A stretch of DNA of 64,000 nt from contig OZ223270.1 of the NCBI GenBank assembly GCA_965140585.1, positions 192,001 through 256,000 on the forward strand, given 5' to 3'. The position numbers were made by a program, and so were the translations under genes. This document shows positions 1 to 64,000 of the stretch, in pieces; the stretch's first letter is position 1, and the number at the start of each line of letters is the position of its first letter. The notes beneath the pieces were generated by a model, which was given only the letters and a program-made list of their open reading frames with translations, did not search any database and had not been told where the DNA came from. Origin of the DNA: Spirochaetia bacterium. GTDB taxonomy: Bacteria > Spirochaetota > Spirochaetia > UBA9216.

Positions 1-1
1 C

Positions 2-394
2 CGCCCGCTGCGCTACCTGAACTCAACCCATGTAAAGGTCAGCGTCCGCCGTTACGAGAAGGAAGGCCGACTCCAGTACGCGGCCAAGGGAATCAAACTC
101 AATGTATACCGGGCATTCCGGGGTGAAATTCGTTATGGAAACGACGTTCTTGAATACGACTTCGGAGGCTACAACGGAGACTACAACCGGGAAAAGGCTC
201 TCGATAAAATAGAGAAAGCTCTCATCCGTATGGAGACAAAATACCGCAGGCAGCTTTCCAACATGAAAACATGGAGGATTTCCGGAAAGGAACATGAGAG
301 AAGCTACAAACTTCTTACCCAGCTTCGGAGCACAATGAGGGATTTTTCAAAATCTGATAATAGAGAAGAAGATAAGGATAAAAAGGCCGACTGA
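2..394 (+). CDS. 3' end of a CDS running in from the left edge; possibly a family-2 glycosyltransferase C-terminus
   Basis: Open frame from position 2 to TGA at 392-394, not in the ORF track (RPLRYLNSTHVKVSVRRYEKEGRLQY...DKKAD*). 'VSVRRYEKEG' resembles the S-x-RR motif late in GT2 enzymes; the product call is tentative. Confidence 0.55.
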   Translation, partial: RPLRYLNSTHVKVSVRRYEKEGRLQYAAKGIKLNVYRAFRGEIRYGNDVLEYDFGGYNGDYNREKALDKIEKALIRMETKYRRQLSNMKTWRISGKEHERSYKLLTQLRSTMRDFSKSDNREEDKDKKAD

Positions 395-419
395 AACACT
401 GGATAAGATCCGGCTGGAG

Positions 420-1025
420 TCAGCTGGTTTTCAGAAAGGCCTTCAGGTATTCAGCCGCAGTGGATCCCAGTTTCCGGTGGGCATCCGCCTCAAGATGTAT
501 TCCGTCAATCGGAGAGCTTTTAATTATTCCGCCTGAATTAATGAATCCGCATTTCATAGCGGAGGCAAGTGTTCCAAGCTGTGTACCAAGTTCCAGAACT
601 TTACGGGTTTCTGTTTCATAATACCCGTCTGGCACTTCATCATTATTCAGAGGCACCGGAGAAATCAAAATCATTTCCGGTTCCACAAAGCCCGTATCCT
701 CACTTGTTTTGCCGAGGGTTCTGATAAATGCCGAAAAAGCCCTGACCACATCATTTACCGGGCATTCGGGGTTCAGGCAGATATCGTTGACACCAAGAAA
801 CAGAATCACCGCATCAAGCGGAAAATTATCAACCAGGGCATCAGAGAAATACTCCTCCTGACCGATGATTGTTCTTCCGTTTACCCCGTCTTCGATTATC
901 TCAAAGCCCTCACCCAGTTCATTTGCCATAACTCCGGGCCAGCGCTCGCTGAAGGCAAAGCGGAGTCCGGACACAGGATTAACTCCCCAGGTATTTGAAT
1001 CGCCGTAGCACAGGATTCTGTACAT
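420..1025 (-). CDS. SGNH/GDSL-family hydrolase (arylesterase-like)
   Basis: GDSNTWG block I, 'GVNGRT', 'LGVND' and 'DGIH' blocks. Confidence 0.9.
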   Translation of the reverse strand: MYRILCYGDSNTWGVNPVSGLRFAFSERWPGVMANELGEGFEIIEDGVNGRTIIGQEEYFSDALVDNFPLDAVILFLGVNDICLNPECPVNDVVRAFSAFIRTLGKTSEDTGFVEPEMILISPVPLNNDEVPDGYYETETRKVLELGTQLGTLASAMKCGFINSGGIIKSSPIDGIHLEADAHRKLGSTAAEYLKAFLKTS

Positions 1026-1036
1026 AAGCCTTCCTT

Positions 1037-1594
1037 TTATTTTACCAGTGCGGATATCCCCTTGAAGTAGGGGCTTTTTGAGGTTCTGGTTAGTTCAAAA
1101 AGTACTGACTCATATACTGAAACCATCGCGCCCTCAAACTTGTATCGTTCTATTCCTGTATTATAATCCTGTTCCTTTCTGGAGGAAATACAGTCAACAA
1201 CAGCATTAACGTTATAACCTTCTGCACAGAGATCGGTAATTGTCTGAAGAACACAGACATGACCTTCGATTCCGCAGATGAGTACATTTTTCCTGCCTGT
1301 TTCCTTCAATTTTTCCATAAAAGCAGGGTCATCAGCACAGCTGAAAGTTCCTTTTTCAATATACGGGAGCTCTTCGGCAGAGCTGTAGCCGAGCGCCTCA
1401 ACAAGTTCGGGAACTGTTGGTCCAAGGCCCCTGGTGTACTGCTGGGTAACGAGCAGCGGAATCTCAAGATGACGAAGCCCCTTAATGAGGGTGGAAGTAT
1501 TTTTTATAAGCTCTTCCTTCTTCTGCATATGGGGGACAAGCCTGTCCTGAAAATCAATTATTACTCCAACTGTATCTTCTGCAAGTAATCTCAT
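1037..1594 (-). CDS. Isochorismatase-family (YcaC-related) cysteine hydrolase
   Basis: IIDFQ, TQQY.RGLG.T, K..FSC and GIEGHVCVLQT motifs. Confidence 0.9.
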   Translation of the reverse strand: MRLLAEDTVGVIIDFQDRLVPHMQKKEELIKNTSTLIKGLRHLEIPLLVTQQYTRGLGPTVPELVEALGYSSAEELPYIEKGTFSCADDPAFMEKLKETGRKNVLICGIEGHVCVLQTITDLCAEGYNVNAVVDCISSRKEQDYNTGIERYKFEGAMVSVYESVLFELTRTSKSPYFKGISALVK

Positions 1595-2652
1595 AATTCC
1601 TCCCTGTATTTGCGGTAAAGACCCCTGAACTGGTCATAGGACAGTGACAGCAGATCTGCCGCTTTCTTCTGGTTGTTTTTTCCTTCCGACAAGGCCCGCC
1701 GAAGGTACTCAACTTCTATTTCTTTTATATTATCCCGAAATCCTGCAAGAGGGGGAAGAGCCGAAACTGTCTTTTCAACAATCCCGGGACTGCGGGCAGT
1801 CTCGCTGCTTTCAGCCTCAAAGCCTGAATTCCCTCTATCATCAGAGGCGCCGTATTCGATCTCAGGCTTTTCATAGGGATTTTTGAAAGGATCAACATTT
1901 ATTTCGGCAATAAGCCCCGACTCACACTTGTAGACAGCACGCTCAACTACGTTTTTAAGCTCACGGATGTTTCCGGGCCAGGGATATTGATGCATTCTTT
2001 GAATTACTTCTTCCGAGAACTCAGGCATCCGGGCATGACCAAGCTCCGACGCCATTCTTGATGAAAAATGCCTGGCAAGAAGCATAATGTCATCTCTGCG
2101 CTCTCTTAAGGGGGGAAGAAAAAGGACCTCGAAAGACAGTCTGTCCAGGAGGTCCCTTTTGAACTTGTTCTCTTCGCACAAATTCGGCATGTCTTCATTG
2201 GTGGCGGCGACAATACGGACATCAACTTCGATAGTCCGTGAACTGCCGACACGTTCAAAACTGCCGTATTCGACTACTCTGAGTATCTTCTCTTGTACTT
2301 CTAGAGGGATCAGGCCTATCTCATCGAGAAACAGGGTTCCCCCGTCGGCCTCTTCAAAGCGGCCTTTTCGGGTTTTTCCTGCGCCGGTGTACGCTCCTGT
2401 TTCATGTCCAAAAAGTTCTGTTTCAATAAGCGTAGGCGGCAGTGCAGCACAGTTGAGTGTGACGAAAGGAGCCTCCCAGCGTCCGGAAAGGTAATGAAGC
2501 CTTGAGGCTGCTAATTCCTTTCCGGTTCCCCTTTCGCCGATTATCATGACCGATCGATTTATACCGGCGGCCCGACTGAGTTCTGCCTGAAATTCCAGAA
2601 ATACCGGAGATTCTCCCAGAGCTTCGCGTTCAACGAAATCTGAGAATTTCAT
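1591..2652 (-). CDS. pspF: Phage shock protein operon sigma54 activator PspF
   Basis: AAA+ enhancer-binding protein with no N-terminal sensor: GERGTGKE, GAYTGA, LFLDE, WPGNIRELKN, C-terminal HTH. 'LHYLSGRW' keeps the PspA-contacting Trp. Divergent from pspA. Start could be 2652 or 2670. Confidence 0.93.
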   Translation of the reverse strand: MKFSDFVEREALGESPVFLEFQAELSRAAGINRSVMIIGERGTGKELAASRLHYLSGRWEAPFVTLNCAALPPTLIETELFGHETGAYTGAGKTRKGRFEEADGGTLFLDEIGLIPLEVQEKILRVVEYGSFERVGSSRTIEVDVRIVAATNEDMPNLCEENKFKRDLLDRLSFEVLFLPPLRERRDDIMLLARHFSSRMASELGHARMPEFSEEVIQRMHQYPWPGNIRELKNVVERAVYKCESGLIAEINVDPFKNPYEKPEIEYGASDDRGNSGFEAESSETARSPGIVEKTVSALPPLAGFRDNIKEIEVEYLRRALSEGKNNQKKAADLLSLSYDQFRGLYRKYREEL

Positions 2653-2654
2653 GT

Positions 2655-2742
2655 AGGTACAATTTACCATGATATGGTTATTCTGACCAGTATTATTTTA
2701 TGAATTTGGTATATTTTACCATTTTATTGGTTTATTTCGCCA
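2655..2742. promoter_or_regulatory. Four palindromic TGGT-N7-(A/G)CCA sites, putative PspF upstream activator sequences
   Basis: AGGTacaatttACCA (2655), TGGTtattctgACCA (2675), TGGTatattttACCA (2707), TGGTttatttcGCCA (2728); two pairs spaced 20 and 21 bp. Confidence 0.7.
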
Positions 2743-2891
2743 AATTCCTCCCTGGGGGGGTAACAGAACCAGCCCCGGAAGCTGTTTAAATAGGGACGGA
2801 AAGACTGAAAATGAGCTATAAAAAGCCCAAACAAACAGTCATTGGATTAATTTTATTGAATTTTCAGAAGATTCCGGGCTAATTCCAAAAA

Positions 2892-2909
2892 TTGGCACAG
2901 CATCTGCAT
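2892..2909 (+). promoter_or_regulatory. sigma54 -24/-12 promoter of pspA
   Basis: TTGGCACAGCATCTGCAT, with GG at 2894-95, exactly 10 nt, then GC at 2906-07; upstream of the pspA RBS (GGAGGA). Confidence 0.9.
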
Positions 2910-2940
2910 ATATATGTACAAACAAACCATGGAGGATAAT

Positions 2941-3621
2941 ATGGGCGTTTTTACAAGATTCAAAGACATAGTTAACTCAAACATCAATTCAATGCTGGAC
3001 AGAGCGGAAGACCCTGAAAAAATGATCAACCTGATGATTAGAGAGATGGAAGATACACTAGTAGAACTCAAATCATCATGCGCAGCTACAATGGCAGACA
3101 AGGCCAAAATGGCCCGGGAAAAAGATGACTTCCAGGAAAAATGCGACCGCTGGAGTTCAAGGGCAAAACTTGCTGTAGAAAAAGGCCGTGATGATCTGGC
3201 CCGTGAAGCGCTTCTTGAGAAGAAATCGTGCGCAAACCAGCTCGAACTGCTTGAAAACGATCTTAAACAGTTTGATACTATTATTGACGAATGCAAGGGA
3301 AACATTACCCAGCTTGAAGAAAAACTGGAGACAGTAAAACAGAAAAGACGTATATTAATACAGCGAAGCATTCATGCCACAGAAAAGAAGAAAGCAAGAG
3401 AGACAATTAGAAACGCTTCAGGCGTTGATGCAACTATGCGTTTCGAAGAACTCGAAGGCCGGATTGAAAGAATGGAAGCTGATGCGGATATGGTTTTCAC
3501 CGGAGCAAAAAGCGGAACCAACGAAAATGAATTCCACAAGCTTGAAAATGAAACCGAAATCGAAGAAGAGCTTTCAAAACTTAAAAAGAGTATAAAGAAG
3601 AATGATGGGGCCAATAATTAG
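2941..3621 (+). CDS. pspA: Phage shock protein A
   Basis: MGVFTRFKDIVNSNINSMLDRAEDPEKMI..MIREMEDTLVE N-terminus, 'KGRDDLAREAL', coiled coil; RBS favours ATG 2941 over 2914. Confidence 0.95.
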   Translation: MGVFTRFKDIVNSNINSMLDRAEDPEKMINLMIREMEDTLVELKSSCAATMADKAKMAREKDDFQEKCDRWSSRAKLAVEKGRDDLAREALLEKKSCANQLELLENDLKQFDTIIDECKGNITQLEEKLETVKQKRRILIQRSIHATEKKKARETIRNASGVDATMRFEELEGRIERMEADADMVFTGAKSGTNENEFHKLENETEIEEELSKLKKSIKKNDGANN

Positions 3622-3847
3622 TTCAGGAATGATAATTTCACTTTTTGCTATCGCAGCACCCTTTGTATTCGTACTTGCGGTGATTGCGATAGTAACAGGT
3701 AAAAAGGAAAAATCCCGCCGCGGAGATAAAATGAGCGACGAGGATGCAAAGATGATGGATGAAATTTACAGGGGCCTTCGGGATTTAAATCGTAGAATCG
3801 ACAACCTGGAAACCCTGTATAACGATAAAAAACGGAAGGAGCGGTAA
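3602..3847 (+). CDS. pspB: PspB-like membrane protein
   Basis: One TM helix, then 'MSDEDAKMM...LNRRIDNLET'; sits between pspA and pspC. Confidence 0.75.
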   Translation: MMGPIISSGMIISLFAIAAPFVFVLAVIAIVTGKKEKSRRGDKMSDEDAKMMDEIYRGLRDLNRRIDNLETLYNDKKRKER

Positions 3848-3853
3848 TTGACT

Positions 3854-4231
3854 ATGACCTATACCGGCAGAAAACTATACAGATCCAGACACGGTGAAAT
3901 CCTCGGAGTCTGCAAGGGAATTGCTGAATGGAGAGATCTCCCTGTAAATATGGTAAGACTCCTTTTCATACTGATAGCAATAGCAAGCGCCGTAGTGCCC
4001 TGTCTTATAATATACCTGATAATGGGACTGGTTCTCCCCATGGAGCCCGGATACCGTTCGGGCAGACGAAGCGATGACGATTACAAGGATCGCGGAGGAA
4101 GACGACATTACGGTTTTGAAGATATTAAAAGCGAGTTTGACAACCTGAAACAGCGCGTAAATAAAATGGAAGACGATGCAACCTCAGATAAAGAGACAGA
4201 CTGGGATCGAAGATTTCATGATAAGGATTGA
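3854..4231 (+). CDS. pspC: PspC domain membrane protein
   Basis: 'KLYRS...ILGVCKGIAE...VRLLF...IIYLIMGLVLP' PspC signature plus C-terminal coiled coil. Confidence 0.9.
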   Translation: MTYTGRKLYRSRHGEILGVCKGIAEWRDLPVNMVRLLFILIAIASAVVPCLIIYLIMGLVLPMEPGYRSGRRSDDDYKDRGGRRHYGFEDIKSEFDNLKQRVNKMEDDATSDKETDWDRRFHDKD

Positions 4232-4260
4232 TTCCGGGCTCAGCATCGGAAATAAAGAAC

Positions 4261-4300
4261 AGGGCACCATTGAATAAGATATTCAGCGGTGCCTTTTTTT
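4261..4300. terminator. Intrinsic terminator between convergent pspC and the next gene
   Basis: AGGGCACCATTGAAT-aagat-ATTCAGCGGTGCCTTTTTTT hairpin with T run. Confidence 0.75.
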
Positions 4301-5093
4301 ATTCGGCTTCTTCATATCTGGACAGGTTCATGTTAACCTGCTCAAGCTTTTTTGTAAGGCTGTCGATGGTTTTTTCGATCCGCTTTTTTTCCTTCTGAAG
4401 CCGCACAACGGGGTCATCTGCCGAAGATTTCATTTTTGCGGCCCTTGCAAGATCCCGGCTGCTTCCGCCTATCAGACTAGTCTGAACTTTCTCACGGGTT
4501 TCGGCGTCGGCAACCGATGCAACCAGCATCATATTTTCGTAACCGAGTTCGGAAGGGAGTTCAAAATTATTGGCCTTGATAAGGGTCCTTGCCGTTGTAG
4601 TATCAAGCTGAAGCACCCGCTCAACATAATCTTCAAAACGGTAGCCCTTGGTGCTGCATATTTCCTGTGCACGTACAAAGGCGGAACCAAGCTGTTTTGC
4701 AATATCGCCCTGAGGGCCAATCATCTTCTTTTTAATGGTTTCGGTAAGCAGTGCAAGCTCGTGATCAGCCTCAAACACATTACCGATAAGGCTCATCTCT
4801 TCAGCCTTGTTAAGCAGTTCATGAAAGATCCGCCTGAACTCTACAGTATGGGCTCTGGGTCCGACAGGGACAGGAGATTCCGTGATATGTACATGGTGAG
4901 CAAATTCATGGATAGCCGTGTACAGAAGAAGCACATCGCTTTCCAGATTTTTATTGTGGATAATTATTTCACGCGTATCGGGGTAATAAAGCCCGTTAAC
5001 CTTCTTGCTGCTTTTTCCTGAAAATATCAGTGAAAACTCTTCTATATCATCGCGAAGCTGAAGGAGTATCTCTTTTACCTGTTCCTGATTCAT
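4299..5093 (-). CDS. Hypothetical protein with an HEXXH zinc-metalloprotease-like (SprT-like) N-domain and coiled-coil tail
   Basis: 'YTAIHEFAHHVH...AHTVEFRRIF'. Confidence 0.7.
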   Translation of the reverse strand: MNQEQVKEILLQLRDDIEEFSLIFSGKSSKKVNGLYYPDTREIIIHNKNLESDVLLLYTAIHEFAHHVHITESPVPVGPRAHTVEFRRIFHELLNKAEEMSLIGNVFEADHELALLTETIKKKMIGPQGDIAKQLGSAFVRAQEICSTKGYRFEDYVERVLQLDTTTARTLIKANNFELPSELGYENMMLVASVADAETREKVQTSLIGGSSRDLARAAKMKSSADDPVVRLQKEKKRIEKTIDSLTKKLEQVNMNLSRYEEAE

Positions 5094-5135
5094 AGCAATA
5101 AAAGTATTCTAAATCTGCCGATCAGGCAAGACTAT

Positions 5136-5972
5136 TCACTGCTTAATAAGTGTTATTCCTTTGTCGCTTATCTCAATCAGCCGCTCCTTGTACAGGCCGC
5201 CGATTGTTTTTTTGAATATTTTCTTGCTTATACACAGAGCCTGCTTAATATCATCAGCACTGCTTTTATCGTGCAGCGGAAGAAACCCTCCGGCTGTTTT
5301 AAGCGATTCTAAAATAATGGTCCTGGCATCGTCGCTTGCCGCTTTAAAGCCCTGCGGCTGCAGAGCTGCATCAACAAGACCGTCCTCACGGATCTTTTTA
5401 ATAAAACCGGTACGGGAATCTCCGATGTAAAGTTTTTCAAATATTTCGTTCCGGTACAGGACTCCGGAGTATTTATTGTCAATTATTACCCTTGCACCGA
5501 GTTTTGAAAAACCGAAGACTATCATCTCTACCTGCTGATTCGGCTTGAGTGAGGAAGTATCTGTCTCAAAATATTCATCAAGAATACAGGTCCCGATCAC
5601 TCCGGTTCCCTCAAAATCATGAACAATTCTAACCACAGCCATATCACCGGTTTCAAGGTCCTTGCGCATACTGCGTCTCGGGACAAAAAGATCCTTGCCT
5701 ATTCCCCAGTCAAGAAAGGCTCCGAAATCAGTCTTGCCCACCACTTCAAGTGCTGCAAATTCCCCAAGGACAGCATAGGGCTTTTTTGTTGTGGCCCGAA
5801 GCTCATCTTTTGCAGAATTATACACAAAGACATCAATAAATGATCCTTTCACCGCTGACGGCGGGACTTCATCAGGCGGGAGATAAATATCCTTACCCTT
5901 TCCTTCTGAAAGAAAGCATGCTTTAGGGCTTATTTTAACAATTTCAAGTTTATTCCATGTTCCGGTATTCAC
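5136..5972 (-). CDS. CvfB/YitL-family S1 RNA-binding protein
   Basis: Repeated S1 motifs 'FGAFLDWGIGKDLFVP'; winged-helix tail 'LHDKSS...SKK.FKK.IGGLYK'. Confidence 0.9.
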   Translation of the reverse strand: MNTGTWNKLEIVKISPKACFLSEGKGKDIYLPPDEVPPSAVKGSFIDVFVYNSAKDELRATTKKPYAVLGEFAALEVVGKTDFGAFLDWGIGKDLFVPRRSMRKDLETGDMAVVRIVHDFEGTGVIGTCILDEYFETDTSSLKPNQQVEMIVFGFSKLGARVIIDNKYSGVLYRNEIFEKLYIGDSRTGFIKKIREDGLVDAALQPQGFKAASDDARTIILESLKTAGGFLPLHDKSSADDIKQALCISKKIFKKTIGGLYKERLIEISDKGITLIKQ

Positions 5973-6004
5973 GGCTTGAGTATATCCTCCAGTGATAAAG
6001 AATT

Positions 6005-6142
6005 CTACTGCCTTGGAAGGGTAAGTACAAAGGTGGTGCCGCGGCCTTCCTCTGATGTAAAGGCAACCCTGCCCTTTAGAAAATTCTCGGCAAACAGCTT
6101 AATACTGCAGATTCCGATTCCCCGGCCTTCTGCTGACATCAT
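6005..6142 (-). pseudogene. Orphan C-terminal fragment of a histidine-kinase HATPase_c domain
   Basis: Minus strand reads MMSAEGRGIGICSIKLFAENFLKGRVAFTSEEGRGTTFVLTLPRQ* (G2 box and the terminal GT.F strand); the rest of the kinase is absent. Confidence 0.75.
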
Positions 6143-6228
6143 ATATTATTGGGTCCATACACTATTTTAGGTAATCACATCATCAACTTTCAATTAAAAA
6201 AACATTTTTAATCTTGATCATATTTATA

Positions 6229-6254
6229 TATTTAGGTATTCTTATACCTAAATA
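6229..6254. promoter_or_regulatory. Perfect 11-bp inverted repeat, putative Rrf2 operator
   Basis: TATTTAGGTAT-tctt-ATACCTAAATA, ending about 20 bp upstream of the Rrf2 ATG. Confidence 0.75.
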
Positions 6255-6273
6255 ACAGTTTACAGGAGAATCT

Positions 6274-6711
6274 ATGAATCCGCTTATAAATATATCCGAG
6301 GGAGCATCACTGGCATTTCACAGCCTGGCCCTTATAGCAAGAGAGGCTCCGCAGAGACTGAACACCGGCTACATAGCAAAAAATCTGGGTGCATCCGAAG
6401 CCCATCTGGCAAAGGTTTTCCAGAGGCTTAGCAAGGCCGGGGTAGTATCCTCGGTCAGGGGTCCATCCGGCGGATTCATACTGTCAAAAGATCCCCGGGA
6501 AATCAGCTTTCTTAATATCTACGAGATAATGGAATCAAAAATAGATAATCAGGGCTGCCCGCTTGGAAGGTCGGAGTGCTCATTCAGCAGCTGCATCTTT
6601 ACGGCAAAAATGAGCTCAGTCTCACAGGAAATCTACAACATACTGGAAACTATAAACCTGGCTGAATTCAGCGGAAGCGAACGCGTAAGCAGGGGTACGG
6701 AGAACAAATGA
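6274..6711 (+). CDS. Rrf2-family transcriptional regulator, 3-Cys (probably Fe-S binding)
   Basis: 'HLAKVFQRL.KAG.V.SVRGPSGGF.L' winged HTH; C-x5-C-x4-C (CPLGRSECSFSSC). Confidence 0.92.
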   Translation: MNPLINISEGASLAFHSLALIAREAPQRLNTGYIAKNLGASEAHLAKVFQRLSKAGVVSSVRGPSGGFILSKDPREISFLNIYEIMESKIDNQGCPLGRSECSFSSCIFTAKMSSVSQEIYNILETINLAEFSGSERVSRGTENK

Positions 6712-7943
6712 ACTATTTCGAAGAAAACGACAAACTTTACAGCATAGTCGACAGATATCCGGAGACCATTCCGGTTTTTGTGAATAACGGATTTCCACAG
6801 ATGGATGACGAGGCTCAAAGAGAAAAATTCGCAAAAACCATATCACTCAAGCACGCGCTGATGCTGAAGCAGACAGATCTGCAGTCCTTCTCTGCCCTGC
6901 TGAATGAGGCAATCAAACGGAAAGCCGAAAGCGGAATTGACGGAATAAATACCGAAAAGGTAACAGAACCAGATATAAGACTGACAGGACTACTGCCCTG
7001 CCCAGTAAGGATTCCGCTGCTGGAACAGTTCAGCCGTTTTGCCGAAAGTTTCGAAAAAGATGCCGGACTTCAGATTGCCCATGAACTGAAAGCTGCTTCG
7101 ATGGGGCTGGACTGGGTTGAAAAAAATATAAGCGGTTTAAGCAGCCATAAAAACCTGCCCGACATCTTCATATCAGCCGGCTTCGATCTTTTCTTTGACA
7201 GAAATAAAATAGGCAGATACAAGGAGCAGGGAGTTTTCAGGGATTTAAGCGGATATGAAAAATACAACGAACTGTTTAACGGAATTGATCTGAAAGACCC
7301 CCGCGGGCACTATTCCATAATCAGTGCTGTACCGGCAGTATTTCTTGTAAACACAAATGAACTTGGAGATACCCCTGAACCGAAAAGCTGGAAAGACATC
7401 CTCAGCCCCGAATTTGAAAACAGGGTATCGATCCCTATCGGCGACTTCGATCTGTTCAACGCGATACTGATTAACATCCACCGAAATTACGGCGAAGAAG
7501 GCGTATTCAGACTGGGAAAGAGCCTTCTTGAATCAATGCACCCCTCACAGATGGTTAAAAGCAATACCAAAAAGATAAACAGACCTGCTGTAACGATAAT
7601 GCCGTTTTTCTTCACAAAGACCGTAAAAGAGGGAGGGCCGATGAAAGCGGTTTGGCCCGAGGATGGAGCCATATTAAGCCCGATCTTCATGCTTACCAAA
7701 GCCGCATCTGCGGAAAAGATTCAGCCGGTAGTTGATTTCTTTGCCTCAAAGGAAGTGGGGGAAACTCTGGCCCACAACGGGCTTTTCCCCAGTACGAGAG
7801 AGGATGTGGATAACCGGATAGATCATTCAAACACATTTATGTGGCCGGGATGGGACTACATCTATTCAAATGATATCGCAGAGCTGATCAGCCGCTGCGA
7901 AGAAGTATTCAATTCAGCTGTAGAAACAGCCGCAGGAGTATAA
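6708..7943 (+). CDS. ABC-type substrate-binding-fold protein with N-terminal DUF1858-like domain and no signal peptide
   Basis: 'LYSIVDRYPETIPVFVNNGF' (DUF1858-like); iron/polyamine SBP motifs 'PKSWKDIL.PEF' and 'VWPEDGA'; 'LLPCPVR'. Confidence 0.8.
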   Translation: MNYFEENDKLYSIVDRYPETIPVFVNNGFPQMDDEAQREKFAKTISLKHALMLKQTDLQSFSALLNEAIKRKAESGIDGINTEKVTEPDIRLTGLLPCPVRIPLLEQFSRFAESFEKDAGLQIAHELKAASMGLDWVEKNISGLSSHKNLPDIFISAGFDLFFDRNKIGRYKEQGVFRDLSGYEKYNELFNGIDLKDPRGHYSIISAVPAVFLVNTNELGDTPEPKSWKDILSPEFENRVSIPIGDFDLFNAILINIHRNYGEEGVFRLGKSLLESMHPSQMVKSNTKKINRPAVTIMPFFFTKTVKEGGPMKAVWPEDGAILSPIFMLTKAASAEKIQPVVDFFASKEVGETLAHNGLFPSTREDVDNRIDHSNTFMWPGWDYIYSNDIAELISRCEEVFNSAVETAAGV

Positions 7944-8654
7944 ATGAACCTGGTAACATTTTCAGGTCCGCCCTCATCGGGCAAGACCTCGGTAATACTT
8001 AAAACTATCGAATCACTTAAAAACAGAGAACTGAAAGTGGGGGTAGCCAAGTTCGACTGTCTCTATACGGATGACGACGAGCTCTACCGCAAGGCAGGCA
8101 TCCCCGTAAAAAAGGGACTCTCAGGCTCCCTCTGTCCTGACCACTACTTCGTCAGCAATATAGAAGAAATAACACAGTGGGGAGTCGAATCAGGCTTTGA
8201 TATACTTATAAGCGAATCAGCAGGCCTCTGCAACCGCTGTTCTCCCTATGTAAAGGAAGTGAAGGCTGTCTGTGTAATTGATAACCTCAGCGGAATAAAT
8301 ACACCCAAAAAGATCGGCCCCATGCTTAAGTCGGCGGATATCGTAATAATCACAAAGGGCGATATCGTCTCCCAGGCGGAAAGGGAAGTCTTTGCCTCAA
8401 GAGTTAACGCTGTTAACCCTTCGGCTGTAATAATGCACATCAACGGGCTGACAGGCCAGGGAAGCTTTGAGCTCAGTACACTGCTCTATGACCCGGAAAC
8501 AGCGCTCACCAGCCTTCAGGGAAAGGAGCTGAGATTCCCAATGCCCTCGGCAATGTGCTCCTACTGCCTGGGCGAAACCCGAATTGGAGAAAGCTACCAA
8601 ATGGGAAATGTACGTAAAATCAACCTTCAGGAGGATGCCGGCCATGGTGCATAA
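7944..8654 (+). CDS. HypB/UreG/CobW-like (G3E) metal-binding GTPase
   Basis: GPPSSGKT (G1), 'LCPDH', 'ESAGLCNRC', 'TKGD' (G4), C-terminal CSYC. Confidence 0.87.
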   Translation: MNLVTFSGPPSSGKTSVILKTIESLKNRELKVGVAKFDCLYTDDDELYRKAGIPVKKGLSGSLCPDHYFVSNIEEITQWGVESGFDILISESAGLCNRCSPYVKEVKAVCVIDNLSGINTPKKIGPMLKSADIVIITKGDIVSQAEREVFASRVNAVNPSAVIMHINGLTGQGSFELSTLLYDPETALTSLQGKELRFPMPSAMCSYCLGETRIGESYQMGNVRKINLQEDAGHGA

Positions 8655-9678
8655 AAAAGATATTGAAACCCTGACGGCGGCAAGGATCCTTGACGCCTAC
8701 CCCTTTGCAGAAACCTATTTTGACGACAACAACATAAGCCTGACCGGCCGGAAAAAGCGGACAATCGGGGAGATATTAAACAGCTTTGATGAAGCCGAAC
8801 GTGAAGACAGGGCAATCGACCCTGAAAGACTGTTGAACGGCCTTGCAGACTTTATAAACCAGATGCTTGAGTTTCTAGGCGAAAACGAAAAGGTCCAGTC
8901 GGTAACTATACTTCCCGGAACCGATAAATCGGGAAAATCCGAAGGATTTGAAGAGCTTGTTATCAAAACAAGTGAAATTGTATCAATTGTAGGCCCAACA
9001 GGTTCCGGAAAAAGCAGACTGCTCGGCGATATTGAATGGGTTGCCCAGGCCGATACACCGACATCAAGGCGCATTCTTATAAACGGAGAGGTCCCTGATA
9101 AAAGCTGGCGCTTTTCAACCTCAAAGAAGCTAGTGGCACAGCTGTCGCAGAACATGAATTTCGTCATGGACTTGAGCGTCCGCGAATTTGTGAGCATGCA
9201 CGCCGAAAGCCGCATGGCCGAAAACAGGGAAGAAATAACTGAAAAAATCATCGCCGAGGCAAACAGACTTGCTGGCGAGCAGTTCGGACCGGAAACCCCG
9301 GTTACAAGCCTCAGCGGCGGCCAGTCACGGGCACTTATGATTGCCGACACGGCAATCCTGAGCAAGTCACCGATCATCCTTATCGATGAGATCGAAAATG
9401 CCGGAATTGACCGCAAAAAGGCCCTCGAACTGCTTTTATCAGAAGAAAAAATCGTCCTGATGGCCACTCATGACCCGATTCTGGCGCTTATAGCCGACCG
9501 GCGGATCGTAATAAAAAACGGCGGGATTTCAAAAATTATTGAAACAACAGAAGAGGAGAAAACAATCCTCGGAGAGCTTGAAGAGCTCGACAGAACCTTC
9601 CTGTCCTACAGGACAAAACTCAGACAGGGAAACAGATTAACAGAAACCAAAGATTCAGAGGAGAAACGATATGCATGA
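8644..9678 (+). CDS. Stand-alone ABC ATPase with N-terminal DUF1858-like extension
   Basis: GPTGSGKS, LSGGQ, IILIDE, THD motifs; ATG 8644 follows a GGAGG RBS; N-terminus 'ARILDAYPFAETYF' resembles the SBP N-domain. Confidence 0.87.
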   Translation: MVHKKDIETLTAARILDAYPFAETYFDDNNISLTGRKKRTIGEILNSFDEAEREDRAIDPERLLNGLADFINQMLEFLGENEKVQSVTILPGTDKSGKSEGFEELVIKTSEIVSIVGPTGSGKSRLLGDIEWVAQADTPTSRRILINGEVPDKSWRFSTSKKLVAQLSQNMNFVMDLSVREFVSMHAESRMAENREEITEKIIAEANRLAGEQFGPETPVTSLSGGQSRALMIADTAILSKSPIILIDEIENAGIDRKKALELLLSEEKIVLMATHDPILALIADRRIVIKNGGISKIIETTEEEKTILGELEELDRTFLSYRTKLRQGNRLTETKDSEEKRYA

Positions 9679-9913
9679 CGGTTGTTCAGGTTCATTTGAT
9701 AATGCAAAAGCAGTAGTAGACAAGGTACGGATGATGGGATTTTCGGAACAGTTCCTACCGATTCCACTGCAGATTACCTGCGGCTCCTGCGGCAGTGAGT
9801 TCGGGATGGAAACCTTCGAGTTTAACTGCCCGGACTGCGGTTCAGTACACGCAGTTACCCCCTGCCACGCCTTCGACCCGGCTAACGTAATGGCAGCCGG
9901 GGCCGGATATTAG
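9671..9913 (+). CDS. Small Cys/His-rich HypA-like zinc-finger protein
   Basis: Starts MHDGC; CGSC-x11-CPDC; terminal PCH; GGAGA RBS; overlaps the ATPase stop. Confidence 0.8.
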   Translation: MHDGCSGSFDNAKAVVDKVRMMGFSEQFLPIPLQITCGSCGSEFGMETFEFNCPDCGSVHAVTPCHAFDPANVMAAGAGY

Positions 9914-9930
9914 AAAATCGTCCGCTTTTT

Positions 9931-9980
9931 ATAAACTCCAATAGTTCTAAAATGAAATTATTGGAGTTTTATTTTTTTTA
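9931..9980 (+). terminator. Intrinsic terminator closing the Rrf2 operon
   Basis: AAACTCCAATA...TATTGGAGTTT followed by a T-rich run. Confidence 0.7.
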
Positions 9981-10035
9981 CTGAAGATATAATATTAAAC
10001 AGGCCGATGCTACGATTATGGGAAGGACTGTTGAA

Positions 10036-11331
10036 ATGAAAAGAAATCGTATTTTATTTTTAATCCTGATAATTGTTTCTCTCACCGGGTGTAAATCTCT
10101 TTCAAGTGAGGGAAGACTTTTAACTGACGCAACACGAGCAAAAAGATCCGGAGACTACTACAATGCAGCAATCAATGCGATTGAATCTGTGCGCATAGAT
10201 AACGAGTACAAAAAAGCACTGCTTTTTCTGGATGAAATATATCCCGAAGCTGTCAGCTACTACGAACAGAAAGCGGAGCAGACTAAGACCAGCAGCGAAA
10301 TTTTCAAAAATGATAAAATCGCAACGTACTACGGATATCTGGTTGAAATAAATGAAGCGGCAAGAACACTTCCGCCGCTTTACCATCCGAAAACAAAAAT
10401 GCAGCTGAGCTTCAGCTATACAGACTACAGCGCCGAGCGCGGAGAGTATTCTGAGCTGGCCGCTGAAGACCACTACCAGGAAGGCCTGCGCCTTGCAAAA
10501 CTCAAGACAAGGGAAGATTCGAAACAGGCGGCCAAAGAATTTGAAATGGCTCTTGGATTCGTTCCCGGATTCAGGGATGCAAAAGCCAGAGCAGCCGCAG
10601 CACTCGAGGAAGGCACCCAGGTTGTAGCATTTTTCGAGTTCAGAAATAACGCATGGGACATCCCCATCAACCAGTTCTCAGACCTGGTTCAGGCTACTGC
10701 AATATCAGAGCTGATGAAAGATCGCGAAGTCATGAAATTCACAAAGTTTATCGATAGACAGATGCAGTCAAACCTCCTGAATGAGCAGATAAGCTCGATG
10801 AATGCACTAATGGACGATCAGTCCAGGGTGGAAATTGGAAACCTGCTTAATTCAAATATATTCATAACCGGAACTATCGATGCAGCATCAATTGACAACC
10901 CGCCGCCTTCAAGAAGAACCGAACACAAGGTTCTAACACTCGAGGAAGAAACTACTGAAACATCATCAACTTCAACAACATCAGGCACTTCAGGTTCCTG
11001 GAAATCGGGTTCAACACCACAGCCTCCTAACGTGGCGGAAGCTGAAATTACATATTTCAAAAGAACAATCACATTTAACGCCACGGTAACTTTCAGGGCT
11101 ATCGATGTTGAGACAGGAGAAATCCTAATGGGGAATACGGTCAGCTGGAGTGAAAAGGACGAAGCGGAATGGGCAAGATGGAGAGGCGACGAGAGAGCCC
11201 TCGACTACAATGATCGAAACCTTGCCTCAAAGGACGATACCGACATCCGCTCGGTACAGACTCTTGCAACCGAAGCAGCGAAGGAACTTGGAAAGAAAAT
11301 AGCTTCCGAACTTGCTAAAATGCTGCGCTGA
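10036..11331 (+). CDS. Lipoprotein with helical (TPR-like) N-region and CsgG/HfaB-like C-domain
   Basis: Lipobox 'SLTGC'; 'FIDRQ...LLNEQ...EIGNLLN..IFITGTI'; 'IDVETGEI'; Ser/Thr-rich linker. Confidence 0.75.
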   Translation: MKRNRILFLILIIVSLTGCKSLSSEGRLLTDATRAKRSGDYYNAAINAIESVRIDNEYKKALLFLDEIYPEAVSYYEQKAEQTKTSSEIFKNDKIATYYGYLVEINEAARTLPPLYHPKTKMQLSFSYTDYSAERGEYSELAAEDHYQEGLRLAKLKTREDSKQAAKEFEMALGFVPGFRDAKARAAAALEEGTQVVAFFEFRNNAWDIPINQFSDLVQATAISELMKDREVMKFTKFIDRQMQSNLLNEQISSMNALMDDQSRVEIGNLLNSNIFITGTIDAASIDNPPPSRRTEHKVLTLEEETTETSSTSTTSGTSGSWKSGSTPQPPNVAEAEITYFKRTITFNATVTFRAIDVETGEILMGNTVSWSEKDEAEWARWRGDERALDYNDRNLASKDDTDIRSVQTLATEAAKELGKKIASELAKMLR

Positions 11332-11362
11332 GAAGCGTCAACAGATATTAAATTTAAAAGAT

Positions 11363-11410
11363 GCCGTCCGAATCAGGGAAAAGCTCTGTTTCGGACGGCT
11401 TTTTGTTTTT
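11363..11410 (+). terminator. Intrinsic terminator
   Basis: GCCGTCCGAA...TTCGGACGGC-TTTTTG. Confidence 0.8.
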
Positions 11411-11457
11411 AGACTTGACAACAGGGCTCTGCAGAGTCAAATTTATATTAATAACCT

Positions 11458-12927
11458 ATGAAAAAAAGATTGTTTAAATTAATACCTATTCTGGTTCTTT
11501 TTTCCGCCGTCTGCGCGGAAGCCGCTGATGTTACCGTGATCCCGGTTAACGGAGAAATAGACCGTTCACTTACAGTATTTATCAGACGGAGCATTGAGAA
11601 GGCCGATAACAGCGGCGCCGATACAATCATATTTGAAATTGACACCTTCGGGGGACTTGTTGAATCGGCCCTTCAGATTGCAACACTGATCGGCAATGCA
11701 GAACAGCATACAATTGCCTATATTCCGGCGGCTCCTGAAACTACCGGTGTAAGCTGGTCGGCCGGAGCACTTATCAGCTTTGCCTGCAATGAAATTTATA
11801 TGGCGCCCGGAACATCCATAGGCGCAGCAGCGCCGGTCTATTCGAGTGCCGAAGGGATGAAAGCGGCCGAAGAGAAAACTGTCAGCGCCGTACGCGGGCA
11901 GATGGCCGCACTTGCTGAGAAAAACGGATACCCAAAGGCTGCAGCACTTGCAATGGTTGATGCCGACACTGAGCTTTCAGAGTACTTCATAAATGATATA
12001 CCGTCACTTGCATCCGCAGAAGAACTGCCTCAAATTCAAACTGAGGCAGAGGCAAACGGCAAAGCATTCAGGATAGGCAAAACGGTCTCTAAACCCGGAA
12101 AGCTGCTGACTCTGACTGCAAACGAGATGGCCTTTTACCGGATAAGCTCGGGAACAGCCGAAAGCAGAACAGAGCTGCTTCAGCTTGAAGGCATTGAAGC
12201 GGACAGTGTGGAAACAGCTGAATCAAGCTTACCCGACAGTCTGATAGCACTAATAACAGGAAGCGCCCTCACTACCCTTCTTGTAATAATAGGCCTGGCT
12301 GCTGTCTATATCGAAATTACCAGTCCGGGGTTCGGGATACCCGGAACCGTTGCGATAATTGTCTTTTCGATTCTATTTGCCTCAAACGCAATGCTTGGAA
12401 ATGTGGGCTCTCTTGAAATACTGCTGTTTCTTGCCGGAGTGGCACTGCTTGCAGTCGAAATATTTATAATTCCGGGCTTCGGGGCAGCAGGAATAAGCGG
12501 AATAGTGCTCATTGCAGTTGGACTTGTACTTGCAGGTCAGGATTTTGTCCTGCCGGAGGTTGACTGGCAGTATGACCTGTTTAAACAGAATATCATCAAC
12601 GTAGGAATAGGAACCCTGGGCTCGATAATTCTTGTCGGTGTAATATTCCTGCTGTTTCCAAGGATAGGTGTATTCAACCGGCTTGTGCTGAAAACAGAAG
12701 AAACACCGGCCTCCGGTTTTACAGTTCAGAAAGAGAATACCGACTCGGTTCTCATTGGAAAGACAGGAACAGCAGCAACTAATCTTCGTCCCGCCGGAAA
12801 AGCCGATATTAACGGAGAGCTTATCACAGTTGAATCTTCCGGTGAATATATTGAGAAGGGAACTGTAGTAACCATTACCGGAGTTAACGGAAACCGGATT
12901 ATTGCTTCAAAGGCGGACATGACATGA
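11458..12927 (+). CDS. nfeD: Long-form NfeD (YqeZ-like) membrane ClpP-class serine protease
   Basis: Signal peptide; 'IDTFGG', 'SAGALI', 'MAPGTSIGAA'; TM block 'EI.SPGFG.PG'; OB-fold tail 'T.LRPAGK'. Confidence 0.9.
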   Translation: MKKRLFKLIPILVLFSAVCAEAADVTVIPVNGEIDRSLTVFIRRSIEKADNSGADTIIFEIDTFGGLVESALQIATLIGNAEQHTIAYIPAAPETTGVSWSAGALISFACNEIYMAPGTSIGAAAPVYSSAEGMKAAEEKTVSAVRGQMAALAEKNGYPKAAALAMVDADTELSEYFINDIPSLASAEELPQIQTEAEANGKAFRIGKTVSKPGKLLTLTANEMAFYRISSGTAESRTELLQLEGIEADSVETAESSLPDSLIALITGSALTTLLVIIGLAAVYIEITSPGFGIPGTVAIIVFSILFASNAMLGNVGSLEILLFLAGVALLAVEIFIIPGFGAAGISGIVLIAVGLVLAGQDFVLPEVDWQYDLFKQNIINVGIGTLGSIILVGVIFLLFPRIGVFNRLVLKTEETPASGFTVQKENTDSVLIGKTGTAATNLRPAGKADINGELITVESSGEYIEKGTVVTITGVNGNRIIASKADMT

Positions 12928-13400
12928 TTAAAGCGGCAGCGCTGCTTGCGGCAGGAATTATATTTATAATTATTGAGTTTTTCATTCCGGCATTCGGATT
13001 GGTAGGCCTTGTAGGTGCGGGGACAGTTATTGCATCGATTGTAACCGCGTTTATGATAAGCAATACCATGGGTGCTGTTCTTATCATCATAGCTGCAATA
13101 ATGATTCCGCTGCTGATAGCTCTGTTCTTCAAGGTTTTTCCGCACACCTTTTTCGGCAAACGACTGATTCTTGGAAAAACATTTGGAAAGGAAGAAGGCT
13201 TTACAGCCGGAGCTGGAGATATGAGCAGCATTCTGGGGCAGTCAGGAACAGCTTTTACCGACCTCAGGCCGTCCGGGATGATAATTATTGAAAACAAGCG
13301 GATAAACGCCGTTTCCAACGGTGAATACATAGAAAAAGACAGTAAAATTATTGTTAAAAAAGTAGACGGCAACAGGATTGTCGTAAGCAAGGAGGATTAA
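12924..13400 (+). CDS. Short-form NfeD (TM helices plus OB fold)
   Basis: 'IEFFIPAFG', 'TDLRPSG', 'VDGNRIVV'. Confidence 0.88.
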   Translation: MIKAAALLAAGIIFIIIEFFIPAFGLVGLVGAGTVIASIVTAFMISNTMGAVLIIIAAIMIPLLIALFFKVFPHTFFGKRLILGKTFGKEEGFTAGAGDMSSILGQSGTAFTDLRPSGMIIIENKRINAVSNGEYIEKDSKIIVKKVDGNRIVVSKED

Positions 13401-14387
13401 ATGGTTTTGGTTTATATCGTAGCAGGGGTTATAGCCCTCATAATTATTGCACTGTTTATCAAATTTTTCGGATTGTGGTTCAGAGCCCTTCTTTCAGGTG
13501 CACATATCTCACTCGGACGCCTGATAGGAATGTGGATACGACAGGTCAAATCAAAGCAGATTGTTGACAGCCGGATTATGCTTACAAAAGCCGGAATTGC
13601 AACAGATTCTGATCTTCTTGAAACACACTACCTGGCAGGCGGTGACGTTATAAGAGTAAGCAAGGCACTTATTGCCGCTAACAAGGCCAATATCGTACTT
13701 GATTTTCAGCAGGCTGCAGCCATCGATCTGGCAGGACGCGATGTACTTGATGCAGTAAAAACCAGCGTAAACCCCAAAGTAATAGACTGCCCCAATCCCG
13801 ACAAGGGGCGGCAGACAATAGATGCTGTGGCCAAGGACGGAATACAGCTGAGGGCAAAGGCCAGAGTTACCGTAAGGGCCAATATTGAAAGGCTTGTGGG
13901 AGGAGCCACCGAGGAAACAATTATAGCCAGAGTCGGTGAAGGTATTGTAACAACAATAGGAAGTGCGGAAACATACAAGGATGTTATTGAGAATCCTGAC
14001 AAGATTTCAAAGACCGTACTTGCAAAGGGTCTGGATGCAGGTACAGCATTCGAGATACTTTCTATTGACATTGCAGATGTGGATGTCGGCGACAATATCG
14101 GAGCAAAACTTCAGGCCGATCAGGCGGAAGCAGACAAACGCCGTTTCCAGGCCGTTGCGGAACAGCGCAGAGCTGCAGCAATTGCAAGAGAGCAGGAAAT
14201 GTCAGCCCTGGTTCAGGAAAACAAGGCACAGGTTGTTCTGGCCGAAGCCGAGATTCCAAAAGCTATTGCTGCTGCATTCAGGGAAGGACATCTGGGCATC
14301 ATGGATTATTATCGGCTCAGAAACATTCAGGCTGATACAGACATGAGGCAGAGCATAAGCGATGACGGAAAGAAGTCTGACAAGTAA
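13401..14387 (+). CDS. floA: Flotillin-like protein FloA (YqfA)
   Basis: 'LETHYLAGG', '[11 protein letters not shown]', '[19 protein letters not shown]', '[21 protein letters not shown]'. Confidence 0.95.
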
Positions 14388-14401
14388 AGCTGGGGAACAT
14401 A

Positions 14402-14956
14402 ATGGCTTTTGAATCAATTCCTTTTTTCTTAATAATTGCAATATTCTTCTCGGTTTTCAGATTTATCAAAAAGGCCGGCAAAAACCAGAATAAATCAGCC
14501 GATCCTTTCAGTGCTGTTAAAAAACAGATGCAGGATGCTGCAAAAAAGAATAACGGAAAGGCTAAGCCTTCAGGAACAGAAAAGGGCTTTTCAGATTTTA
14601 TTAAAAATATTGATGAGGCTTTCACCTTTAAAAGCAGAGAAACCGGGCAGCAGGAAGAGCCTGAACAAACTTATGCCGCCCAAGATCAACCGGAGATTAC
14701 AGAAAAGACTCCCGCATACAGCGGAGAGTCTTCAACGAAGAGTGTTTTCGGACTCGACATTCAGGAAGCAGAAACTTCCAAAGTAAAGCCGGCTGCTCAA
14801 AAGACAGCCGGAATCGCCACAGAAGACTACAGATACTCAGATACATCAGACCCTTCTGTTGAAGAAACAGCCTCCGGCAGGATTAGCAGGCTGCCCGATC
14901 TCAAAAAGGCTGTTATCTGGTCGGAGATTCTGGGGACCCCGAAGGGGCTTCAGTAA
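14402..14956 (+). CDS. YqfB-like protein
   Basis: N-terminal TM, low-complexity middle, C-terminal 'LKKAVIWSEILG.P'; directly after floA. Confidence 0.75.
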   Translation: MAFESIPFFLIIAIFFSVFRFIKKAGKNQNKSADPFSAVKKQMQDAAKKNNGKAKPSGTEKGFSDFIKNIDEAFTFKSRETGQQEEPEQTYAAQDQPEITEKTPAYSGESSTKSVFGLDIQEAETSKVKPAAQKTAGIATEDYRYSDTSDPSVEETASGRISRLPDLKKAVIWSEILGTPKGLQ

Positions 14957-15698
14957 CAAACATCATTTCATGGGTCTCCGGAGTGCCATATCCCTCAATA
15001 CCCTCCGGAGAGAGCCCCTTCCCGCCTACTGCAGTTTTTACAATCTTGCGGTTAAAATCATGGGTATCGGGGCTTGCAAGATATTCATCAAGCGGCATCC
15101 ATAAACCCTCTTCAATTTCGGATTCATCAATTGTAATTTCTGTAGAAAGAGGCTCAAGCCTGCACACAAAATAGATATCGGACTTTCCGTATCTATACCC
15201 GTGCCAGTGCCTGAAACAGGCAAGTGAAACAAAACGGGTCTTAATACCGGTCTCTTCCTCAACCTCACGAATCACCGCCTCTTCTATATGTTCACCCTGA
15301 TGAAGGGTTCCGCCGGGAAGCTTGTAATGACGACGATTGTTATGTCTGTATTTTTCCTGGATAACCAGAATCCTGTTTTCCGAATCAATAACAACTCCGC
15401 CTGCTCCGATATAATGTGTAGCAAATGGAGGAATATATGAGCCTTCAACAAGGGTCAGGGTAAGCTGAAGCCTGTCTTCAAGAGCATGATGGAAAATAAA
15501 TCCGGAAGCTACGGCCTGGGGAATCAGTTCTGATTTTTCAATTGGGATTTCCAGCCATACAACACGGAGATTCTGCTCTTTTATTTCGTCTATTGTTTTT
15601 TTAAGTCTCAGTCCGAAATCTCCGGGATCACCGCCGATATCGTCTCCGGCAATAACTGCACCCTCAAAAGGATTTCTCTGATAAGCAAGTTGGTTCAT
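14913..15698 (-). CDS. Nudix hydrolase (NUDT6-like, with pre-Nudix N-domain)
   Basis: Nudix box GGTLHQGEHIEEAVIREVEEETGI; likely start MNQLAY at 15698; 3' end overlaps the yqfB-like gene by 44 bp. Confidence 0.88.
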   Translation of the reverse strand: MNQLAYQRNPFEGAVIAGDDIGGDPGDFGLRLKKTIDEIKEQNLRVVWLEIPIEKSELIPQAVASGFIFHHALEDRLQLTLTLVEGSYIPPFATHYIGAGGVVIDSENRILVIQEKYRHNNRRHYKLPGGTLHQGEHIEEAVIREVEEETGIKTRFVSLACFRHWHGYRYGKSDIYFVCRLEPLSTEITIDESEIEEGLWMPLDEYLASPDTHDFNRKIVKTAVGGKGLSPEGIEGYGTPETHEMMFVTEAPSGSPESPTR

Positions 15699-15814
15699 GC
15701 TTAAAAAGTATTCAATATTCCGGCTTTTCGCAAGTAGACCGATATGTCGAACTGGCATTATAGCCAGAATATGATATTATACTCAGACAAAACAAACACA
15801 GACCGGAGAAAAAT

Positions 15815-17026
15815 ATGTCACAGAAGCAGCATGTAATCTGTTTTAACGGAGGAAGCTCCTCTATCAAAATATCAGTAAAAGAAGTAAACGGCGCAGATGT
15901 CGAGACAATTGTCGATTTCAACTGCCAGGGCCTGGGAATGGACCATGGTTATATCGATGTTAAAACCGCTGACGGTAAAGAAACAATCGACACTCCAATG
16001 AAGGATCACAAGACAGCCCTGACAGCAATTACCAGTCTCATTTCAGAGAGATACCCGGAACTCAACATCGTAGCAGCCGGACACAGGGTTGTTCACGGTG
16101 GACCGGAATTTACCGAAACGGCACTTATTGATGAAAAGGTCATGAAATCGATTGAAGAATATTCATCACTTGCGCCCCTGCACAATCCGGCAAACCTTCA
16201 GATAATCGAGGCAGCGCTTGCCGATTCTGTATTCGGCAAGGTTCCGAATGCTGCAATATTCGATACCCAGTTCCATGCCGAGATGCCCAGGTACGTAAGA
16301 CAGTACGGCGTTCCAAGCCACTGGCTTGATGACTACAAGATACAGCGCTACGGATTCCACGGAGCGTCATATACATACATCAGCGGCAGATTCGCCGAAC
16401 TTAACGGCCTGAGCGCTGAAGAAACAAACTGCGTTATTGCGCATCTTGGAAACGGATGCTCGATTGCAAAGGTAGAAGGCGGAAAGGGAACCGATACAAG
16501 TATGGGAACAACCCCTCTCGAAGGCCTTATCATGGGAACAAGAAGCGGCGACATAGATCCGGGCGCTCTTGAACTTATGGCCAACAACCTCAACACCGAC
16601 ATCAAGGAAATTATCCGCATACTCAACAAGGAATCAGGACTTCTGGGTCTCTACAACAAGAACGGACTCAAGGATATGAACAAGATAAGGATGGAAGCTG
16701 AAAAAGGCGATATTGAAGCAGAGGTTACCATTCAGACTGTTGCATACCGTGTTGCGAAATACTTTTCCGCATACATCGGAACAATGGAAAATCCGAAAGG
16801 AATAGTATTTACCGGAGGAATCGGTGAAAATGAAGGATACTTCAGAAAGAAGGTAATGGGCTTCATGAAACTCTACAACTGGAAGATTGATGAAAACACA
16901 ATCATGACCAGAAACGAAGAAGTTATTGTAGCCGAAAGCGGTCTTATCCCCGGACTCAAGGCCTGGGTAATTCCGACTGACGAAGAAAAGGTCTTCGCAC
17001 TTGAAGCTATGAAATTTGCGAAATAA
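15815..17026 (+). CDS. ackA: Acetate (short-chain fatty acid) kinase
   Basis: N.GSSS.K, GHRVVHGG, APLHN, FDT.FH, RYGFHG, HLGNG, PLEGL.MGTRSG. Confidence 0.93.
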   Translation: MSQKQHVICFNGGSSSIKISVKEVNGADVETIVDFNCQGLGMDHGYIDVKTADGKETIDTPMKDHKTALTAITSLISERYPELNIVAAGHRVVHGGPEFTETALIDEKVMKSIEEYSSLAPLHNPANLQIIEAALADSVFGKVPNAAIFDTQFHAEMPRYVRQYGVPSHWLDDYKIQRYGFHGASYTYISGRFAELNGLSAEETNCVIAHLGNGCSIAKVEGGKGTDTSMGTTPLEGLIMGTRSGDIDPGALELMANNLNTDIKEIIRILNKESGLLGLYNKNGLKDMNKIRMEAEKGDIEAEVTIQTVAYRVAKYFSAYIGTMENPKGIVFTGGIGENEGYFRKKVMGFMKLYNWKIDENTIMTRNEEVIVAESGLIPGLKAWVIPTDEEKVFALEAMKFAK

Positions 17027-17045
17027 TTCAACTCGATAATGTCTG

Positions 17046-17084
17046 AAAAAAGCCGGGTAGATAAAATTATCAGCCCGGCTTTTT
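17046..17084. terminator. Bidirectional terminator between ackA and the ALDH gene
   Basis: AAAAAAGCCGGG...CCCGGCTTTTT. Confidence 0.85.
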
Positions 17085-17101
17085 ATTTATTACGACATAT
17101 C

Positions 17102-18550
17102 TTATTCGGTAGTGATTGCGATGTTCTTGGTAACAAGATATTCGCTGACAGCTTCAAGTGATAGCTCTTTTCCAAAGCCGGACTGCTTGAATCCGCCGTG
17201 AGGAGCCTCGGAAGCTACAATAAGATGATTATTAACCCATACAGTTCCGAACTCCAGCTTATGTGAAACCCTCATCGCACGGGCAACATCCTTTGTCCAC
17301 ACTGATGCAGCCAACCCGTATACAACATCATTTCCAAGCCTGACAGCCTCGGCTTCATCCTTGAAAGTATTAATTGTGAGAACAGGACCGAAAACTTCCT
17401 CCTGGATAATCTCTGAATCCTGCTTTGCATCTGCAATAACTGTCGGTGCATAGAAGTATCCGCTTCCGAGTTCCGGCATTTTCCGGCCGCCAATAACTAC
17501 ACGGGCACCTGCAGATTTTGCACGCTCTACAAAGCCTGAAACACGCTCAAGCTGCTTTGAGCTTATAAGCGGGCCGACTTCTGTTTCAGGATTAAGCGGA
17601 TCACCGATTTTCACAGCCTCTGCTGCGGCAGTGACAGCCTCCAGCAGCTGCTTATACCGGCTTTCATGAACGTAGATTCTGGTTGCCGCGGTACAATCCT
17701 GACCGGAGTTAAAGGTTCCGCCGAGAACTGCGGTTTCGGCAACCCTTGCGATATCGGCATCTTCAAAAACAACAACAGGAGCTTTTCCGCCCAGCTCCAT
17801 ATGAGTCCGCTTCATCGTTCCGGATGCAAGCTCCATAATTCTCCGTCCGGTTCCGGTTGATCCGGTAAGGCTGACAAGGCGTACTGAAGGGTGTGTTGCC
17901 AGGACTTCCGCCTTTGCGCCGCGCCCGGTTACTATATTAAGAACACCATCGGGAAGGCCTGCCTCCTTTGCAATCTCTCCGAGACGAAGAGTGGACAGGG
18001 GTGTATTTGAAGCAGGCTTCATTATTATGGTGCATCCTGCCGCGAGGGCCGGGCCGATTTTCCAGGCGGCCATCTGAAATGGGTAGTTCCAGGGAGTTAT
18101 CTGGCCGACAACTCCGACAGGCTCATGCCTGAATACATGCGTCATCCCCTTAAGATACTGTCCGGCGGCGATACCGTGCGTATCTCTGGCAAGGGTTGCA
18201 TAATACCTGAAGTTGTCGATTGAATCATGAATATCAACTGCCTTGCATTGATATTCCAGCGGTTTGCCGGTATTTTCTGTTTCGAGTCCGGCAATTTCAT
18301 CGGAGTATTTTTCGATAAGATCTGCCATTTTCCAGATTATTCCGGAACGTTCGGCCGGTGTGCTCTCGCTCCAGGGCCCTTCATAGAAGGCTCTTTCCGC
18401 GGCGGCAACAGCTGATTCAAAATCGGAGGTTACAGCATCGGGGACGCTCTGAAATTTTTGACCAGTGGCAGGGTTGACAACATCAATCCTGTCCTTTCCT
18501 CTGGAGGGCACCCAGCCTCCATTAATCCACAGTTCATAACTGTCTTTCAT
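17102..18550 (-). CDS. NAD-dependent aldehyde dehydrogenase (aminobutyraldehyde/betaine-aldehyde DH-like)
   Basis: PWNYP, TGSTGTG, MELGGKAP, FNSGQDCTA (catalytic Cys), EEVFGP, PHGGFKQSGFG. Confidence 0.93.
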   Translation of the reverse strand: MKDSYELWINGGWVPSRGKDRIDVVNPATGQKFQSVPDAVTSDFESAVAAAERAFYEGPWSESTPAERSGIIWKMADLIEKYSDEIAGLETENTGKPLEYQCKAVDIHDSIDNFRYYATLARDTHGIAAGQYLKGMTHVFRHEPVGVVGQITPWNYPFQMAAWKIGPALAAGCTIIMKPASNTPLSTLRLGEIAKEAGLPDGVLNIVTGRGAKAEVLATHPSVRLVSLTGSTGTGRRIMELASGTMKRTHMELGGKAPVVVFEDADIARVAETAVLGGTFNSGQDCTAATRIYVHESRYKQLLEAVTAAAEAVKIGDPLNPETEVGPLISSKQLERVSGFVERAKSAGARVVIGGRKMPELGSGYFYAPTVIADAKQDSEIIQEEVFGPVLTINTFKDEAEAVRLGNDVVYGLAASVWTKDVARAMRVSHKLEFGTVWVNNHLIVASEAPHGGFKQSGFGKELSLEAVSEYLVTKNIAITTE

Positions 18551-18552
18551 TT

Positions 18553-18658
18553 TTATCTCCTTTCCAGTCGGGAGGCATTGCTGTTTCCGGCAACACCCTG
18601 TCGGTCAGGACTCCATGTGAGATGAGACTTCATTTAGGAGCGCAGGACTCGAAGATTT
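18553..18658 (-). ncRNA. Moco RNA motif (molybdenum/tungsten cofactor riboswitch), apparently lacking P3
   Basis: Minus strand AUCUUCGAGUC...CUCCUAAAUG...CAUGGAG...GACCGACAGGGUGUUGCCGGAAACAGCAAUGCCUCCCGACUGGAAAGGAGAU. P1 AUCUUC/GGAGAU covers the SD; CCUAA/AUGG tetraloop receptor; GAAA-capped P4; the GCCUCCCG...GGAAAGG tail matches my recollection of the moaA leader. Confidence 0.82.
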
Positions 18659-18753
18659 GCTATAAATTTATTGGATTTGCATGCATCCGGTCAACACAGA
18701 AATCGGAGAGATAGCGAGAAATCATATTTTTATCAGGAAAACAGGATATTATG

Positions 18754-19474
18754 CTAGGGTGTATATTTATAAAGCTGCCCAGGAGTTACACCGAAACCTG
18801 CCCATTCCCTTACAAAATATGCCGCTCCATCACAGACAATGAACTGACTGTTTCGATAATCCATTCCGTAACCCTCGGGAAAAGAAGCTTTTACTGACCA
18901 TTCTGTGTTCCCGGGAGTCCAGGCATAAAGCTTCTGATTTTCATCCAGAACATATCCGGTTCCATCAATAGAAAAAACCTCGACCGCACCACCCGGCATC
19001 ATCAGGGAGATTAGGAATTGAAACCCATCCGTTTGTTGCAGGATCATACTCGGCGAACTCATGCCAGGATTCAGTTTCTATATCATCGTCCCAGGCTTCA
19101 CCTTTTACTGCAGGATAGTGCCCCCCTCCAGTGTATATCTTATCGCCTATAGCAAAAAAAGCCGGGTCTCTGTAATTTGACAATGCATCTACAGTCATGG
19201 TTTCTTCCAGGGTTTTGTATATCCACATATCTATAAGCGGATCACTTTCATTCTCACCAAGACCGTAATAAATCTCATCTCCATTAACAAAAAGTACAGC
19301 ACTTGAACGTTTAGAGCCGGGGAATGTTGTTTTCTGTTCCCAGAAATCATGATCCAGAGGGTTATCACGATCCACAGAAACGATCACATCGTTTACTGCA
19401 GAAGGATCGAAAAAGTCACAGGAAACAAAAACCATTGCAAGAATTCCGGCAGCAAAGAATATTTTATTTTTCAT
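18754..19474 (-). pseudogene. Kelch-repeat lipoprotein, frameshifted near 18990
   Basis: MKNKIFF...FVSC lipobox (ATG 19474); Kelch motifs 'FPGSKRS', 'IGDKIYTGGG', 'EYDPATNGW'; continues in a second frame as 'GAVEVFSIDGTGYV'. Confidence 0.7.
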
Positions 19475-20160
19475 CAAGAGCCTCCTGCAGACGTACAATT
19501 TCATTCTCCATACGCGATTCACGCGACGCGAGCCCCCAGGTTATTCCTGTAACAACAGCGGCAGGTATCGCAACATGTAGTGAAATATCCCTTACCGTCC
19601 TCATTAAACGGATATTATCTTCAGCCTCGGTAATCTGCGCTCCAAGGCTTTCAACTTCAGCATCATCAGTTGAAGCGGAATACTCCTGATCAAGAGTTTC
19701 CAGCGCATCGGCTGCAACGTCAAGCTCGCCGCGGTAAAACCATCCGGAGCCGTAACATACAGCTCTCCGGAACTGAAAAGAGAAATTCCGGTATCAGGAT
19801 TGTAATCAAGCCCGGCAAGCCTGTAGGCAACCTCAAAAACCTTATCCTGCATTTCATTTAGGGATTCAAAGGTTATGGCCTCGGCACTGATAGTCCTGCT
19901 GGAACCAACGTCAATCAGTCTTATCGCCAGATTGTAGATAGTCCCAATTGAAGACAGTTCTCCTAAAACAATATTTTCAGCGGCCAGAAGCTTTCCAACT
20001 TCAATTGCGCATGAATCATCAGTACAGCCGGACAATGAAAAAGCCTGAGCCTCAAGAATAGCTTTCATATCGTTATAACTCAGGACAGTAAAAAGATCCG
20101 TCTTAAACAGAGCCGTCTCCACAATACTGCGGCAGGCTGTTGCATCAGCTTTGAAGATAT
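19464..20160 (-). pseudogene. Decayed CsgG/DUF2380-like surface protein gene
   Basis: 'ILEAQAFSLSGCTDDSCAIEVGKLL' domain with no start or signal peptide (in-frame TAA just upstream). Frame breaks after 'APDGFT' into 'ELDVAADALETLDQEY...' and again into 'MENEIVRLQEALDEK*'. Confidence 0.65.
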
Positions 20161-20266
20161 AACCAGTTTATTGGAGCTCCCCGCACTTGTCCAGAATTTA
20201 TTTTCTTGATGATTAAAAAGACGGTCTGTCAGGAACCGTGGTAGAATATACCATCAGGAGGCTGAT

Positions 20267-21454
20267 ATGAGCAGGAAGATCTTTGATTATTACAGAGAGG
20301 AGGCCGGGGCTCTGAAGGCCGGAGGCCTGTACAAACAGGAACGCACTATCTGTTCTCCCCAGCAGGCTGAGATTACCCTTGAAGACGGCCGGAAGGTAAT
20401 CAATTTCTGCGCCAATAACTACCTGGGACTTTCAGACAGCCCGGAACTGATAGCAGCGGCCAAAGAGGGGCTTGAACAATACGGTTACGGACTGTCATCG
20501 GTAAGGTTTATCTGCGGCACACAGTCTATTCATCTGGAACTTGAAAAACAGTTAAGCAGCTTTCTCGGAACCCAAAGCACAATACTCTACTCATCCTGCT
20601 TCGATGCTAACGGCGGACTCTTTGAAACAATTCTCGGGGAAGAGGATGTAATCATCTCGGACGCTTTAAACCATGCCAGCATCATTGACGGAGTCAGGCT
20701 TTCAAAGGCGCGGAGAATGCGCTATGCCAATAACAATATGGCAGAGCTTGAAAACTGCCTTAAAGAAGCCGCCGCCTGCCGCTTCCGACTCATAGCCACC
20801 GACGGGGTATTTTCAATGGACGGTATAATTGCCGATCTTGCCGGAATCTGCGAACTTGCTGACCGCTATGATGCCATAGTCATGGTCGATGATTCTCATG
20901 CTGTAGGATTTATCGGTGAGAACGGTACCGGAACGCCTGAATACTGCGGCGTCCGGGACCGCATTGATATAGTAACCGGAACACTTGGAAAGGCTCTGGG
21001 CGGTGCTTCCGGCGGTTATACTTCAGGGCGCAAAGAAATTATTGACTGGCTGCGTCAGCGCTCGCGCCCATATCTTTTCTCAAATTCACTGGCACCGGTT
21101 ATGGCATATACAGCACTAAAAACCCTGGAGATTCTGAGCGGAAGCGGTGAACTCCGTACCGCCCTTAATGACAATACGAAAATATTCCGTGAAGGCCTGA
21201 AATCAGCCGGATTTACAATAGTGGAAGGTGTACACCCGATTGTTCCGTTGATGCTTTACGATGCCCCGCTTGCCGTCAAAATGGCGAACCTTCTGCTTGA
21301 ACGCGGGATCTATGCAGTGGGTTTCAGCTACCCGGTAGTACCTGAAGGCCAGGCAAGGATTCGTTTTCAGATGTCGGCGGCACACAACACAGACCAGGTA
21401 CAGAAGGCGGTAGAAACCATTACTGCCGCCGGAAAAGAACTGGGAGTCATTTAG
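20267..21454 (+). CDS. kbl: Glycine C-acetyltransferase (2-amino-3-ketobutyrate CoA ligase)
   Basis: [49 protein letters not shown]. Confidence 0.96.
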
Positions 21455-21456
21455 CC

Positions 21457-22482
21457 ATGAAAGCGCTGGCAAAGACAAAATCAGAACCAGGTCTGTGGAT
21501 GATAGATTCACCTGTTCCGGAATACGGGCCTAACGATCTGCTGATACAGATAAAGAGTACCGCTATCTGCGGTACTGATGTCCATATCTACAACTGGGAT
21601 GAGTGGTCTGCAAAGACAATTCCTGTACCGATGATTACCGGCCATGAGTTTGTCGGAGTCGTTGAAAAGATCGGTAGCGAAGTCGACGGATTTCATATCG
21701 GCGACAGGGTTACCGGAGAGGGGCATATTACCTGCGGCCACTGTCGAAACTGCCGGGCAGGTAAACGTCATCTCTGCCGAAATACAAGTGGTATCGGGGT
21801 TAACCGGACCGGCTGCTTTGCAGAGTATCTGGTTCTACCGGCATACAACTCATTTAAGCTTGATGATTACATCCCCGACCGGATCGCAGCCATCTTTGAT
21901 CCCCTTGGAAACGCGGTTCATACCGCGCTCGCATATGATTTAGTCGGAGAAGATGTTCTAATCACCGGAGCAGGCCCGATCGGAATAATGGCTGCTGCCG
22001 TTGCACGGCACGCCGGAGCCCGCTATATTATCATCACAGACGTTAACGACTACCGCCTGCAGCTTGCCCGGGATTTCGGCGTCACAAAAACTGTTAATAC
22101 CACCAGGGAAAACCTTCCGGATGTAATGAGTGAACTTCACATGCTTGAAGGCTTTGATGTCGGGCTTGAGATGTCCGGAAACACGGCAGCACAACGCCAG
22201 ATGTTTTCTCTTATGAATAACGGGGGGCGCGTGGCAATGCTCGGACTGCCTTCCGGCCAAAGTGAAATAGACTGGAGTGAAATAATATTCAAGGGACTCA
22301 CCCTAAAGGGCATCTACGGCCGCGAGATGTTTGAGACCTGGTACAAGATGGCGGCGATGGTCAGAACCGGCCTTGAGATTGCCCCGATAATCACTCACGA
22401 ACTGCCGGTAGATAATTTTCTGGAAGGATTCGAGATCATGCGCACAGGCCGGGCCGGCAAGGTTCTGCTTCACTGGGACTGA
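21457..22482 (+). CDS. tdh: L-threonine 3-dehydrogenase
   Basis: [49 protein letters not shown]. Confidence 0.96.
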
Positions 22483-22533
22483 ATTAACAAAAAAAAACTG
22501 CCGACTTTTACATCTGGCAGCCTGTCTGAAACT

Positions 22534-22992
22534 CTATCCTTCCAGCTTTCTGAATACAACCATCTCGGATTTAAAGAATCCGTTTTTAAGATAAAAACTC
22601 TGCGATTCCGCATTTGTGTCATCTGTAAGGAGGGTCAGCCTCCCTATATCAAATTCAAGAAGATTGCGCTCCACCGCCCTGATCAGCTCAGAGGCGATTC
22701 TTTTCCTTCGGTAGTCCGGATGAATTACAAGGTCTTCAAGAATTGCAACTCTCTTTCCAAGGGCTGTTGATACTGTAAAAAGGATATTAACCATTCCAAC
22801 AATCTGGTTCTGGTGTACCGCTTTCAGAATAAATCCTGTATCCGGATCTTCAATTATCATTCCAAGGCCCCGCATCTGGGCATCCTTGTCAGGTGTGAAC
22901 TCAGCTTCCATACTGAAGAGTATATTTAAAAGGCTGCTCAATTCTTCAACGTCGTTCAGATCTGCTCTGTTTATTTCTACGTCCCTAATCAT
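22534..22992 (-). CDS. GNAT-family acetyltransferase
   Basis: 'LEDLVIHPDYRRKRIAS.L', 'N...FYLKNGF'. Confidence 0.88.
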   Translation of the reverse strand: MIRDVEINRADLNDVEELSSLLNILFSMEAEFTPDKDAQMRGLGMIIEDPDTGFILKAVHQNQIVGMVNILFTVSTALGKRVAILEDLVIHPDYRRKRIASELIRAVERNLLEFDIGRLTLLTDDTNAESQSFYLKNGFFKSEMVVFRKLEG

Positions 22993-23010
22993 TATTAATT
23001 CATAACAAAA

Positions 23011-23942
23011 TCAGCTAAGGCTGTAAACCTTAGCCGCATTTTCTGCATACATTTTTTTAAGTTCTTCAGGATTAAATTCTCCACAGTCTTTTAAATAGTC
23101 GATAAGAGAGGAATAACTGTTCCCAACAGCTACAGAAGGCAGATCACTTCCCCATATCAGCCTGTCAGCTCCACAATGTCTCTTGCTGCTGTTATGTATT
23201 TCACCGCTGACGGGAAGGGGTAATCTTCCGGCATTATACTTGCCGGGATTGAAGCGGCGGTAAAATATATGTTTGGTACTGATTTCAGTTTCTCAAGCTC
23301 AGAAGCAAGATCTGCATAATGCTCACGTCCGGGAAAAAACAAGTGCTCAATCACAAATGTAATGCCCTGATATTTTTCCGCTATATTTTTCAGCTGATCA
23401 GTCTGCATACTCGGCTCACCAAAGGTGCCCATATCAAGACTGATTACAAGCCTTTTAGAATCAGCAGCTATCCAGACCTTATCCATTTTTTCAGAATCAA
23501 GTTCAAAATCAGGATGGTATCCCATAAAACCGAAGCCCCGGCTCATTTCAAACTTAAAACCTTTAAAACCATTCCATGAAAGGATTTTTTCCAGGACTTC
23601 TTCAGATTCATAGATGTAGGGATCAAAAGTTCCCATTGCAGACAACCTGTCAGGAAATTTTTCAACAGCCTCTCTGGTATAATCGTTACAGAACCCGTAG
23701 TAAGACCCCTGCATAAGGACAGCTTTAGAAACATGGTGAGAATCAAGCAATTCAATAAGCCTTTCAGGAGTAAAAGATCTATCCCCGTAACCATCAGGAA
23801 GAATTCGAACTTCAGTACCATCAATCCATCTGGCCATGCCGCCGCCGATTCCGCGGAGTTCACCCTTTCTGCCATAGCCGGCAATATTTTCTATCACATG
23901 TACATGCGCATCAATTACTCTGTAGTTTCCTCTCATCATCAA
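23011..23942 (-). pseudogene. Amidohydrolase_2-family (lactonase-like) gene with a 1-nt frameshift near 23170
   Basis: DAHVH N-motif. The ORF stops at 23157, but the shifted frame continues 'ADRLIWGSDLPSVAVG...YAENAAKVYSLS*' to 23011 and carries the conserved WGSD.P. Confidence 0.8.
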
Positions 23943-25561
23943 TCCTCCAAAGCTCTTGAGATCAGACGGCTAAATATTGTCCTTCTAACAGCGCCAGCAC
24001 CAGAATTCATTTCATTAAACAGCTTCTGAACAAGCTCTCCAATTCCCGCCTCATACAGGTCAATACCGAATATAGTCTCATTTGACAAAATCGGGCGGAG
24101 ATCCGGAAATCCATCATCTGTCCCGGAACCATGAAGTATTGCAAGCAGATAATCCTTCTGAGGATCAACGCTTATCTCCAGAGGCTCTCCCTGATCATCA
24201 GTACCCATAAGGTATCTCAGCCATGCTGCAATAGCAAGCGGAATCCCGATCAGTACCTCTGCTGCACGGCCCTCCCGGTGATAGGCCTTGATTGTTTCAC
24301 CGAAGCGGATACCGACTTTTAGCGATGTATCAGAGGCGATTCTTGCCGGGCTGTCGGGGATATATGGGTTTCTGAGGCGTCTGAAATAGACCTCATCAAG
24401 AAAATCTTTTGCACTGATAATTCCAGGATCGATTACAACCGGCAGACCTTCATCGTAACCGATACGCTTGATCAGCCTGTCAATTTCTGCATCCTTTACA
24501 GCTTCTGAGACCAGGGTATAGTTAAACAGACAGCCAGTCACAGCAATTGCCGTATGCAGAGGGTTTAGACAGGTTGTAACTTTCATGGTCTCTATGCGAT
24601 TAACAGTTTCCCTGTCGGTAAACCACATACCCTCTGTGTCGCCCAGTTCAATTCTACCGTTTGGAAATAAATCCTCAATAAACAGATATTTCGTTTCCTC
24701 AGAATTAACAAAGGGGGCTATATAAGTATTTCTTGATGTTATAACCGGGGACATTCCACTTATTCCTGAAAGCTCCAGATCATCTTTAATATCATCTGAA
24801 GGCCTTGGAGTGATGCGGTCGATCATTGACCAGGGGAATGACACAAGCTCCGGACTTTTCAGGTATTCAATAAATTCCTGATTTACAAAGTCGCGGATTT
24901 TCCACTCTTCGGCAACCTGGAGTACAGTATTCATAAGCTTCTCACCGTTATGAGAGCAGTTATCCATGCTGACAAGAGCGACAGGCAGAGCCCCGCTTTT
25001 AAAGCGGTGAAACATAAGAGATGTGAGAATGCACATAAGATGCGAGGGCTTTTCAGGACCATCGTCAAGATCCTTTAAAACCAGAGGCATCAGCAGCCCG
25101 TCTGTCCCGTTAATTGTATAGCCCTTTTCTGTAACAGTAAAACTAACCATTTTAAGTGAGGGTGCCCCGAATACCGATTTCAGTCTACCGGTATCAGCTC
25201 CCGGGGCCATATCGCCTATCAAGGCTTCGGCCACTGATGCGAAAATTTCCTTCTTAAGTGTCCCGTCAGCAGATGCGGAAACATTAAGCGTCAGATTGTC
25301 AAAAGGCTTATAGATCTTATCAATTATCTCGTAGTCAAATGTTTCGACAGCAATAATACCTGTATCCGCCTTACCTGTCTCCAGTAAGTGCTGATGATTG
25401 GCGGCGATAAAGCCGCGGAATATATTTCCCGCGCCGAAGTGAACCCATTCAGGATTAAGGGAAGTTCTTTCTTTCATTGCCTGAATATCGAAGGCAGGTG
25501 TTTTGACACCGGCGGAGCCCCATTCGGAATTATTGAGAGTTTCAAGCTTAAGTTCAGGCAT
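23939..25561 (-). CDS. uxuB: Mannitol-dehydrogenase-family D-mannonate oxidoreductase (fructuronate reductase)
   Basis: HFGAGNIFRG, SFTVTEKGY, SMDNCSHNG, MIDRITP, KVTTCLNPLHT; adjacent to uxuA. Confidence 0.85.
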   Translation of the reverse strand: MPELKLETLNNSEWGSAGVKTPAFDIQAMKERTSLNPEWVHFGAGNIFRGFIAANHQHLLETGKADTGIIAVETFDYEIIDKIYKPFDNLTLNVSASADGTLKKEIFASVAEALIGDMAPGADTGRLKSVFGAPSLKMVSFTVTEKGYTINGTDGLLMPLVLKDLDDGPEKPSHLMCILTSLMFHRFKSGALPVALVSMDNCSHNGEKLMNTVLQVAEEWKIRDFVNQEFIEYLKSPELVSFPWSMIDRITPRPSDDIKDDLELSGISGMSPVITSRNTYIAPFVNSEETKYLFIEDLFPNGRIELGDTEGMWFTDRETVNRIETMKVTTCLNPLHTAIAVTGCLFNYTLVSEAVKDAEIDRLIKRIGYDEGLPVVIDPGIISAKDFLDEVYFRRLRNPYIPDSPARIASDTSLKVGIRFGETIKAYHREGRAAEVLIGIPLAIAAWLRYLMGTDDQGEPLEISVDPQKDYLLAILHGSGTDDGFPDLRPILSNETIFGIDLYEAGIGELVQKLFNEMNSGAGAVRRTIFSRLISRALED

Positions 25562-25563
25562 TT

Positions 25564-26634
25564 CTATTCTCCGCAGTTTCCGTAGGCATCAATCAACCCG
25601 TTAAGATACATAACCCCTAGAGCCCTGTCATAAAGACCGTATCCGGGCCGGCATTCCGACTCCTCACCCCAGATATGCCGTCCATGATCAGGACGGATAT
25701 AGGCACCAGGTGAAACCTCAATCAGTGCTTTTACTATCTCCGCAACATCAAGATTTCCATCGCTGGTCTTATGAGATGATTCAATGAAGTTTCCGCCATC
25801 CAAATATTTAAGATTTCTGACGTGGGCAAAATGAATACGGTCACCGAACCTGCGTATCATTGCAGGAAGATTATTATCCGGATTGGCACCCAGAGATCCG
25901 GTACAGAAGGTCAGGCCGTTATAGGGACTGTCTACCAGCTTCAGAAAGCGATCTATATGATCGGCACTTCGGATAATTCGCGGAAGACCGTACATAGGCC
26001 ACGGTGGATCATCGGGATGGATAGCCATTTTAACATCGTTCTTTTCGCAGGCAGGCATTATTCTTTCAAGAAAGTACTTACAGTTTTCAGTGAGCTTTGC
26101 TTCATCTACATCTTTATAAGCTTCAAACAGTTCACTGATTCCGGCAAGCCTTTCCGGCTCCCAGCCGGGCATTGTAAATTTGTTGCCGTTCTTGAGAATT
26201 TCACCAATCAGCTGCTGCGGATCAACCTCAGCCTTCAGCTTTTCATAAAAGAGTGCGTTCGAACCATCGGAAAGTTCTTTGTAAAGATCCGTTCTTATCC
26301 AGTCAAAAACCGGCATGAAGTTGTAGCAGATTACCTTCACTCCAGCCTTTGAAAGTTTTTCTATAGTATCAATATAGATATCGATATAGCGGTCTTTCTC
26401 CGGAGAGCCTGTTTTAATAGAGTCATGAATGTTTACACTCTCAACTATTTCAGCATTGAACCCGGCGGATTTTATAAAATCCGCCTCGGCACTTATCCGC
26501 TCAGTTTCCCAATGTTCTCCGGCAACCTTGTCGTGAAGGGACCATACTATCCCCTCAACCCCGGGTATTTGTTTTATCTGATCAAGGGTGATGCTGTCAT
26601 TTCCCTGCCCGAACCATCTCCAGGTCATTTTCAT
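25564..26634 (-). CDS. uxuA: Mannonate dehydratase
   Basis: MKMTWRWFG, CYNFMPVFDW.RT, AIHPDDPP, HFAHVRN, RPDHG, PGYGLYDRALG. Confidence 0.96.
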   Translation of the reverse strand: MKMTWRWFGQGNDSITLDQIKQIPGVEGIVWSLHDKVAGEHWETERISAEADFIKSAGFNAEIVESVNIHDSIKTGSPEKDRYIDIYIDTIEKLSKAGVKVICYNFMPVFDWIRTDLYKELSDGSNALFYEKLKAEVDPQQLIGEILKNGNKFTMPGWEPERLAGISELFEAYKDVDEAKLTENCKYFLERIMPACEKNDVKMAIHPDDPPWPMYGLPRIIRSADHIDRFLKLVDSPYNGLTFCTGSLGANPDNNLPAMIRRFGDRIHFAHVRNLKYLDGGNFIESSHKTSDGNLDVAEIVKALIEVSPGAYIRPDHGRHIWGEESECRPGYGLYDRALGVMYLNGLIDAYGNCGE

Positions 26635-27668
26635 TATTTATCTTCCTCTAAATCAAAGCTTAGAATTATTTTTCCGATTTCTTTCTGGTTATTTTCAATA
26701 AGATCAAAGGCTTCCTGCACCTTGTCATAGTCAAAAACATGGGTTATCAGCTTTGTAATTTTTGTTTTTCCCTCATTAAAAACTTTTACGCATTTTTCAA
26801 ACTGGTAGGTCTGAAGTCTTGAGCCGACTACGGTGAGTTCTTTCTTGGTTATGTTCAGCATGGACATCTTTGCATAGGTGTCGGTGAAGCCCAGACAGAC
26901 TATTCTGCCTGCTGTTGAAGCAAGCGTCACAGCCTGCTCAAGTGTAGCAGGAGTTCCGGCGGCATCAATCACGACGTTGCACATCATACCCTCAGAAATT
27001 TTTTGAACCTCTTCCGCAAGATCGGCCTTTTCAGGATTAACTGTGTAATCGGCACCGAACTCTTTTGCAAAATCAAGACGCTTGTCACTGAGATCGGAAA
27101 TTATAACTTTTGCTCCGAGAAGTTTTGCGTTTTCGAGGACTGCAAGACCCGTGGGCCCGGCTCCGATAATCAGAACAAGATCATCCTTCTCCACACCGCC
27201 ACGGAAACATACCTGGGCTCCTATAGTGAAGGGTTCAATCATGACAGCATCTTTCCAGTCCAGACTGTCTGAAAATTTATGAACCTTGTCTTCAAAGGCA
27301 GTGAAATATTCCTGAAAACCGCCGTCCTTGTTTACCCCCCTGACATTCATACTTTCGCATACGTTGGGGCGGCCCTTTCTGCAGGCATAACAATGTCCAC
27401 AGGGTTCAATAGGTTCAAGAACCACGCGATCGCCAGGCTTTACTTTTGCAACACCCTCACCGGTTTTATAAACTTCTCCTACTGCTTCATGTCCGATAAC
27501 ACGGGGATAAAGCGCGAAGGGAGATGTTCCATGGTAAATGTGGATGTCGGAATAGCAGATACCTGCTGCCTTTGTTTTTACAAGAACTTCGCCGGGACCG
27601 GGTTCACCGGGTTCGGGAAGATCCGCAACTATAATTTCCCCAGGTTCAACAACCTGCAATGCTTTCAT
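26634..27668 (-). CDS. Zn-dependent sugar-acid dehydrogenase (L-gulonate 5-dehydrogenase/RspB-like)
   Basis: GICYSD.HIY.G..PFA.YPRVIGHE, CGHCYAC..GRPNVC, EPFTI, KELTVVGSRL. Confidence 0.85.
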   Translation of the reverse strand: MKALQVVEPGEIIVADLPEPGEPGPGEVLVKTKAAGICYSDIHIYHGTSPFALYPRVIGHEAVGEVYKTGEGVAKVKPGDRVVLEPIEPCGHCYACRKGRPNVCESMNVRGVNKDGGFQEYFTAFEDKVHKFSDSLDWKDAVMIEPFTIGAQVCFRGGVEKDDLVLIIGAGPTGLAVLENAKLLGAKVIISDLSDKRLDFAKEFGADYTVNPEKADLAEEVQKISEGMMCNVVIDAAGTPATLEQAVTLASTAGRIVCLGFTDTYAKMSMLNITKKELTVVGSRLQTYQFEKCVKVFNEGKTKITKLITHVFDYDKVQEAFDLIENNQKEIGKIILSFDLEEDK

Positions 27669-27700
27669 TTGTTACTCCTCAAGGGAGCAATGATTTTTCC

Positions 27701-28330
27701 TTAAACGTTTATTCCGTTTACCTTTGACGCAATTTTTCTGGCAGATGTAATATGCCGAATCATCGACATCTCAGCTCCTTCAGCATCCCCGTCCAGCATC
27801 TTTTCGATAATCTCAAGATGTTCCATATTGCTTATATGGAGACGATCAGGAATCTTTGCGCCTAGAACTACTATCCTCATATTATGAGAAAGCACATTAT
27901 CCATCAGCCTTATCAGGTAACTGTTGCCGGTCCTTTCAGCAAAGTACTTGTGCAGCAGATAGTCGTTACGCGTAATAAGGTTAAAATCATCACTTCCGTT
28001 TTTAAAAACTCTGTAAAACTCATTCAGAGTGTCAGTATCAACTTCTGGAGTAGCCAACCGGGCAATCATCGGTTCAACAGTTTCTCTCACAGTATAGATA
28101 TGTGATATCTCCTGTATGGAAATGTTAGAGACAATGACTCCTCTTCTCGGCATTACAACCAGAAGTCCCTCCTGCTCAAGAGCATTCACAGCTTCACGAA
28201 CAGGAGTCCTGCTTACTCCGATTTCCTTCATGAGTTCGTTCTGATCTACGACCGCACCCGGCATTAATTCACATGTGATGATTTTATCTTTAAGTGTCTG
28301 ATATGCTTTCTCTTTAAAGTTAAGCTCCAC
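27701..28330 (-). CDS. GntR/FCD transcriptional regulator
   Basis: 'GVSRTPVREA' HTH; FCD motifs 'LH...GN..L' and 'EH..I'. Confidence 0.92.
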   Translation of the reverse strand: MELNFKEKAYQTLKDKIITCELMPGAVVDQNELMKEIGVSRTPVREAVNALEQEGLLVVMPRRGVIVSNISIQEISHIYTVRETVEPMIARLATPEVDTDTLNEFYRVFKNGSDDFNLITRNDYLLHKYFAERTGNSYLIRLMDNVLSHNMRIVVLGAKIPDRLHISNMEHLEIIEKMLDGDAEGAEMSMIRHITSARKIASKVNGINV

Positions 28331-28404
28331 GTTAAATCCTTATCCTTTATAATGGCTTTTTATCACGATGCGATTATAACACATACTCCGGGCACAGCAT
28401 TAAA

Positions 28405-29355
28405 CTAAATTTTTGCCACCTTTTTTCCTTTTGGAACCGAGGCTACAAGTATTACCATCAGGAGGGTTCCCTGAATGATATTCTGAAATGATGCGGGCAG
28501 CCTTGTAATATTCAAAAGAGTAACAACAAGGGTCAGCATCATAGCACCGCTCACGGCTCCCGCCACACTGGACTTTCCTCCGGAAGCACTTGTTCCTCCT
28601 ATTACAGAGGCGGCGACTGAGGTCATAAGATAAGACAGCCCCATATCCTGGGAGGCTCCTCCAAAATATCCTCCTAATAGAGTTCCAGCCACACCGGCAA
28701 GTACGCTGCTGATTACAAACGCGCCTATAACGGTTCTAACTACATTTACACCTGCAAGGGCGGCCGCTGTGCGGTTCTGGCCGACAGCATGAAGCCGTTT
28801 TCCGTATTTTGTACGATACATCAGCACACCCATTCCAAAGGCAATTACAGCAACAACCAGAATTACCGGTGAAATTCCGAAAATCTTAAGCTTCTGGGTA
28901 AAGAAGGCAATTTGGGGTGCCGGCATTCCTGTGGTCATTGAGGAAATGATGAGAACTGCTGAATAAACGATATATCCCACTGCAAGAGTTGTAATCATCG
29001 CAGGCACTTTCAGGTATAGATTTATCAGACCGATAATCACTCCTATAACTGCACAGACAAGGAGAGTGACAAAGAGTCCCGGTATAACTCCCGCCCTTGT
29101 TATCATCATTGATGAAATATACGCAGCCAGAGCAACAGTATACTGCGAACAGAGATCAATTGCCCCGTTTCCGCTGGTGAGAACCGTAGCCTGACCAAGA
29201 CTCAGGAGGACAAGAAAACTTGCAAGTGTAGCATTAACCAGCAGCATGTTAAGAGAGAAGCTGTTTGTGATAATGCTTATCATAATCCAAAGAACGGCAG
29301 AGCCGATTACTGACCATATCCAGACGTTACTGCTTAACCATTTTTTGATATTCAT
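28405..29355 (-). CDS. Sugar ABC transporter permease (RbsC-like)
   Basis: Multi-TM; 'TKYGKRLHAVGQN..AA.LAGV'; 'VIGGTS..GG'. Confidence 0.92.
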   Translation of the reverse strand: MNIKKWLSSNVWIWSVIGSAVLWIMISIITNSFSLNMLLVNATLASFLVLLSLGQATVLTSGNGAIDLCSQYTVALAAYISSMMITRAGVIPGLFVTLLVCAVIGVIIGLINLYLKVPAMITTLAVGYIVYSAVLIISSMTTGMPAPQIAFFTQKLKIFGISPVILVVAVIAFGMGVLMYRTKYGKRLHAVGQNRTAAALAGVNVVRTVIGAFVISSVLAGVAGTLLGGYFGGASQDMGLSYLMTSVAASVIGGTSASGGKSSVAGAVSGAMMLTLVVTLLNITRLPASFQNIIQGTLLMVILVASVPKGKKVAKI

Positions 29356-31832
29356 TTTTTCACCTCCATCCTGCTGCTTACCAGCTTCAGTGCGAGGGCC
29401 ACAATTAGAATTAATCCGGTTACCGCACTCTGAAGGTTTGAATCAATACCCAGAAAAGTAAGAAGAAAAGAAATACTTGAGATTCCAAGTGCTGCGGCTA
29501 CTACTCCTACCGGGGATCCGATACCGCCGACAAACTCACATCCACCGAGAATAATCGTGGCAATACTAAGCATGTTATAGGACCTTGTGGAATTACAGTC
29601 GCCACTGTTTGAAATTACTGTCAGCATTAGTGCGCCGAGAACCAGCATAAAACCTGAAAGTGCATAGGTTACAACCATAGCCCGTAATTGCGACCATCCG
29701 GCTCTTTCTACAGCCACAGGATTATTTCCGATACCGTTAATAACCATTCCATATTTAGATCGTTTAACTATCCAGTAAGACAGCAGCGCTGCAGCTATCG
29801 CGATAATCACAGGCATTGGTATAAGCGGAAACTCAAAATTGTAAAAAGCCTTTAACCACTCCGGAGCTGAACCGCCCGGAATCGGTGAGATAATGAGTGC
29901 TATTCCAAGCCATACAAACGAAGCCCCAAGAGTAATAACTATAGCCGGAATTTTAGTATAGTAGATTATTAGTGCAAGCCCCGCATAGGCAGCGATGAAC
30001 AGAATAGACATCAAGATCCCCAGCCCCGGTGTATTTACTATCAGAAAAGCCACAATGACATTCATTAATCCCAGCGACATGCCGTTTCCAAGATCTATAC
30101 CGCCTGCAATAACCATAAACATCTGGCCGAGGGCTACAAAAATCAAAGGAACTGCAGAAGAATACAGAATCTGTACGCCCATGTATGAGAGAATCCTAGG
30201 ATTAAGGAAGGAGTTGATAATAAAAATCGAAAAGAGCGTTACAAAGGCAAGAAAAGCCCTGTTACGAATAACCTTCTTGAATATATTTTCCTGCTTCTCT
30301 GCCGAAGATGCCATCTTATCAACATCAAGACCCTTTGATTTTTCCTGGAACGATGTTTTGATGATATTCTGCACACTTATATCATCTCCAATAAGTTCTC
30401 GTGCAATTTTACCGTCATGCATGACATAAACCCTGTCACACTGTTCCATTTCAAGGTCTTCAGTACTATGAAGGATAATCGCCTTCCCCTGAGATCTGGC
30501 TTCTTCAAGAAGCTTGTATATTTCCTGCTTAGTTTCAATATCAACACCGCAGGTCGGATCGTTCAGCAGAATCAGATCCGAGTCTGCTGCAAGGCCTCTT
30601 GCAAGGAGGGCTTTCTGCTGGTTTCCTCCGGAGAGGTTGGTTATCTCGTCACTAATTCCCTGAGCCCGGAATTTCAGCTTTTTATACCAGTGCTCTGCAA
30701 GATCCCGGAATCGCTGCTTTCTTATTATACCCTTCTCTGTCACCTGCTCCAGACTGGAAATAACAGTATTGTCTGCTATGTTCCATAAAGGAAAAATGCC
30801 TTCATTCTGCCGGTCACCACTGACATAAGAAACCGCTGTGTCAAGCCTGATTGATTTTGTATTGCCGGGAAGTAGTTTCTTTCCGGCAGCTTTAAAAATT
30901 TCGGCAATCAGTTCTTTCTGCCCTGCCCCTTCAAGACCGGAAATTCCTATAATCTCACCCTTTCTCACATGTAAATTAACATTATTAAGGGTATTTGTAG
31001 AAAGGTTCTGAATGTCCAGAATTACAGGAAGCTCAGTAACCTCCCGGCCTGCCCTTGTTTTTCTTTCAACCTTTCCTCCGAGAATCTCAACCAGATCATG
31101 CATGGAAGTACCGGCACTGCAGCCTTCCCAGCTGGAAGAACCGCTTTTCATTACAACTATCCGGTCACAGATTCTTTCGATTTCATCCAGTTTATGTGAT
31201 ATATAAATTACAGCTATATTTCTGTTTAATAGTTTTCTTATTGATTCGTGAAGCTGTTCGATTCTGTCTCCGGTCAACGAAGATGTCGGTTCATCGAGAA
31301 TCAGAACCTTCAGGCCCTTGTACGATACAGCCTTTGCTATCTCTATCATCTGCCGCTGAGCAAGAGAAAGCTCGCTGACAACAGTGTTAACGTCAATATT
31401 ATGATTTGGAAAAACTTCCTCCAGATATCCGGAAATCTGGACCATTGCCTTCTTCCGCCAGCCCGGCTTTCCGAACGGTTTATGATCCATATGGTTTATC
31501 ATGAAGTTTTCATATACCTTCAGATTGGTCAGAAGTGAAAGCTCCTGATATGCACAGGTAATACCCATATCCTTGGACCTGTTTGTATCAAACCCTGTTT
31601 CCGGCTCTTTACTGTCATTAAAAAAAATTCCGCCTTCGGTAGGTTCATGAGCGCCGGTAATAACCTTCATTAAAGTTGATTTTCCTGCACCGTTTGGACC
31701 TACAAGACCAAGGACTTCACCTGGAACAATTTCAAGGTTCATATCTACAAGAGCCTTTGTTACACCGAAATATTTATGGATATGCTCCAATCTCAGATAG
31801 GCAGTTTTCACCTTATCTGCTTCTATAGTCAT
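29352..31832 (-). CDS. Fused sugar ABC ATPase (two domains) and permease
   Basis: GPNGAGKST, LILDEPT, LSGGNQQK, then a hydrophobic RbsC-like C-terminal region, all in one frame. Confidence 0.92.
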   Translation of the reverse strand: MTIEADKVKTAYLRLEHIHKYFGVTKALVDMNLEIVPGEVLGLVGPNGAGKSTLMKVITGAHEPTEGGIFFNDSKEPETGFDTNRSKDMGITCAYQELSLLTNLKVYENFMINHMDHKPFGKPGWRKKAMVQISGYLEEVFPNHNIDVNTVVSELSLAQRQMIEIAKAVSYKGLKVLILDEPTSSLTGDRIEQLHESIRKLLNRNIAVIYISHKLDEIERICDRIVVMKSGSSSWEGCSAGTSMHDLVEILGGKVERKTRAGREVTELPVILDIQNLSTNTLNNVNLHVRKGEIIGISGLEGAGQKELIAEIFKAAGKKLLPGNTKSIRLDTAVSYVSGDRQNEGIFPLWNIADNTVISSLEQVTEKGIIRKQRFRDLAEHWYKKLKFRAQGISDEITNLSGGNQQKALLARGLAADSDLILLNDPTCGVDIETKQEIYKLLEEARSQGKAIILHSTEDLEMEQCDRVYVMHDGKIARELIGDDISVQNIIKTSFQEKSKGLDVDKMASSAEKQENIFKKVIRNRAFLAFVTLFSIFIINSFLNPRILSYMGVQILYSSAVPLIFVALGQMFMVIAGGIDLGNGMSLGLMNVIVAFLIVNTPGLGILMSILFIAAYAGLALIIYYTKIPAIVITLGASFVWLGIALIISPIPGGSAPEWLKAFYNFEFPLIPMPVIIAIAAALLSYWIVKRSKYGMVINGIGNNPVAVERAGWSQLRAMVVTYALSGFMLVLGALMLTVISNSGDCNSTRSYNMLSIATIILGGCEFVGGIGSPVGVVAAALGISSISFLLTFLGIDSNLQSAVTGLILIVALALKLVSSRMEVKK

Positions 31833-31905
31833 CAGTTTTCCTTCAAAGAATGATGAGCCTCTCTGACAGCCCTGAATCCGGACATTAGAGAGGCATTCTG
31901 TTTGT

Positions 31906-32940
31906 TTATTTATAGTAAGTATCTACAATCCAGTCGTGATCGTATTCTTTAGCGGCAACTTCATCCGGAGCCAGGTTTGCAAAATCGTCAACCATATCCT
32001 GCGTAACATGAAGTGGAGGCATAATCATGACTTTCGGAACATCCAGGCCTTCGATAAGATCGATCGCAACATACAATCCTGAAGCTGCACTCCAGGGGTT
32101 TGCAGCCCATGAGAATGTTTCATATCCGGTAGCAGCCTTTTCATTTGCCCACCATGTGAGGAAATTACCGCGGTTTCCGCCGATAACAATCGGAAGATCA
32201 CGTCCTGCTGCATTGAAAGCCTGAAGGGCACCGTAAGCGTCTCCGCCTTGACCTACAACACCGTCGACCTGTTTAATTCCAGGTAAGATTGATGTAATCT
32301 GCTTCTGTGAAACAGATTCGGTCCATTCCCCGTAAACTTCACCGACAACTTCAATTCCAGGGTATTTAGCAAACTCATCAGCAAGAGCCTTGTGGAATGT
32401 ATCATCAAAGGGTACACCTGCCATTCCTCTAATTTCGATGATATTACCTTTCTCTCCAAGCGCACCTACAAGGTAGCTTGCGGCATCATTGGCCATCTGA
32501 GCTGTATCAAAGTTAATCTGATAACACTGATCAGTTGAAACAGGGCCGTCATTTACTATGACAACAGGGATTCCTGCTTTTGCAGCCTTTTCAATAGCAC
32601 CGTTGAGCCCTGAAGCACTGCCCGGATCAATAATGATAGCATCTACACCGTCAAGGATAAGACTTTCAATCTGTGAAACCTGAGTTGCGACATTGTTATT
32701 TGACTCAAGAATTTTATAACTTGAGAGGACTCCGTCTGCCACCATTTGATCGGCAAGTTTTCTAAAAAGACTTTCCATTGTCTGGCGATATGTATTCCCG
32801 TTATAAGAGTTGGAAAAACCTATCTTATAACCTCCTTTTGTGGAATCGCCGGATGCGGATTCCTGATTTCCGGAAGCAAAAACAAAATTCCCGGTTACCA
32901 GAAAAATCACCAGAAGAAATGTAAAAATTTTTTTCTTCAT
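31906..32940 (-). CDS. Sugar ABC substrate-binding protein (RbsB-like)
   Basis: Leader MKKKIF...FASGNQE (ATG 32940 after GGAG); 'GVDAIIIDP', 'AGIPVV'. Confidence 0.9.
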   Translation of the reverse strand: MKKKIFTFLLVIFLVTGNFVFASGNQESASGDSTKGGYKIGFSNSYNGNTYRQTMESLFRKLADQMVADGVLSSYKILESNNNVATQVSQIESLILDGVDAIIIDPGSASGLNGAIEKAAKAGIPVVIVNDGPVSTDQCYQINFDTAQMANDAASYLVGALGEKGNIIEIRGMAGVPFDDTFHKALADEFAKYPGIEVVGEVYGEWTESVSQKQITSILPGIKQVDGVVGQGGDAYGALQAFNAAGRDLPIVIGGNRGNFLTWWANEKAATGYETFSWAANPWSAASGLYVAIDLIEGLDVPKVMIMPPLHVTQDMVDDFANLAPDEVAAKEYDHDWIVDTYYK

Positions 32941-33047
32941 TTTTTTCTCCTTTATATAATCCATAAAGTTTATTTTAATGGAACAACCAATTCCTGTCTG
33001 AGGTATTGTTTGTTCCACAATTACCATTTAAGAAGTTTGTGATATTC

Positions 33048-33064
33048 ATCTGATATATCAGTAT
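33048..33064. promoter_or_regulatory. Palindrome CTGATATATCAG, putative GntR operator of the sugar-acid operon
   Basis: Perfect 12-bp palindrome at 33050-33061, flanked by further TGATAT half-sites, in the divergent intergenic region. Confidence 0.55.
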
Positions 33065-33141
33065 GATATTAGAAAAGATATTATCATTGCTTTTTTCTGC
33101 TGTCAACAAAAAGATTTTCGTAATATCCATTTTTCCGTATA

Positions 33142-34605
33142 GTGATTATAATAATGACCATGTTTAGTATTCCCGCAGTTATATTAGCCCTAATAATTTT
33201 GATTTGCCTGAAAACACTGATAACAGCCAGAACCGGCTCTTACTCAGATTACAAGCCGGAACCCTGTGAAAATGAAGCAGCCGAAAGACTGGCGAAAGCG
33301 GTAAGGATAAAAACAGTATCCCACTCCGATTATTCACTCAATGATCTGGAAAAACACAGGGACTTTCAGAAATTCCTTACGAACAGCTTCCCCTCCTTTC
33401 ACAGCACCGCAGAAAGAACGGTTCTCAGTGATTACGGAATTATATATAAATGGCCGGGACGCTCAGAAAAGCAGAAAGCACTTTTATTCATCGCCCACTA
33501 TGATGTGGTACCGGCAGATGATTCTAAATGGACCTACCCCCCTTTTGACGGGAAAATTATCGACGGATATATATGGGGCAGAGGAACTCTCGATACAAAG
33601 AATACGCTGATGGGAATTCTTGAGGCGGCCGAAAGTCTTTGCAAAGAAAGCTTCGTCCCCAAAAGAGACATCTATTTTGCTTTCGGAGGAGACGAGGAAA
33701 CAGAAGGCAACCTCGGAGCTGTTAAAATCGCTGCACACTTTAAAGCACAGGGAATAAGTTTTGAGTGGATGCACGACGAAGGCTCTATCATTGCGGACGG
33801 CATAATAAAGGGAGTCAACCGCAAACTAGCGCTGATAGGTACTGCCGAAAAAGGATATGCGGATATTCGTCTGAAAACAGAGTCAAAGGGCGGCCATGCA
33901 GCAATGCCTCCGGCAATGACAGCAACAGGACGGATAGCCCGGGCCGTAACAAGAATAGAGAAAAACCCTTTCCCCATGAGATGGATAAAAACAACCCGAA
34001 AGATGTTTTCAGGGATGTCATCCGGTTCAGAATCCTGGATGAAGGTTGTTCTTGCCAACATATGGCTTTTCGGGCCGGTAATAAAATTGGTAATGGGTAA
34101 AAGTCCGCAGTCGGCGGCACTGCTTCGAACAACAACTGCTCCGACAATGATAAAGGGAAGCAGCAAGGAAAATGTACTGGCGGAAACCGCAACCGCCGTC
34201 ATAAACACCAGAATACTATCGGGAGACACTCTTGAAACGGCCCTTGCAAGAATCAGAAAGGTTATTAAAGATGATAGCATTGAGGTAAGCCTGCTTAATC
34301 CCGATTCCGCGAACAATCCTGTTTCAGAATCGAGCACAAGAGGACAGGGATATAAAATTATCAGCAAGGTGATCTCTGAAACAGTGCCCGACGCACTAAT
34401 CCTGCCCTACCTGAACACAGGCACGACTGACTCTAAGGCATACATCGAATGCTGTGAAAATATTTACAGGCTTGCTCCTATGATATTACAGCCTGAGGAC
34501 GTTGAAAGCATACATGCATCAAATGAGAAAATCAGCCTAGAAAACTACGGACTTGTAATCAGATTCTACAAAACAATGTTCCAGAAAATAAACGGAGATA
34601 AATAA
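33142..34605 (+). CDS. M20-family peptidase/amidase (carboxypeptidase S/PM20D1-like)
   Basis: AHYDVVP, WGRGTLDTK, GGDEE, DEG, GGHA..PP, IH..NEKI; N-terminal anchor; exact start uncertain. Confidence 0.9.
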   Translation: MIIIMTMFSIPAVILALIILICLKTLITARTGSYSDYKPEPCENEAAERLAKAVRIKTVSHSDYSLNDLEKHRDFQKFLTNSFPSFHSTAERTVLSDYGIIYKWPGRSEKQKALLFIAHYDVVPADDSKWTYPPFDGKIIDGYIWGRGTLDTKNTLMGILEAAESLCKESFVPKRDIYFAFGGDEETEGNLGAVKIAAHFKAQGISFEWMHDEGSIIADGIIKGVNRKLALIGTAEKGYADIRLKTESKGGHAAMPPAMTATGRIARAVTRIEKNPFPMRWIKTTRKMFSGMSSGSESWMKVVLANIWLFGPVIKLVMGKSPQSAALLRTTTAPTMIKGSSKENVLAETATAVINTRILSGDTLETALARIRKVIKDDSIEVSLLNPDSANNPVSESSTRGQGYKIISKVISETVPDALILPYLNTGTTDSKAYIECCENIYRLAPMILQPEDVESIHASNEKISLENYGLVIRFYKTMFQKINGDK

Positions 34606-36066
34606 ATGGAGAAAACAGCGAAATCCAGCCTCAAAATAGGAAAGAACGCCTTCTTAGCAGCGGCAGGGATTATTCTTGTGCTGATGATAGTCTCAGGGAT
34701 TTTAACGATGATTCTTCCTTCCGGACAGTATGAACGCTATGAATCTGAAGAAAGAGTGCTGATAGTCCCTGATTCATACCACCAGATCGGCAAGCCCGAC
34801 TATCCTGTGTGGCGTTGGTTCACAGCTCCCCTTGAAGTCCTTGGACCGCCGAATAATGCGGCAATAATAACTATTATGCTCTTCATTGTTTTTGTAGGAG
34901 GATCAATTGCAATACTGGAGGGTTCGGGAGTGATGAAGGATCTTCTGGGTTTAATGGTTGAACGATTTATAAACAGAAAATACCTTCTTATGGGAATCAT
35001 GATATTTCTGTTCATGTTCCTTGCCGCATTTCTGGGAATTTACGAGGGGCTTGTTCCTCTTATAATCTTTATTGTTCCGCTGGCCTACTCGCTGGGCTGG
35101 GACTCTCTGACCGGTCTTGGACTAAGCCTTCTGCCGCTGGCCTTCGGATTTGCATCTGCTGTTACCAATCCTTTCACAATCGCTGTTGCACAGGGAATAG
35201 CCGAGCTTCCGCTTTTTTCAGGATCCTGGCTTCGGATAATATTTTTTATAGTTGTTTATTTCATCCTGTTTTTCTTCGTTTCACGCTATGCAAAAAAAAT
35301 CGAGAAAGACCCTTCTAAATCGCTTGTTCACAAAGAGGATCTGCCGCTTATTGCAGCTCACAAACTCAACTCGGAGTCTGAAAAAGATTCTGTGAAAAAT
35401 CCGGGAATGAAGAAGGCTCTTATATGGTTCGGCTCTTGCATGGGAATAGCAATTGCCTTTGTTATTCTGACTTCGATTATTCCGGCCATCAGCGATCTGG
35501 CTTTTCCCCTTATGGGCCTGATGTTTTTTATCGGCGGAATTGGTTCCGGTATATTTGCCGGCCTTAAGGCGGGGAAGATTGCGAAATCTTTTTTCAGCGG
35601 GATGGCAGGAATGCTTCCGGGAATACTGCTAATCATGATGGCCTACAGCGTAAAGCACATCATTGATAAGGGAATGATAACAGACACTATTCTCTACTCG
35701 GCTGCGACATGGATTGCGAGCACCCCGAAAATGGGAGCGGCTTTCATGATCTATCTGATTACCCTGCTTATGAACTTTTTCATAGGCTCGGCGTCCGCAA
35801 AGGCCTTCCTGATGATGCCGATACTAAGTCCGCTTTCCGATCTGGTTGGAATAACAAGACAGACTGCAGTTCTGGCCTTTGACTTCGGAGACGGTTTCAG
35901 CAATATGTTTTTCCCGTCAAATGCGCTGCTTTTAATTGCACTTGGTTTTACCGTTGTCAGCTACCCACGCTGGGTTAGATGGACATTTCCGCTGCAGCTG
36001 ATAATGCTTGCGATAACTTCAGTATTTCTTGGATTTGCGGTACTGATAGGCTTCGGACCCTTCTAA
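34606..36066 (+). CDS. YfcC-family membrane transporter
   Basis: 'NPFTIAVAQGIAELPLFSG..LR', 'Q.AVLAF.FGDGFSN'. Confidence 0.88.
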   Translation: MEKTAKSSLKIGKNAFLAAAGIILVLMIVSGILTMILPSGQYERYESEERVLIVPDSYHQIGKPDYPVWRWFTAPLEVLGPPNNAAIITIMLFIVFVGGSIAILEGSGVMKDLLGLMVERFINRKYLLMGIMIFLFMFLAAFLGIYEGLVPLIIFIVPLAYSLGWDSLTGLGLSLLPLAFGFASAVTNPFTIAVAQGIAELPLFSGSWLRIIFFIVVYFILFFFVSRYAKKIEKDPSKSLVHKEDLPLIAAHKLNSESEKDSVKNPGMKKALIWFGSCMGIAIAFVILTSIIPAISDLAFPLMGLMFFIGGIGSGIFAGLKAGKIAKSFFSGMAGMLPGILLIMMAYSVKHIIDKGMITDTILYSAATWIASTPKMGAAFMIYLITLLMNFFIGSASAKAFLMMPILSPLSDLVGITRQTAVLAFDFGDGFSNMFFPSNALLLIALGFTVVSYPRWVRWTFPLQLIMLAITSVFLGFAVLIGFGPF

Positions 36067-36740
36067 ATGAAGGGTCTGGCATTACGCTGTTTGTAAGCGC
36101 CGTTCTGCTTAAGGTTCATATTCCAGTAAAAATTGGTCAGTCCGGTATAACTTAATAATCGAAAACCCGTTCTTGCAAAAACATTCAGTCTGTATGGTTT
36201 TTTTATCTCCTCCACAAGGGTTGGATCAAATCTACCGTTCTCTGCAAAATACTTGCCGGCCCTGTTTATGCGCTCAAACAGTTTTCGGCTTGCTGCCGGA
36301 GGCATAAGCCGGAGCCCTTCTGAACCGCCCTTGATAATTGTACCTGCGTAATTAATTTCCATCCGCCTGCAGAGCCTTTCAAGATATGACTCAACACTAA
36401 AAGACTGGGCGGATTCGGGAAATCCCGAATGAACTATAAAACCGGCTGTTTTAAGTGAAGCCGGACGTTTCTGAAACAAATGTTCTATGAAAGCCTTGGT
36501 GATTCCCGGCATTGCGTCGGTATACAGCGGAAAGCAGAGGACAAGCACTTCAGCACTCTCAGCAGCGGTAAAAGCTTCTTCTCTTGCCTTACTGTTATGA
36601 AGATAAGCCTGCTTCACGCCATCAGCCCCGGAAACGCCGATTTCAGGAACTTCCTTACAGCCTTCTATAAAGTTATTCAGCAATACCGAAGAATTGGAGT
36701 TTTTACCTCGCGGAGATCCGTTAACAGCCAGCAGTTTCAT
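36063..36740 (-). CDS. Flavodoxin-like NAD(P)H-dependent oxidoreductase
   Basis: MKLLAVNGSPRGKNSNS, FPLY.D.MP; start 36740. Confidence 0.85.
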   Translation of the reverse strand: MKLLAVNGSPRGKNSNSSVLLNNFIEGCKEVPEIGVSGADGVKQAYLHNSKAREEAFTAAESAEVLVLCFPLYTDAMPGITKAFIEHLFQKRPASLKTAGFIVHSGFPESAQSFSVESYLERLCRRMEINYAGTIIKGGSEGLRLMPPAASRKLFERINRAGKYFAENGRFDPTLVEEIKKPYRLNVFARTGFRLLSYTGLTNFYWNMNLKQNGAYKQRNARPFI

Positions 36741-37272
36741 TTTCAAACTCCTCGATCTTCCAGTCTTCCATCCACCTGACAAATTTCAAATCTCCATGAA
36801 AATTCAGCGAAAATCTTTTAAAAAGACCTTCGGTAATCTTCATATCCTCTTCGTCTGAACCAGCTTCCCGGCCAAGAAGAACTCCCAGTGCAGGATAAGA
36901 ATCATACCGTTTATGATGATGAGATTCGCCGTTTATCATCTGAATGTACGGATGAAGAAGAACTATCAGCCTGTCCATTATCTTTTTAAGTTCAGAGGAG
37001 ACAAAGCCAGCAATCATCGGGGAACTCAGAAGCAGAAAATCCGAATGTATTACCGATTTAAAAATTTCATCTGCACCGTCTTTTATAGAGCACTCGCCCG
37101 GAGTTTTCCACCAGCAGCTCCAGCAGCCGGTACAGAATTTTAAATTCATATCTTTTATAGAGTAATTTACAGCATTATGATGAGTCTGCAGCTCGTCCAG
37201 GATTCCGGCTAACTGTTTTTCATATTCAGAATTATCACCCTGAAAGCATCCATCAAGAACTGTTACCTTCAT
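36721..37272 (-). CDS. Iron-sulfur flavoprotein-like flavodoxin-family protein
   Basis: CTGCWSCW..TPGEC.IKD, 'SSP', 'LKKIMDR'. Confidence 0.85.
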   Translation of the reverse strand: MKVTVLDGCFQGDNSEYEKQLAGILDELQTHHNAVNYSIKDMNLKFCTGCWSCWWKTPGECSIKDGADEIFKSVIHSDFLLLSSPMIAGFVSSELKKIMDRLIVLLHPYIQMINGESHHHKRYDSYPALGVLLGREAGSDEEDMKITEGLFKRFSLNFHGDLKFVRWMEDWKIEEFENETAGC

Positions 37273-37339
37273 AAACCCTCTTTTCTTTATTTAAATAAAA
37301 TATTTGATAATAAACTCCGGAAAATATATTATTTAATTA

Positions 37340-39628
37340 ATGTCGGCAAAAATCAAGTTTATAAAGTCAGGATTTTTTTCCAGAATGCTGTTAATTATCG
37401 GTATTGTCTCACTGCTTCCTCTATCTGCGCTAGTCTTCTTCAGTGCAAAACAGACCGACAATGTGCTTCGAAACGATATCAATGAACGGATGGATTTGCT
37501 TGGCGTACTTTATACTGAAAGAATTGAAAGCCTGCTGGATAATTATTTTTCATCTGTGAAAACGGTGGCCTCAATTGCCGGAGGCTATCGAAATCTTCCT
37601 GCCGATATAAGAAGACCCTTCTTATCAAATATCGTCCGTGAGACATTGTCCTATCATAAGGGGGAGTTCCATGCTGTATGGCTGCAGATGGAACCCGGTG
37701 CACTTGAGGACAATGAGGAAGATTACTATGGAACTATGCTCTCAGCTCCCAACGGAGGCTTTGATGCAACCTGGTACTTCGATGACGGCGAACCGGTTCA
37801 GGGGAAAATAACCAGCGAGGCCTACAATGAAGATTTTTATACCATACCCCGGACAAACAGAAAACCTACTGTGATAAAACCTTACTGGTGGTCTTATACA
37901 GGAGATATTGAAGATGCTGTGCTTGAAACAAGTCTATGTGTTCCGATTATCATTGAAAACAGGTTTCTGGGAGTAGCAGGAGCCGATGTTTCATTTAAGC
38001 AGATTCAGGATCTGATTAACGGTTTTGAAATCCCAAATAATGGTTATTTTGTTTTAATAGATTCTGAATCCGCCGTCAGACTCTCTCACCCGGAGCGCAA
38101 TCAGTTGGGAACTCCTATCTCAAATCTTTTGAATTCAGGTGAGTATAATTCTATAACAGACGGTTTTAAAAAAGAAGTCCCGTTTTCCATGACAAACATG
38201 CCCACATCAGACGGCTCACATGCCAGGGTAAGCCTTAACCCTATCAGGATTGATGATGCGGGAAACACCTGGTATGTGGCCACAATTATGACGAACTCAA
38301 ACCTTTACAAAAATTTAAATACAATAATCGAGTATCAGATATTCTTCGGAATTATCACCTTCGTTATTATGCTTTCAGCAATTTATATAGCATCAAATAC
38401 ACTTAGTAAGCCTATACTGGAGATAACCGAAAAAGTACAACAGATCTCGGCCGGCAGATTTAATCTGCGCTTAGACAACCAGTATAACAACGAACTTGAT
38501 CTTCTGATCGAATCCTTCAACACAATGACAGAGCGGGTGAAGAAGCTTCTTGAACAGCATGAGTCAACTAACAGAAATCTTGAAAGAATGGTAAGCGAAC
38601 GGACTACTGAACTTAACAAAACTATTCATGATCTGAATTCCTCACAGGACTCACTAATCCACTCAGAAAAACTTGCGGTTCTGGGAAACCTGACGGCAAA
38701 CATTGCACATGAACTAAACACACCGCTTGGGGCGATAGACTCATCAATTTCATACATAATTGAAGATGGAATAGACACAATAATCGCGCTGCCGGAGCAG
38801 ACCAGGGGTCTAAAACCTGAGGAACTGGAAATTCTAAAAGAACTGGAAAAGACCGGACGGAAGGCGGCCCTGAACATACAGCATATCCCGGATCGAAAAA
38901 AAAAGCGTGCCCTGGCTAAAAAACTGACTGAACTTGGTGTTGGGGATGCAGAGAACCTTGCTGATGAACTGGAAACCATGGGAGCCGCGGAGGATCAGGC
39001 CCGGATCATCGAACTGATTAAGAACGATAGAAGAAATCTGATAGATGCAGCTGTCATAATTACATCAGTAATGCGGGGACTGTACATAATACAGCAGGCA
39101 TCACGCAAGGCTGTTTCAACAATCTCCGCACTCTCCGGATATATACACAGCACACCGGATGAATCATTTACCGACATAGATATATGCAATGAGATCGACA
39201 ACATCTTAATTCTTTATTACAACCAGATCAAAAAGAACGTAACATTGAATAAAGAGTATAAAACCGCAACCACCGTTTCCGGAAACCGTGATAAACTAAA
39301 TCAAGTATGGATAAACCTTATCAACAACGGCCTCCATGCGATTGAATATAAGGGTTCACTGGGCATTGAGATAAAGGATGAGGGAGAGTTCATCTGCGTA
39401 TCCATTAAAGATAACGGTCACGGAATACCTGAAGATATGCAGGACCGGATATTTGAACCCTTCTTCACAACCAAATCGGAAGGTGAAGGTATAGGACTTG
39501 GACTTGATATATGTCGAAAAATTATCGAAGAGCATAAGGGCAGAATAGAGTTTACCAGCCGCCCCGGTGAAACAGTATTCTCGGTCTACCTGCCGCGATT
39601 TTTACAGAGTACAGGAGTGAGTACGTGA
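37340..39628 (+). CDS. Sensor histidine kinase (dCache-like, HAMP, HisKA, HATPase)
   Basis: Two TMs around a Cache-like region; HAMP 'NELD.L..SFN.M'; 'IAHELNTPL', 'QVWINLINN', 'IFEPFFTTK', 'GLGL'. Confidence 0.93.
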   Translation: MSAKIKFIKSGFFSRMLLIIGIVSLLPLSALVFFSAKQTDNVLRNDINERMDLLGVLYTERIESLLDNYFSSVKTVASIAGGYRNLPADIRRPFLSNIVRETLSYHKGEFHAVWLQMEPGALEDNEEDYYGTMLSAPNGGFDATWYFDDGEPVQGKITSEAYNEDFYTIPRTNRKPTVIKPYWWSYTGDIEDAVLETSLCVPIIIENRFLGVAGADVSFKQIQDLINGFEIPNNGYFVLIDSESAVRLSHPERNQLGTPISNLLNSGEYNSITDGFKKEVPFSMTNMPTSDGSHARVSLNPIRIDDAGNTWYVATIMTNSNLYKNLNTIIEYQIFFGIITFVIMLSAIYIASNTLSKPILEITEKVQQISAGRFNLRLDNQYNNELDLLIESFNTMTERVKKLLEQHESTNRNLERMVSERTTELNKTIHDLNSSQDSLIHSEKLAVLGNLTANIAHELNTPLGAIDSSISYIIEDGIDTIIALPEQTRGLKPEELEILKELEKTGRKAALNIQHIPDRKKKRALAKKLTELGVGDAENLADELETMGAAEDQARIIELIKNDRRNLIDAAVIITSVMRGLYIIQQASRKAVSTISALSGYIHSTPDESFTDIDICNEIDNILILYYNQIKKNVTLNKEYKTATTVSGNRDKLNQVWINLINNGLHAIEYKGSLGIEIKDEGEFICVSIKDNGHGIPEDMQDRIFEPFFTTKSEGEGIGLGLDICRKIIEEHKGRIEFTSRPGETVFSVYLPRFLQSTGVST

Positions 39629-40020
39629 ACAAAAAGGCTATACTTTGCGTAGATGACGAAGCCATTATTCTGATGTCAATCAAACAGGAACTTAAAAATC
39701 ATTTCAAAACACGTTTTCTTTATGAAACAGCTCTGAATGCTGAAGAAGCCCTTGAGATAGTAAATGATCTAACAGATGAAGGAGTGACACTGATTCTGGT
39801 GATTTCAGACTGGCTTATGCCCGGCATGAAGGGTGACGAATTTCTTCGCAAGATTCGAAATATCAATCCGGATATAAAAACAATGATGATCACCGGGCAT
39901 GCGGCAAAGGATGCTCTTGAAGCTGTAGAAAAAGAAAATCTTGCGGACAGAATCCTCATAAAACCCTGGAGAAACTCGCAGCTTATCTCGGCTGTAGAAG
40001 AAATAATTCCTCAGGTATAA
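39625..40020 (+). CDS. Single-domain response regulator
   Basis: VDDE, SDWLMP.M.G, ITG, KPW; GTGA overlap with the kinase. Confidence 0.92.
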   Translation: MNKKAILCVDDEAIILMSIKQELKNHFKTRFLYETALNAEEALEIVNDLTDEGVTLILVISDWLMPGMKGDEFLRKIRNINPDIKTMMITGHAAKDALEAVEKENLADRILIKPWRNSQLISAVEEIIPQV

Positions 40021-40095
40021 TAATTATTAGCCCCTGTTTGTCGCCTTCTTTTATTTTTAGTATATTAGAATATACATATACAGGCAGGAGGTAAT

Positions 40096-40410
40096 ATGTC
40101 TCAAATAGCAGACAGTTTTGAAGAACTGGTTAAAACTAATGAACTTCCGGTACTTGTTGATTTTTACGCCGACTGGTGCGGTCCCTGTAAAATGGTAAGC
40201 CCCGTGATTGAAAGACTTGCCAAAGAATACAAGGGTAAAATCACAACAGTTAAGGTCAATACCGAAAAAAAGCAGAATATTGCATACCAGTATTCCATAG
40301 TTTCAATACCCACTATCATGCTTTTTCACAAGGGCAAACAGCTCATGCGTCTTGAAGGCGCTTATCCTTACGAATCACTTAAAGCAGAACTGGATCGCAA
40401 TCTTCCATAA
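40096..40410 (+). CDS. trxA: Thioredoxin
   Basis: DFYADWCGPCK, SIPT. Confidence 0.95.
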   Translation: MSQIADSFEELVKTNELPVLVDFYADWCGPCKMVSPVIERLAKEYKGKITTVKVNTEKKQNIAYQYSIVSIPTIMLFHKGKQLMRLEGAYPYESLKAELDRNLP

Positions 40411-40435
40411 AAAGAGCCGGATTTATCCGGCTTTA
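40411..40435. terminator. Bidirectional terminator between trxA and wrbA
   Basis: AGCCGGAT-tt-ATCCGGCT flanked by A and T runs. Confidence 0.7.
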
Positions 40436-40459
40436 ATAAGGCTATACGCTGCAGCCTGT

Positions 40460-41068
40460 TCAGGCTGCAAGTTTAGCTGCAATCTTCCCTACTCTGACGG
40501 CAAGGATTGATGCAAGCTGTTTTTCTGAATCACTGGGAAGTCTTGAACCATCCCCGGCAGAGACAGTTGTTGCTCCGTAAAAGGAACCGCCCTCTACCTC
40601 GGAACTGTTGAAAAGCAAGGGTTCAGTCTGCGGAAGACCGACAAAGATCATTCCATGATGCAGAAATGGGACCATTGATGTCAGAAGTGTAGACTCCTGC
40701 CCGCTGTGCTGGGTAGCCGAACCGGCAATCAGTCCGTAGGGTTTACCTACCAGAGCTCCGGACTGCCATAAACCACCGGTAGCATCAACAAAGGTCTTGA
40801 ACTGTGCAGGCATATTTCCAAATCTTGTAGGAAATGAGAATACAAACCCGTTATATTCAGGAAGCTTTTCAACATCAACCAGCGGAACATCCGCAAATGC
40901 TTTCTGAGCTTCAAGCGCTCCCATTTTTTCAAGAATGTCATCAGACAGGGTCTCAGGTACTCTGAGCAGATCCACCTCTACTCCTTCTCTCTTTAAACCT
41001 TCTGCTGCAGCTGCAGCCATAGCATAATTATGACCATAGGTCGAATAAAACAAAACAGCAATCTTCAT
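40460..41068 (-). CDS. wrbA: NAD(P)H:quinone oxidoreductase WrbA
   Basis: FYSTYGH, RVPETL, PTRFGNM, TGGLW, QH.GQE.T, HHGM, GG..YGA.T. Confidence 0.93.
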   Translation of the reverse strand: MKIAVLFYSTYGHNYAMAAAAAEGLKREGVEVDLLRVPETLSDDILEKMGALEAQKAFADVPLVDVEKLPEYNGFVFSFPTRFGNMPAQFKTFVDATGGLWQSGALVGKPYGLIAGSATQHSGQESTLLTSMVPFLHHGMIFVGLPQTEPLLFNSSEVEGGSFYGATTVSAGDGSRLPSDSEKQLASILAVRVGKIAAKLAA

Positions 41069-41086
41069 TTAAGACTCCTTAAGATA

Positions 41087-41518
41087 CTAAATAAGACCTG
41101 TACCTAGTTTTTTACACAGAGCGCCCAACTGCGCCTGCTCTTCTGCGGTCAGGACCTTCATACAATTAGATATACTCCGGGCATGCCGGGGGAAAATATC
41201 TGCAATAAGATTTCTTCCCTCGGGTGTCAGGCTAATGTATGTTTTACGCCGGTCCTTCAGACAGGGACGTCTTTCAACAAGCCCCTTTTTCTGAAGATTA
41301 TCAATTACCATTGTAAGATTCCCCTTTGTCTTGAGAATCTTTGCCGATAAATCTTTGGCAGTTAAATCACCCTTATGAAGGAGAACCTCAAGCACTCCGA
41401 ACTGACTGATAGTAAGTCCGCTGGCTTCAAGTTCCTCAGCAGCTACTAATGAGGATATCACTGCCTCTGCTCTAAGAAGTTTTGTATATGTATTTAATGC
41501 CAAATAATTCTCATTCAT
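41087..41518 (-). CDS. MarR-family regulator (MhqR-like)
   Basis: 'LTISQFGVLE.L.HKG', 'GNLTMVIDNL.KKGLVER', 'DRR....LT.EG'; upstream of wrbA. Confidence 0.9.
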   Translation of the reverse strand: MNENYLALNTYTKLLRAEAVISSLVAAEELEASGLTISQFGVLEVLLHKGDLTAKDLSAKILKTKGNLTMVIDNLQKKGLVERRPCLKDRRKTYISLTPEGRNLIADIFPRHARSISNCMKVLTAEEQAQLGALCKKLGTGLI

Positions 41519-41712
41519 ATTAGTAAAATATTAAACTATTCAATATTAAACCTTTAGTCAAGAAAAAAATGCAGAAAACTTGTATTTTTGTAATATCAAT
41601 CAATTTAATTTACAAATGGATTTCCTGCCCTTATATTTAATTCAGCTTAAAATCCTATAAAATTGTAGATTCATACAGGGTGATTTTTACTGACTTTTTG
41701 ATATATATTGAG

Positions 41713-42624
41713 ATGATGGACATATTTTACCTTAAAAATTTCCTTTCCGTTGCCAAATATCTCAACTTTACAAAAGCGGCGGCTGAATGCGGACTTACTC
41801 AGACAGCGATGAGTACACAGATCTTCAAAATGGAAGAAGAACTGGGTTTCAAATTGTTCGAAAGGAATAACCGCACAGTACGACTTACGAAGGCAGGAGA
41901 ACAGTTTTTCCTGGATACAGCAAACCTGCTAGAGACATATAACGCAAATGTAGGAAGAGCAAAGAGTATATCAGAAGGGATAGAAGGTTTGATCAAAATT
42001 GGGTTTCCTAATTATATAGGCAGGATAGATATGCCTGAGGTAACGGGAGAATTCAGTAAAAGATACCCTGAGACAGGTATTGAAATAATACAGAACGAAA
42101 ACTGGCTCCTCCTAGATCAATTAAAGTACAACAAGGCTGATATCGTCCAGACCTTTCCCTATGATCTCAGTTCAATTGAAGATGTGAGAACAATAAAAGT
42201 CGGTTCATTTAGAATGCTTGCAGCTGTTAACAGCACACATAGTCTAGCCGGATACAGTGAGCTTACAATTGACATGATAAATAATGAAACAATTATTATT
42301 CATGAAGATTCCAACATGCCGGAACTCAATACTCAGATGTTTCAGGATTGGTCAAAATCAGGAATCAAGCCCCAAAAAACCGTTTTGACAAAAGGCCTTG
42401 ATTCTATCCTATTCATGGTGGAAGCAGGTTATGGGATATCTTTTGTGCCTGTCTTTATAAATCTGCCGACACATAGCACAAAGATAAAATTCATACCTAT
42501 TAAGGACTTTGATATAAAAATGGATATTGTTCTTGCATACCGTGAATCAAATTCAAACCCGGTGCTAAAAAAATACGTTGAGTTCGCATCAGAATATTAC
42601 AGCATCAATAATCAGCAAGAATAA
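41713..42624 (+). CDS. LysR-family regulator (copy 1)
   Basis: 'LNFTKAA..C..TQ.A.S.QI..MEEELG..LF.R' HTH. Confidence 0.92.
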   Translation: MMDIFYLKNFLSVAKYLNFTKAAAECGLTQTAMSTQIFKMEEELGFKLFERNNRTVRLTKAGEQFFLDTANLLETYNANVGRAKSISEGIEGLIKIGFPNYIGRIDMPEVTGEFSKRYPETGIEIIQNENWLLLDQLKYNKADIVQTFPYDLSSIEDVRTIKVGSFRMLAAVNSTHSLAGYSELTIDMINNETIIIHEDSNMPELNTQMFQDWSKSGIKPQKTVLTKGLDSILFMVEAGYGISFVPVFINLPTHSTKIKFIPIKDFDIKMDIVLAYRESNSNPVLKKYVEFASEYYSINNQQE

Positions 42625-43162
42625 GCTCAGATACTTCATCATCAGTTAGTTCTTTCTGAAGCTTCACGATCTCCATTTCACCTTCAGGATTTTCATAAAC
42701 AAGAACCAGAAGATATTTAATCTCTGAGCTGCCGTCACCGGTATATGAACAAAGAAGCCGGTATTTAAATCCGGCGACAACCTGCATGTAGGCGGCCTGA
42801 GGAGTATCCATATTGAGTATTATTCCACTCTTTTCAAGACGGGGCATCAGCCAGATATAAGCAGACAGCACTTCAGGAGCATTAGGAGCAACCCGTGCAT
42901 ACGCTCCTGCAATCTGATGAATTTCCTCAGGCTGAAAGCCCGGCAGTGAATGCGGGACAGCTTGAGCATCAGGTGTCACGGTCTCAGATGCGGGTTTCTG
43001 CTCCGAGACCGGATCCTGAACAGCAGCCTCAGGTACAAAGTTTTCTGTTCCGGCTCTCTCAGTCTGACAGCCTGCAAACGGAAGGAGAATAACTGAGACA
43101 GTGATTAAATAAAAAACACAAACTGAATACCGGTCTGTTTTAGTCTTCTGAAGAGTTCTCAT
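42605..43162 (-). CDS. Putative lipoprotein with a cystatin-like QVVAG motif
   Basis: Hydrophobic stretch ending FAGC; Pro/Ala linker; 'AYMQVVAGFKYRL'. Confidence 0.6.
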   Translation of the reverse strand: MRTLQKTKTDRYSVCVFYLITVSVILLPFAGCQTERAGTENFVPEAAVQDPVSEQKPASETVTPDAQAVPHSLPGFQPEEIHQIAGAYARVAPNAPEVLSAYIWLMPRLEKSGIILNMDTPQAAYMQVVAGFKYRLLCSYTGDGSSEIKYLLVLVYENPEGEMEIVKLQKELTDDEVSELILADY

Positions 43163-43335
43163 AATTAAATTCTCCCTCGAAATATTTTACTACGGAAACT
43201 GGAACATTTGCATTCATAATCCGGATGCAGTTCAGAAATATCAGCAATTTAAGTGCTCACGTGATGAAAATAATTCATTTTACATCTGGGAATTAAATAG
43301 ATAATATATTATCTAAAACAAATTCAGGAGAATCT

Positions 43336-45213
43336 ATGAAAAATCTCAGTAAAATTATTGCGGCGGCAGGACTGTTGATGCTTGTCTTTGCAGTAATCTT
43401 CTCATGCAGTACACCAAATACTGCAGAAGGCAAACGCTTCACACCGGGAAAATACCCGGTAACAATTTCAGGACACGGCGGCGACATTGAATTCGAGGTG
43501 GAAATGTCAGAAACAGGAATCATGGCCATTACAGTTATCAGCGAATCAGAGACTGACGGACTTGGCAAACCAGCACTAGAAAAAATGGCATCAAAAATAA
43601 TAGCTGAACAAAGCCTTGATGTTGATGCAGTGACCGGAGCATCAGACTCCTCTGATGCGGTAAAGGAGGCTGTCTTGATAGCTTTAGAAAAAGCCGGCGG
43701 AACTGCAGCAGATCTTCGTCCGTCTGTCCGGGAAAACAGTCTTCAGAATGAAGAGATTACAGCAGATGTTGTTGTTGTCGGAGGAGGAGCTTCAGGTACA
43801 GCAGCAGCACTTGCAGCTGCAGAAAAAGGAGCAAATGTTATTGTTCTCGAAAAAGCATCCACTCCCGGAGGTGCCGGAAGATTTTTTGCAGAAGGACTTC
43901 TGGCATTTGAAAGTAATCAGCAGAAAGACCTTGGAATTAAATATACCGTAGAACAAGCATTCAAATTTCTTGCTGAATATACTCATCTGAAAAATAACGG
44001 AGATCTTACCAGAACAATACTTGCTGAAAGCGCATCAACAATTGACTGGATGGCTAAATATGGCGCAGAGACCAAACTGATCCCCAATACACAGAAAGCT
44101 CATGTAAGTGATCCTGCAACCTATCACAAATATGTAGACAAACATCAGGCATATGACACAATGTACTCTAAATTTGAAAACATGGGTGGGAAATTGTACA
44201 CCGATACTGCAGGTAAAAAACTCATAATTGAAAACGGAAAAGTCACAGGAATTATTGCTGAAAAAGCTGACGGATCAAAACTGACCGTTAGAGCCGAATC
44301 AGTAATTCTTGCAACAGGCGGTTTCGGAGGCAATGATGAAATGATAAGAAAGTATATGAATGTAACCGACTATGCCACTCTCGCATATGCAAACAATGTT
44401 GGAGACGGCTTCAACATGGCTGTTGAAGCAGGTGCAGACGAGTTTAACCCCGGAATTGCAGTTCATTCTGCTCTTATCCCTGTAAAAGATCCCAAAATAT
44501 GGCAGGGAACTGCAGGGCAGCTTCACAATATTCCCCTTATGTGGATAAACAGAGAGGGAAAGCGATTTGTGGATGAATCAGCTGTTTACGACTTCGCTTT
44601 ATGGGGCAATGCCGTAGTTGTACAGGGAGGAGTTTATTATACTGTTGTCGATGAAAGAACCATGAAGCTTCTTTCAAATGAAGGTTCACCGCTGACAAAC
44701 TCCTTTGAACAAACCTATCTTGTCGGTGCAAATGTAGATACTAATCTTGCTTCCGGCGTTGTTGCTCCGCTTGAGAACCTTTACGAGTCAATGGACGCAA
44801 CCATTCAAGCCGGCGGAGCATTCAAAGCCGATACACTGGAAGAACTTGCGGCAGCTATGGATGTTAACCCTGAAAATCTTAAGGCGGCGGCTGCATCCTA
44901 CACAGAAGCTGTAAGGACAGGAAATGACACTATGTTTTTCAAGGCTAAAGAATACCTGAAATATGGTGTTTCCGAAGGGCCGTTCTACGCAATAAAAGCT
45001 GCGGCACTTGTTGAAAACTCAATCGGCGGTGTTCGAGTTAACAGCAATCTTGAAGTCCTTACTGATGAAATGAAAGTAATCCCCGGACTCTTTGCCGTCG
45101 GATGCGATGCAGGAAGTCTGTATGGAGATTCTTACCCTGTCTACGAGGGGCTGTGCCTTTCCTTTGCCTTCAATTCCGGAAGGCTTGCCGGATATGAGGC
45201 TGCTGAGCAGTAA
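43336..45213 (+). CDS. Lipoprotein flavocytochrome-c/fumarate-reductase-family FAD oxidoreductase with FMN-bind domain
   Basis: Lipobox IFSC; flavinylation motif 'VDAVTGAS'; FAD motifs VVVVGGGASG and VILATGGF; 'N..GKRFVDE', 'GPFYA', 'IPGLFAVG'. Confidence 0.9.
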   Translation: MKNLSKIIAAAGLLMLVFAVIFSCSTPNTAEGKRFTPGKYPVTISGHGGDIEFEVEMSETGIMAITVISESETDGLGKPALEKMASKIIAEQSLDVDAVTGASDSSDAVKEAVLIALEKAGGTAADLRPSVRENSLQNEEITADVVVVGGGASGTAAALAAAEKGANVIVLEKASTPGGAGRFFAEGLLAFESNQQKDLGIKYTVEQAFKFLAEYTHLKNNGDLTRTILAESASTIDWMAKYGAETKLIPNTQKAHVSDPATYHKYVDKHQAYDTMYSKFENMGGKLYTDTAGKKLIIENGKVTGIIAEKADGSKLTVRAESVILATGGFGGNDEMIRKYMNVTDYATLAYANNVGDGFNMAVEAGADEFNPGIAVHSALIPVKDPKIWQGTAGQLHNIPLMWINREGKRFVDESAVYDFALWGNAVVVQGGVYYTVVDERTMKLLSNEGSPLTNSFEQTYLVGANVDTNLASGVVAPLENLYESMDATIQAGGAFKADTLEELAAAMDVNPENLKAAAASYTEAVRTGNDTMFFKAKEYLKYGVSEGPFYAIKAAALVENSIGGVRVNSNLEVLTDEMKVIPGLFAVGCDAGSLYGDSYPVYEGLCLSFAFNSGRLAGYEAAEQ

Positions 45214-45224
45214 AATCATATCAG

Positions 45225-45260
45225 AAGACCCTGACTGCTGATGCGGGCGGGGTCTTTTTA
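45225..45260 (+). terminator. Intrinsic terminator after the reductase
   Basis: AAGACCCTG...CGGGGTCTT-TTT. Confidence 0.6.
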
Positions 45261-45274
45261 ATGTATAATCAATT

Positions 45275-46162
45275 ATGGATCTGATAAGCATAAAAAACTT
45301 CACAGTTGCAGCAGAATATCTGAATTTTACAAGAGCTGCCGGAGAATGCGGGCTGACCCAGACTGCAATGAGTGCTCAAATTTCAAAACTTGAAGAAGAA
45401 GCAGGATTTAAACTTTTTGACAGGAACAACAGGGAAGTCCGTTTAACACGAGCCGGAGAAAGCTTTTTACTAGACGCAAAAAGAATACTCGATCTTCATG
45501 AATCTTCAATTTCAAAAGGCAGACTCATAAACGAGGGATATAAGGGGACTCTCAAAATCAGTTTTCCAAACTACCTTGGAAGACTGAATCTGCCATCTGT
45601 AATCAGCAGTTTCAATAAAAAGTTTCCTTCAGTTGATCTGGAAATAAACCAGAGTGAAAACTGGAGCATACTTGAAGATCTTAAATACGGCAAAACAGAT
45701 ATCATCCAGGCTTTTCCATATGATCTGCTAAACACAGTTAATATTGACACTTTTAAAATGGGAACATTTTGTATTGTTGCCGCAGTTAAATCAGACTCGC
45801 CAGAAGCCTTACTCCCTAAGATTCCGATCTCTGTAATCAACAAATCCACAGTAATTATTCACGAAGATCTTGCAAATCCGGAGATGGGAAGAATCCTGCA
45901 GCGGGACTGGGAGGGCGCCGGTATTTCTCCATCCAGAATAAAAAAAACCCGGGGCCTGGATTCAATTCTACTATTAGTCGAATCGGGATTCGGAATGAGC
46001 CTTCTTCCCGAATACGTAAAAACTCCTCAGGCTACTAGAGGAATATCGTTTATCCCAATAGAAAATTTTGATATTAAGCTTGAAGTTGTGTTTGCCTGGC
46101 TGAAGACAAATCAAAATCCAGCACTTCATAATTTCATCAAGGAACTCAGTGAGATGTTCTAA
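45275..46162 (+). CDS. LysR-family regulator (copy 2, paralogue of 41713..42624)
   Basis: Same HTH; shared FPNY.GR, ENW, FPYDL, IIHED, GLDSIL and FDIK blocks. Confidence 0.92.
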   Translation: MDLISIKNFTVAAEYLNFTRAAGECGLTQTAMSAQISKLEEEAGFKLFDRNNREVRLTRAGESFLLDAKRILDLHESSISKGRLINEGYKGTLKISFPNYLGRLNLPSVISSFNKKFPSVDLEINQSENWSILEDLKYGKTDIIQAFPYDLLNTVNIDTFKMGTFCIVAAVKSDSPEALLPKIPISVINKSTVIIHEDLANPEMGRILQRDWEGAGISPSRIKKTRGLDSILLLVESGFGMSLLPEYVKTPQATRGISFIPIENFDIKLEVVFAWLKTNQNPALHNFIKELSEMF

Positions 46163-46274
46163 TCAAGCAGACGTTTCTGTCCTTCAAGAGCTCTGATCTC
46201 CGTTACATCCTGGCTGAATTCAAGAACACCCCTATTGGAATTACCTTCAAACATTGCAAAATAGCGGATATGAA

Positions 46275-47101
46275 TGAAGCGCCCCTCGAGTGTAATCCAG
46301 GGTAATTATTTACACATCAGGGTATGACTTTCTTCCTGTTCATAATACATCATTTCAAATTCTTTGGGAGATAAATATCACAGAGGTTCCATGATCCTGT
46401 GATTATTAAACCAGTCCACCCAGTCGAGTGTTGCCAATTCCACCTGTTCAATAGACCGCCAGCGGCCATCTTTATGAATAGCTTCTGCCTTATAAAGACC
46501 ATTTATCGTTTCAGCCATGGCATTGTCATATGAATCGCCTTTACTCCGATCACTGTGATGAATTAGCCTTTCCGTTACCTCCCTTGCCCACAATGCCTGC
46601 TTGAGGACATCAAGAGTAGAATCTGTTTTCAAACCATACCCGGCGGATCTCATTTTTTAGAATATTATCTCGTTGTCCTCTCGGTGGTTCCCGGTTAGGA
46701 TCTGATTGACGTGATTTCATCTCGTAGTAGGTTGAAGGAGCGATCTGAATATTCTTGCAGAGAGGCTCGACTCCGTGATCAATCCTGTTTTCATCTGTGA
46801 AACCGATCATTATTTCTTTCGGCGTTCGAGCTCTTTGATACGAGCACGGTCATCGCTGGACAAACCGTCTTTTATTCCCTGATCGATTTCTTACTGTTTA
46901 ACCCATTTCCTCAGAGACTCTTGGGTACACCCTGTTTTTGATGCGATGGACATTATTGCTGCCCACCGAGATTCATAATCTTTTTCATGGTCAAAGACCA
47001 TTCTTACTGCCCGCTCTTTAACTTCTTGAGCATACCTAATTCGTTTTCCCATAACACAATCCTCTCACATAATTGTGTCTCCGGAAAACCCGGGCGGTTC
47101 A
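46275..47101 (-). mobile_element. Degenerate IS3-family (IS51/IS629-like) element
   Basis: Ends TGAACCGCCCGGGTTTTCCGGAGAC (minus, from 47101) and TGAAGCGCCCC (46275). orfA MGKRIRYAQEVKERAVRMV...WVKQ* has a premature stop; orfB fragments 'IAPSTYY', 'HHSDR|SKGDSYDNAMAETINGLYKAE', 'WVDWFN' show internal deletions. Confidence 0.9.
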
Positions 47102-47318
47102 GTTCAGTGAACAGCCGGAACCTTATGATCTTTAATGGTTCAGAAAAAAACATAAATTTTATGACACCTTTGCATGATTCCCAAAAAAGATACTCGGAGT
47201 GTCTGAGTTGATAAGTTTGCGCACTCCTCTTCGAATTATCCGGAATGAGATTATCTTCCTAAAATAAGGGCTCAATTACTCCAACCCAAGCATTATCTCT
47301 CAGATTCATAAAAAATTA

Positions 47319-48818
47319 TTAAACTATAACTTCTTCAAATCGTATCATATTCCAGGAACACTTACTCAAAACAATTGTAAATATATTTGAAACACCCTGA
47401 TTGAGCCTTTGTTTCACAGGAACTACATTTTCAGGTTTTTCCATTGTATTAAAAGCGAATAAGTCATTTCCTTTCAGAGCTTCGAAATCAACCATACATA
47501 GCATTGAGAAATTGCTAAATTCTATTCGTAATTCAATATCTTCATCGAGATCCATATTCAATATAAAAACAGATAACTCATGTATATCAGCATCATAGGT
47601 AATCAAAGTCTGAATTGAAGGAACTTTCCCATACTTGTTTGTTTCAATATAATCGCATTGAGTTATACTCTTAAGCACCTGCCCCATGCCATAATTGCTA
47701 ACCTGCTTATAAGGATAATAAGTAGAATGAAGCAAAACATCTCCATTCGGTTCGGTATGAATTGGCGATATGGTATTAACAAGCTGGGCCAGACAAGCAA
47801 TTTTAACTCTATCCGCATTGTTTACTATAGTACACAGAAGGCCTCCAACAACAAGGGCATCAAGTAAAGTATATTTTTCTTCTGATAACCGTGGCGCCTT
47901 TTTCCATCGTTCAACCCCAATATTCTCGGAATCCCAAACATTCCATTCATCAAGCGAGAGATTAATTGTACGATTTGATCTATGTTTTGCTTTCAAATAA
48001 TCAGCTGTCGATTTAATAGTATGTATAAAATCATCTAAATCAAAATAAGAAGCAAGAAAATCTGTTTCATTTCCTTCATATTTATAATACCTGTGAAGCG
48101 ATATATAATCTACATATTCATAACAAATATCAAGTACCTGAAGATCCCACTCCGGAAAGGTAGTCATCTCCTTGCTTGAGCTTCCGCAGACAACAAGTTC
48201 AATCTCAGGATCAACCCACTTCATTATTTTTGCGGTTTCTCTTGCCTTTTTCCCATACTCTTCTGCGGTAAGCTGACAGGTCTGCCAGGGACCATCCATT
48301 TCATTGCCTAAACACCATAATTTAAACCCATGCGGTTTTTCGTAACCGTTTTTTCTCCGCTTATCGCTCCACAAAGTACCAGCCTTGATATTGCAGTATT
48401 CAATCAGTTGACCTGCTTCCAATGGGGATCCTGTTCCAAGATTGACTGCAATCATTCCCTCCGTAGACGCTTTTTTTACCCACTTTGCAAACTCATCAAT
48501 TCCAAAACTGTTATCTTCTATAGAAAGCCATGCATAATCAAGTCGAGTTGGTCTATCTCTTTTATTGCCGATCCCATCTTTCCAATTATAACCGGAAACA
48601 AAATTCCCTCCTGGATACCTGACAATAGGAACATTTAGATCTTTAACTGCTGTAATAACATCCTGTCTAAATCCATCCTCATCAGCTGTCCGATGTCCAG
48701 GTTCATAAATTCCTGTATAAACAGCACGGCCCATATGCTCAATAAAGGAACCGTAGAGTCTCTCATCAATCTGCGCTGTTACTAATTTACTGTTTATAAA
48801 ACATTCCGCTTTTTTCAA
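47319..48818 (-). CDS. abfA: GH51 alpha-L-arabinofuranosidase
   Basis: GSFIEHMGRAVYTGIYEP, RYPGGNFVSGY, WCLGNEMDG (acid/base), DEWNVW (nucleophile), CLAQLVN; TTG start. Confidence 0.92.
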   Translation of the reverse strand: MKKAECFINSKLVTAQIDERLYGSFIEHMGRAVYTGIYEPGHRTADEDGFRQDVITAVKDLNVPIVRYPGGNFVSGYNWKDGIGNKRDRPTRLDYAWLSIEDNSFGIDEFAKWVKKASTEGMIAVNLGTGSPLEAGQLIEYCNIKAGTLWSDKRRKNGYEKPHGFKLWCLGNEMDGPWQTCQLTAEEYGKKARETAKIMKWVDPEIELVVCGSSSKEMTTFPEWDLQVLDICYEYVDYISLHRYYKYEGNETDFLASYFDLDDFIHTIKSTADYLKAKHRSNRTINLSLDEWNVWDSENIGVERWKKAPRLSEEKYTLLDALVVGGLLCTIVNNADRVKIACLAQLVNTISPIHTEPNGDVLLHSTYYPYKQVSNYGMGQVLKSITQCDYIETNKYGKVPSIQTLITYDADIHELSVFILNMDLDEDIELRIEFSNFSMLCMVDFEALKGNDLFAFNTMEKPENVVPVKQRLNQGVSNIFTIVLSKCSWNMIRFEEVIV

Positions 48819-48914
48819 TATTACTCACCCCATATTATTAACATTGATCTAGCATTTTTTAAAACTTTCAACACTTTGAATCGGCTATAATTTTTAATTT
48901 AAAGGAAATAATAT

Positions 48915-49997
48915 TCATGGAATTAACGCCACCTTAAGATCTCCGTATACACCTGAGGCATATTTAAAAGCCTCTTCCCATTCATCAAGTTTAATAGTTT
49001 TTGTAACAATACCCTCAGTCTTAAGATTTCCATTGTATATATTTTCAATAACAAATGGATAACAGTAAGGACTAAGATGTGATCCCAGGACATCAAGTTC
49101 TTTTCTATCACCTATAATCGACCAGTCTAGAGTTGTCGGTTCAGAAAAAACAGAAAATTCCACAAACCGCCCTAATTTTCTTATCATTTTCATTCCCTGC
49201 ACAACAGAAGAGGGATGTCCTGTCGCCTCAATATAAATATCACATCCGTACCCATCAGTAATATTCAAGATCTCATCTACAACATTAATCTCTAATGGAT
49301 TCATTATTATATCAGCACCGTATTCAAATGCTTTATCCAACCTCTTTTGATCGAGATCCAATACAATCAGTTTTTTTGGTTTCTGCATCATGGCATAAGT
49401 TACCATACCAAGACCCAAAGTACCTGCTCCGGATATAACTACCACATCGTCGCTACTTATCTTGGCTCTGTCAACGCAATGTTTTGAACATGAATACGGC
49501 TCTACCAATAAAGCTTTTTCAAGAGGAAGGGTTATTGGAACCTTGTGAACAATACTTCCTTTTGGGAGACGAATATATTCCGCCATTCCCCCGTTCAGGG
49601 AACTGAAAAAACCGAAGATTTTATGAGGTTGACACATCCAATATTTTCCTGATTTGCAAAATCTACAATCCCAACATGGGACAATTTGATCCGCAACTAA
49701 TCGTTCACCAATTTCATATCCCTTTATATTTTCTCCAAAAGCTGCAACAGTACCAATAAATTCATGCCCGGGGATAAAAGGAGGCTGAACCCAAGCCGGC
49801 TGAATATTACCATCACCCCAGAACATCGAAGCGCCATGCTGGCATTTAAGATCTCCGGCACATATTCCGCACCCCTCTACTTTTAAAATAATATCATCAT
49901 TACCACATTCAGGAACTGGAAAGTTATATTCCAATTTGTAGACTGTTTCACTATAAGCAACTAATGCTTTCATATTCTTGGGAAGTGCCATTATCAT
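48915..49997 (-). CDS. Zn-dependent polyol dehydrogenase (erythritol/L-threitol dehydrogenase-like)
   Basis: CGICAGD.KC..G...FWG, PPFIPGHEF, C..CRFC..G.YWMC, DWSIIGDRKELDVLGSHL.PYCY; start 49997 or 49991. Confidence 0.85.
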   Translation of the reverse strand: MIMALPKNMKALVAYSETVYKLEYNFPVPECGNDDIILKVEGCGICAGDLKCQHGASMFWGDGNIQPAWVQPPFIPGHEFIGTVAAFGENIKGYEIGERLVADQIVPCWDCRFCKSGKYWMCQPHKIFGFFSSLNGGMAEYIRLPKGSIVHKVPITLPLEKALLVEPYSCSKHCVDRAKISSDDVVVISGAGTLGLGMVTYAMMQKPKKLIVLDLDQKRLDKAFEYGADIIMNPLEINVVDEILNITDGYGCDIYIEATGHPSSVVQGMKMIRKLGRFVEFSVFSEPTTLDWSIIGDRKELDVLGSHLSPYCYPFVIENIYNGNLKTEGIVTKTIKLDEWEEAFKYASGVYGDLKVALIP

Positions 49998-50040
49998 TTC
50001 TCCTAAATAAATAATTACAATTATAATTAACTTTATTTTT

Positions 50041-51159
50041 TTACACTGATGCATTATTTATTTTTCGATTTAGTTTTCCCCCGATGCTGAAAAACTCTAT
50101 TCCTGTCTCAACCTGATATTTAAAAGTTTGTTTTTTAGGAACATTCGATACAAGATTTCCATTTTTTATCCCTGATAAGGATTCTCCAGAAAAATAATAA
50201 TCTTTTGATTCCTGATTATCCAAAGGAAAATCTTCTGCCCACTGCCACTCTTTACCAATATCAAAATTACATCTGTAGTACCTGATCGGTGGTTCTTCTT
50301 CTATACTGTTATCTATTGATTTCAGGTTACAGTCAAAAAATCTCAGATGATCTTCAATCCAGTCATGTATTCCGTTTTCAAATTCACTTTCCCCTGCATA
50401 CATCTCACAATAACTCCAGGGCCCAATAAGTAATTTCCCACCGTAATCTTTGTATCCAAGTATAGCCCCGGTACAGCTTGAGTCATACCAGGACGCATTT
50501 GCATATATTTTGGTAGATGAAAATTTTATCTTCTCAGCACTTTCCCATGCCGGTACATCCATATTTGGGCTATAGCCCAGACTCTGGTTAAATGTATCCT
50601 GAAACATGTTTTGTTCGTATTGGCTTAAAAATAACTTGTTTTTTGTATGAGCCTCTGCTGCCTCAGCTGCTAAAGGAAAATCCGGTGCCGGATCAGAATC
50701 AACTGGAGCAATATCTGTGGCTGAATCCCGGTGCACATCAGGAAGATAAGGCAACGCTGATGCACCATTTGGAAAATTCTGGTAATAAAAATCCGGATTA
50801 TTGTCATTAGGAATAATGGCCTTTAAGTGCACAGGCTTTTCTGCAGCAGCCAGCAGCTGAGTCATTCCACAGTTAGACCCTCCGAACATACCTACATTTC
50901 CATCACACCAGTCTGATACTCCAATTAAATCAATAATATAAGCAACATCCTTTGCATCTCGCCTGCTCCAAAATCCATCATGATATCCCATAGAGGCACC
51001 TATACCCCTTGGTTCAAGTATTATTACGATGTAACCGGCACAGACAAGTTTTTTAATAAACGCCCTGTTTGTTTCAAAGGCCCTCCGACGGGGATTGAAT
51101 CCTGTATGCAGAATCACCGGGAACCTGTCCTTTCCTGAATCCCGTCCCATACATTTCAT
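50041..51159 (-). pseudogene. CocE/NonD-family hydrolase, truncated
   Basis: 'RGIGAS.G', 'WCDGNVGMFGGS', 'LKAIIP'. The usual N-terminal segment and most of the C-terminal beta domain are missing, and GPWxH reads GPWSY. Confidence 0.65.
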
Positions 51160-51957
51160 ATAGGCAGAATCTCTTTTATAGCTTTTTCCAGAACTGCATT
51201 AGCATAAACATAATCATGAGAACCTGGCACTGAATAAAATTCATTTGATAAACCAACTTCATCCAGATAATTCTTATACTCTCTGCATAATTGGTACCCG
51301 TAATCTTCTGTACCGCACGACATATACAGCATTGGTGAAAGCTGTCCTGATTCTTTTAAATGCCGGGACAGAGATAGAAGATCATTTTCTGAACCGTAAA
51401 TTTCTTCAATAAGGCCGAATACGTCAGTCATAGTTTTATCATTCGCTGTTATTCCAAGCTCCATTGCAAGCTGCCCCATCTTTACCTGATCCTTAGCACC
51501 GGACATTGCATAACAGGCTGAAAACTTTTCAGGCCAGCGAAGTGCGGCCTTTATTGCCCCATGTGCACCCATTGAGAATCCAATTACAAAATTATCTTCC
51601 CTCTTCTCTGAAGAGTTAAACCGTATCTGAACAAGCCGCATCACCTCATTTGTCAGATAGGTAAAATACTTTCGACCGTTCACCATATCACTGTAAAAAC
51701 TTTCCATAGCGTCAATCGAAGCTGTCATAAAGCCGTAAGTATTTGACAAATGCTCAATACAACTGTTTCTGACCCAGCTTGAAGAACATTCCCCACCGCT
51801 ATGAAGCATTATAGACTGTTGGAATTTTCATACCTTCAGGAAAAATCTCTGCCAGTGATCTTTTTCTCAACTCACGGGGGACTTCAGGTATTGTTATAGT
51901 AAGGCTGGTTGAACATCCAAGGATGACTGAATGAAAATCATACCGAAGCAACCCCAT
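51156..51957 (-). pseudogene. Esterase (tributyrin esterase/FGH-like), frameshifted near 51811
   Basis: ATG 51957 after AAGGAG gives MGLLRYDFHSVILGCSTSLTITIP...IPTVY, then shifts into MLHSGG...GFSMG...CGTED...PGSHD. Confidence 0.8.
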
Positions 51958-52096
51958 GTCACTACTCCTTTTGGATCTTTTATTCAGGCCTTTGCGTTAA
52001 CGTACACGCGCGGGCCTAAATAAATTTATCAATATCTATTCTGAATAATAAAAGCCAATATTTTTAATCATATAACTACCGCATAGAGACTTTATC

Positions 52097-53989
52097 TTAA
52101 TACAGATATTTTGCTATTCCACCACAGCAGACGATCATCCAGGAGCCCCAAAGAAGTGCAGTAAACAAACCAGCCCAGATGCTGTTAGTCTTTTTACTGA
52201 TATACATATTAAGAGCATTTGCAATCGACATTCCGATCACAAGAGGAAAAATTGCGATTGAATAAATATACATTCTGTCTTTCATGAAATAATCCGCATT
52301 AGTCAATGTGTTTCCAATGTTAAGAATCAGTATAAACACAAGCCATAACAGGAAAATTCCTCCTACAGTTATTGCAGAACCGGCAGCTGTGGTCTTTAAC
52401 AATCCTTTTCCCGTATCTTCCATATCATTTATACCAATGCTTCTCAGGGCAAGGCTGCTGACCAGAAAATATGGGATCAGAAATATAAAATACATCAGCA
52501 CCGCAAATGTGCGGTTTGTATTAATAACAGACATCATAAATGTAGCTATATGCAGGCCTTGCTTGGTATATGCGGAAATCAGAGCAAAAAGCAAGTATCC
52601 GCTGCAGACCGTTATTAAACCAAAAAAGAATGCTTTTAAGATATAACTCAATTTAAATTCCCCACTTTCTGAAGTAGAAAACCCGTAAGTCTGAAAATTA
52701 CCCCCATTTTTCCGACCATATGCAAAATGGTAAATAAGGAAATAGACAAGCATAGCTATAGCTACAGTCCACTGCCAGGAAATGTAAGTATTGTTCGTTC
52801 CGCTCAGCAGCCATATTTTTGAAATATCAATGCCCAGGAATTTTGTTGAAGCAAGTATCCCTGTTCGATACAAGAGCACGGGAATAATAAATAACACAGC
52901 AATCGCAATATACCATGACGGTGTATTCTTTTTGAATCCGACACTCTGAACAGCCTGAAGCTTTAGACTTCGAAATGTTTCTGTTTTGAACAACAAAGAG
53001 GCAATGAAAAACATCATTGTGACAACAGATATTAGCATTAAAATAAATCCAAGATCTTTCAAATACCATACCGTACCGATTTTTTTATATTCCGAGTAAT
53101 CTTTAACTCCATCATCAAGGCCGAATCCAGTCTGACTGGTTATAGCATAAATAACAGTTTTAACTGTATCTTGTGAAACCAGATAATATGCATGGGCCGA
53201 ATTTGGCATATAAGCCGAGCGATCATACCTTTTCCCGTTTGTGCCTTTGGCAGTATATACTTTGCCGGTTTCTATTTCAGGAAGAGTACCGGCATCAGAT
53301 TCATAATCACCTGTAAATATGCGTTTTAATTGTTCATGCTGAAAAATACTTGAAACATTGTTATTGCTTCTGGAGAGAATACTTTCATCTGAATCGCCGA
53401 ATATAACTGCAAAATTAAAATTATGGTCATGATTTTCCGGCTTCCCGTACAGGTTCATACCAAGATTAACCTGCATGAAGATCTCCTCCTGATGCTTCAG
53501 GGCAAATGACATAGTATAGATACCACCCATGGAATGACCCATTGTTACAATTTTACTTAAATCAATAAAATTATAGTTTCGTACTGTATTCCAGATGGTT
53601 TCAGTTCCCATTGTAGCCCAGCCCGAGGCTTCAACCGGTGTCATTTCGGATAACCCTGTAGCAATATCTGAATTATGAGTACCTGTATAATCCCAGGTAA
53701 CGACTACGTACCCTCTTCTTGCTAATTCCAGAGCATATGTTCCTGTCTGTTCCAGCATGTCATTTCCACCATGCAGAATCATTGCACAGGGGGCTGGATT
53801 TTTAATAGTTGCAGAATCAGGCTTGTAAAGCATTGCATTAATACGGTCTCCATCAGCACTGGTAAGGAGCATATCGGTTACCCTGGTTCTCCCCCAATTT
53901 GAGTCCGTGCCTAAAATTAGTAAAAGTGATAATGCAGATAAGAAAACAATCATGATAATCGGGATCAATCCTGTTTTTTTGTCCTTCAT
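52097..53989 (-). CDS. Membrane-anchored alpha/beta hydrolase with polytopic C-terminal membrane domain
   Basis: 'LYKPD.AT..NPAP', 'ELARRGYVV', GHSMGG nucleophile elbow, about 8-9 C-terminal TM helices. Confidence 0.85.
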   Translation of the reverse strand: MKDKKTGLIPIIMIVFLSALSLLLILGTDSNWGRTRVTDMLLTSADGDRINAMLYKPDSATIKNPAPCAMILHGGNDMLEQTGTYALELARRGYVVVTWDYTGTHNSDIATGLSEMTPVEASGWATMGTETIWNTVRNYNFIDLSKIVTMGHSMGGIYTMSFALKHQEEIFMQVNLGMNLYGKPENHDHNFNFAVIFGDSDESILSRSNNNVSSIFQHEQLKRIFTGDYESDAGTLPEIETGKVYTAKGTNGKRYDRSAYMPNSAHAYYLVSQDTVKTVIYAITSQTGFGLDDGVKDYSEYKKIGTVWYLKDLGFILMLISVVTMMFFIASLLFKTETFRSLKLQAVQSVGFKKNTPSWYIAIAVLFIIPVLLYRTGILASTKFLGIDISKIWLLSGTNNTYISWQWTVAIAMLVYFLIYHFAYGRKNGGNFQTYGFSTSESGEFKLSYILKAFFFGLITVCSGYLLFALISAYTKQGLHIATFMMSVINTNRTFAVLMYFIFLIPYFLVSSLALRSIGINDMEDTGKGLLKTTAAGSAITVGGIFLLWLVFILILNIGNTLTNADYFMKDRMYIYSIAIFPLVIGMSIANALNMYISKKTNSIWAGLFTALLWGSWMIVCCGGIAKYLY

Positions 53990-54251
53990 AAAATGGCTCC
54001 TATTAATAATTTTTAAGAATTGTGATCATCGTGTTTTTATCGATCGATTTACGATAATTGAATCGAAAGACATACTAACACAATAGTTTTTTATTTCAAA
54101 ACATCAAAATTAATGTAACTCTACAACATATTAGTTGTACCAAGACAAGATAAGTGCACTATATCTATATGATATATTATATTGTCTTGGTAAATTATCA
54201 TGTGATATACTGTTTTCACAAAAATAATTTAAGGAAATGTAATACTATTTT

Positions 54252-55307
54252 ATGGCAAACATTTATGACATTGCTAAAGCCGCTAACACATCCTCTGCAA
54301 CTGTTTCATTCGTCCTGAATGGAAGGGGAAGAGAAAAAAGAATATCGGAACATACGATTAATAAAATCAAAAACTTAGCAATAGAAATGAATTATATTCC
54401 CAATGTTTCTGCTAAAAGATTAAATGCAGACAAAAATTCTTCGACACTCCCTGAGATTGCACTGCTCTGGTCAACCAGTCAGCATTTTACTTATTTGAAC
54501 AGTTTTATTCATACTGCTCAAAAGATGTTAGATAATAATGAAGTACAGAAAATGAAGTTTACGATCATCCCGTTCCGTGAAGGAGCATTGAACGAATATG
54601 ATAATTTCTTTTCCAGCAATCATTGTAATGGATTGATTGTTCCTCATGTTACACTGGACGATTATAATTTCATTGAGAACTTAGAGACTTCCATTCCGCT
54701 GATTCTTCTTTTTGGTAAATCTAAAAAGCATTCTGTAGTTACGGTAGATAATCTTAAGGCCGGTAAATTAGCTGCGGACATGTTTATCAACAAAGGTATA
54801 AAAAATGCAGTCTATATTGGTGAGCAGTCTTTTAAGTATAATTTAAACCCCTCAGACAGAAGAGATGGTTTTATGAATAAGTGTATTGAAAATGGCATCG
54901 ATGTCGATAATATCATCATTCCACTAGATATTATAACAAATGACGGAAACCCGGAGCTCCAGATTGGTGCAAAAGTTGGCGAGTGGTGCGTTAAACAATT
55001 ATGCAGCCAAAAATCATTACCTCAGGCTATTTTTGCACAAAATGATTTAATTGCATCAAGCTTGCTCAAAGCCTTTAGAAAAAGAAATATCTCAATCCCG
55101 GACGATATCATGCTTTTAGCCTACGGCAGTTCTTTTTTTGCAGAAAACAGCTCTCCTACAATAACCACAATTCACCATGACTATCATAAAATTGCTCATA
55201 CTACAATTTTACTGATGGAAGAATTGCTTCTAAACCCTTCACTTTCACCCTCAGTGAAAATTGTCAAAACACCCGTAATCTACAGAGAGAGTTTTCCCAA
55301 ATTATAA
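54252..55307 (+). CDS. LacI-family regulator
   Basis: MANIYDIAK.A..S.ATVS.VLN; 'AIFAQND..A', 'IPDDI', 'PTITTI'. Confidence 0.93.
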   Translation: MANIYDIAKAANTSSATVSFVLNGRGREKRISEHTINKIKNLAIEMNYIPNVSAKRLNADKNSSTLPEIALLWSTSQHFTYLNSFIHTAQKMLDNNEVQKMKFTIIPFREGALNEYDNFFSSNHCNGLIVPHVTLDDYNFIENLETSIPLILLFGKSKKHSVVTVDNLKAGKLAADMFINKGIKNAVYIGEQSFKYNLNPSDRRDGFMNKCIENGIDVDNIIIPLDIITNDGNPELQIGAKVGEWCVKQLCSQKSLPQAIFAQNDLIASSLLKAFRKRNISIPDDIMLLAYGSSFFAENSSPTITTIHHDYHKIAHTTILLMEELLLNPSLSPSVKIVKTPVIYRESFPKL

Positions 55308-55441
55308 ATATTAAAACCTGACAGTTAAAATCAGGATATTTAAAAAGTATAAATATGTTTTTATTCTATTTCCAAATATATCTAAAATTGACTTTATGCC
55401 TTCTCAAATTTTTACTTGTATGATTTAACTGTATAATTTAT

Positions 55442-55500
55442 TTGACAAATAAAAATTTATATATTAGCATAATCCCCACAATTGATTAACCGGTTAAGCA
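55442..55500 (+). promoter_or_regulatory. sigma70-type promoter plus LacI-type operator for the ABC operon
   Basis: TTGACA (55442)-N17-TAGCAT (55465); CG-centred palindrome TTAACCGGTTAA at 55486-55497. Confidence 0.7.
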
Positions 55501-55551
55501 TATCTTATAAATTGAATCTCAGAAAATAATTTTTTATATAGGAGAGGGAAA

Positions 55552-57147
55552 TTGAAAAAAAGAAGAATTTTGTTGATCACAATATTGGCATGCTTCATAG
55601 TAATGCCGATTATGGCAGGAGGAAATCAGGACACAGCCGAGCAGCCGTCGACAGCAAAGGCCACAGCAGGTCCTCAGTATGGTGGAATATTGAAGATTGG
55701 CCATAGCGATGAACTGACATGTCTTGGATATCCAGGGAGACAGGCTTCATTCGGTGATTTAATTTATAGCACGCCTAGCATTGAAACTCTTTGTCGCTTT
55801 GATGGAAAAGGGATCCTAGAGCCCTGGCTTTGTGAATCTTACAATGCTGACCCTGAAACATTGACTCTTACAGTAAGCCTGAAGAAGGGAATATCCTTTC
55901 ACGATGGTACACCGTTTAATTCTGAAGCGGTAAAATGGAATTGGGAAGAATTTACCGCTTCCGGTAGAAATGAAATCAAATCAATAACATCAATTGAAAC
56001 TCCTGATGAATTCACAGTTATAGCTCACATGGCAGAATGGGATAATACACTGCCTGAATATGCACTATATGTTGCCGGTTGGATGGTTTCTCCCACCCAT
56101 GTAAAAACTGTGGGCATAGAAAAAGCTATGGGTGAACCTGTAGGAACCGGCCCATTTAAATTTGTTAAATGGACAAGAGAAAGTGAAATTGTATATACAA
56201 AGAATGAAAATTACTGGCGGAACGGTGAGCCTTACCTTGATGGTATAACCTTCTATTTTCTTATGGATGACAATACTATGACTTCCGCTTTTAAAAGCGG
56301 TGAAATAGATATAAGTTTTAGTTCAAACAGAGATTTTACCGATGCAATGTTCAGTGCCGGATTATCATCTATTTCAAGACCTCAGAATTCCGGGATTCCG
56401 GTATTCTTTATGATCTTTGATTCTACCGCCAAAGGTTATCCGACAAGTAATATACTTGTACGTAAGGCATTCAGCCATGCTGTTAATATGGATGCCATCA
56501 TAAACATAATGGGCGGTCCCAATCTATATATTCGAACTGATCAATGGGCGGCGCCTAACAGCTGGTCGTATAATCAGGATACAATCGGCTATGAATATAA
56601 TCCGGAAAAAGCCCGTGAATTATTAGCAGAAGCAGGATATAAAGCTGGCGAGTGTGTCATAGACCTTGTTTATACACCTTTCGGAACAAATCCGGAAATG
56701 GCCGCTGCTACCCAGGAAATGCTTTCTCAGGTTGGCATAAAAGGAAATTTGGTTCCGGTCGATCAGGCTCGCTCCAATGAGATGTCAGGCATTGGGGGAG
56801 TCTGGAATGGAGTATTTCTTAGTGCAGGAAGATGTGATCCGGATGTCGGCCCAATCTATGCACGAACTTTTACCGACAGTGGTGTGAGATATGTGGGCGG
56901 AACAATTCATCCACCGGAGCTCGCTGAATTAATAGATTTGGCAAAATCCGCAAAAACTTTCGAAGAAAAACAGGAATATTCTCAGAAAATGAGCCGTATG
57001 CTGATTGATGATTATTGTCTGCTTGCTCCAATAAGCATACCTATTTCACCGATTTTTTCTCAAAATTATGTTCATGGTACAAACAAGAACTATAACCATT
57101 TTATTTTATGGAATCCCGAATCGACATATTTGTCCAAATTAAAATAA
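55552..57147 (+). CDS. Peptide/nickel-type ABC substrate-binding protein (family 5)
   Basis: TTG start after GGAGAGG; leader ...MAGGNQD; 'PQYGG.L', 'FHDGTPFN.EAVK', 'PVGTGPFK'. Confidence 0.92.
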   Translation: MKKRRILLITILACFIVMPIMAGGNQDTAEQPSTAKATAGPQYGGILKIGHSDELTCLGYPGRQASFGDLIYSTPSIETLCRFDGKGILEPWLCESYNADPETLTLTVSLKKGISFHDGTPFNSEAVKWNWEEFTASGRNEIKSITSIETPDEFTVIAHMAEWDNTLPEYALYVAGWMVSPTHVKTVGIEKAMGEPVGTGPFKFVKWTRESEIVYTKNENYWRNGEPYLDGITFYFLMDDNTMTSAFKSGEIDISFSSNRDFTDAMFSAGLSSISRPQNSGIPVFFMIFDSTAKGYPTSNILVRKAFSHAVNMDAIINIMGGPNLYIRTDQWAAPNSWSYNQDTIGYEYNPEKARELLAEAGYKAGECVIDLVYTPFGTNPEMAAATQEMLSQVGIKGNLVPVDQARSNEMSGIGGVWNGVFLSAGRCDPDVGPIYARTFTDSGVRYVGGTIHPPELAELIDLAKSAKTFEEKQEYSQKMSRMLIDDYCLLAPISIPISPIFSQNYVHGTNKNYNHFILWNPESTYLSKLK

Positions 57148-57172
57148 ATTAGTTTTATTCACTCTTATACTT

Positions 57173-57201
57173 GGGAAACAGGTTGTACCAACCTGTTTCC
57201 C
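57173..57201 (+). repeat. Perfect 13-bp hairpin between the SBP and permease genes
   Basis: GGGAAACAGGTTG-tac-CAACCTGTTTCCC followed by TTT; probably an mRNA stabiliser or partial terminator. Confidence 0.7.
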
Positions 57202-57221
57202 TTTAACATTGGAAGTTTTTT

Positions 57222-58175
57222 ATGAGTAAATATATTCTTAAACGACTAAGACAATCGGTGGTTGTTATATTGATTGTCTCAGCTTTTACATACATGCTGA
57301 TGTATTCATTGCCCGGGGATCCTGTATATGCAATTCTGGGAAGTGATATAACAGCTGAACAGTATGATATTGCTTTCCACGAAATGAATCTGGATAAACC
57401 GGCCATAACACGATATTTTGTATGGTTTGGCAATTTTCTAAGTGGAGATCTCGGTACATCATTTAAATATCACATGCCTGTCAGCACCCTGATTGCTGAA
57501 AGACTGAAAGTAACCATGTATCTTGGCATTATCTCAATAATACTAAGCTCACTGCTGGGAATGTTATTCGGAATAATTAGTGGGACAAAACGAAAATCTG
57601 CGGCTGATAATATCATAACAATATTAGCTAATCTTGGTGCGGTGATGCCTCTTTTCTGGATAGGTGTATTGGGAATGTATATTTTTGCGATGAAACTGAA
57701 CTGGCTTCCCTCTTTTGGTTTTTCTTTCCCGGTAAGAGGCAATATAGCTACCAGTATAAAACAGACTATACTACCTGTTTTCTGCCTTTCATTATCTTCA
57801 ATAGCATCGATGACCAGGCAGATGCGCTCAAGCATACTCGAAGTTGTCCAACAGGATTATATGAGAACAGCAAGGGCAAAAGGCTTACCTGAAATCAGAA
57901 TTATTCTTAATCATGGTTTAAAAAATGCCATGATTCCTATTGCAACCTTAATTGGAATGAGTTTTAAGCAGATTGTTGCTGGTGCAGTAACGATTGAAAT
58001 CGTTTTTAGTATTCCAGGTATGGGACAATTATTAGTCAACAGTATCATGAGTAAGGATATTGCTCTTATTCAAGCTTGTATAATGATTACAGCAATTGTC
58101 GTGGCATTGTCAAACCTTCTAGTAGATATATCCTATGGATATCTCGATCCAAGAATGAGAATTAAACAAGGATAA
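57222..58175 (+). CDS. DppB/OppB-like ABC permease
   Basis: 'LPGDP', 'GDLGTSF', 'DYMRTARAKGL', 'YGYLDPR'. Confidence 0.93.
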   Translation: MSKYILKRLRQSVVVILIVSAFTYMLMYSLPGDPVYAILGSDITAEQYDIAFHEMNLDKPAITRYFVWFGNFLSGDLGTSFKYHMPVSTLIAERLKVTMYLGIISIILSSLLGMLFGIISGTKRKSAADNIITILANLGAVMPLFWIGVLGMYIFAMKLNWLPSFGFSFPVRGNIATSIKQTILPVFCLSLSSIASMTRQMRSSILEVVQQDYMRTARAKGLPEIRIILNHGLKNAMIPIATLIGMSFKQIVAGAVTIEIVFSIPGMGQLLVNSIMSKDIALIQACIMITAIVVALSNLLVDISYGYLDPRMRIKQG

Positions 58176-58180
58176 TTAAA

Positions 58181-59044
58181 ATGACTGAGAACAGAAAGAA
58201 AAAAAGAATTTTAATATTTTTTCACAATTTTTTTAAACGACGTATTGTTATCCTGGGAGTCATCCTTGTTTTATTTTTTTTATTTGCTGCAGTATTCGCA
58301 CCATTTTTAACAAAATATGATCCATATAAAGCTGATTATTCAGCCCTTCTGCAGCAACCATCTATGGACCACCTGCTTGGAACAGATAATCTTGGAAGAG
58401 ATGTACTTACCCGTTTATTATATGGGGCAAGAACATCGCTGCTGATAGGCGTAGCAGCTGTAATAATTGCTGCAGTAATCGGGGTGTTGCTTGGAGTCGT
58501 ATCAGGTTATTTTGGAGGAATTATTGATGTAGTCATCATGCGATTTATTGATGCCATGATGACGCTGCCTGCAATATTAATCGCTATGGCACTCAGTATT
58601 TTCCTGGGAAAGAGTCTTATAAGCCTGATGTTCATTTTAGGGTTATCAACAGTCCCTGCCTATACAAGATTGATGCATGCGCAGGTATTGAAAATTAAAA
58701 ATTCTGATTTTATCAGTGCTGAACATATTCTCGGGGCAAGTGATCATTTAATAATAGTCAAACACCTTATCCCCAACTGCATATCACCGCTTATAGTGCT
58801 GATTACTCAGAATATAGGATTCACTATACTTGCAGAAGCAAGCTTGAGTTTTCTCGGTCTAGGAATTATCCCTCCGACAGCCTCCTGGGGAGCGATGATT
58901 AATGACGGGTATCATAAATTACTTTCAAACCCTGCATTCGGTCTTTCTCCCGGCATTTGCATAGTATTGCTAGTTCTTGGACTGAATATCATGGGAGATG
59001 GATTACGTGATGTTTTTGATCCCAGACTAAGGGGGTCAATTTAA
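58181..59044 (+). CDS. DppC/OppC-like ABC permease
   Basis: 'HLLGTDNLGRD..TRLLYGARTSL', 'EASLSFLGLG', 'GDGLRD..DPR'. Confidence 0.93.
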   Translation: MTENRKKKRILIFFHNFFKRRIVILGVILVLFFLFAAVFAPFLTKYDPYKADYSALLQQPSMDHLLGTDNLGRDVLTRLLYGARTSLLIGVAAVIIAAVIGVLLGVVSGYFGGIIDVVIMRFIDAMMTLPAILIAMALSIFLGKSLISLMFILGLSTVPAYTRLMHAQVLKIKNSDFISAEHILGASDHLIIVKHLIPNCISPLIVLITQNIGFTILAEASLSFLGLGIIPPTASWGAMINDGYHKLLSNPAFGLSPGICIVLLVLGLNIMGDGLRDVFDPRLRGSI

Positions 59045-61081
59045 ATGAGTAGTTCAAAGTCAACCAATCACTACCTTGAAGTAAAGGATTTACATATTTC
59101 ATTTAGTACAGAAGAAGGAAAAACCGCTGCTGTAGATGGGGTTTCCTACTATATCGACTCGGGAGAAGTTGTAAGCTTTGTTGGTGAAAGCGGTTCAGGA
59201 AAAACCGTAAGCCAACTTGCATGCATGCAATTAATTGCATCACCACCTGGAATAATTGAATCGGGAAGTATTTATCTGGAAGGTCAGGATATTTTAAAAT
59301 ATCCGGCAAAGAGCAGAGAGATGCAGAACATTAGGGGAGGTAAGATCGGTATGGTTTTTCAGGAACCGATGACATCTCTTAACCCAGTCAAAACTATCGG
59401 AGCTCAAATTCAGGAAGTATTTGAACTCCATACTGAAATAAAAGGTAAGGCAGCCGAAAAACATACTGTTGCTCTTTTAAAAAGTGTAGGAATTCCCGAT
59501 GCAGAAAAAAGGATCAATGATTATCCTTTTCAATTTTCAGGCGGAATGCGACAAAGAATCATGGTAGCTATATCTGTCGCCGGAAACCCTAAATTAATTA
59601 TAGCCGATGAGCCTACAACCGCTCTGGACGTTACAACACAAGCACAAATACTGCAACTTCTAAAGGAGACAACTGTAGATAAAGGAGCCGGTCTCTTACT
59701 TGTAACACATAATCTTGGTGTTGTGGCAAGGTATTCTGACAGGATTTATGTCATGTATGCTGGACGAATAGTTGAGTCGGGGAATTCTTCTGACGTCTTT
59801 GCACATCCATCTCATCCATATACAAGAGCTCTTCTTGAAGCTGTTCCCAGATTGGATGACAAGCCGAACAGACGCCTGCTGTCTGTTGATAATCCTATGA
59901 ACATAAATGGAAGTGACATAGAAGGCTGCTCTTATGCTTTCCGTTGTCCATACGCAATTGATGAATGTCTGAAAAACGGGCAGCCGGAGCTGGCCAAGGC
60001 TGAAGGCGAGAATCATTTCAGTGCTTGTATATTAAATATTTCAGATCTTAAAGAAAAAGACAAAGAAAAAAAACATGAAGTTTTCAGTGGCAGAAAAATT
60101 AATACTGATAAAGTTATTTTAGATGTAAAAAATCTCAAAACCGGGTTTGAGATCCAAAAAGGATTCTTAAAAAGCAAAAAGCAGGAGATTACAATAATTA
60201 ATAGTATTTCTCTAAAAATACGTTCGGGAGAAACATACGGTCTTGTTGGGGAATCTGGATGCGGAAAAACGACAACAGCCCGTTGTATAACACAGCTTAG
60301 TAAAAGCCGAGAAGGTGAAATTATTTTTAATGGTAAGAATCTATCTTCACTAAAGAGAAATGAGTTAAAAAAAGAACGTAAAAAAATCCAAATGATTTTT
60401 CAGGATCCTTTCAGTTCTCTTGACCCAAGGCAGAAAGCCGGTGCCATAGTAGCGGAACCTTTAACAATACATAAACTGGTTAAAACTTCAAAGGAACTGG
60501 AATACCGGGTTGACGAGCTGTTTTCTCAGGTCGGACTAAAGGTCAATATGAAGGACCGTTATGCACATGAATTCTCAGGTGGACAACGACAGCGTATTGG
60601 AATTGCCCGGGCACTGGCAAGCAATCCTGAACTAATCGTATGTGACGAACCAATTTCAGCATTGGACGTTCAAATCCAAGCACAGATAATCAATTTATTA
60701 ATTGACATTCAGATTCAGACTGGCATTGCTTATCTGTTTATAGCTCATGACCTAGCAGCCGTTAAGCATATAAGCGACAATATTTCCGTAATGTATCTCG
60801 GTAATATTGTAGAAACAGCACCGGCAGAAATTTTATATAATTCTCCTCTTCATCCATACACACAGGTCCTTTTGGCTGCGATTCCAATACCAGATCCCGA
60901 AATTGAGAAAACAAGAGAAACTATCCTTATCCGAGGAGAAACCCCCAGTTTATTCGAGCGGCCGACCGGCTGTAGTTTCAGCAGCAGATGTATACATGTC
61001 CAGGATAGATGCAGGGAAAGAGCTCCTAAGTTAAGGCAATTTTCTGAAGATCATAGTGTAGCCTGTCATCTATTTGATTAA
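59045..61081 (+). CDS. Fused DppD/DppF-like ABC ATPase
   Basis: Two GESGxGKT / FSGGxRQR / DEP sets, each with a Cys-rich oligopeptide-transporter tail. Confidence 0.93.
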   Translation: MSSSKSTNHYLEVKDLHISFSTEEGKTAAVDGVSYYIDSGEVVSFVGESGSGKTVSQLACMQLIASPPGIIESGSIYLEGQDILKYPAKSREMQNIRGGKIGMVFQEPMTSLNPVKTIGAQIQEVFELHTEIKGKAAEKHTVALLKSVGIPDAEKRINDYPFQFSGGMRQRIMVAISVAGNPKLIIADEPTTALDVTTQAQILQLLKETTVDKGAGLLLVTHNLGVVARYSDRIYVMYAGRIVESGNSSDVFAHPSHPYTRALLEAVPRLDDKPNRRLLSVDNPMNINGSDIEGCSYAFRCPYAIDECLKNGQPELAKAEGENHFSACILNISDLKEKDKEKKHEVFSGRKINTDKVILDVKNLKTGFEIQKGFLKSKKQEITIINSISLKIRSGETYGLVGESGCGKTTTARCITQLSKSREGEIIFNGKNLSSLKRNELKKERKKIQMIFQDPFSSLDPRQKAGAIVAEPLTIHKLVKTSKELEYRVDELFSQVGLKVNMKDRYAHEFSGGQRQRIGIARALASNPELIVCDEPISALDVQIQAQIINLLIDIQIQTGIAYLFIAHDLAAVKHISDNISVMYLGNIVETAPAEILYNSPLHPYTQVLLAAIPIPDPEIEKTRETILIRGETPSLFERPTGCSFSSRCIHVQDRCRERAPKLRQFSEDHSVACHLFD

Positions 61082-61110
61082 AACTATAAATAAACCAAGG
61101 AGATTTAAAG

Positions 61111-61959
61111 ATGCCTACTTTACAAATAAACGAGGAAATTGAACTTTATTATGATGAATACGGTACCGGTGGAAACTATTTACTGTGCGCCCAACAAAAT
61201 CATTCACGCATCAGAGACTATACAATAGATTTAGCAGACAAAGGTTTCCATGTTTTTAACATAACTATTAGAGGATACGGACAATCTACGCATATTACAA
61301 AAGGCTATGGTGAGCAGTGGTACAATATATGGGCCCAAGATGTGGTGACGTTTGCATCTTTAATGGGCATCAGGAAATTCTTTTATACCGGAGTTTCTCA
61401 CGGAGCCGGAATCGGATGGACTATCTGCAAAAATCATCCGGAAAAACTGATAGCTTTTCTCAGCGTGGTTGGAGGACCGCATTCAAAAGACGGCAAGGAA
61501 ACTGGAGCAGCCCGAATGCAGACTATTCGAGCTGCTGAATCACCGGAAACATGGAAAGCATATATTGAGCAGTTCTTTGAAAATATAAAACTAAAAATAA
61601 TGGGAGATGAATCTCCCGAAGAAATAAAGATACTAAATAAATTAAATTCAGAGATGTTTAATTCCTGGATGTCAATGACAAAAGAAGAAGCCCAGATTGA
61701 TCCAAAAAAACCATTCCCGGATATAAAGACAGAGGCGGAACTTATCAGTGAACTAAATAAAATTGAATTACCTGTACTACTCCTCGGAGGAATGGGAGAT
61801 GAAATAAGTCTACCTGAAAACCTTATTCGTTCTTGTAAGGCTATTAAGAACTCAAAAATGATTATTTATCAAAATGCAGGACATAATCTTGATAAGGTGC
61901 AAAGAAATAATATTGTGGAAGATATAATTACTTTTTGTAAACAAAGGAATTTAATTTAA
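61111..61959 (+). CDS. Alpha/beta hydrolase
   Basis: 'RGYGQS', GVSHG elbow, 'D.I', 'AGH'. Confidence 0.85.
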   Translation: MPTLQINEEIELYYDEYGTGGNYLLCAQQNHSRIRDYTIDLADKGFHVFNITIRGYGQSTHITKGYGEQWYNIWAQDVVTFASLMGIRKFFYTGVSHGAGIGWTICKNHPEKLIAFLSVVGGPHSKDGKETGAARMQTIRAAESPETWKAYIEQFFENIKLKIMGDESPEEIKILNKLNSEMFNSWMSMTKEEAQIDPKKPFPDIKTEAELISELNKIELPVLLLGGMGDEISLPENLIRSCKAIKNSKMIIYQNAGHNLDKVQRNNIVEDIITFCKQRNLI

Positions 61960-63107
61960 TGAAAAATGATTTTACTTTATTAGCAACAGGAGATATTATC
62001 CTCGGGGAGAATTCTCCAAAATTTTTCAGAAGTGTTGGTCCGATGCTCAGGAATGCAGATCTTGTTGCCGGGCAGCTGGAAGTTCCATATAGCGACATTG
62101 CACCAGAGTTATTGGATTTAAACCGTGAAACAAAAAATCTGGATCCGTTGAAAGATTACTTTGATATCGTATCGCTTGCAGGTAATCATATTTATGATGC
62201 AAAGGATACTGGCGTTATTGAAACTATTGATTGGCTGAAAAAAAACGATATTCAATATGTTGGCGGAGGAAAAAATATCACAGAGGCAAGAGCTCCCCGC
62301 ATTATTGAGATTAATAATACAAAGATCGGATTTCTAAGCTATAACTGTACCGGGCCGGATATTATGACCGCAACCGCAAATAAGCCTGGATGCGCAGCCC
62401 TAGATATAATAACTCATTACGAACTTGGAGATATGGCTAATCCCGGTGGCCCCCCTAAAACCATTTACTCATGGCCGGAATCAAACAGCTTAAAACAAAT
62501 GATTAAAGAAATCACTGATTTCCGTAAAAATTGTGATGTCTTATGTCTGTATCTTCATAAAGGTTTAGTACACAAACCGATTAAACTTGCTGATTACGAG
62601 CAAACAGTATGTTATGCCGCAATCGATGCGGGGGTTGATGTAGTATTCTCAACTCATCCTCACATTTTGCATGGAATTGAAATTTATAAAAACAAGACTA
62701 TCTATCACAGTCTCGGAAATTTTATTGCGTGGGTGCCTTCACTACGACCTGATTTTAAGATAAAGAAAGGGATTAAGAACGATTTCTTTGATCCTGAAGA
62801 ATGGGCCCAGAAAAGAATAGAAAGATTTGGATTTGTACCGGATCCTGAATATCCTACATATCCATTTCATAGCGAAGCAATCTACTGTATGACAGCGAAA
62901 TGTATTATTGAAAATAAAAAAATCGTTGAAACCCGCTACATTCCAATGATTGTAAATAAGAAAGGTGTTCCAGAAGTCGTAAACAGGAAGTCCGGCGGTG
63001 AAGCCGTATTTGATTATGTAAATAAAATTACACAGAAGGCGTCCCTTAATGCTAAATTTTGCTGGGAAAATGACGAAGTTATTATTTCTATAAATAAATT
63101 ACTCTAA
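61959..63107 (+). CDS. CapA/PGA_cap-family metallophosphoesterase-like protein
   Basis: ATGDI, SLAGNH.YD, 'LHKG', 'AIDAGVD.V..THPH..HGIEIY...I.HSLGNF'. Confidence 0.88.
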   Translation: MKNDFTLLATGDIILGENSPKFFRSVGPMLRNADLVAGQLEVPYSDIAPELLDLNRETKNLDPLKDYFDIVSLAGNHIYDAKDTGVIETIDWLKKNDIQYVGGGKNITEARAPRIIEINNTKIGFLSYNCTGPDIMTATANKPGCAALDIITHYELGDMANPGGPPKTIYSWPESNSLKQMIKEITDFRKNCDVLCLYLHKGLVHKPIKLADYEQTVCYAAIDAGVDVVFSTHPHILHGIEIYKNKTIYHSLGNFIAWVPSLRPDFKIKKGIKNDFFDPEEWAQKRIERFGFVPDPEYPTYPFHSEAIYCMTAKCIIENKKIVETRYIPMIVNKKGVPEVVNRKSGGEAVFDYVNKITQKASLNAKFCWENDEVIISINKLL

Positions 63108-63124
63108 ATTATAATAAAAGATAT

Positions 63125-63855
63125 CATAGCTGTCCAAAACAAGGACTATTAATCGCCTGAAATCCTGGTTATAATGAATTGAGCCGGCAAGCTTAAATCT
63201 TTACAACCAAAGGAAAACAGGCGATGAGTAAGCATAACAGTATTTTCGGACAAATTCTACAATTGATTCCGAGATATGAATTTGAAAAAGCTGTAAAACA
63301 GCACAACGGAGATTTTGCATCCAAAGGTTTTACCTGCTGGGAACAATTCGTTTCAATGATGTTTGCTCAGATTTCCGGTCAAACGGGACTCCGAGGCATC
63401 GAGATAGCTTTGGATTCGGTTAAGAATCTTCTGTATCATATAGGAGTTAAGAAAATTAAGCGTTCTACACTTTCTTATGCCAATGTTCATGAAGTCAATT
63501 CAATAAAAGAAATGGACCTCCAGAAAGGCGAGGTCCTAACCTTTGATAAGGGATATATGGACTTTAAACAGTTTGCAAAGTATTGCAATGCCGGTATTTA
63601 TTTCGTTACTCGTTTAAAAAGAATGCAGTAATGACTCAGATCTGGATAGCATTGATAACCCATCTGATGCTTCATTACCTGAAGATGTTATCATCCAAGA
63701 GCTGGACGCATTTTTCACTGATGAAGTTGTTGCCATCAATTTTGACAACCAGAAAAGATCTGTGGGTCGTTCTGAATAAACTACCGCCACCAGAGAAATA
63801 TATGCCAGGTTTAAATTATCAACTGAAGCTGCTATGATTGTTTTGGACAGCTATG
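63125..63855 (+). mobile_element. Internally deleted IS4-family element (DUF4372-type transposase) with intact ends
   Basis: Perfect 18-bp terminal IRs CATAGCTGTCCAAAACAA (63125-63142 and 63838-63855). Transposase pieces 'QF..M.FAQ...LR.I...RSTLSYAN', 'FDKGY.D...FVTRLK' and 'NAVMTQIWIAL' lie within only 731 bp. Confidence 0.92.
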
Positions 63856-64000
63856 ATTTACTTTAAGAATATTAAAACTCCTTTCTCTATTTACTTCAAA
63901 TATGTAAAAATCCCGCAAAAATCTTGTTTTAATATTGAAAATCCACATACCTTCCTACTCTCCAAATCCCCCCATAGCCTCTGATTATCTTCAACCAGCA

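Follow-up and report, generated by a model that had tools for sequence, protein, structure and literature searches.

What does an operon do that encodes a substrate-binding-protein-like product (hereafter SBP) and an ABC ATPase, with no permease beside them? The question is raised by a locus in the window, the whole 64,000-nt stretch of spirochaete DNA that was analysed. Five plus-strand ORFs (6274-9913) overlap or abut one another between a palindrome on the 5′ side and a terminator on the 3′ side (Table 1). The rrf2 and SBP genes overlap through an ATGA, the SBP and GTPase genes abut as TAA-ATG, the GTPase and ATPase genes overlap by 11 nt, and the ATPase and zinc-ribbon genes by 8 nt. The ATPase ORF opens at 8584; its start was placed at 8644 because the orthologue alignment begins at residue ~21 and an AGGAGG (8629-8634) lies 9 nt 5′ of that ATG. 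The folding energy of the terminator was −15.4 kcal/mol versus a shuffle average of −6.7 (z = −4.0); a simple terminator scan did not list this stem and listed terminator-like sites elsewhere. ORF coordinates, junctions and folding energy confirm the view of the initial annotation that five translationally coupled genes run from a perfect 11-bp palindrome to a terminator.

Table 1. Features of the operon, with positions in the window.
Feature	Positions	Strand	Description
Operator palindrome (predicted)	6229..6254	.	TATTTAGGTAT (6229-6239)-N4-ATACCTAAATA (6244-6254)
Rrf2-family regulator	6274..6711	+	145 aa; Pfam Rrf2 2e-25, 89.9 bits, cut-off 30
DUF1858 + SBP_bac_6 protein (SBP)	6708..7943	+	411 aa
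G3E-class GTPase	7944..8654	+	236 aa; cobW/HypB/UreG domain 2.6e-12, 47.2 bits (cut-off 20.7)
Soluble ABC ATPase	8644..9678	+	344 aa from ATG at 8644; ABC_tran 2.9e-15
Zinc-ribbon protein	9671..9913	+	80 aa; N-terminus MHDGC; unnamed family
Intrinsic terminator	9933..9980	+	stem 9933-9968, 14-15 bp, then U-rich tail

The arms of the palindrome are 11 nt long, 100% complementary and separated by a 4-nt spacer, and the element occurs once in the window versus 0.05 occurrences expected from shuffles. Its core, AGGTAT-N4-RTACCT, begins 41 nt 5′ of the rrf2 start. When up to 2 mismatches were allowed (background 0.024 per 150 nt), 40 of 41 loci, the window among them, had this box 25-90 nt before rrf2. 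By its sequence, the palindrome is a conserved operator and the predicted site for the operon's own Rrf2 regulator. The regulator scores under the cut-offs of the IscR, NsrR, RirA, CymR and SufR models. The three Cys that had been pointed out in it are present and nearly or fully invariant among 41 sequences (C95, 41/41; C102, 40/41; C107, 41/41), and the protein is predicted to be a Fe-S-containing, redox- or NO-responsive repressor of the operon.

The membrane association of the products was then considered. No TM segment, signal-like N-terminus or lipobox was detected in the five proteins by a Kyte-Doolittle scan, a crude test in which six window proteins scored positive as controls; at the threshold used, 71 of 72 SBP orthologues also had no hydrophobic segment. 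No permease lies beside the operon in the window, where the other ABC systems are complete and separate. Across 81 orthologous loci no permease family recurred beside the core, and multi-TM neighbours were sporadic, unrelated, or parts of complete transporters. Hydropathy, window and orthologous loci together bear out the proposal of a cytoplasmic, permease-less system.

Pfam recognizes DUF1858 (residues 6-61, 4.9e-12) and SBP_bac_6 (residues 149-388, 6.6e-77, 258.7 bits) in the SBP. Foldseek top matches of its AF2 model (pLDDT 86.2) were 6wce, 1y4t, 4r73 and FbpA/FutA entries (E ~1e-13), with TM 0.62-0.69 on target and 12-17% identity; ferric-binding proteins dominate these, and the organic-ligand binders PotD, AfuA and P5PA are also matched. 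Residues 4-66 match 2fi0 in the structure search. The modelled protein has a DUF1858 domain followed by a class II binding-protein fold of the FbpA/AfuA/P5PA type. Cys98, in the PCP motif of GLLPCPV, is present in 72/72 orthologues, and in the AF2 model it opens the first helix that follows strand 1. The conserved residues did not reveal the classical Tyr-Tyr iron site of FbpA; Asp, Trp and Phe abound among them, as on the conserved surface. This pattern could just as well reflect an enzymatic active site or the binding of a cationic organic ligand.

In the ATPase, Walker A (GPTGSGKS), LSGGQ, LIDEIE and ATHD are all invariant, and there is no Cys. It is closest in sequence to MacB/LolD/MJ0796 and EcfA-type NBDs (38-48 bits), and its N-terminus is a helical domain of ~85 residues with an SP0561/DUF1858-like fold. 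Both the SBP and the ATPase had been described as starting with a DUF1858-like domain. For the SBP this holds by Pfam; for the ATPase it holds at the fold level only, since Pfam gave no DUF1858 match there while hhalign aligned the two N-domains in register (E 1.5e-4 and 6e-4) and the two best PDB matches of its modelled (AF2) N-domain were 2k5e and 2k53 (probabilities 0.99 and 0.89). These two structures share the SP0561/2fi0 fold (PMC2703893).

The assignment of the third gene to the G3E GTPases is confirmed, with invariant Cys/His at HypB-equivalent positions. In the PDB it matches HypB best (2hf8 and 2wsm). Eight Cys/His are invariant (C39, C64, H67, C96, C99, C110, C205 and C208); C64 aligns with the HypB metal-site Cys and C96/C99 fall just past the ExxG motif. 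The CPDH, CNRC and CSYC motifs noted earlier are likewise present and (nearly) invariant among orthologues, and identity between phylum labels is 79-87%; the proteins are thus under strong constraint. As a HypB or UreG equivalog the protein was rejected, with both models under cut-off (51.3 bits versus 121.2 for hypB). The zinc-ribbon protein keeps H2 and C5 in 71/71 sequences, and its other Cys are C37, C40, C53 and C56 of the ribbon plus C65. Its nearest Atlas clusters are annotated 'hypothetical protein' and carry no Pfam family. The name 'HypA-like' could not be upheld as family membership, because Pfam HypA reached 22.7 bits (cut-off 28.9) over the ribbon part alone and the family profile, searched against structures, retrieved no HypA structure.

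Conservation was analysed in 81 loci, mostly MAG contigs, fetched from at least 475 matching stretches and covering at least 8 phylum labels, which are the submitters' own. The gene order SBP-GTPase-ATPase(-zinc ribbon) was constant wherever the contig permitted; the zinc-ribbon gene is missing from Fusobacteriota and Halanaerobiales loci. No earlier description of the module was found in the literature searched. The operon is real, widely conserved and uncharacterised. Neighbourhood profiling, which had been suggested as a check, revealed hcp as a recurrent neighbour of this conserved module. hcp lies within 7 kb in 29/81 loci, downstream in 27 of them with a median gap of 115 bp; among the 64 loci whose downstream sequence extends 1.8 kb or more, 28 have it. 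Three Hcp representatives scored 840-864 bits against the hydroxylamine reductase model (cut-off 367). It was not found in the fetched flanks of 52/81 loci, being nearby in 0/9 Fermentibacterota and 0/10 Bacteroidota and lacking in 21/24 Spirochaetota. On the module tree hcp adjacency requires at least 7 changes and is therefore not one inherited accident. In 20 loci the SBP gene directly follows a cupin gene; 10 loci carry a gene for a CRP/FNR regulator and 7 carry one for a flavodiiron protein. Other sporadic neighbours include nitroreductase, OsmC, NifS/NifU and a protein with a Nitro_FeMo-Co domain, and such neighbours fit a stress theme. A ZnuA-type transporter lies downstream of the module in Fusobacterium. 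No hydrogenase, urease or CODH family was matched among 50 neighbouring window ORFs scanned, and none of these or MCR among the flanking-cluster representatives scanned from the 81 loci.

We were particularly interested in shared operators. The published HcpR2 consensus is GTAAC-N4-GTTAC (PMC1274295). Boxes of this consensus occur 56-113 nt 5′ of the SBP gene in 18/77 loci, all of them without rrf2, as well as before hcp (5 loci) and before rrf2 (4 spirochaete loci). In Fusobacterium vincentii, whose ATPase has no N-domain, the SBP gene and hcp are unlinked and 1.1 Mb apart, and each is preceded at ~90-100 nt by the same 14-mer, GTAACATTTGTTAC. The conserved operator, the boxes of the published consensus and this 14-mer thus place the module in the nitrosative-stress/Hcp regulon. 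DUF1858 itself is tied to NO in two published sources: a separate DUF1858 protein, bsl7085, is 29-fold NnrR-dependent (PMC6710368), and the DUF1858-type fold has profile similarity to COG2846, 'NO signaling' (PMC2703893). The suspected link to redox/NO stress and hybrid-cluster-protein loci is thereby borne out by neighbourhood and shared operators, and the 'unlinked metalloenzyme' put forward as target was too vague, since the evidence singles out Hcp and the nitrosative-stress regulon. The window contains no hcp and, near the operon, no box of the published HcpR2 consensus; for the window, the Hcp link therefore rests on orthology.

We put at roughly one in two the chance that the four proteins form a cytoplasmic module which, under its own Rrf2 repressor, helps anaerobes respond to nitrosative stress in cooperation with Hcp. 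Hcp, the hybrid cluster protein, is a NO/hydroxylamine reductase. We infer a biochemical role in supplying metal or Fe-S to Hcp or NO-damaged proteins, or in repairing them. Rrf2, probably with a Fe-S cluster on its three Cys, would repress from the palindrome, and damage to this cluster by NO or oxidants would release the operon. The FbpA-like domain of the SBP may hold iron or an iron-derived species (Fe, Fe-nitrosyl or a Fe-S fragment), with the invariant Cys98 placed at the mouth of the cleft. An ATPase dimer, tethered through the common DUF1858/ScdA_N-like domains, would open or close the SBP with ATP, and the Cys-rich GTPase and the MHDGC zinc-ribbon protein would jointly gate a GTP-dependent hand-over of metal to the target, either the Hcp hybrid cluster or NO-damaged Fe-S proteins. 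Active Hcp is produced in E. coli, which is not known to have such module genes, and the module therefore cannot be a universal Hcp maturase.

Some of the same features can be read differently. If the SBP were an enzyme or a small-molecule sensor regulated or recycled by the NTPases, such as a (de)nitrosylase relying on Cys98 or a protein that binds a metabolite, either cationic or derived from a nitrogen oxide, its single invariant Cys at the head of the first helix beyond strand 1, its Asp/Trp/Phe-rich conserved surface lacking paired Tyr, and its matches to PotD, AfuA and P5PA would all be accommodated; catalytic-Cys binding-protein folds are known, e.g. thiaminase I. However, this leaves the metal-handling hallmarks of the Cys-rich GTPase and its Cys/His zinc-ribbon partner unexplained, and ferric-binding proteins dominate the top structural matches, so that we regard it as unlikely.

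Insertion of Ni or another metal of the HypA/HypB type, for an unlinked hydrogenase, urease or CODH and with an incidental NO link, would account for a GTPase closest to HypB and then UreG, whose CPDH motif resembles the Cys-Pro-His of UreG, and for a four-Cys ribbon protein whose M-H-D start is similar to the M-H-E Ni site of HypA. None of these enzymes was found among the flanking-cluster representatives of the 81 loci, the HypB, UreG and HypA models all stay under cut-off with no HypA structure retrieved by profile, and the regulators are of Rrf2 and, by the published consensus, HcpR2 type, with no NikR-type gene in the flanking families scanned; this is a decidedly improbable reading. Least credible is an ordinary ABC importer with its permease encoded elsewhere and an unrecognised export route for its SBP. 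The operon does combine an SBP_bac_6 domain with a complete ABC ATPase, and the Fusobacterium module has the ZnuA-type transporter downstream, but 71/72 SBP orthologues are free of hydrophobic segments at the threshold used, the window SBP starts with a soluble DUF1858 domain, the ATPase has its own DUF1858-like domain, the GTPase and zinc-ribbon protein are fixed members, and no recurrent permease family accompanies the core in 81 loci.

The preferred reading, a Hcp-associated module, can be set beside several known systems. The GTPase shares GxxxxGKT, ExxG, TKxD and Cys/His at the positions of the HypB interface metal site with HypA/HypB and UreE/UreG, and the small partner, like HypA, begins with a Met-His-acidic motif and contains a zinc ribbon with four Cys. 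In contrast to those systems, all three NCBIfam/Pfam models are under cut-off here, additional Cys are invariant in the GTPase (C39, C99, C110 and those of the C-terminal CSYC), the 80-aa protein is without most of the HypA Ni domain, no Ni enzyme is nearby, and the SBP-like protein and ABC ATPase have no Hyp/Ure counterpart. The ATPase, catalytically complete, without a membrane partner and in a metallocentre context, presumably resembles SufC (of SufBC2D) or MCR component A2; it differs from both in its DUF1858-like N-domain, and from SufBC2D in that the module has no SufB/SufD-like scaffold, the presumed partner being a binding-protein fold. With the periplasmic ferric or sugar-phosphate binders FbpA, FutA, AfuA and P5PA, the SBP shares the fold and Pfam SBP_bac_6, but it has no signal peptide or cognate permease, carries an N-terminal DUF1858 domain and an invariant Cys, and shows no Tyr-Tyr site. 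RIC/YtfE/ScdA combines a ScdA_N domain with a di-iron hemerythrin domain and is a partner of Hcp within the NsrR regulon of enterobacteria. It is like the module in the fusion of a small helical SP0561/DUF1858-type domain to an iron-binding-type domain and in hcp co-regulation by a NO-responsive regulator, one of these regulators being of the Rrf2 family; DUF1858-ScdA_N homology is stated in the literature (PMC2703893 among others). Here, however, the iron-type domain is FbpA-like rather than hemerythrin, and two NTPases are obligatory. If our reading is true, the module would be a functional parallel to the enterobacterial RIC/YtfE-Hcp pairing, made from different parts.

The genes of the operon overlap or abut at all four junctions, and the start of the ATPase gene was placed downstream of the opening of its ORF because orthologues align from residue ~21 and AGGAGG lies 9 nt before the ATG. 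The inverted repeat 5′ of rrf2 is perfect, 11 nt in each arm and unique within the window (0.05 expected), and the Zn-ribbon gene is followed by a stem-loop that ends in a U tail (dG −15.4 kcal/mol, z = −4.0). A hydropathy scan, which is a crude method, detected a TM segment, signal-like N-terminus or lipobox in none of the five proteins; the controls from the same window (a lipoprotein, a binding protein, a permease and NfeD) were positive. The flanks are unrelated to the operon: the upstream neighbour is a CvfB-like gene of opposite orientation, and downstream come a lipoprotein gene and then NfeD/FloA. The two other ABC systems within the window are both complete. Because gene order, repeat, terminator, hydropathy and flanks all fit, the initial annotation of five coupled genes for soluble proteins between a palindrome and a terminator was confirmed. 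NCBIfam gave no named equivalog for any of the five proteins, and no Rfam family matched in the operon region of the window.

Features of the operon and of other loci in the window
Feature	Position in window	Strand	Assignment
Inverted repeat	6229-6239 / 6244-6254		5′ of rrf2
rrf2	6274-6711	+	Rrf2 family, 2e-25
SBP gene	6708-7943	+	DUF1858 4.9e-12; SBP_bac_6 6.6e-77
GTPase gene	7944-8654	+	CobW/HypB/UreG-type domain, 2.6e-12
ABC ATPase gene	ORF opens 8584; start taken as 8644	+	ABC_tran 2.9e-15
Zn-ribbon gene	9671-9913	+	80 aa
NfeD (long, membrane)-NfeD (short)-FloA flotillin operon	11458-14387	+	
Moco/Tuco riboswitch	18541-18666	-	RF01055
Aldehyde dehydrogenase ORF	17102-18550	-	NAD-type
Sigma-54 activator	1591-2670	-	phage-shock-type cluster (1591-4231)
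PspA/IM30	2914-3621	+	phage-shock-type cluster
PspC-domain protein	3848-4231	+	phage-shock-type cluster

Three other loci of the window were recorded. The NfeD-FloA operon stands directly after the lipoprotein gene, and in the phage-shock-type cluster the sigma-54 activator gene is divergent from that of PspA/IM30. The Moco/Tuco riboswitch, matched over its full length (64.8 bits, cut-off 36), lies directly 5′ of the aldehyde dehydrogenase ORF and overlaps its predicted start by ~10 nt; an aldehyde dehydrogenase is an unusual target gene for this riboswitch.

A tblastn search of a plasmid collection found the SBP-GTPase-ATPase triad in a chromosome-sized record of Fusobacterium vincentii, whose GTPase is 73% identical to that of the window. 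The alignment of these two GTPases was used for a pattern search of genome contigs, which yielded at least 599 pattern matches, at least 475 of them encoding a relative; of these, the 80 best were retrieved. The GTPases of these best 80 of at least 475 loci are 79–87% identical to the window GTPase; most of the loci are MAG contigs, labelled by their submitters as Cloacimonadota, Spirochaetota, Fermentibacterota, Bacillota, Bacteroidota, Fusobacteriota and others. Across the 81 loci compared, the order SBP-GTPase-ATPase-Zn ribbon is kept wherever the contig allows, with near-full-length genes (window included) for the SBP in 72, the GTPase in 81, the ATPase in 77, the Zn-ribbon protein in 71 and Rrf2 in 41. 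In the three loci of Fusobacteriota and the two of Halanaerobiales the Zn-ribbon gene is missing, and the ATPase of F. vincentii has no N-domain, indicating that both are dispensable in some lineages. The rrf2 gene is limited to loci labelled Spirochaetota or Cloacimonadota and four loci with another or no phylum label, a distribution that needs only 2 changes on the concatenated-core tree.

Some records are worth a remark in their own right. The 'Varibaculum timonense' (Actinomycetota) record groups with Tissierellaceae on the module tree, and a 'Ferrimonas' MAG falls inside the spirochaete clade, each with shared flanking genes; these conflicts of label and tree could reflect mis-binning, mislabelling or gene transfer. 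The F. vincentii record (PLSDB NZ_CP084075.1, loci L001/L082) is a 2.1-Mb circular molecule, listed as a 'plasmid' and bearing a single annotated feature, and is evidently a chromosome. Downstream of its module are DUF6162, two ZnuA-type binding-protein genes and an ABC ATPase gene.

A permease conserved beside orthologues would have spoken for an ordinary transporter. No permease family recurs beside the core in the 81 loci, and none is encoded in the window operon. Multi-TM neighbours are sporadic (a chromate transporter, SLAC1/TehA, MatE and BacA) or parts of complete transporters that are lineage-specific and have an ATPase of their own. On the latter ground three candidates for a cognate permease were rejected, namely the ABC-2 permease that, together with a DrrA-like ATPase, neighbours the Marinifilaceae loci, a NitT/TauT transporter encoded in opposite orientation in three loci (L022, L027 and L052), and a FetAB-like pair in Fermentibacterota. 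Only 1 of 72 SBP orthologue ORFs reached the threshold of 1.6 in the crude hydropathy scan. Of the features of a canonical ABC importer, the module thus has the NBD motifs, and neither an exported binding protein nor a permease encoded alongside was found.

The surroundings of the Fermentibacterota loci show two recurrent arrangements. In four of them (L021, L029, L030 and L042), a HAD hydrolase gene and then genes for a short ABC ATPase and a UPF0014 (FetB-like) membrane protein are located 0.3–2.2 kb downstream of the core; we take the latter two to resemble the FetAB iron exporter. In several (for example L021, L023, L034, L041 and L042), a methyltransferase gene lies directly 5′ of the SBP gene, and these loci have neither rrf2 nor an HcpR2-type box.

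The sole broadly recurring neighbour of the core is a ~550-aa Prismane-family gene (Pfam 1e-180), three representatives of which scored 840–864 bits with the model for hydroxylamine reductase, that is, hybrid cluster protein (cut-off 367). Of the 81 loci, 29 have this hcp gene within 7 kb, 27 of them downstream with a median gap of 115 bp, and it is present in 28 of the 64 loci that have at least 1.8 kb of downstream sequence. It is nearby in Cloacimonadota (18/20) and Bacillota (6/8), in few Spirochaetota (3/24), and in no Fermentibacterota (0/9) or Bacteroidota (0/10). At least 7 changes in adjacency are required on the module tree; in 52 loci hcp is not nearby, and it is absent from the window. 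Less frequent neighbours are genes for a CRP/FNR regulator (10 loci), a flavodiiron protein (7 loci) and a cupin (directly 5′ of the SBP gene in 20 loci), as well as nitroreductase, OsmC, C_GCAxxG, flavodoxin, NifS/NifU and Nitro_FeMo-Co domain proteins. These sporadic neighbours fit a nitrosative or redox theme. The soluble four-protein module is thus conserved and recurrently encoded beside hcp, and the tie of DUF1858 to hybrid-cluster-protein loci cited in the initial annotation holds here, both by this adjacency and by a shared upstream box.

The cupin gene (Cupin_2, 112–131 aa; at ~8400–8760 in L002, L008 and L017, for example) is flanked in 18 of these 20 loci by rrf2 on one side and the SBP gene on the other, and six aligned loci show a separate Rrf2 box in front of it. 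It occurs in Cloacimonadota and a few others and not in the window, and is a lineage-specific sixth member of the operon. A ~400-nt 'gap' after rrf2 in six Cloacimonadota loci was considered as an RNA element and rejected, as it matches no Rfam family and holds the cupin gene.

Two types of predicted regulatory site precede the module. Of the 41 loci with rrf2, 40 carry the palindrome AGGTAT-N4-RTACCT (at most 2 mismatches) 25–90 nt 5′ of that gene; the background is 0.024 per 150 nt. In several loci the palindrome is repeated before the next gene. The other type, a GTAAC-N4-GTTAC box 56–113 nt 5′ of the SBP gene, occurs in 18 of 77 loci, all without rrf2, including all 10 Marinifilaceae loci and those of F. 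vincentii, Leptotrichia (one locus), Tissierellaceae and Vallitalea; the boxes are also seen in the longer form GGTAAC-N4-GTTACC. The same box precedes hcp in 5 loci and stands further upstream of rrf2 in 4 spirochaete loci. No such box lies near the operon in the window, where the Rrf2 operator stands alone in its place. In F. vincentii, where 1.1 Mb separates the SBP gene from hcp, each of the two is preceded at ~90–100 nt by an identical 14-mer, the GTACATTTGTTAC-type box GTAACATTTGTTAC. In the excerpted text of Rodionov et al., GTAAC-N4-GTTAC is the consensus derived for HcpR2, the CRP/FNR regulator of hcp, and the predicted HcpR2 regulon of F. nucleatum, T. denticola and Bacteroides consists of hcp alone (PMC1274295). 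The predicted boxes point the same way as the adjacency of hcp, and the module appears to be set under an autoregulated Rrf2 repressor or HcpR2-type sites, depending on the lineage. In the Marinifilaceae loci (within L062–L081), a conserved block on the opposite strand 2.5–7 kb upstream of the core encodes a flavodiiron protein, a CRP/FNR regulator, the ABC-2 permease, the DrrA-like ATPase and a CHU_C/T9SS protein. Its CRP/FNR gene may encode the HcpR that reads the box of the SBP gene.

The regulator of the window is an Rrf2-family protein (Pfam 89.9 bits, cut-off 30; TIGR00738 89 bits, cut-off 73.3). The three cysteines noticed earlier in its C-terminal part are conserved (C95 41/41, C102 40/41, C107 41/41) and are predicted as candidate cluster ligands. 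Identity as an NsrR or IscR orthologue was rejected, since the scores with the IscR, NsrR, RirA, CymR and SUF regulator models all fall far under their cut-offs, for example 31.4 against 182 bits for NsrR, 54.4 against 275 and 53.1 against 207.55 bits for IscR, and 62.6 against 110.65 bits for the SUF regulator. Moreover, the operator differs from the NsrR consensus as quoted in the excerpted PMC1274295. As judged from sequence, the Rrf2 protein of this operon is a separate clade with its own predicted operator.

The SBP begins with a DUF1858 domain (46.2 bits, cut-off 32.2 in Pfam), as had been proposed, and its N-terminal 66 residues match 2fi0 with a profile (E 5.5e-5; E 0.023 with the single sequence). 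An AF2 model from 71 sequences reached a pLDDT of 86.2, and Foldseek returned at least 500 PDB matches, led by P5PA, the FbpA proteins of C. jejuni and H. influenzae, AfuA and FutA (E ~1e-13, TM 0.62–0.69 on the target, 12–17% identity). Cys98, in the PCP motif picked out by the first inspection (GLLPCPV), follows the first strand and is invariant (72/72). The iron site of FbpA is formed by a Tyr-Tyr pair plus His/Glu ligands. No conserved Tyr pair is visible among the conserved SBP residues, and Asp, Trp, Phe and Pro are frequent at the remaining invariant positions. This pattern could equally fit an organic cation or an active site. Published work supports a role of DUF1858 in NO biology. 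According to the excerpts of the respective papers, in B. diazoefficiens the gene of a DUF1858 protein ranks with those depending most on NnrR (PMC6710368), the domain is present in Thermus DrpB (PMC6282519), and DUF1858 has been equated with the ScdA N-domain (PMC8638851).

The ATPase is an ABC_tran protein (57.5 bits, cut-off 25) without Cys, in which Walker A/B, signature and H-loop are invariant in 77 sequences; its nearest structures are MacB/LolD/MJ0796-like and EcfA NBDs (38–48 bits). The first ~85 residues are modelled with confidence as a helical domain (AF2 pLDDT >85 for residues 1–80), for which Foldseek gave 2k5e and 2k53 (probabilities 0.99 and 0.89, TM 0.66 on the target) but with E of 0.2–0.5, all other matches having a probability of 0.1 or less. 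Both structures are described as the closest homologues of 2fi0, with the same fold, in the COMPASS paper as excerpted (PMC2703893). In hhalign the domain and the SBP DUF1858 align in register but weakly (E 1.5e-4 and 6e-4, probabilities 52% and 28%). The domain had no Pfam match, a PDB profile search gave chance-level matches, and the Atlas search nothing usable. A complex prediction of the ATPase (A3) with the SBP (A2) scored 0.15 and 0.12 (mark 0.32) and, made without controls, says nothing for or against binding.

The GTPase is a G3E protein with Cys motifs, as first described: PF02492 scored 47.2 bits (cut-off 20.7), the motifs GPPSSGKT, ESAG and TKGD (GxxxxGK[ST], ExxG and [NT]KxD) are invariant, and C39, C64, H67, C96, C99, C110, C205 and C208 are each found in 81/81. 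It is outside HypB and UreG proper (51.3 against 121.2 bits and 21.2 against 204.2 bits), and in the PDB it is closest to archaeal HypB, followed by UreG. Its C64 aligns with the Cys of the Cys-His motif of HypB, and C96/C99 lie just past ExxG, where HypB has its second metal Cys; the Cys and His at these positions of HypB are presumably its metal ligands. HypA proteins combine an N-terminal Met-His-acidic metal motif with a four-Cys zinc site. The Zn-ribbon protein has this pattern, with H2, C37, C40, C53 and C56 each in 71/71 and D3 in the consensus, and its invariant positions are H2, G4, C5, C37, C40, C53, C56 and C65. The label 'HypA-like' did not hold beyond that, as the Pfam HypA score of 22.7 bits is below the cut-off of 28.9 and covers only profile positions 66–96 of 112, the zinc ribbon, and no HypA structure was among the 14 PDB matches at E ≤ 10 of the family profile. 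Its nearest Atlas clusters are unnamed 80-aa families and nothing else.

These results suggest a working model. An Fe-S form of Rrf2 would repress the operon and be inactivated by NO or oxidants. The FbpA-like domain of the SBP would hold iron or an iron-derived species, on which the ABC dimer might act directly, possibly via paired DUF1858 domains. The Cys-rich GTPase and the MHDGC Zn-ribbon protein would then pass the metal or cluster on under GTP control, and the recipient would be the hybrid cluster of Hcp or NO-damaged Fe-S proteins. Membership of the module in the Hcp/nitrosative-stress regulon and its association with Hcp are highly probable, and a role in the delivery or repair of a metal or cluster is about an even bet. 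The roles assigned to each of the four proteins are more tentative. For the full reading, a membrane-free class of ABC system in which a soluble ATPase works a cytoplasmic FbpA-like SBP via a shared DUF1858 and, with a Cys-rich fifth-type G3E GTPase and an MHDGC zinc-ribbon chaperone, builds or repairs the [4Fe-2S-2O] cluster of Hcp or re-metallates NO-damaged Fe-S proteins, we put the probability at roughly 0.25. To our knowledge, E. coli matures Hcp without genes of this module.

Hcp is among the most widespread NO/hydroxylamine defence enzymes of anaerobes, gut and oral bacteria included, and we know of no accessory factor for its unusual cluster. The module, co-regulated with hcp and composed of metal-handling parts, is a concrete candidate for such a factor, and, where organisms depend on Hcp, also for a repair function like that of RIC. 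If the membrane-free reading is true, it would be the first dedicated accessory machinery of the Hcp/NO-detoxification pathway of anaerobes, would extend the paradigm of binding-protein-dependent ABC ATPases to wholly cytoplasmic action, and would add a further branch to the G3E metallochaperone GTPases. Both the Rrf2 operator predicted here and the enlarged HcpR2 regulon are directly testable, with Labilibaculum, Marinifilum, Ancylomarina and Fusobacterium as cultured hosts.

An existing characterisation of the cluster would have undercut its novelty, and none was found in the full-text literature searched; nor was a description of the gene combination, the cytoplasmic SBP, the G3E branch, the operator or the HcpR2 extension, and Supplementary Table S1 of PMC1274295 (candidate HcpR sites) may list some of the genes. 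The system in the Ni-CODH neighbourhood was rejected as the same cluster, being, in the excerpted PMC6344411, a different, permease-containing NitT/TauT system. The genes given in the excerpted C. difficile hcpR paper (PMC12915319) do not include those of the module. Every part of the module belongs to a known superfamily, and its presumed kind is NTPase-driven metallocentre handling; it has a fair chance of being a new class, a membrane-free binding-protein-dependent ABC system. The closest known systems are the HypA/HypB-type chaperone pairs, the soluble ABC ATPases of cofactor assembly, RIC/YtfE and the FbpA-like binding proteins.

Follow-up and report, generated by a model that had tools for sequence, protein, structure and literature searches.

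The aldehyde dehydrogenase gene

The window considered here, a stretch of 64,000 nucleotides from the genome of an uncultured member of the Spirochaetia, encodes on its minus strand a 482-residue NAD(P)-dependent aldehyde dehydrogenase (ALDH, 17102..18550) which is PatD/YdcW-like and falls into the aminobutyraldehyde dehydrogenase subfamily. The protein matches the Pfam family Aldedh (PF00171) over its full length (E 1.1e-171, profile positions 1-461 of 461) and its best relatives of solved structure are PDB entries 6c43 and 1wnb (E 1e-137), which represent the gamma-aminobutyraldehyde dehydrogenase PatD/YdcW of E. coli. Compared with that enzyme, the protein clears the NCBIfam subfamily model NF010000 (639.3 bits, cut-off 615) but stays below the cut-off of the equivalog TIGR03374 (517.4 bits, cut-off 909.3); to our knowledge no riboswitch has been reported for the E. 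coli gene. Residues C286 (GQDC), E252 (ELGGK) and N155 (PWNYP), which we take to be the catalytic Cys, Glu and Asn, are invariant in an alignment of ALDH homologues. The protein thus carries the catalytic motifs of its family, which uses no pterin, in line with the cofactor-independent ALDH named in a first-pass annotation of this DNA. Its nearest relatives outside the spirochaete family are mostly from Chloroflexota with a few from Leptospira, at 55-63% identity.

The gene is followed on the minus strand by an intrinsic terminator (17042..17084), a hairpin of -22.5 kcal/mol (z -4.97, equalled in stability by none of 200 shuffles) with a U run behind it, which also serves the convergent gene for acetate kinase (PF00871, 15815-17026, plus strand). 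Because of this strong terminator the ALDH is read as monocistronic. A Zn-alcohol dehydrogenase and an aminotransferase are encoded about 2 kb away on the plus strand (20267-22482).

Leader RNA and expression platform

The leader of the ALDH gene matches the Moco RNA family (RF01055) at 18541-18666 on the minus strand with 64.8 bits against a gathering score of 36 (E 2.6e-13). The match spans the entire model (1-135 of 135), it is the only RNA family to reach its gathering score when the whole window is searched with cmscan, and it is recovered at the same position by a genome-wide RF01055 search. The Moco RNA in front of the ALDH is therefore genuine, with an E-value far beyond chance, and the fold that had been proposed from the letters alone is confirmed by the covariance model (CM). 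In the CM alignment P1 is formed by AUCUUC (18656-18651) paired with GGAGAU (18560-18555) and is followed by P2 (approximately 18648-18604, also from the minimum-energy fold), P4 (18598-18573) and P5 (approximately 18572-18564, likewise seen in the fold). The GAAA tetraloop of the GNRA type that caps P4 (18587-18584) and its receptor in a bulge of P2, composed of CCUAA (18638-18634) and AUGG (18616-18613), are located as predicted, and the predicted tail is present with both GCCUCCCG and UGGAAAGGAG. The columns for P3 are deleted in the alignment, so that the leader is of the P3-less type, again in agreement with the annotation. The core blocks GAG, CCUAA, AUGG, AGGG, GGAAAC, GCCUCCC and UGGAAAGGAG are all kept; two departures from the consensus fall within P1 or beside it (CUCC to CUUC; GAGC to GAGU opposite GCC to ACC), and pairing is preserved in both. 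Two non-standard pairs occur in the middle of P2.

Minimum-energy folding of 18530-18660 produces P1, P2, P4 and P5 together (-28.6 kcal/mol). P1 is nevertheless marginal, since the slightly shorter segment 18536-18660 folds without it at -28.1 kcal/mol. By thermodynamic folding the leader is not unusually stable (z -0.12), and with P1 forced the start region becomes only modestly less accessible by computation, at 0.60 instead of 0.71. Modelling with P1 free or forced also left the polarity of the leader of the aldehyde oxidoreductase (AOR) operon described below unsettled, and little was gained from it for the ALDH leader. In a comparison with a sister species the aptamer is identical at 100 of 106 positions, against 178 of 251 fourfold-degenerate sites in the ALDH gene and 108 of 255 positions in the upstream spacer, and is thus conserved well above neutral sites between the two species.

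Upstream of the aptamer, a consensus scan of the minus strand finds the TTGACC box that had been noted as resembling a -35 element (18694-18689), separated by an 18-nt spacer from TAAATT (18670-18665). This promoter-like site (18665..18694) is weak, with 9 of 12 consensus matches in a region which yields four such sites where 2.3 are expected. The interval 18657-18694 is identical to the sister species at 34 of 38 positions, compared with the 108 of 255 given above for the DNA farther upstream. A transcription start a few nucleotides downstream of the site would place P1 at the extreme 5' end of the transcript.

The expression platform (18548..18560, minus strand), as read from the sequence and the CM alignment, consists of a GGAG Shine-Dalgarno sequence (18560-18557) that lies within the 3' strand of P1, followed by a spacer and the ATG (18550-18548). 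The placement of the GGAG in P1 was correctly described at the outset, with the correction that the spacer is 6 nt rather than about 5. In this genome the tup-moe-moa operon, too, has a leader laid out as GGAG, 6 nt and AUG. From this layout the ALDH leader is predicted to be an OFF-type platform, as had been proposed; the direction is suggested by the tup-moe-moa operon, where feedback repression is the only sensible one.

Cofactor genes and Moco RNAs of the host

The genome contains six Moco RNAs including the ALDH leader. The other five precede a tupABC-moeA-moaAC operon, an operon of ferredoxin and AOR, and three transporter operons, and for all of these the usual context of Mo/W transport, cofactor synthesis or cofactor-using enzymes is present or plausibly so; the ALDH copy is the one that lies outside it. 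P3 is found in one of the six, the tup-moe-moa leader. A search for aor, tup and moa genes finds a full Mo/W-pterin system comprising a TupABC-like transporter, two moeA genes, moaA, moaC and a mog-like gene, together with eight AOR-family genes (AFOR_C matches) and further pterin-enzyme matches to PF00384 (three) and PF02738 (three). Reliance on pterin cofactors is heavy in this genome, as the eight AFOR_C matches attest. With the strong CM match and this pathway present, the interpretation of the first-pass annotation withstands both of the computational refutations that it had named and is supported.

The ferredoxin and AOR operon, with its AOR gene at G000:C9:227892-229691, stands behind its own P3-less Moco RNA, a unit that is kept in nine of the 11 genomes of the family. 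In one relative (G007) a strong terminator, a hairpin of -25.2 kcal/mol (z -4.46), comes directly after the Moco RNA of the AOR operon. Because the AOR operon has a Moco RNA of its own, which is followed by a terminator in some relatives, ALDH and AOR may be jointly repressed and derepressed and not reciprocally expressed. Joint repression would accord with a starvation regulon common to both enzymes but not with a plain either/or switch. In the family Moco RNAs are also followed by adenylosuccinate-lyase-like genes (four times) and by Big_5 proteins (twice), for which there is no known link to pterins.

Moco RNAs and aldehyde dehydrogenases in other genomes

A survey of the genes downstream of Moco RNAs was extended to 313 genomes (11 + 151 + 151 searched, some common to samples; the order-level search recovered only the 11 family genomes) and 80 metagenome contigs. 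Among the Spirochaetota genomes surveyed, an ALDH follows four of 153 Moco RNAs, one of them beside a molybdopterin-dependent aldehyde oxidoreductase, so that the link which the first-pass annotation had drawn from a single locus does recur. Three of the four are among the 51 Moco RNAs of the family and belong to the genome of the window, to G002, whose ALDH is a 96% ortholog, and to G010, whose ALDH is 32% identical. The fourth is from another family (G049), in which a P3-less Moco RNA precedes an ALDH 39% identical to that of the window; directly behind this gene come another Moco RNA and the gene for a protein that matches NF045668, 'molybdopterin-dependent aldehyde oxidoreductase' (1586 bits, cut-off 1100). 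The oxidoreductase of G049 is therefore itself under riboswitch control and adjoins the ALDH. The three riboswitch-linked ALDHs are mutually divergent at only 32-39% identity, and their best-matching subfamilies are PatD-like, lactaldehyde-dehydrogenase-like and betaine-aldehyde-dehydrogenase-like. GGAG lies within P1 in each of the four leaders, and the spacers measure 6, 6, 6 and 8 nt.

In a tree of the riboswitches the ALDH leaders of the family form one clade (support 0.94), and the ALDH leader of G049 groups with two others, the leader of its neighbouring gene and the one before a G008 gene of the xanthine dehydrogenase family (support 0.73). As the G049 leader lies outside the ALDH clade of the family, recruitment has happened independently at least twice. 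Rare as it is, the ALDH link thus recurs in at least two separate riboswitch lineages. The closest two orthologs from other genera, at 74% (G009, locus L158; 249 nt of upstream DNA searched) and 66% identity (G001, locus L159; 172 nt to the contig end), show no upstream match to RF01055 with hits up to E 0.1 considered, and the ALDH can therefore do without the riboswitch. Across 76 loci of ALDH homologs the P4-P5 motif, sought as a regular expression, lies upstream of the gene only at the 96% ortholog (L012), and in a further sample of the phylum none of 19 Moco RNAs precedes an ALDH. The pattern used for the metagenomes is biased towards leaders with the Shine-Dalgarno sequence in P1 and gave 80 loci from at least 119 matching stretches. 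Among the matches listed, an ALDH-superfamily gene lies within 1.8 kb downstream at one of 82 sites, five of which had less than 300 nt of downstream sequence. On a Firmicutes-like metagenome contig a P3-less Moco RNA and a terminator precede a gene for glutamate-semialdehyde dehydrogenase (TIGR01237, 761 bits against a cut-off of 660).

Relation to other cofactor riboswitches

In its architecture the ALDH leader is a conventional member of the Moco RNA motif (RF01055) as set out in the accessible text of the founding study, with the same P1-P2-P4-P5 arrangement, the same GAAA tetraloop and receptor, and a Shine-Dalgarno sequence in P1 as in E. coli moaA (PMC2408646). The same text describes the moaA representative as a demonstrated OFF switch and divides the class by P3 into Moco-type and Tuco-type members, with the P3-less ones tied to Tuco, the tungsten cofactor; the study used genetics, not binding assays, for a ligand that is chemically unstable (Regulski et al. 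2008, PMC2408646). What differs here is the target, which is a pterin-free NAD-ALDH instead of a transporter, a cofactor-synthesis gene or a cofactor-using enzyme. The closest described regulon is that of Eubacterium limosum, where, in the portion of the article consulted, P3-less RF01055 RNAs precede WOR1 (AOR family), tupABC and two Fec-type ABC transporters, and where the ribosome-binding site is sequestered in some leaders too (PMC11725836). No cofactor-independent enzyme for the same chemistry belongs to that regulon as presented there, and the term 'aldehyde dehydrogenase' is absent from the main text (PMC11725836). Otherwise the genome of the window has the same gene set as the E. limosum regulon so described.

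B12 riboswitches are known to precede the genes of the B12-independent isozymes metE and nrd. 'Isozymes of B12-dependent enzymes' form a target category of their own in the part of the B12 literature consulted (PMC3766115, Table 3). By analogy the logic would be the same at the ALDH locus, with a cofactor-sensing OFF switch that represses a cofactor-free enzyme. The riboswitch class and the cofactor are different, however, and the enzymes concerned here are of unrelated families that use ferredoxin and NAD, respectively, as acceptors, with equivalence of their substrates only presumed. No published link between a Moco riboswitch and an ALDH was found in the literature searched, and supplementary gene lists outside that search may hold cases; an ALDH target is unmentioned in the accessible texts of PMC2408646, PMC11725836 and PMC3766115.

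Possible role of the riboswitch

The reading that we favour, and hold to be somewhat on the probable side, is that of a translational OFF switch, repressed by the cofactor, through which an aldehyde oxidiser independent of pterins becomes part of the regulon for cofactor starvation. The P3-less Moco RNA would form the 5' leader of the monocistronic mRNA of a PatD-like NAD-ALDH. When the metal-pterin cofactor is plentiful, its binding to the aptamer would stabilise the weak 6-bp P1, in which the GGAG ribosome-binding site would be held so that translation is off; when the cofactor is scarce, P1 would open and the ALDH would be made. The ALDH would thereby join the regulon of tungstate uptake, pterin synthesis and AOR apo-enzyme, and aldehyde oxidation could continue through it in the absence of W or Mo. 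Its physiological purpose would presumably be that of a backup for AOR, and the cofactor-dependent enzymes, the eight AOR-family members of the genome and the adjoining oxidoreductase of G049, are of the same reaction class. Tuco would be preferred to Moco as the putative ligand by the P3 rule, which is the one basis for that choice and is itself strained here by P3-less RNAs in front of xanthine-oxidase-family enzymes (L106, L157) and by the one P3-bearing RNA, which stands in front of a TupA-like transporter.

The same OFF switch could have another purpose. In some anaerobes AOR runs reductively and converts acid to aldehyde with reduced ferredoxin, a reaction that would be undone by an irreversible NAD-ALDH, and silencing the NAD-ALDH whenever holo-AOR can form would then avoid a futile cycle. 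The structural evidence is equal to that for a backup, and the Zn-alcohol dehydrogenase and aminotransferase lie about 2 kb away (20267-22482, plus strand). Against this, the data give no indication of the direction of the AOR, the partner in G049 is of the xanthine oxidase family of molybdopterin aldehyde oxidoreductases, a type which presumably works oxidatively, and the two enzymes would not be kept apart if the AOR is also repressed by the cofactor; we regard futile-cycle avoidance as fairly unlikely. It is also unlikely that a functional riboswitch was attached to the ALDH for a pathway unrelated to AOR, such as aminoaldehyde or polyamine catabolism, with its recurrence before other ALDHs reflecting several unrelated needs. 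The membership of the three ALDHs in different subfamilies, the glutamate-semialdehyde dehydrogenase behind a P3-less Moco RNA and terminator in the metagenome, and the adenylosuccinate-lyase-like (four) and Big_5 (two) genes behind Moco RNAs of the family would all suit such a history, yet the one trait common to the recruited genes is the oxidation of aldehydes, as in AOR and the G049 oxidoreductase.

The two remaining explanations are both disfavoured. An aptamer whose specificity has shifted to a ligand other than Moco or Tuco, offered as an alternative in the first-pass annotation, finds no support in the sequence and is highly improbable: the core blocks are conserved, the two departures around P1 still pair, and the ALDH leader of G049 clusters with that of its neighbour, so that there is no ALDH-specific type, even though the ALDH leaders of the family form a clade of their own and, according to the accessible text of PMC2408646, no direct ligand has ever been demonstrated in vitro for the P3-less type. 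An accidental juxtaposition by rearrangement, with no adaptive role, might be suspected from the rarity of the link (4 of 153) and from the 74% and 66% orthologs that lack the riboswitch, but it is very hard to reconcile with an aptamer that differs far less than neutral sites do between two species, with the precise placement of the Shine-Dalgarno sequence in P1 in four of four cases and with at least two origins.

Control of a cofactor-free backup would predict that ALDH protein increases on W/Mo starvation and in moa mutants, and that the response is lost on mutation of P1. The leader is short, predicted to act translationally and controls a single gene, and so lends itself to work on the ligand of the P3-less type. 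A cofactor-independent target would extend a regulon that has so far comprised transport, cofactor synthesis and cofactor-using enzymes to metabolic rerouting when the metal cofactor is scarce, as in the case of B12. More generally, P3-less Moco RNAs may run a W/Mo-sparing programme that has repeatedly captured genes from different subfamilies of the NAD-ALDH superfamily in AOR-rich anaerobes and shifts aldehyde oxidation from ferredoxin-linked to NAD-linked enzymes when the cofactor is lost, a proposition for which we see the chances as evenly balanced. If true, it would be, as far as the searches show, the first instance of cofactor-independent isozyme logic in the Moco/Tuco riboswitch class, and it would supply a natural reporter, easy to assay, for Tuco as a ligand yet to be proven. 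AOR-rich anaerobes may hold NAD-linked fallbacks that alter the balance between ferredoxin and NADH.

The Moco riboswitch and its target gene

The Moco RNA (RF01055) is the only family that reaches its gathering score in an Rfam scan of the 64-kb window, where it matches 18541-18666 on the minus strand with 64.8 bits (cut-off 36; E 2.6e-13) over 135 of 135 model positions. This bears out the first-pass annotation, which had placed such an RNA upstream of an aldehyde dehydrogenase (ALDH) gene, and all of the aptamer features that it named are seen in the alignment and the sequence. P1 is formed by AUCUUC (18656-18651) and GGAGAU (18560-18555), and 6 nucleotides separate its GGAG from the start codon (ATG, 18550). 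A GAAA tetraloop (18587-18584) caps P4, its receptor is made up of CCUAA and AUGG in the P2 bulge, both the GCCUCCCG and the UGGAAAGGAG block are there, and the P3 columns of the model are deleted. The window RNA is an ordinary RF01055 member. The TTGACC box noted just upstream is indeed there, as one half of a weak promoter-like site (TTGACC-18 nt-TAAATT, 9/12 consensus matches) that ends a few nucleotides 5' of P1.

The ALDH is encoded by a full-length ORF at 17102-18550 on the minus strand (PF00171, E 1.1e-171) with intact hallmark Cys, Glu and Asn motifs, and the protein is an ordinary member of its family. Its best solved relatives are the PatD/YdcW structures; it clears the NCBIfam 'aminobutyraldehyde dehydrogenase' cut-off at the subfamily level (639 vs 615 bits) and does not reach the NCBIfam equivalog cut-off. 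The gene is monocistronic, since its stop codon is followed by a strong hairpin with a U run (-22.5 kcal/mol, z -4.97) and the next gene, encoding acetate kinase, is convergent. Upstream of the riboswitch lie two minus-strand ORFs of 185 and 172 amino acids (18965-19522 and 19604-20122) with no Pfam or NCBIfam match, and beyond them an aminotransferase and a Zn-alcohol dehydrogenase (20267-22482, plus strand).

In the sister species (G002, locus L012) the ALDH is 96% identical. The aptamers agree at 100 of 106 positions, fourfold-degenerate ALDH sites at 178 of 251 and the spacer 5' of the promoter at 108 of 255, and all six aptamer differences fall within P2 or its loop. The RNA is under purifying selection. 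A point against the interpretation is that no such RNA is found in the available upstream sequence of the nearest ALDH orthologs outside the genus, in G009 (74%) and G001 (66%).

Moco RNAs in the genome and the family

The window (C7:192001-256000) belongs to a 4.85-Mb genome in 10 contigs with six RF01055 matches. The RNA at C6:700013, which has P3 with a 45-nt insert, precedes genes for a TupA/TupB-like ABC transporter, two moeA, moaA, moaC, a MOSC protein and a mog-like gene. P3 is absent from the other five, located 5' of a 4Fe-4S ferredoxin and a 599-aa aldehyde:ferredoxin oxidoreductase (AOR; C9:227357), a Fec-type ABC transporter and a DUF364 protein (C3:56352), a 440-aa protein with a WtpA-like domain and then a Fec-type ABC transporter (C1:58481), a solute-binding protein, an Oxidored_molyb-domain protein and a fused permease (C9:526535), and the ALDH (C7:210541). 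The aor, tup and moa genes on which the proposed role of the ALDH as a metal-free backup depends are each present; pterin-enzyme matches comprise 8 AFOR_C, 3 PF00384 and 3 PF02738, and there are four ALDH paralogs. The best-scoring of the eight AOR-family matches (C6:1539-2675) contains one in-frame TAA; this match is near the end of a contig, so the gene could be disrupted or the sequence misassembled. Two of the operons (C3:56352-60197 and C1:58481-63049) encode Fec/B12-type ABC transporters, the former with a DUF364/DUF4213 'heavy-metal chelation' protein. Similar transporters are named iron importers in an E. limosum study (PMC11725836); uptake of W/Mo or a pterin seems equally open.

Ten of the 11 genomes of the family, which are also those of the order, contain a total of 51 Moco RNAs, whose first downstream ORFs were classed by Pfam. 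The joint commonest target (9/51) is the operon at C9:526535-531533 with its eight related loci, encoding a 496-aa solute-binding protein, a 465-aa secreted Oxidored_molyb (sulfite-oxidase-type) protein and a fused double permease. Another nine precede a ferredoxin, with an ortholog of the AOR (68-98%) next in every case, and two precede an AOR directly. TupA-like proteins account for seven, Peripla_BP_2 for five, the 440-aa SBP_bac_11 protein for four, adenylosuccinate-lyase-like proteins for four, ALDH for three and Big_5 for two; xanthine-dehydrogenase-type, radical SAM, ModA-like and Fer4_11 proteins occur once each, and two ORFs have no Pfam family. The RNAs before an ALDH are that of the window, its counterpart in G002 and one in another genus (G010), whose ALDH is only 32% identical to that of the window.

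The four adenylosuccinate-lyase-like genes (L097, L093, L107 and L113) all belong to genus g5, and we know of no link between such genes and pterins. Two of these leaders were folded: in L097 a hairpin GGAGAGGG...CCCGCUCC UUCUUUU with a U run uses the 3' strand of P1 itself as its 5' arm, and L093 is similar. P1 and this terminator-like hairpin are mutually exclusive, which would be an ON-type layout; the fold z-scores are not significant.

Recurrence of the link to ALDH

Moco RNAs occur in 54 of the 151 genomes sampled from the class. Outside the family, 48 such genomes hold 83, and when their coordinates were set against PF00171 matches in the same genomes one lay directly 5' of an ALDH (G049:C1:6328-6454, gene at 6507-7880). 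In this locus, L157, from another family, a P3-less RNA has GGAG in P1, and 8 nucleotides further on stands the ATG of a 490-aa ALDH, 39% identical to that of the window. About 130 nucleotides after the ALDH come another promoter and another P3-less RNA, leading to a 916-aa 'molybdopterin-dependent aldehyde oxidoreductase' (NF045668, 1586 bits vs a cut-off of 1100). L157 is the most telling locus, in which NAD- and pterin-dependent aldehyde oxidisers adjoin, each with its own putative cofactor sensor. The tandem RNAs (within L157:529-5227) each have a near-consensus promoter and differ across the P2 pairing (GCCCGG/CGGGC vs GUUUGU/GCAAAC); a GltD-like Fe-S flavoprotein also lies behind the second, and a T-box-like leader (L157:10-260, minus strand, 81.1 bits, under its gathering score of 93) is found on the opposite strand just upstream of the ALDH promoter.

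A further phylum sample added 14 genomes with 19 Moco RNAs, none of them 5' of an ALDH. A biased pattern scan of metagenomes gave 80 loci with 82 sites among the matches listed, and at one of these 82 an ALDH-superfamily gene lies within 1.8 kb downstream. In this Firmicutes-like contig (L187:688-2517) a P3-less RNA (74.9 bits) and a terminator-like hairpin stand 165 nucleotides 5' of a glutamate gamma-semialdehyde dehydrogenase gene (TIGR01237, 761 bits), with a CotS spore-coat gene upstream of the RNA.

The survey of downstream genes that had been suggested thus finds a rare link (4/153 Moco RNAs in genomes), involving three ALDH subfamilies and with the Shine-Dalgarno (SD) sequence in P1 every time. 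In a tree of 53 riboswitches, leaders mostly cluster by the class of gene downstream; the family's three ALDH leaders form one clade (support 0.94), and the ALDH leader of G049 is placed with the leader next to it and a xanthine-dehydrogenase-family leader of G008 (0.73). The link has at least two origins.

Direction of the switch, ligand and meaning

Four of the six leaders in the window's genome (ALDH, tup-moe-moa and two transporter leaders) have the start codon 5-7 nucleotides after a purine-rich SD, GGAG or in one case GGAAG, in the 3' strand of P1. For the tup-moe-moa operon, which serves uptake and synthesis, no direction other than feedback repression by the finished cofactor makes sense, and such repression is demonstrated for E. 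coli moaA (PMC2408646). Because the layout of the ALDH leader (GGAG, AUAAAA, AUG) is the same as that of the tup-moe-moa leader, we read it as a putative translational OFF switch. Its P1 is marginal: one fold has it (-28.6 kcal/mol), a slightly shorter stretch folds without it (-28.1 kcal/mol), and the stability of the leader as a whole does not exceed that of shuffled sequence (z -0.12). A ligand could tip a helix this weak, which the energy model is unable to demonstrate.

The AOR operon likewise has a Moco RNA, with the SD outside P1 in the window's genome; in G007 a strong terminator directly follows the aptamer, and aptamer-terminator leaders are read as repressive in the E. limosum study (PMC11725836). 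Since the AOR thus has its own sensor, ALDH and AOR may be derepressed jointly on starvation, not alternately. That still agrees with a 'cofactor-starvation regulon' containing a cofactor-free stand-in, though not with a clean toggle. The assignment of the tungsten cofactor as ligand of the ALDH leader rests on the P3 rule (Regulski et al. 2008). P3-less RNAs 5' of xanthine-oxidase-family (molybdenum) enzymes in G008 (L106) and G049 (L157:2256-2377), and the position of the one RNA in the window's genome that has P3, before a TupA-like tungstate transporter operon, run against a simple rule that assigns P3-less RNAs to tungsten and P3-bearing RNAs to molybdenum.

Full-text literature searches, covering main articles, turned up no mention of an ALDH or any cofactor-independent isozyme under the control of a Moco or Tuco riboswitch. 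In its logic the link comes closest to the B12 riboswitches before isozymes of B12-dependent enzymes, a target category listed in PMC3766115. The first-pass observation is confirmed, and its interpretation, an ALDH that would serve as a metal-free backup when the cofactor is scarce, passes every computational test run but is not proven. The novelty lies in the pairing of Moco RNA with ALDH, a new kind of target for a known riboswitch class.
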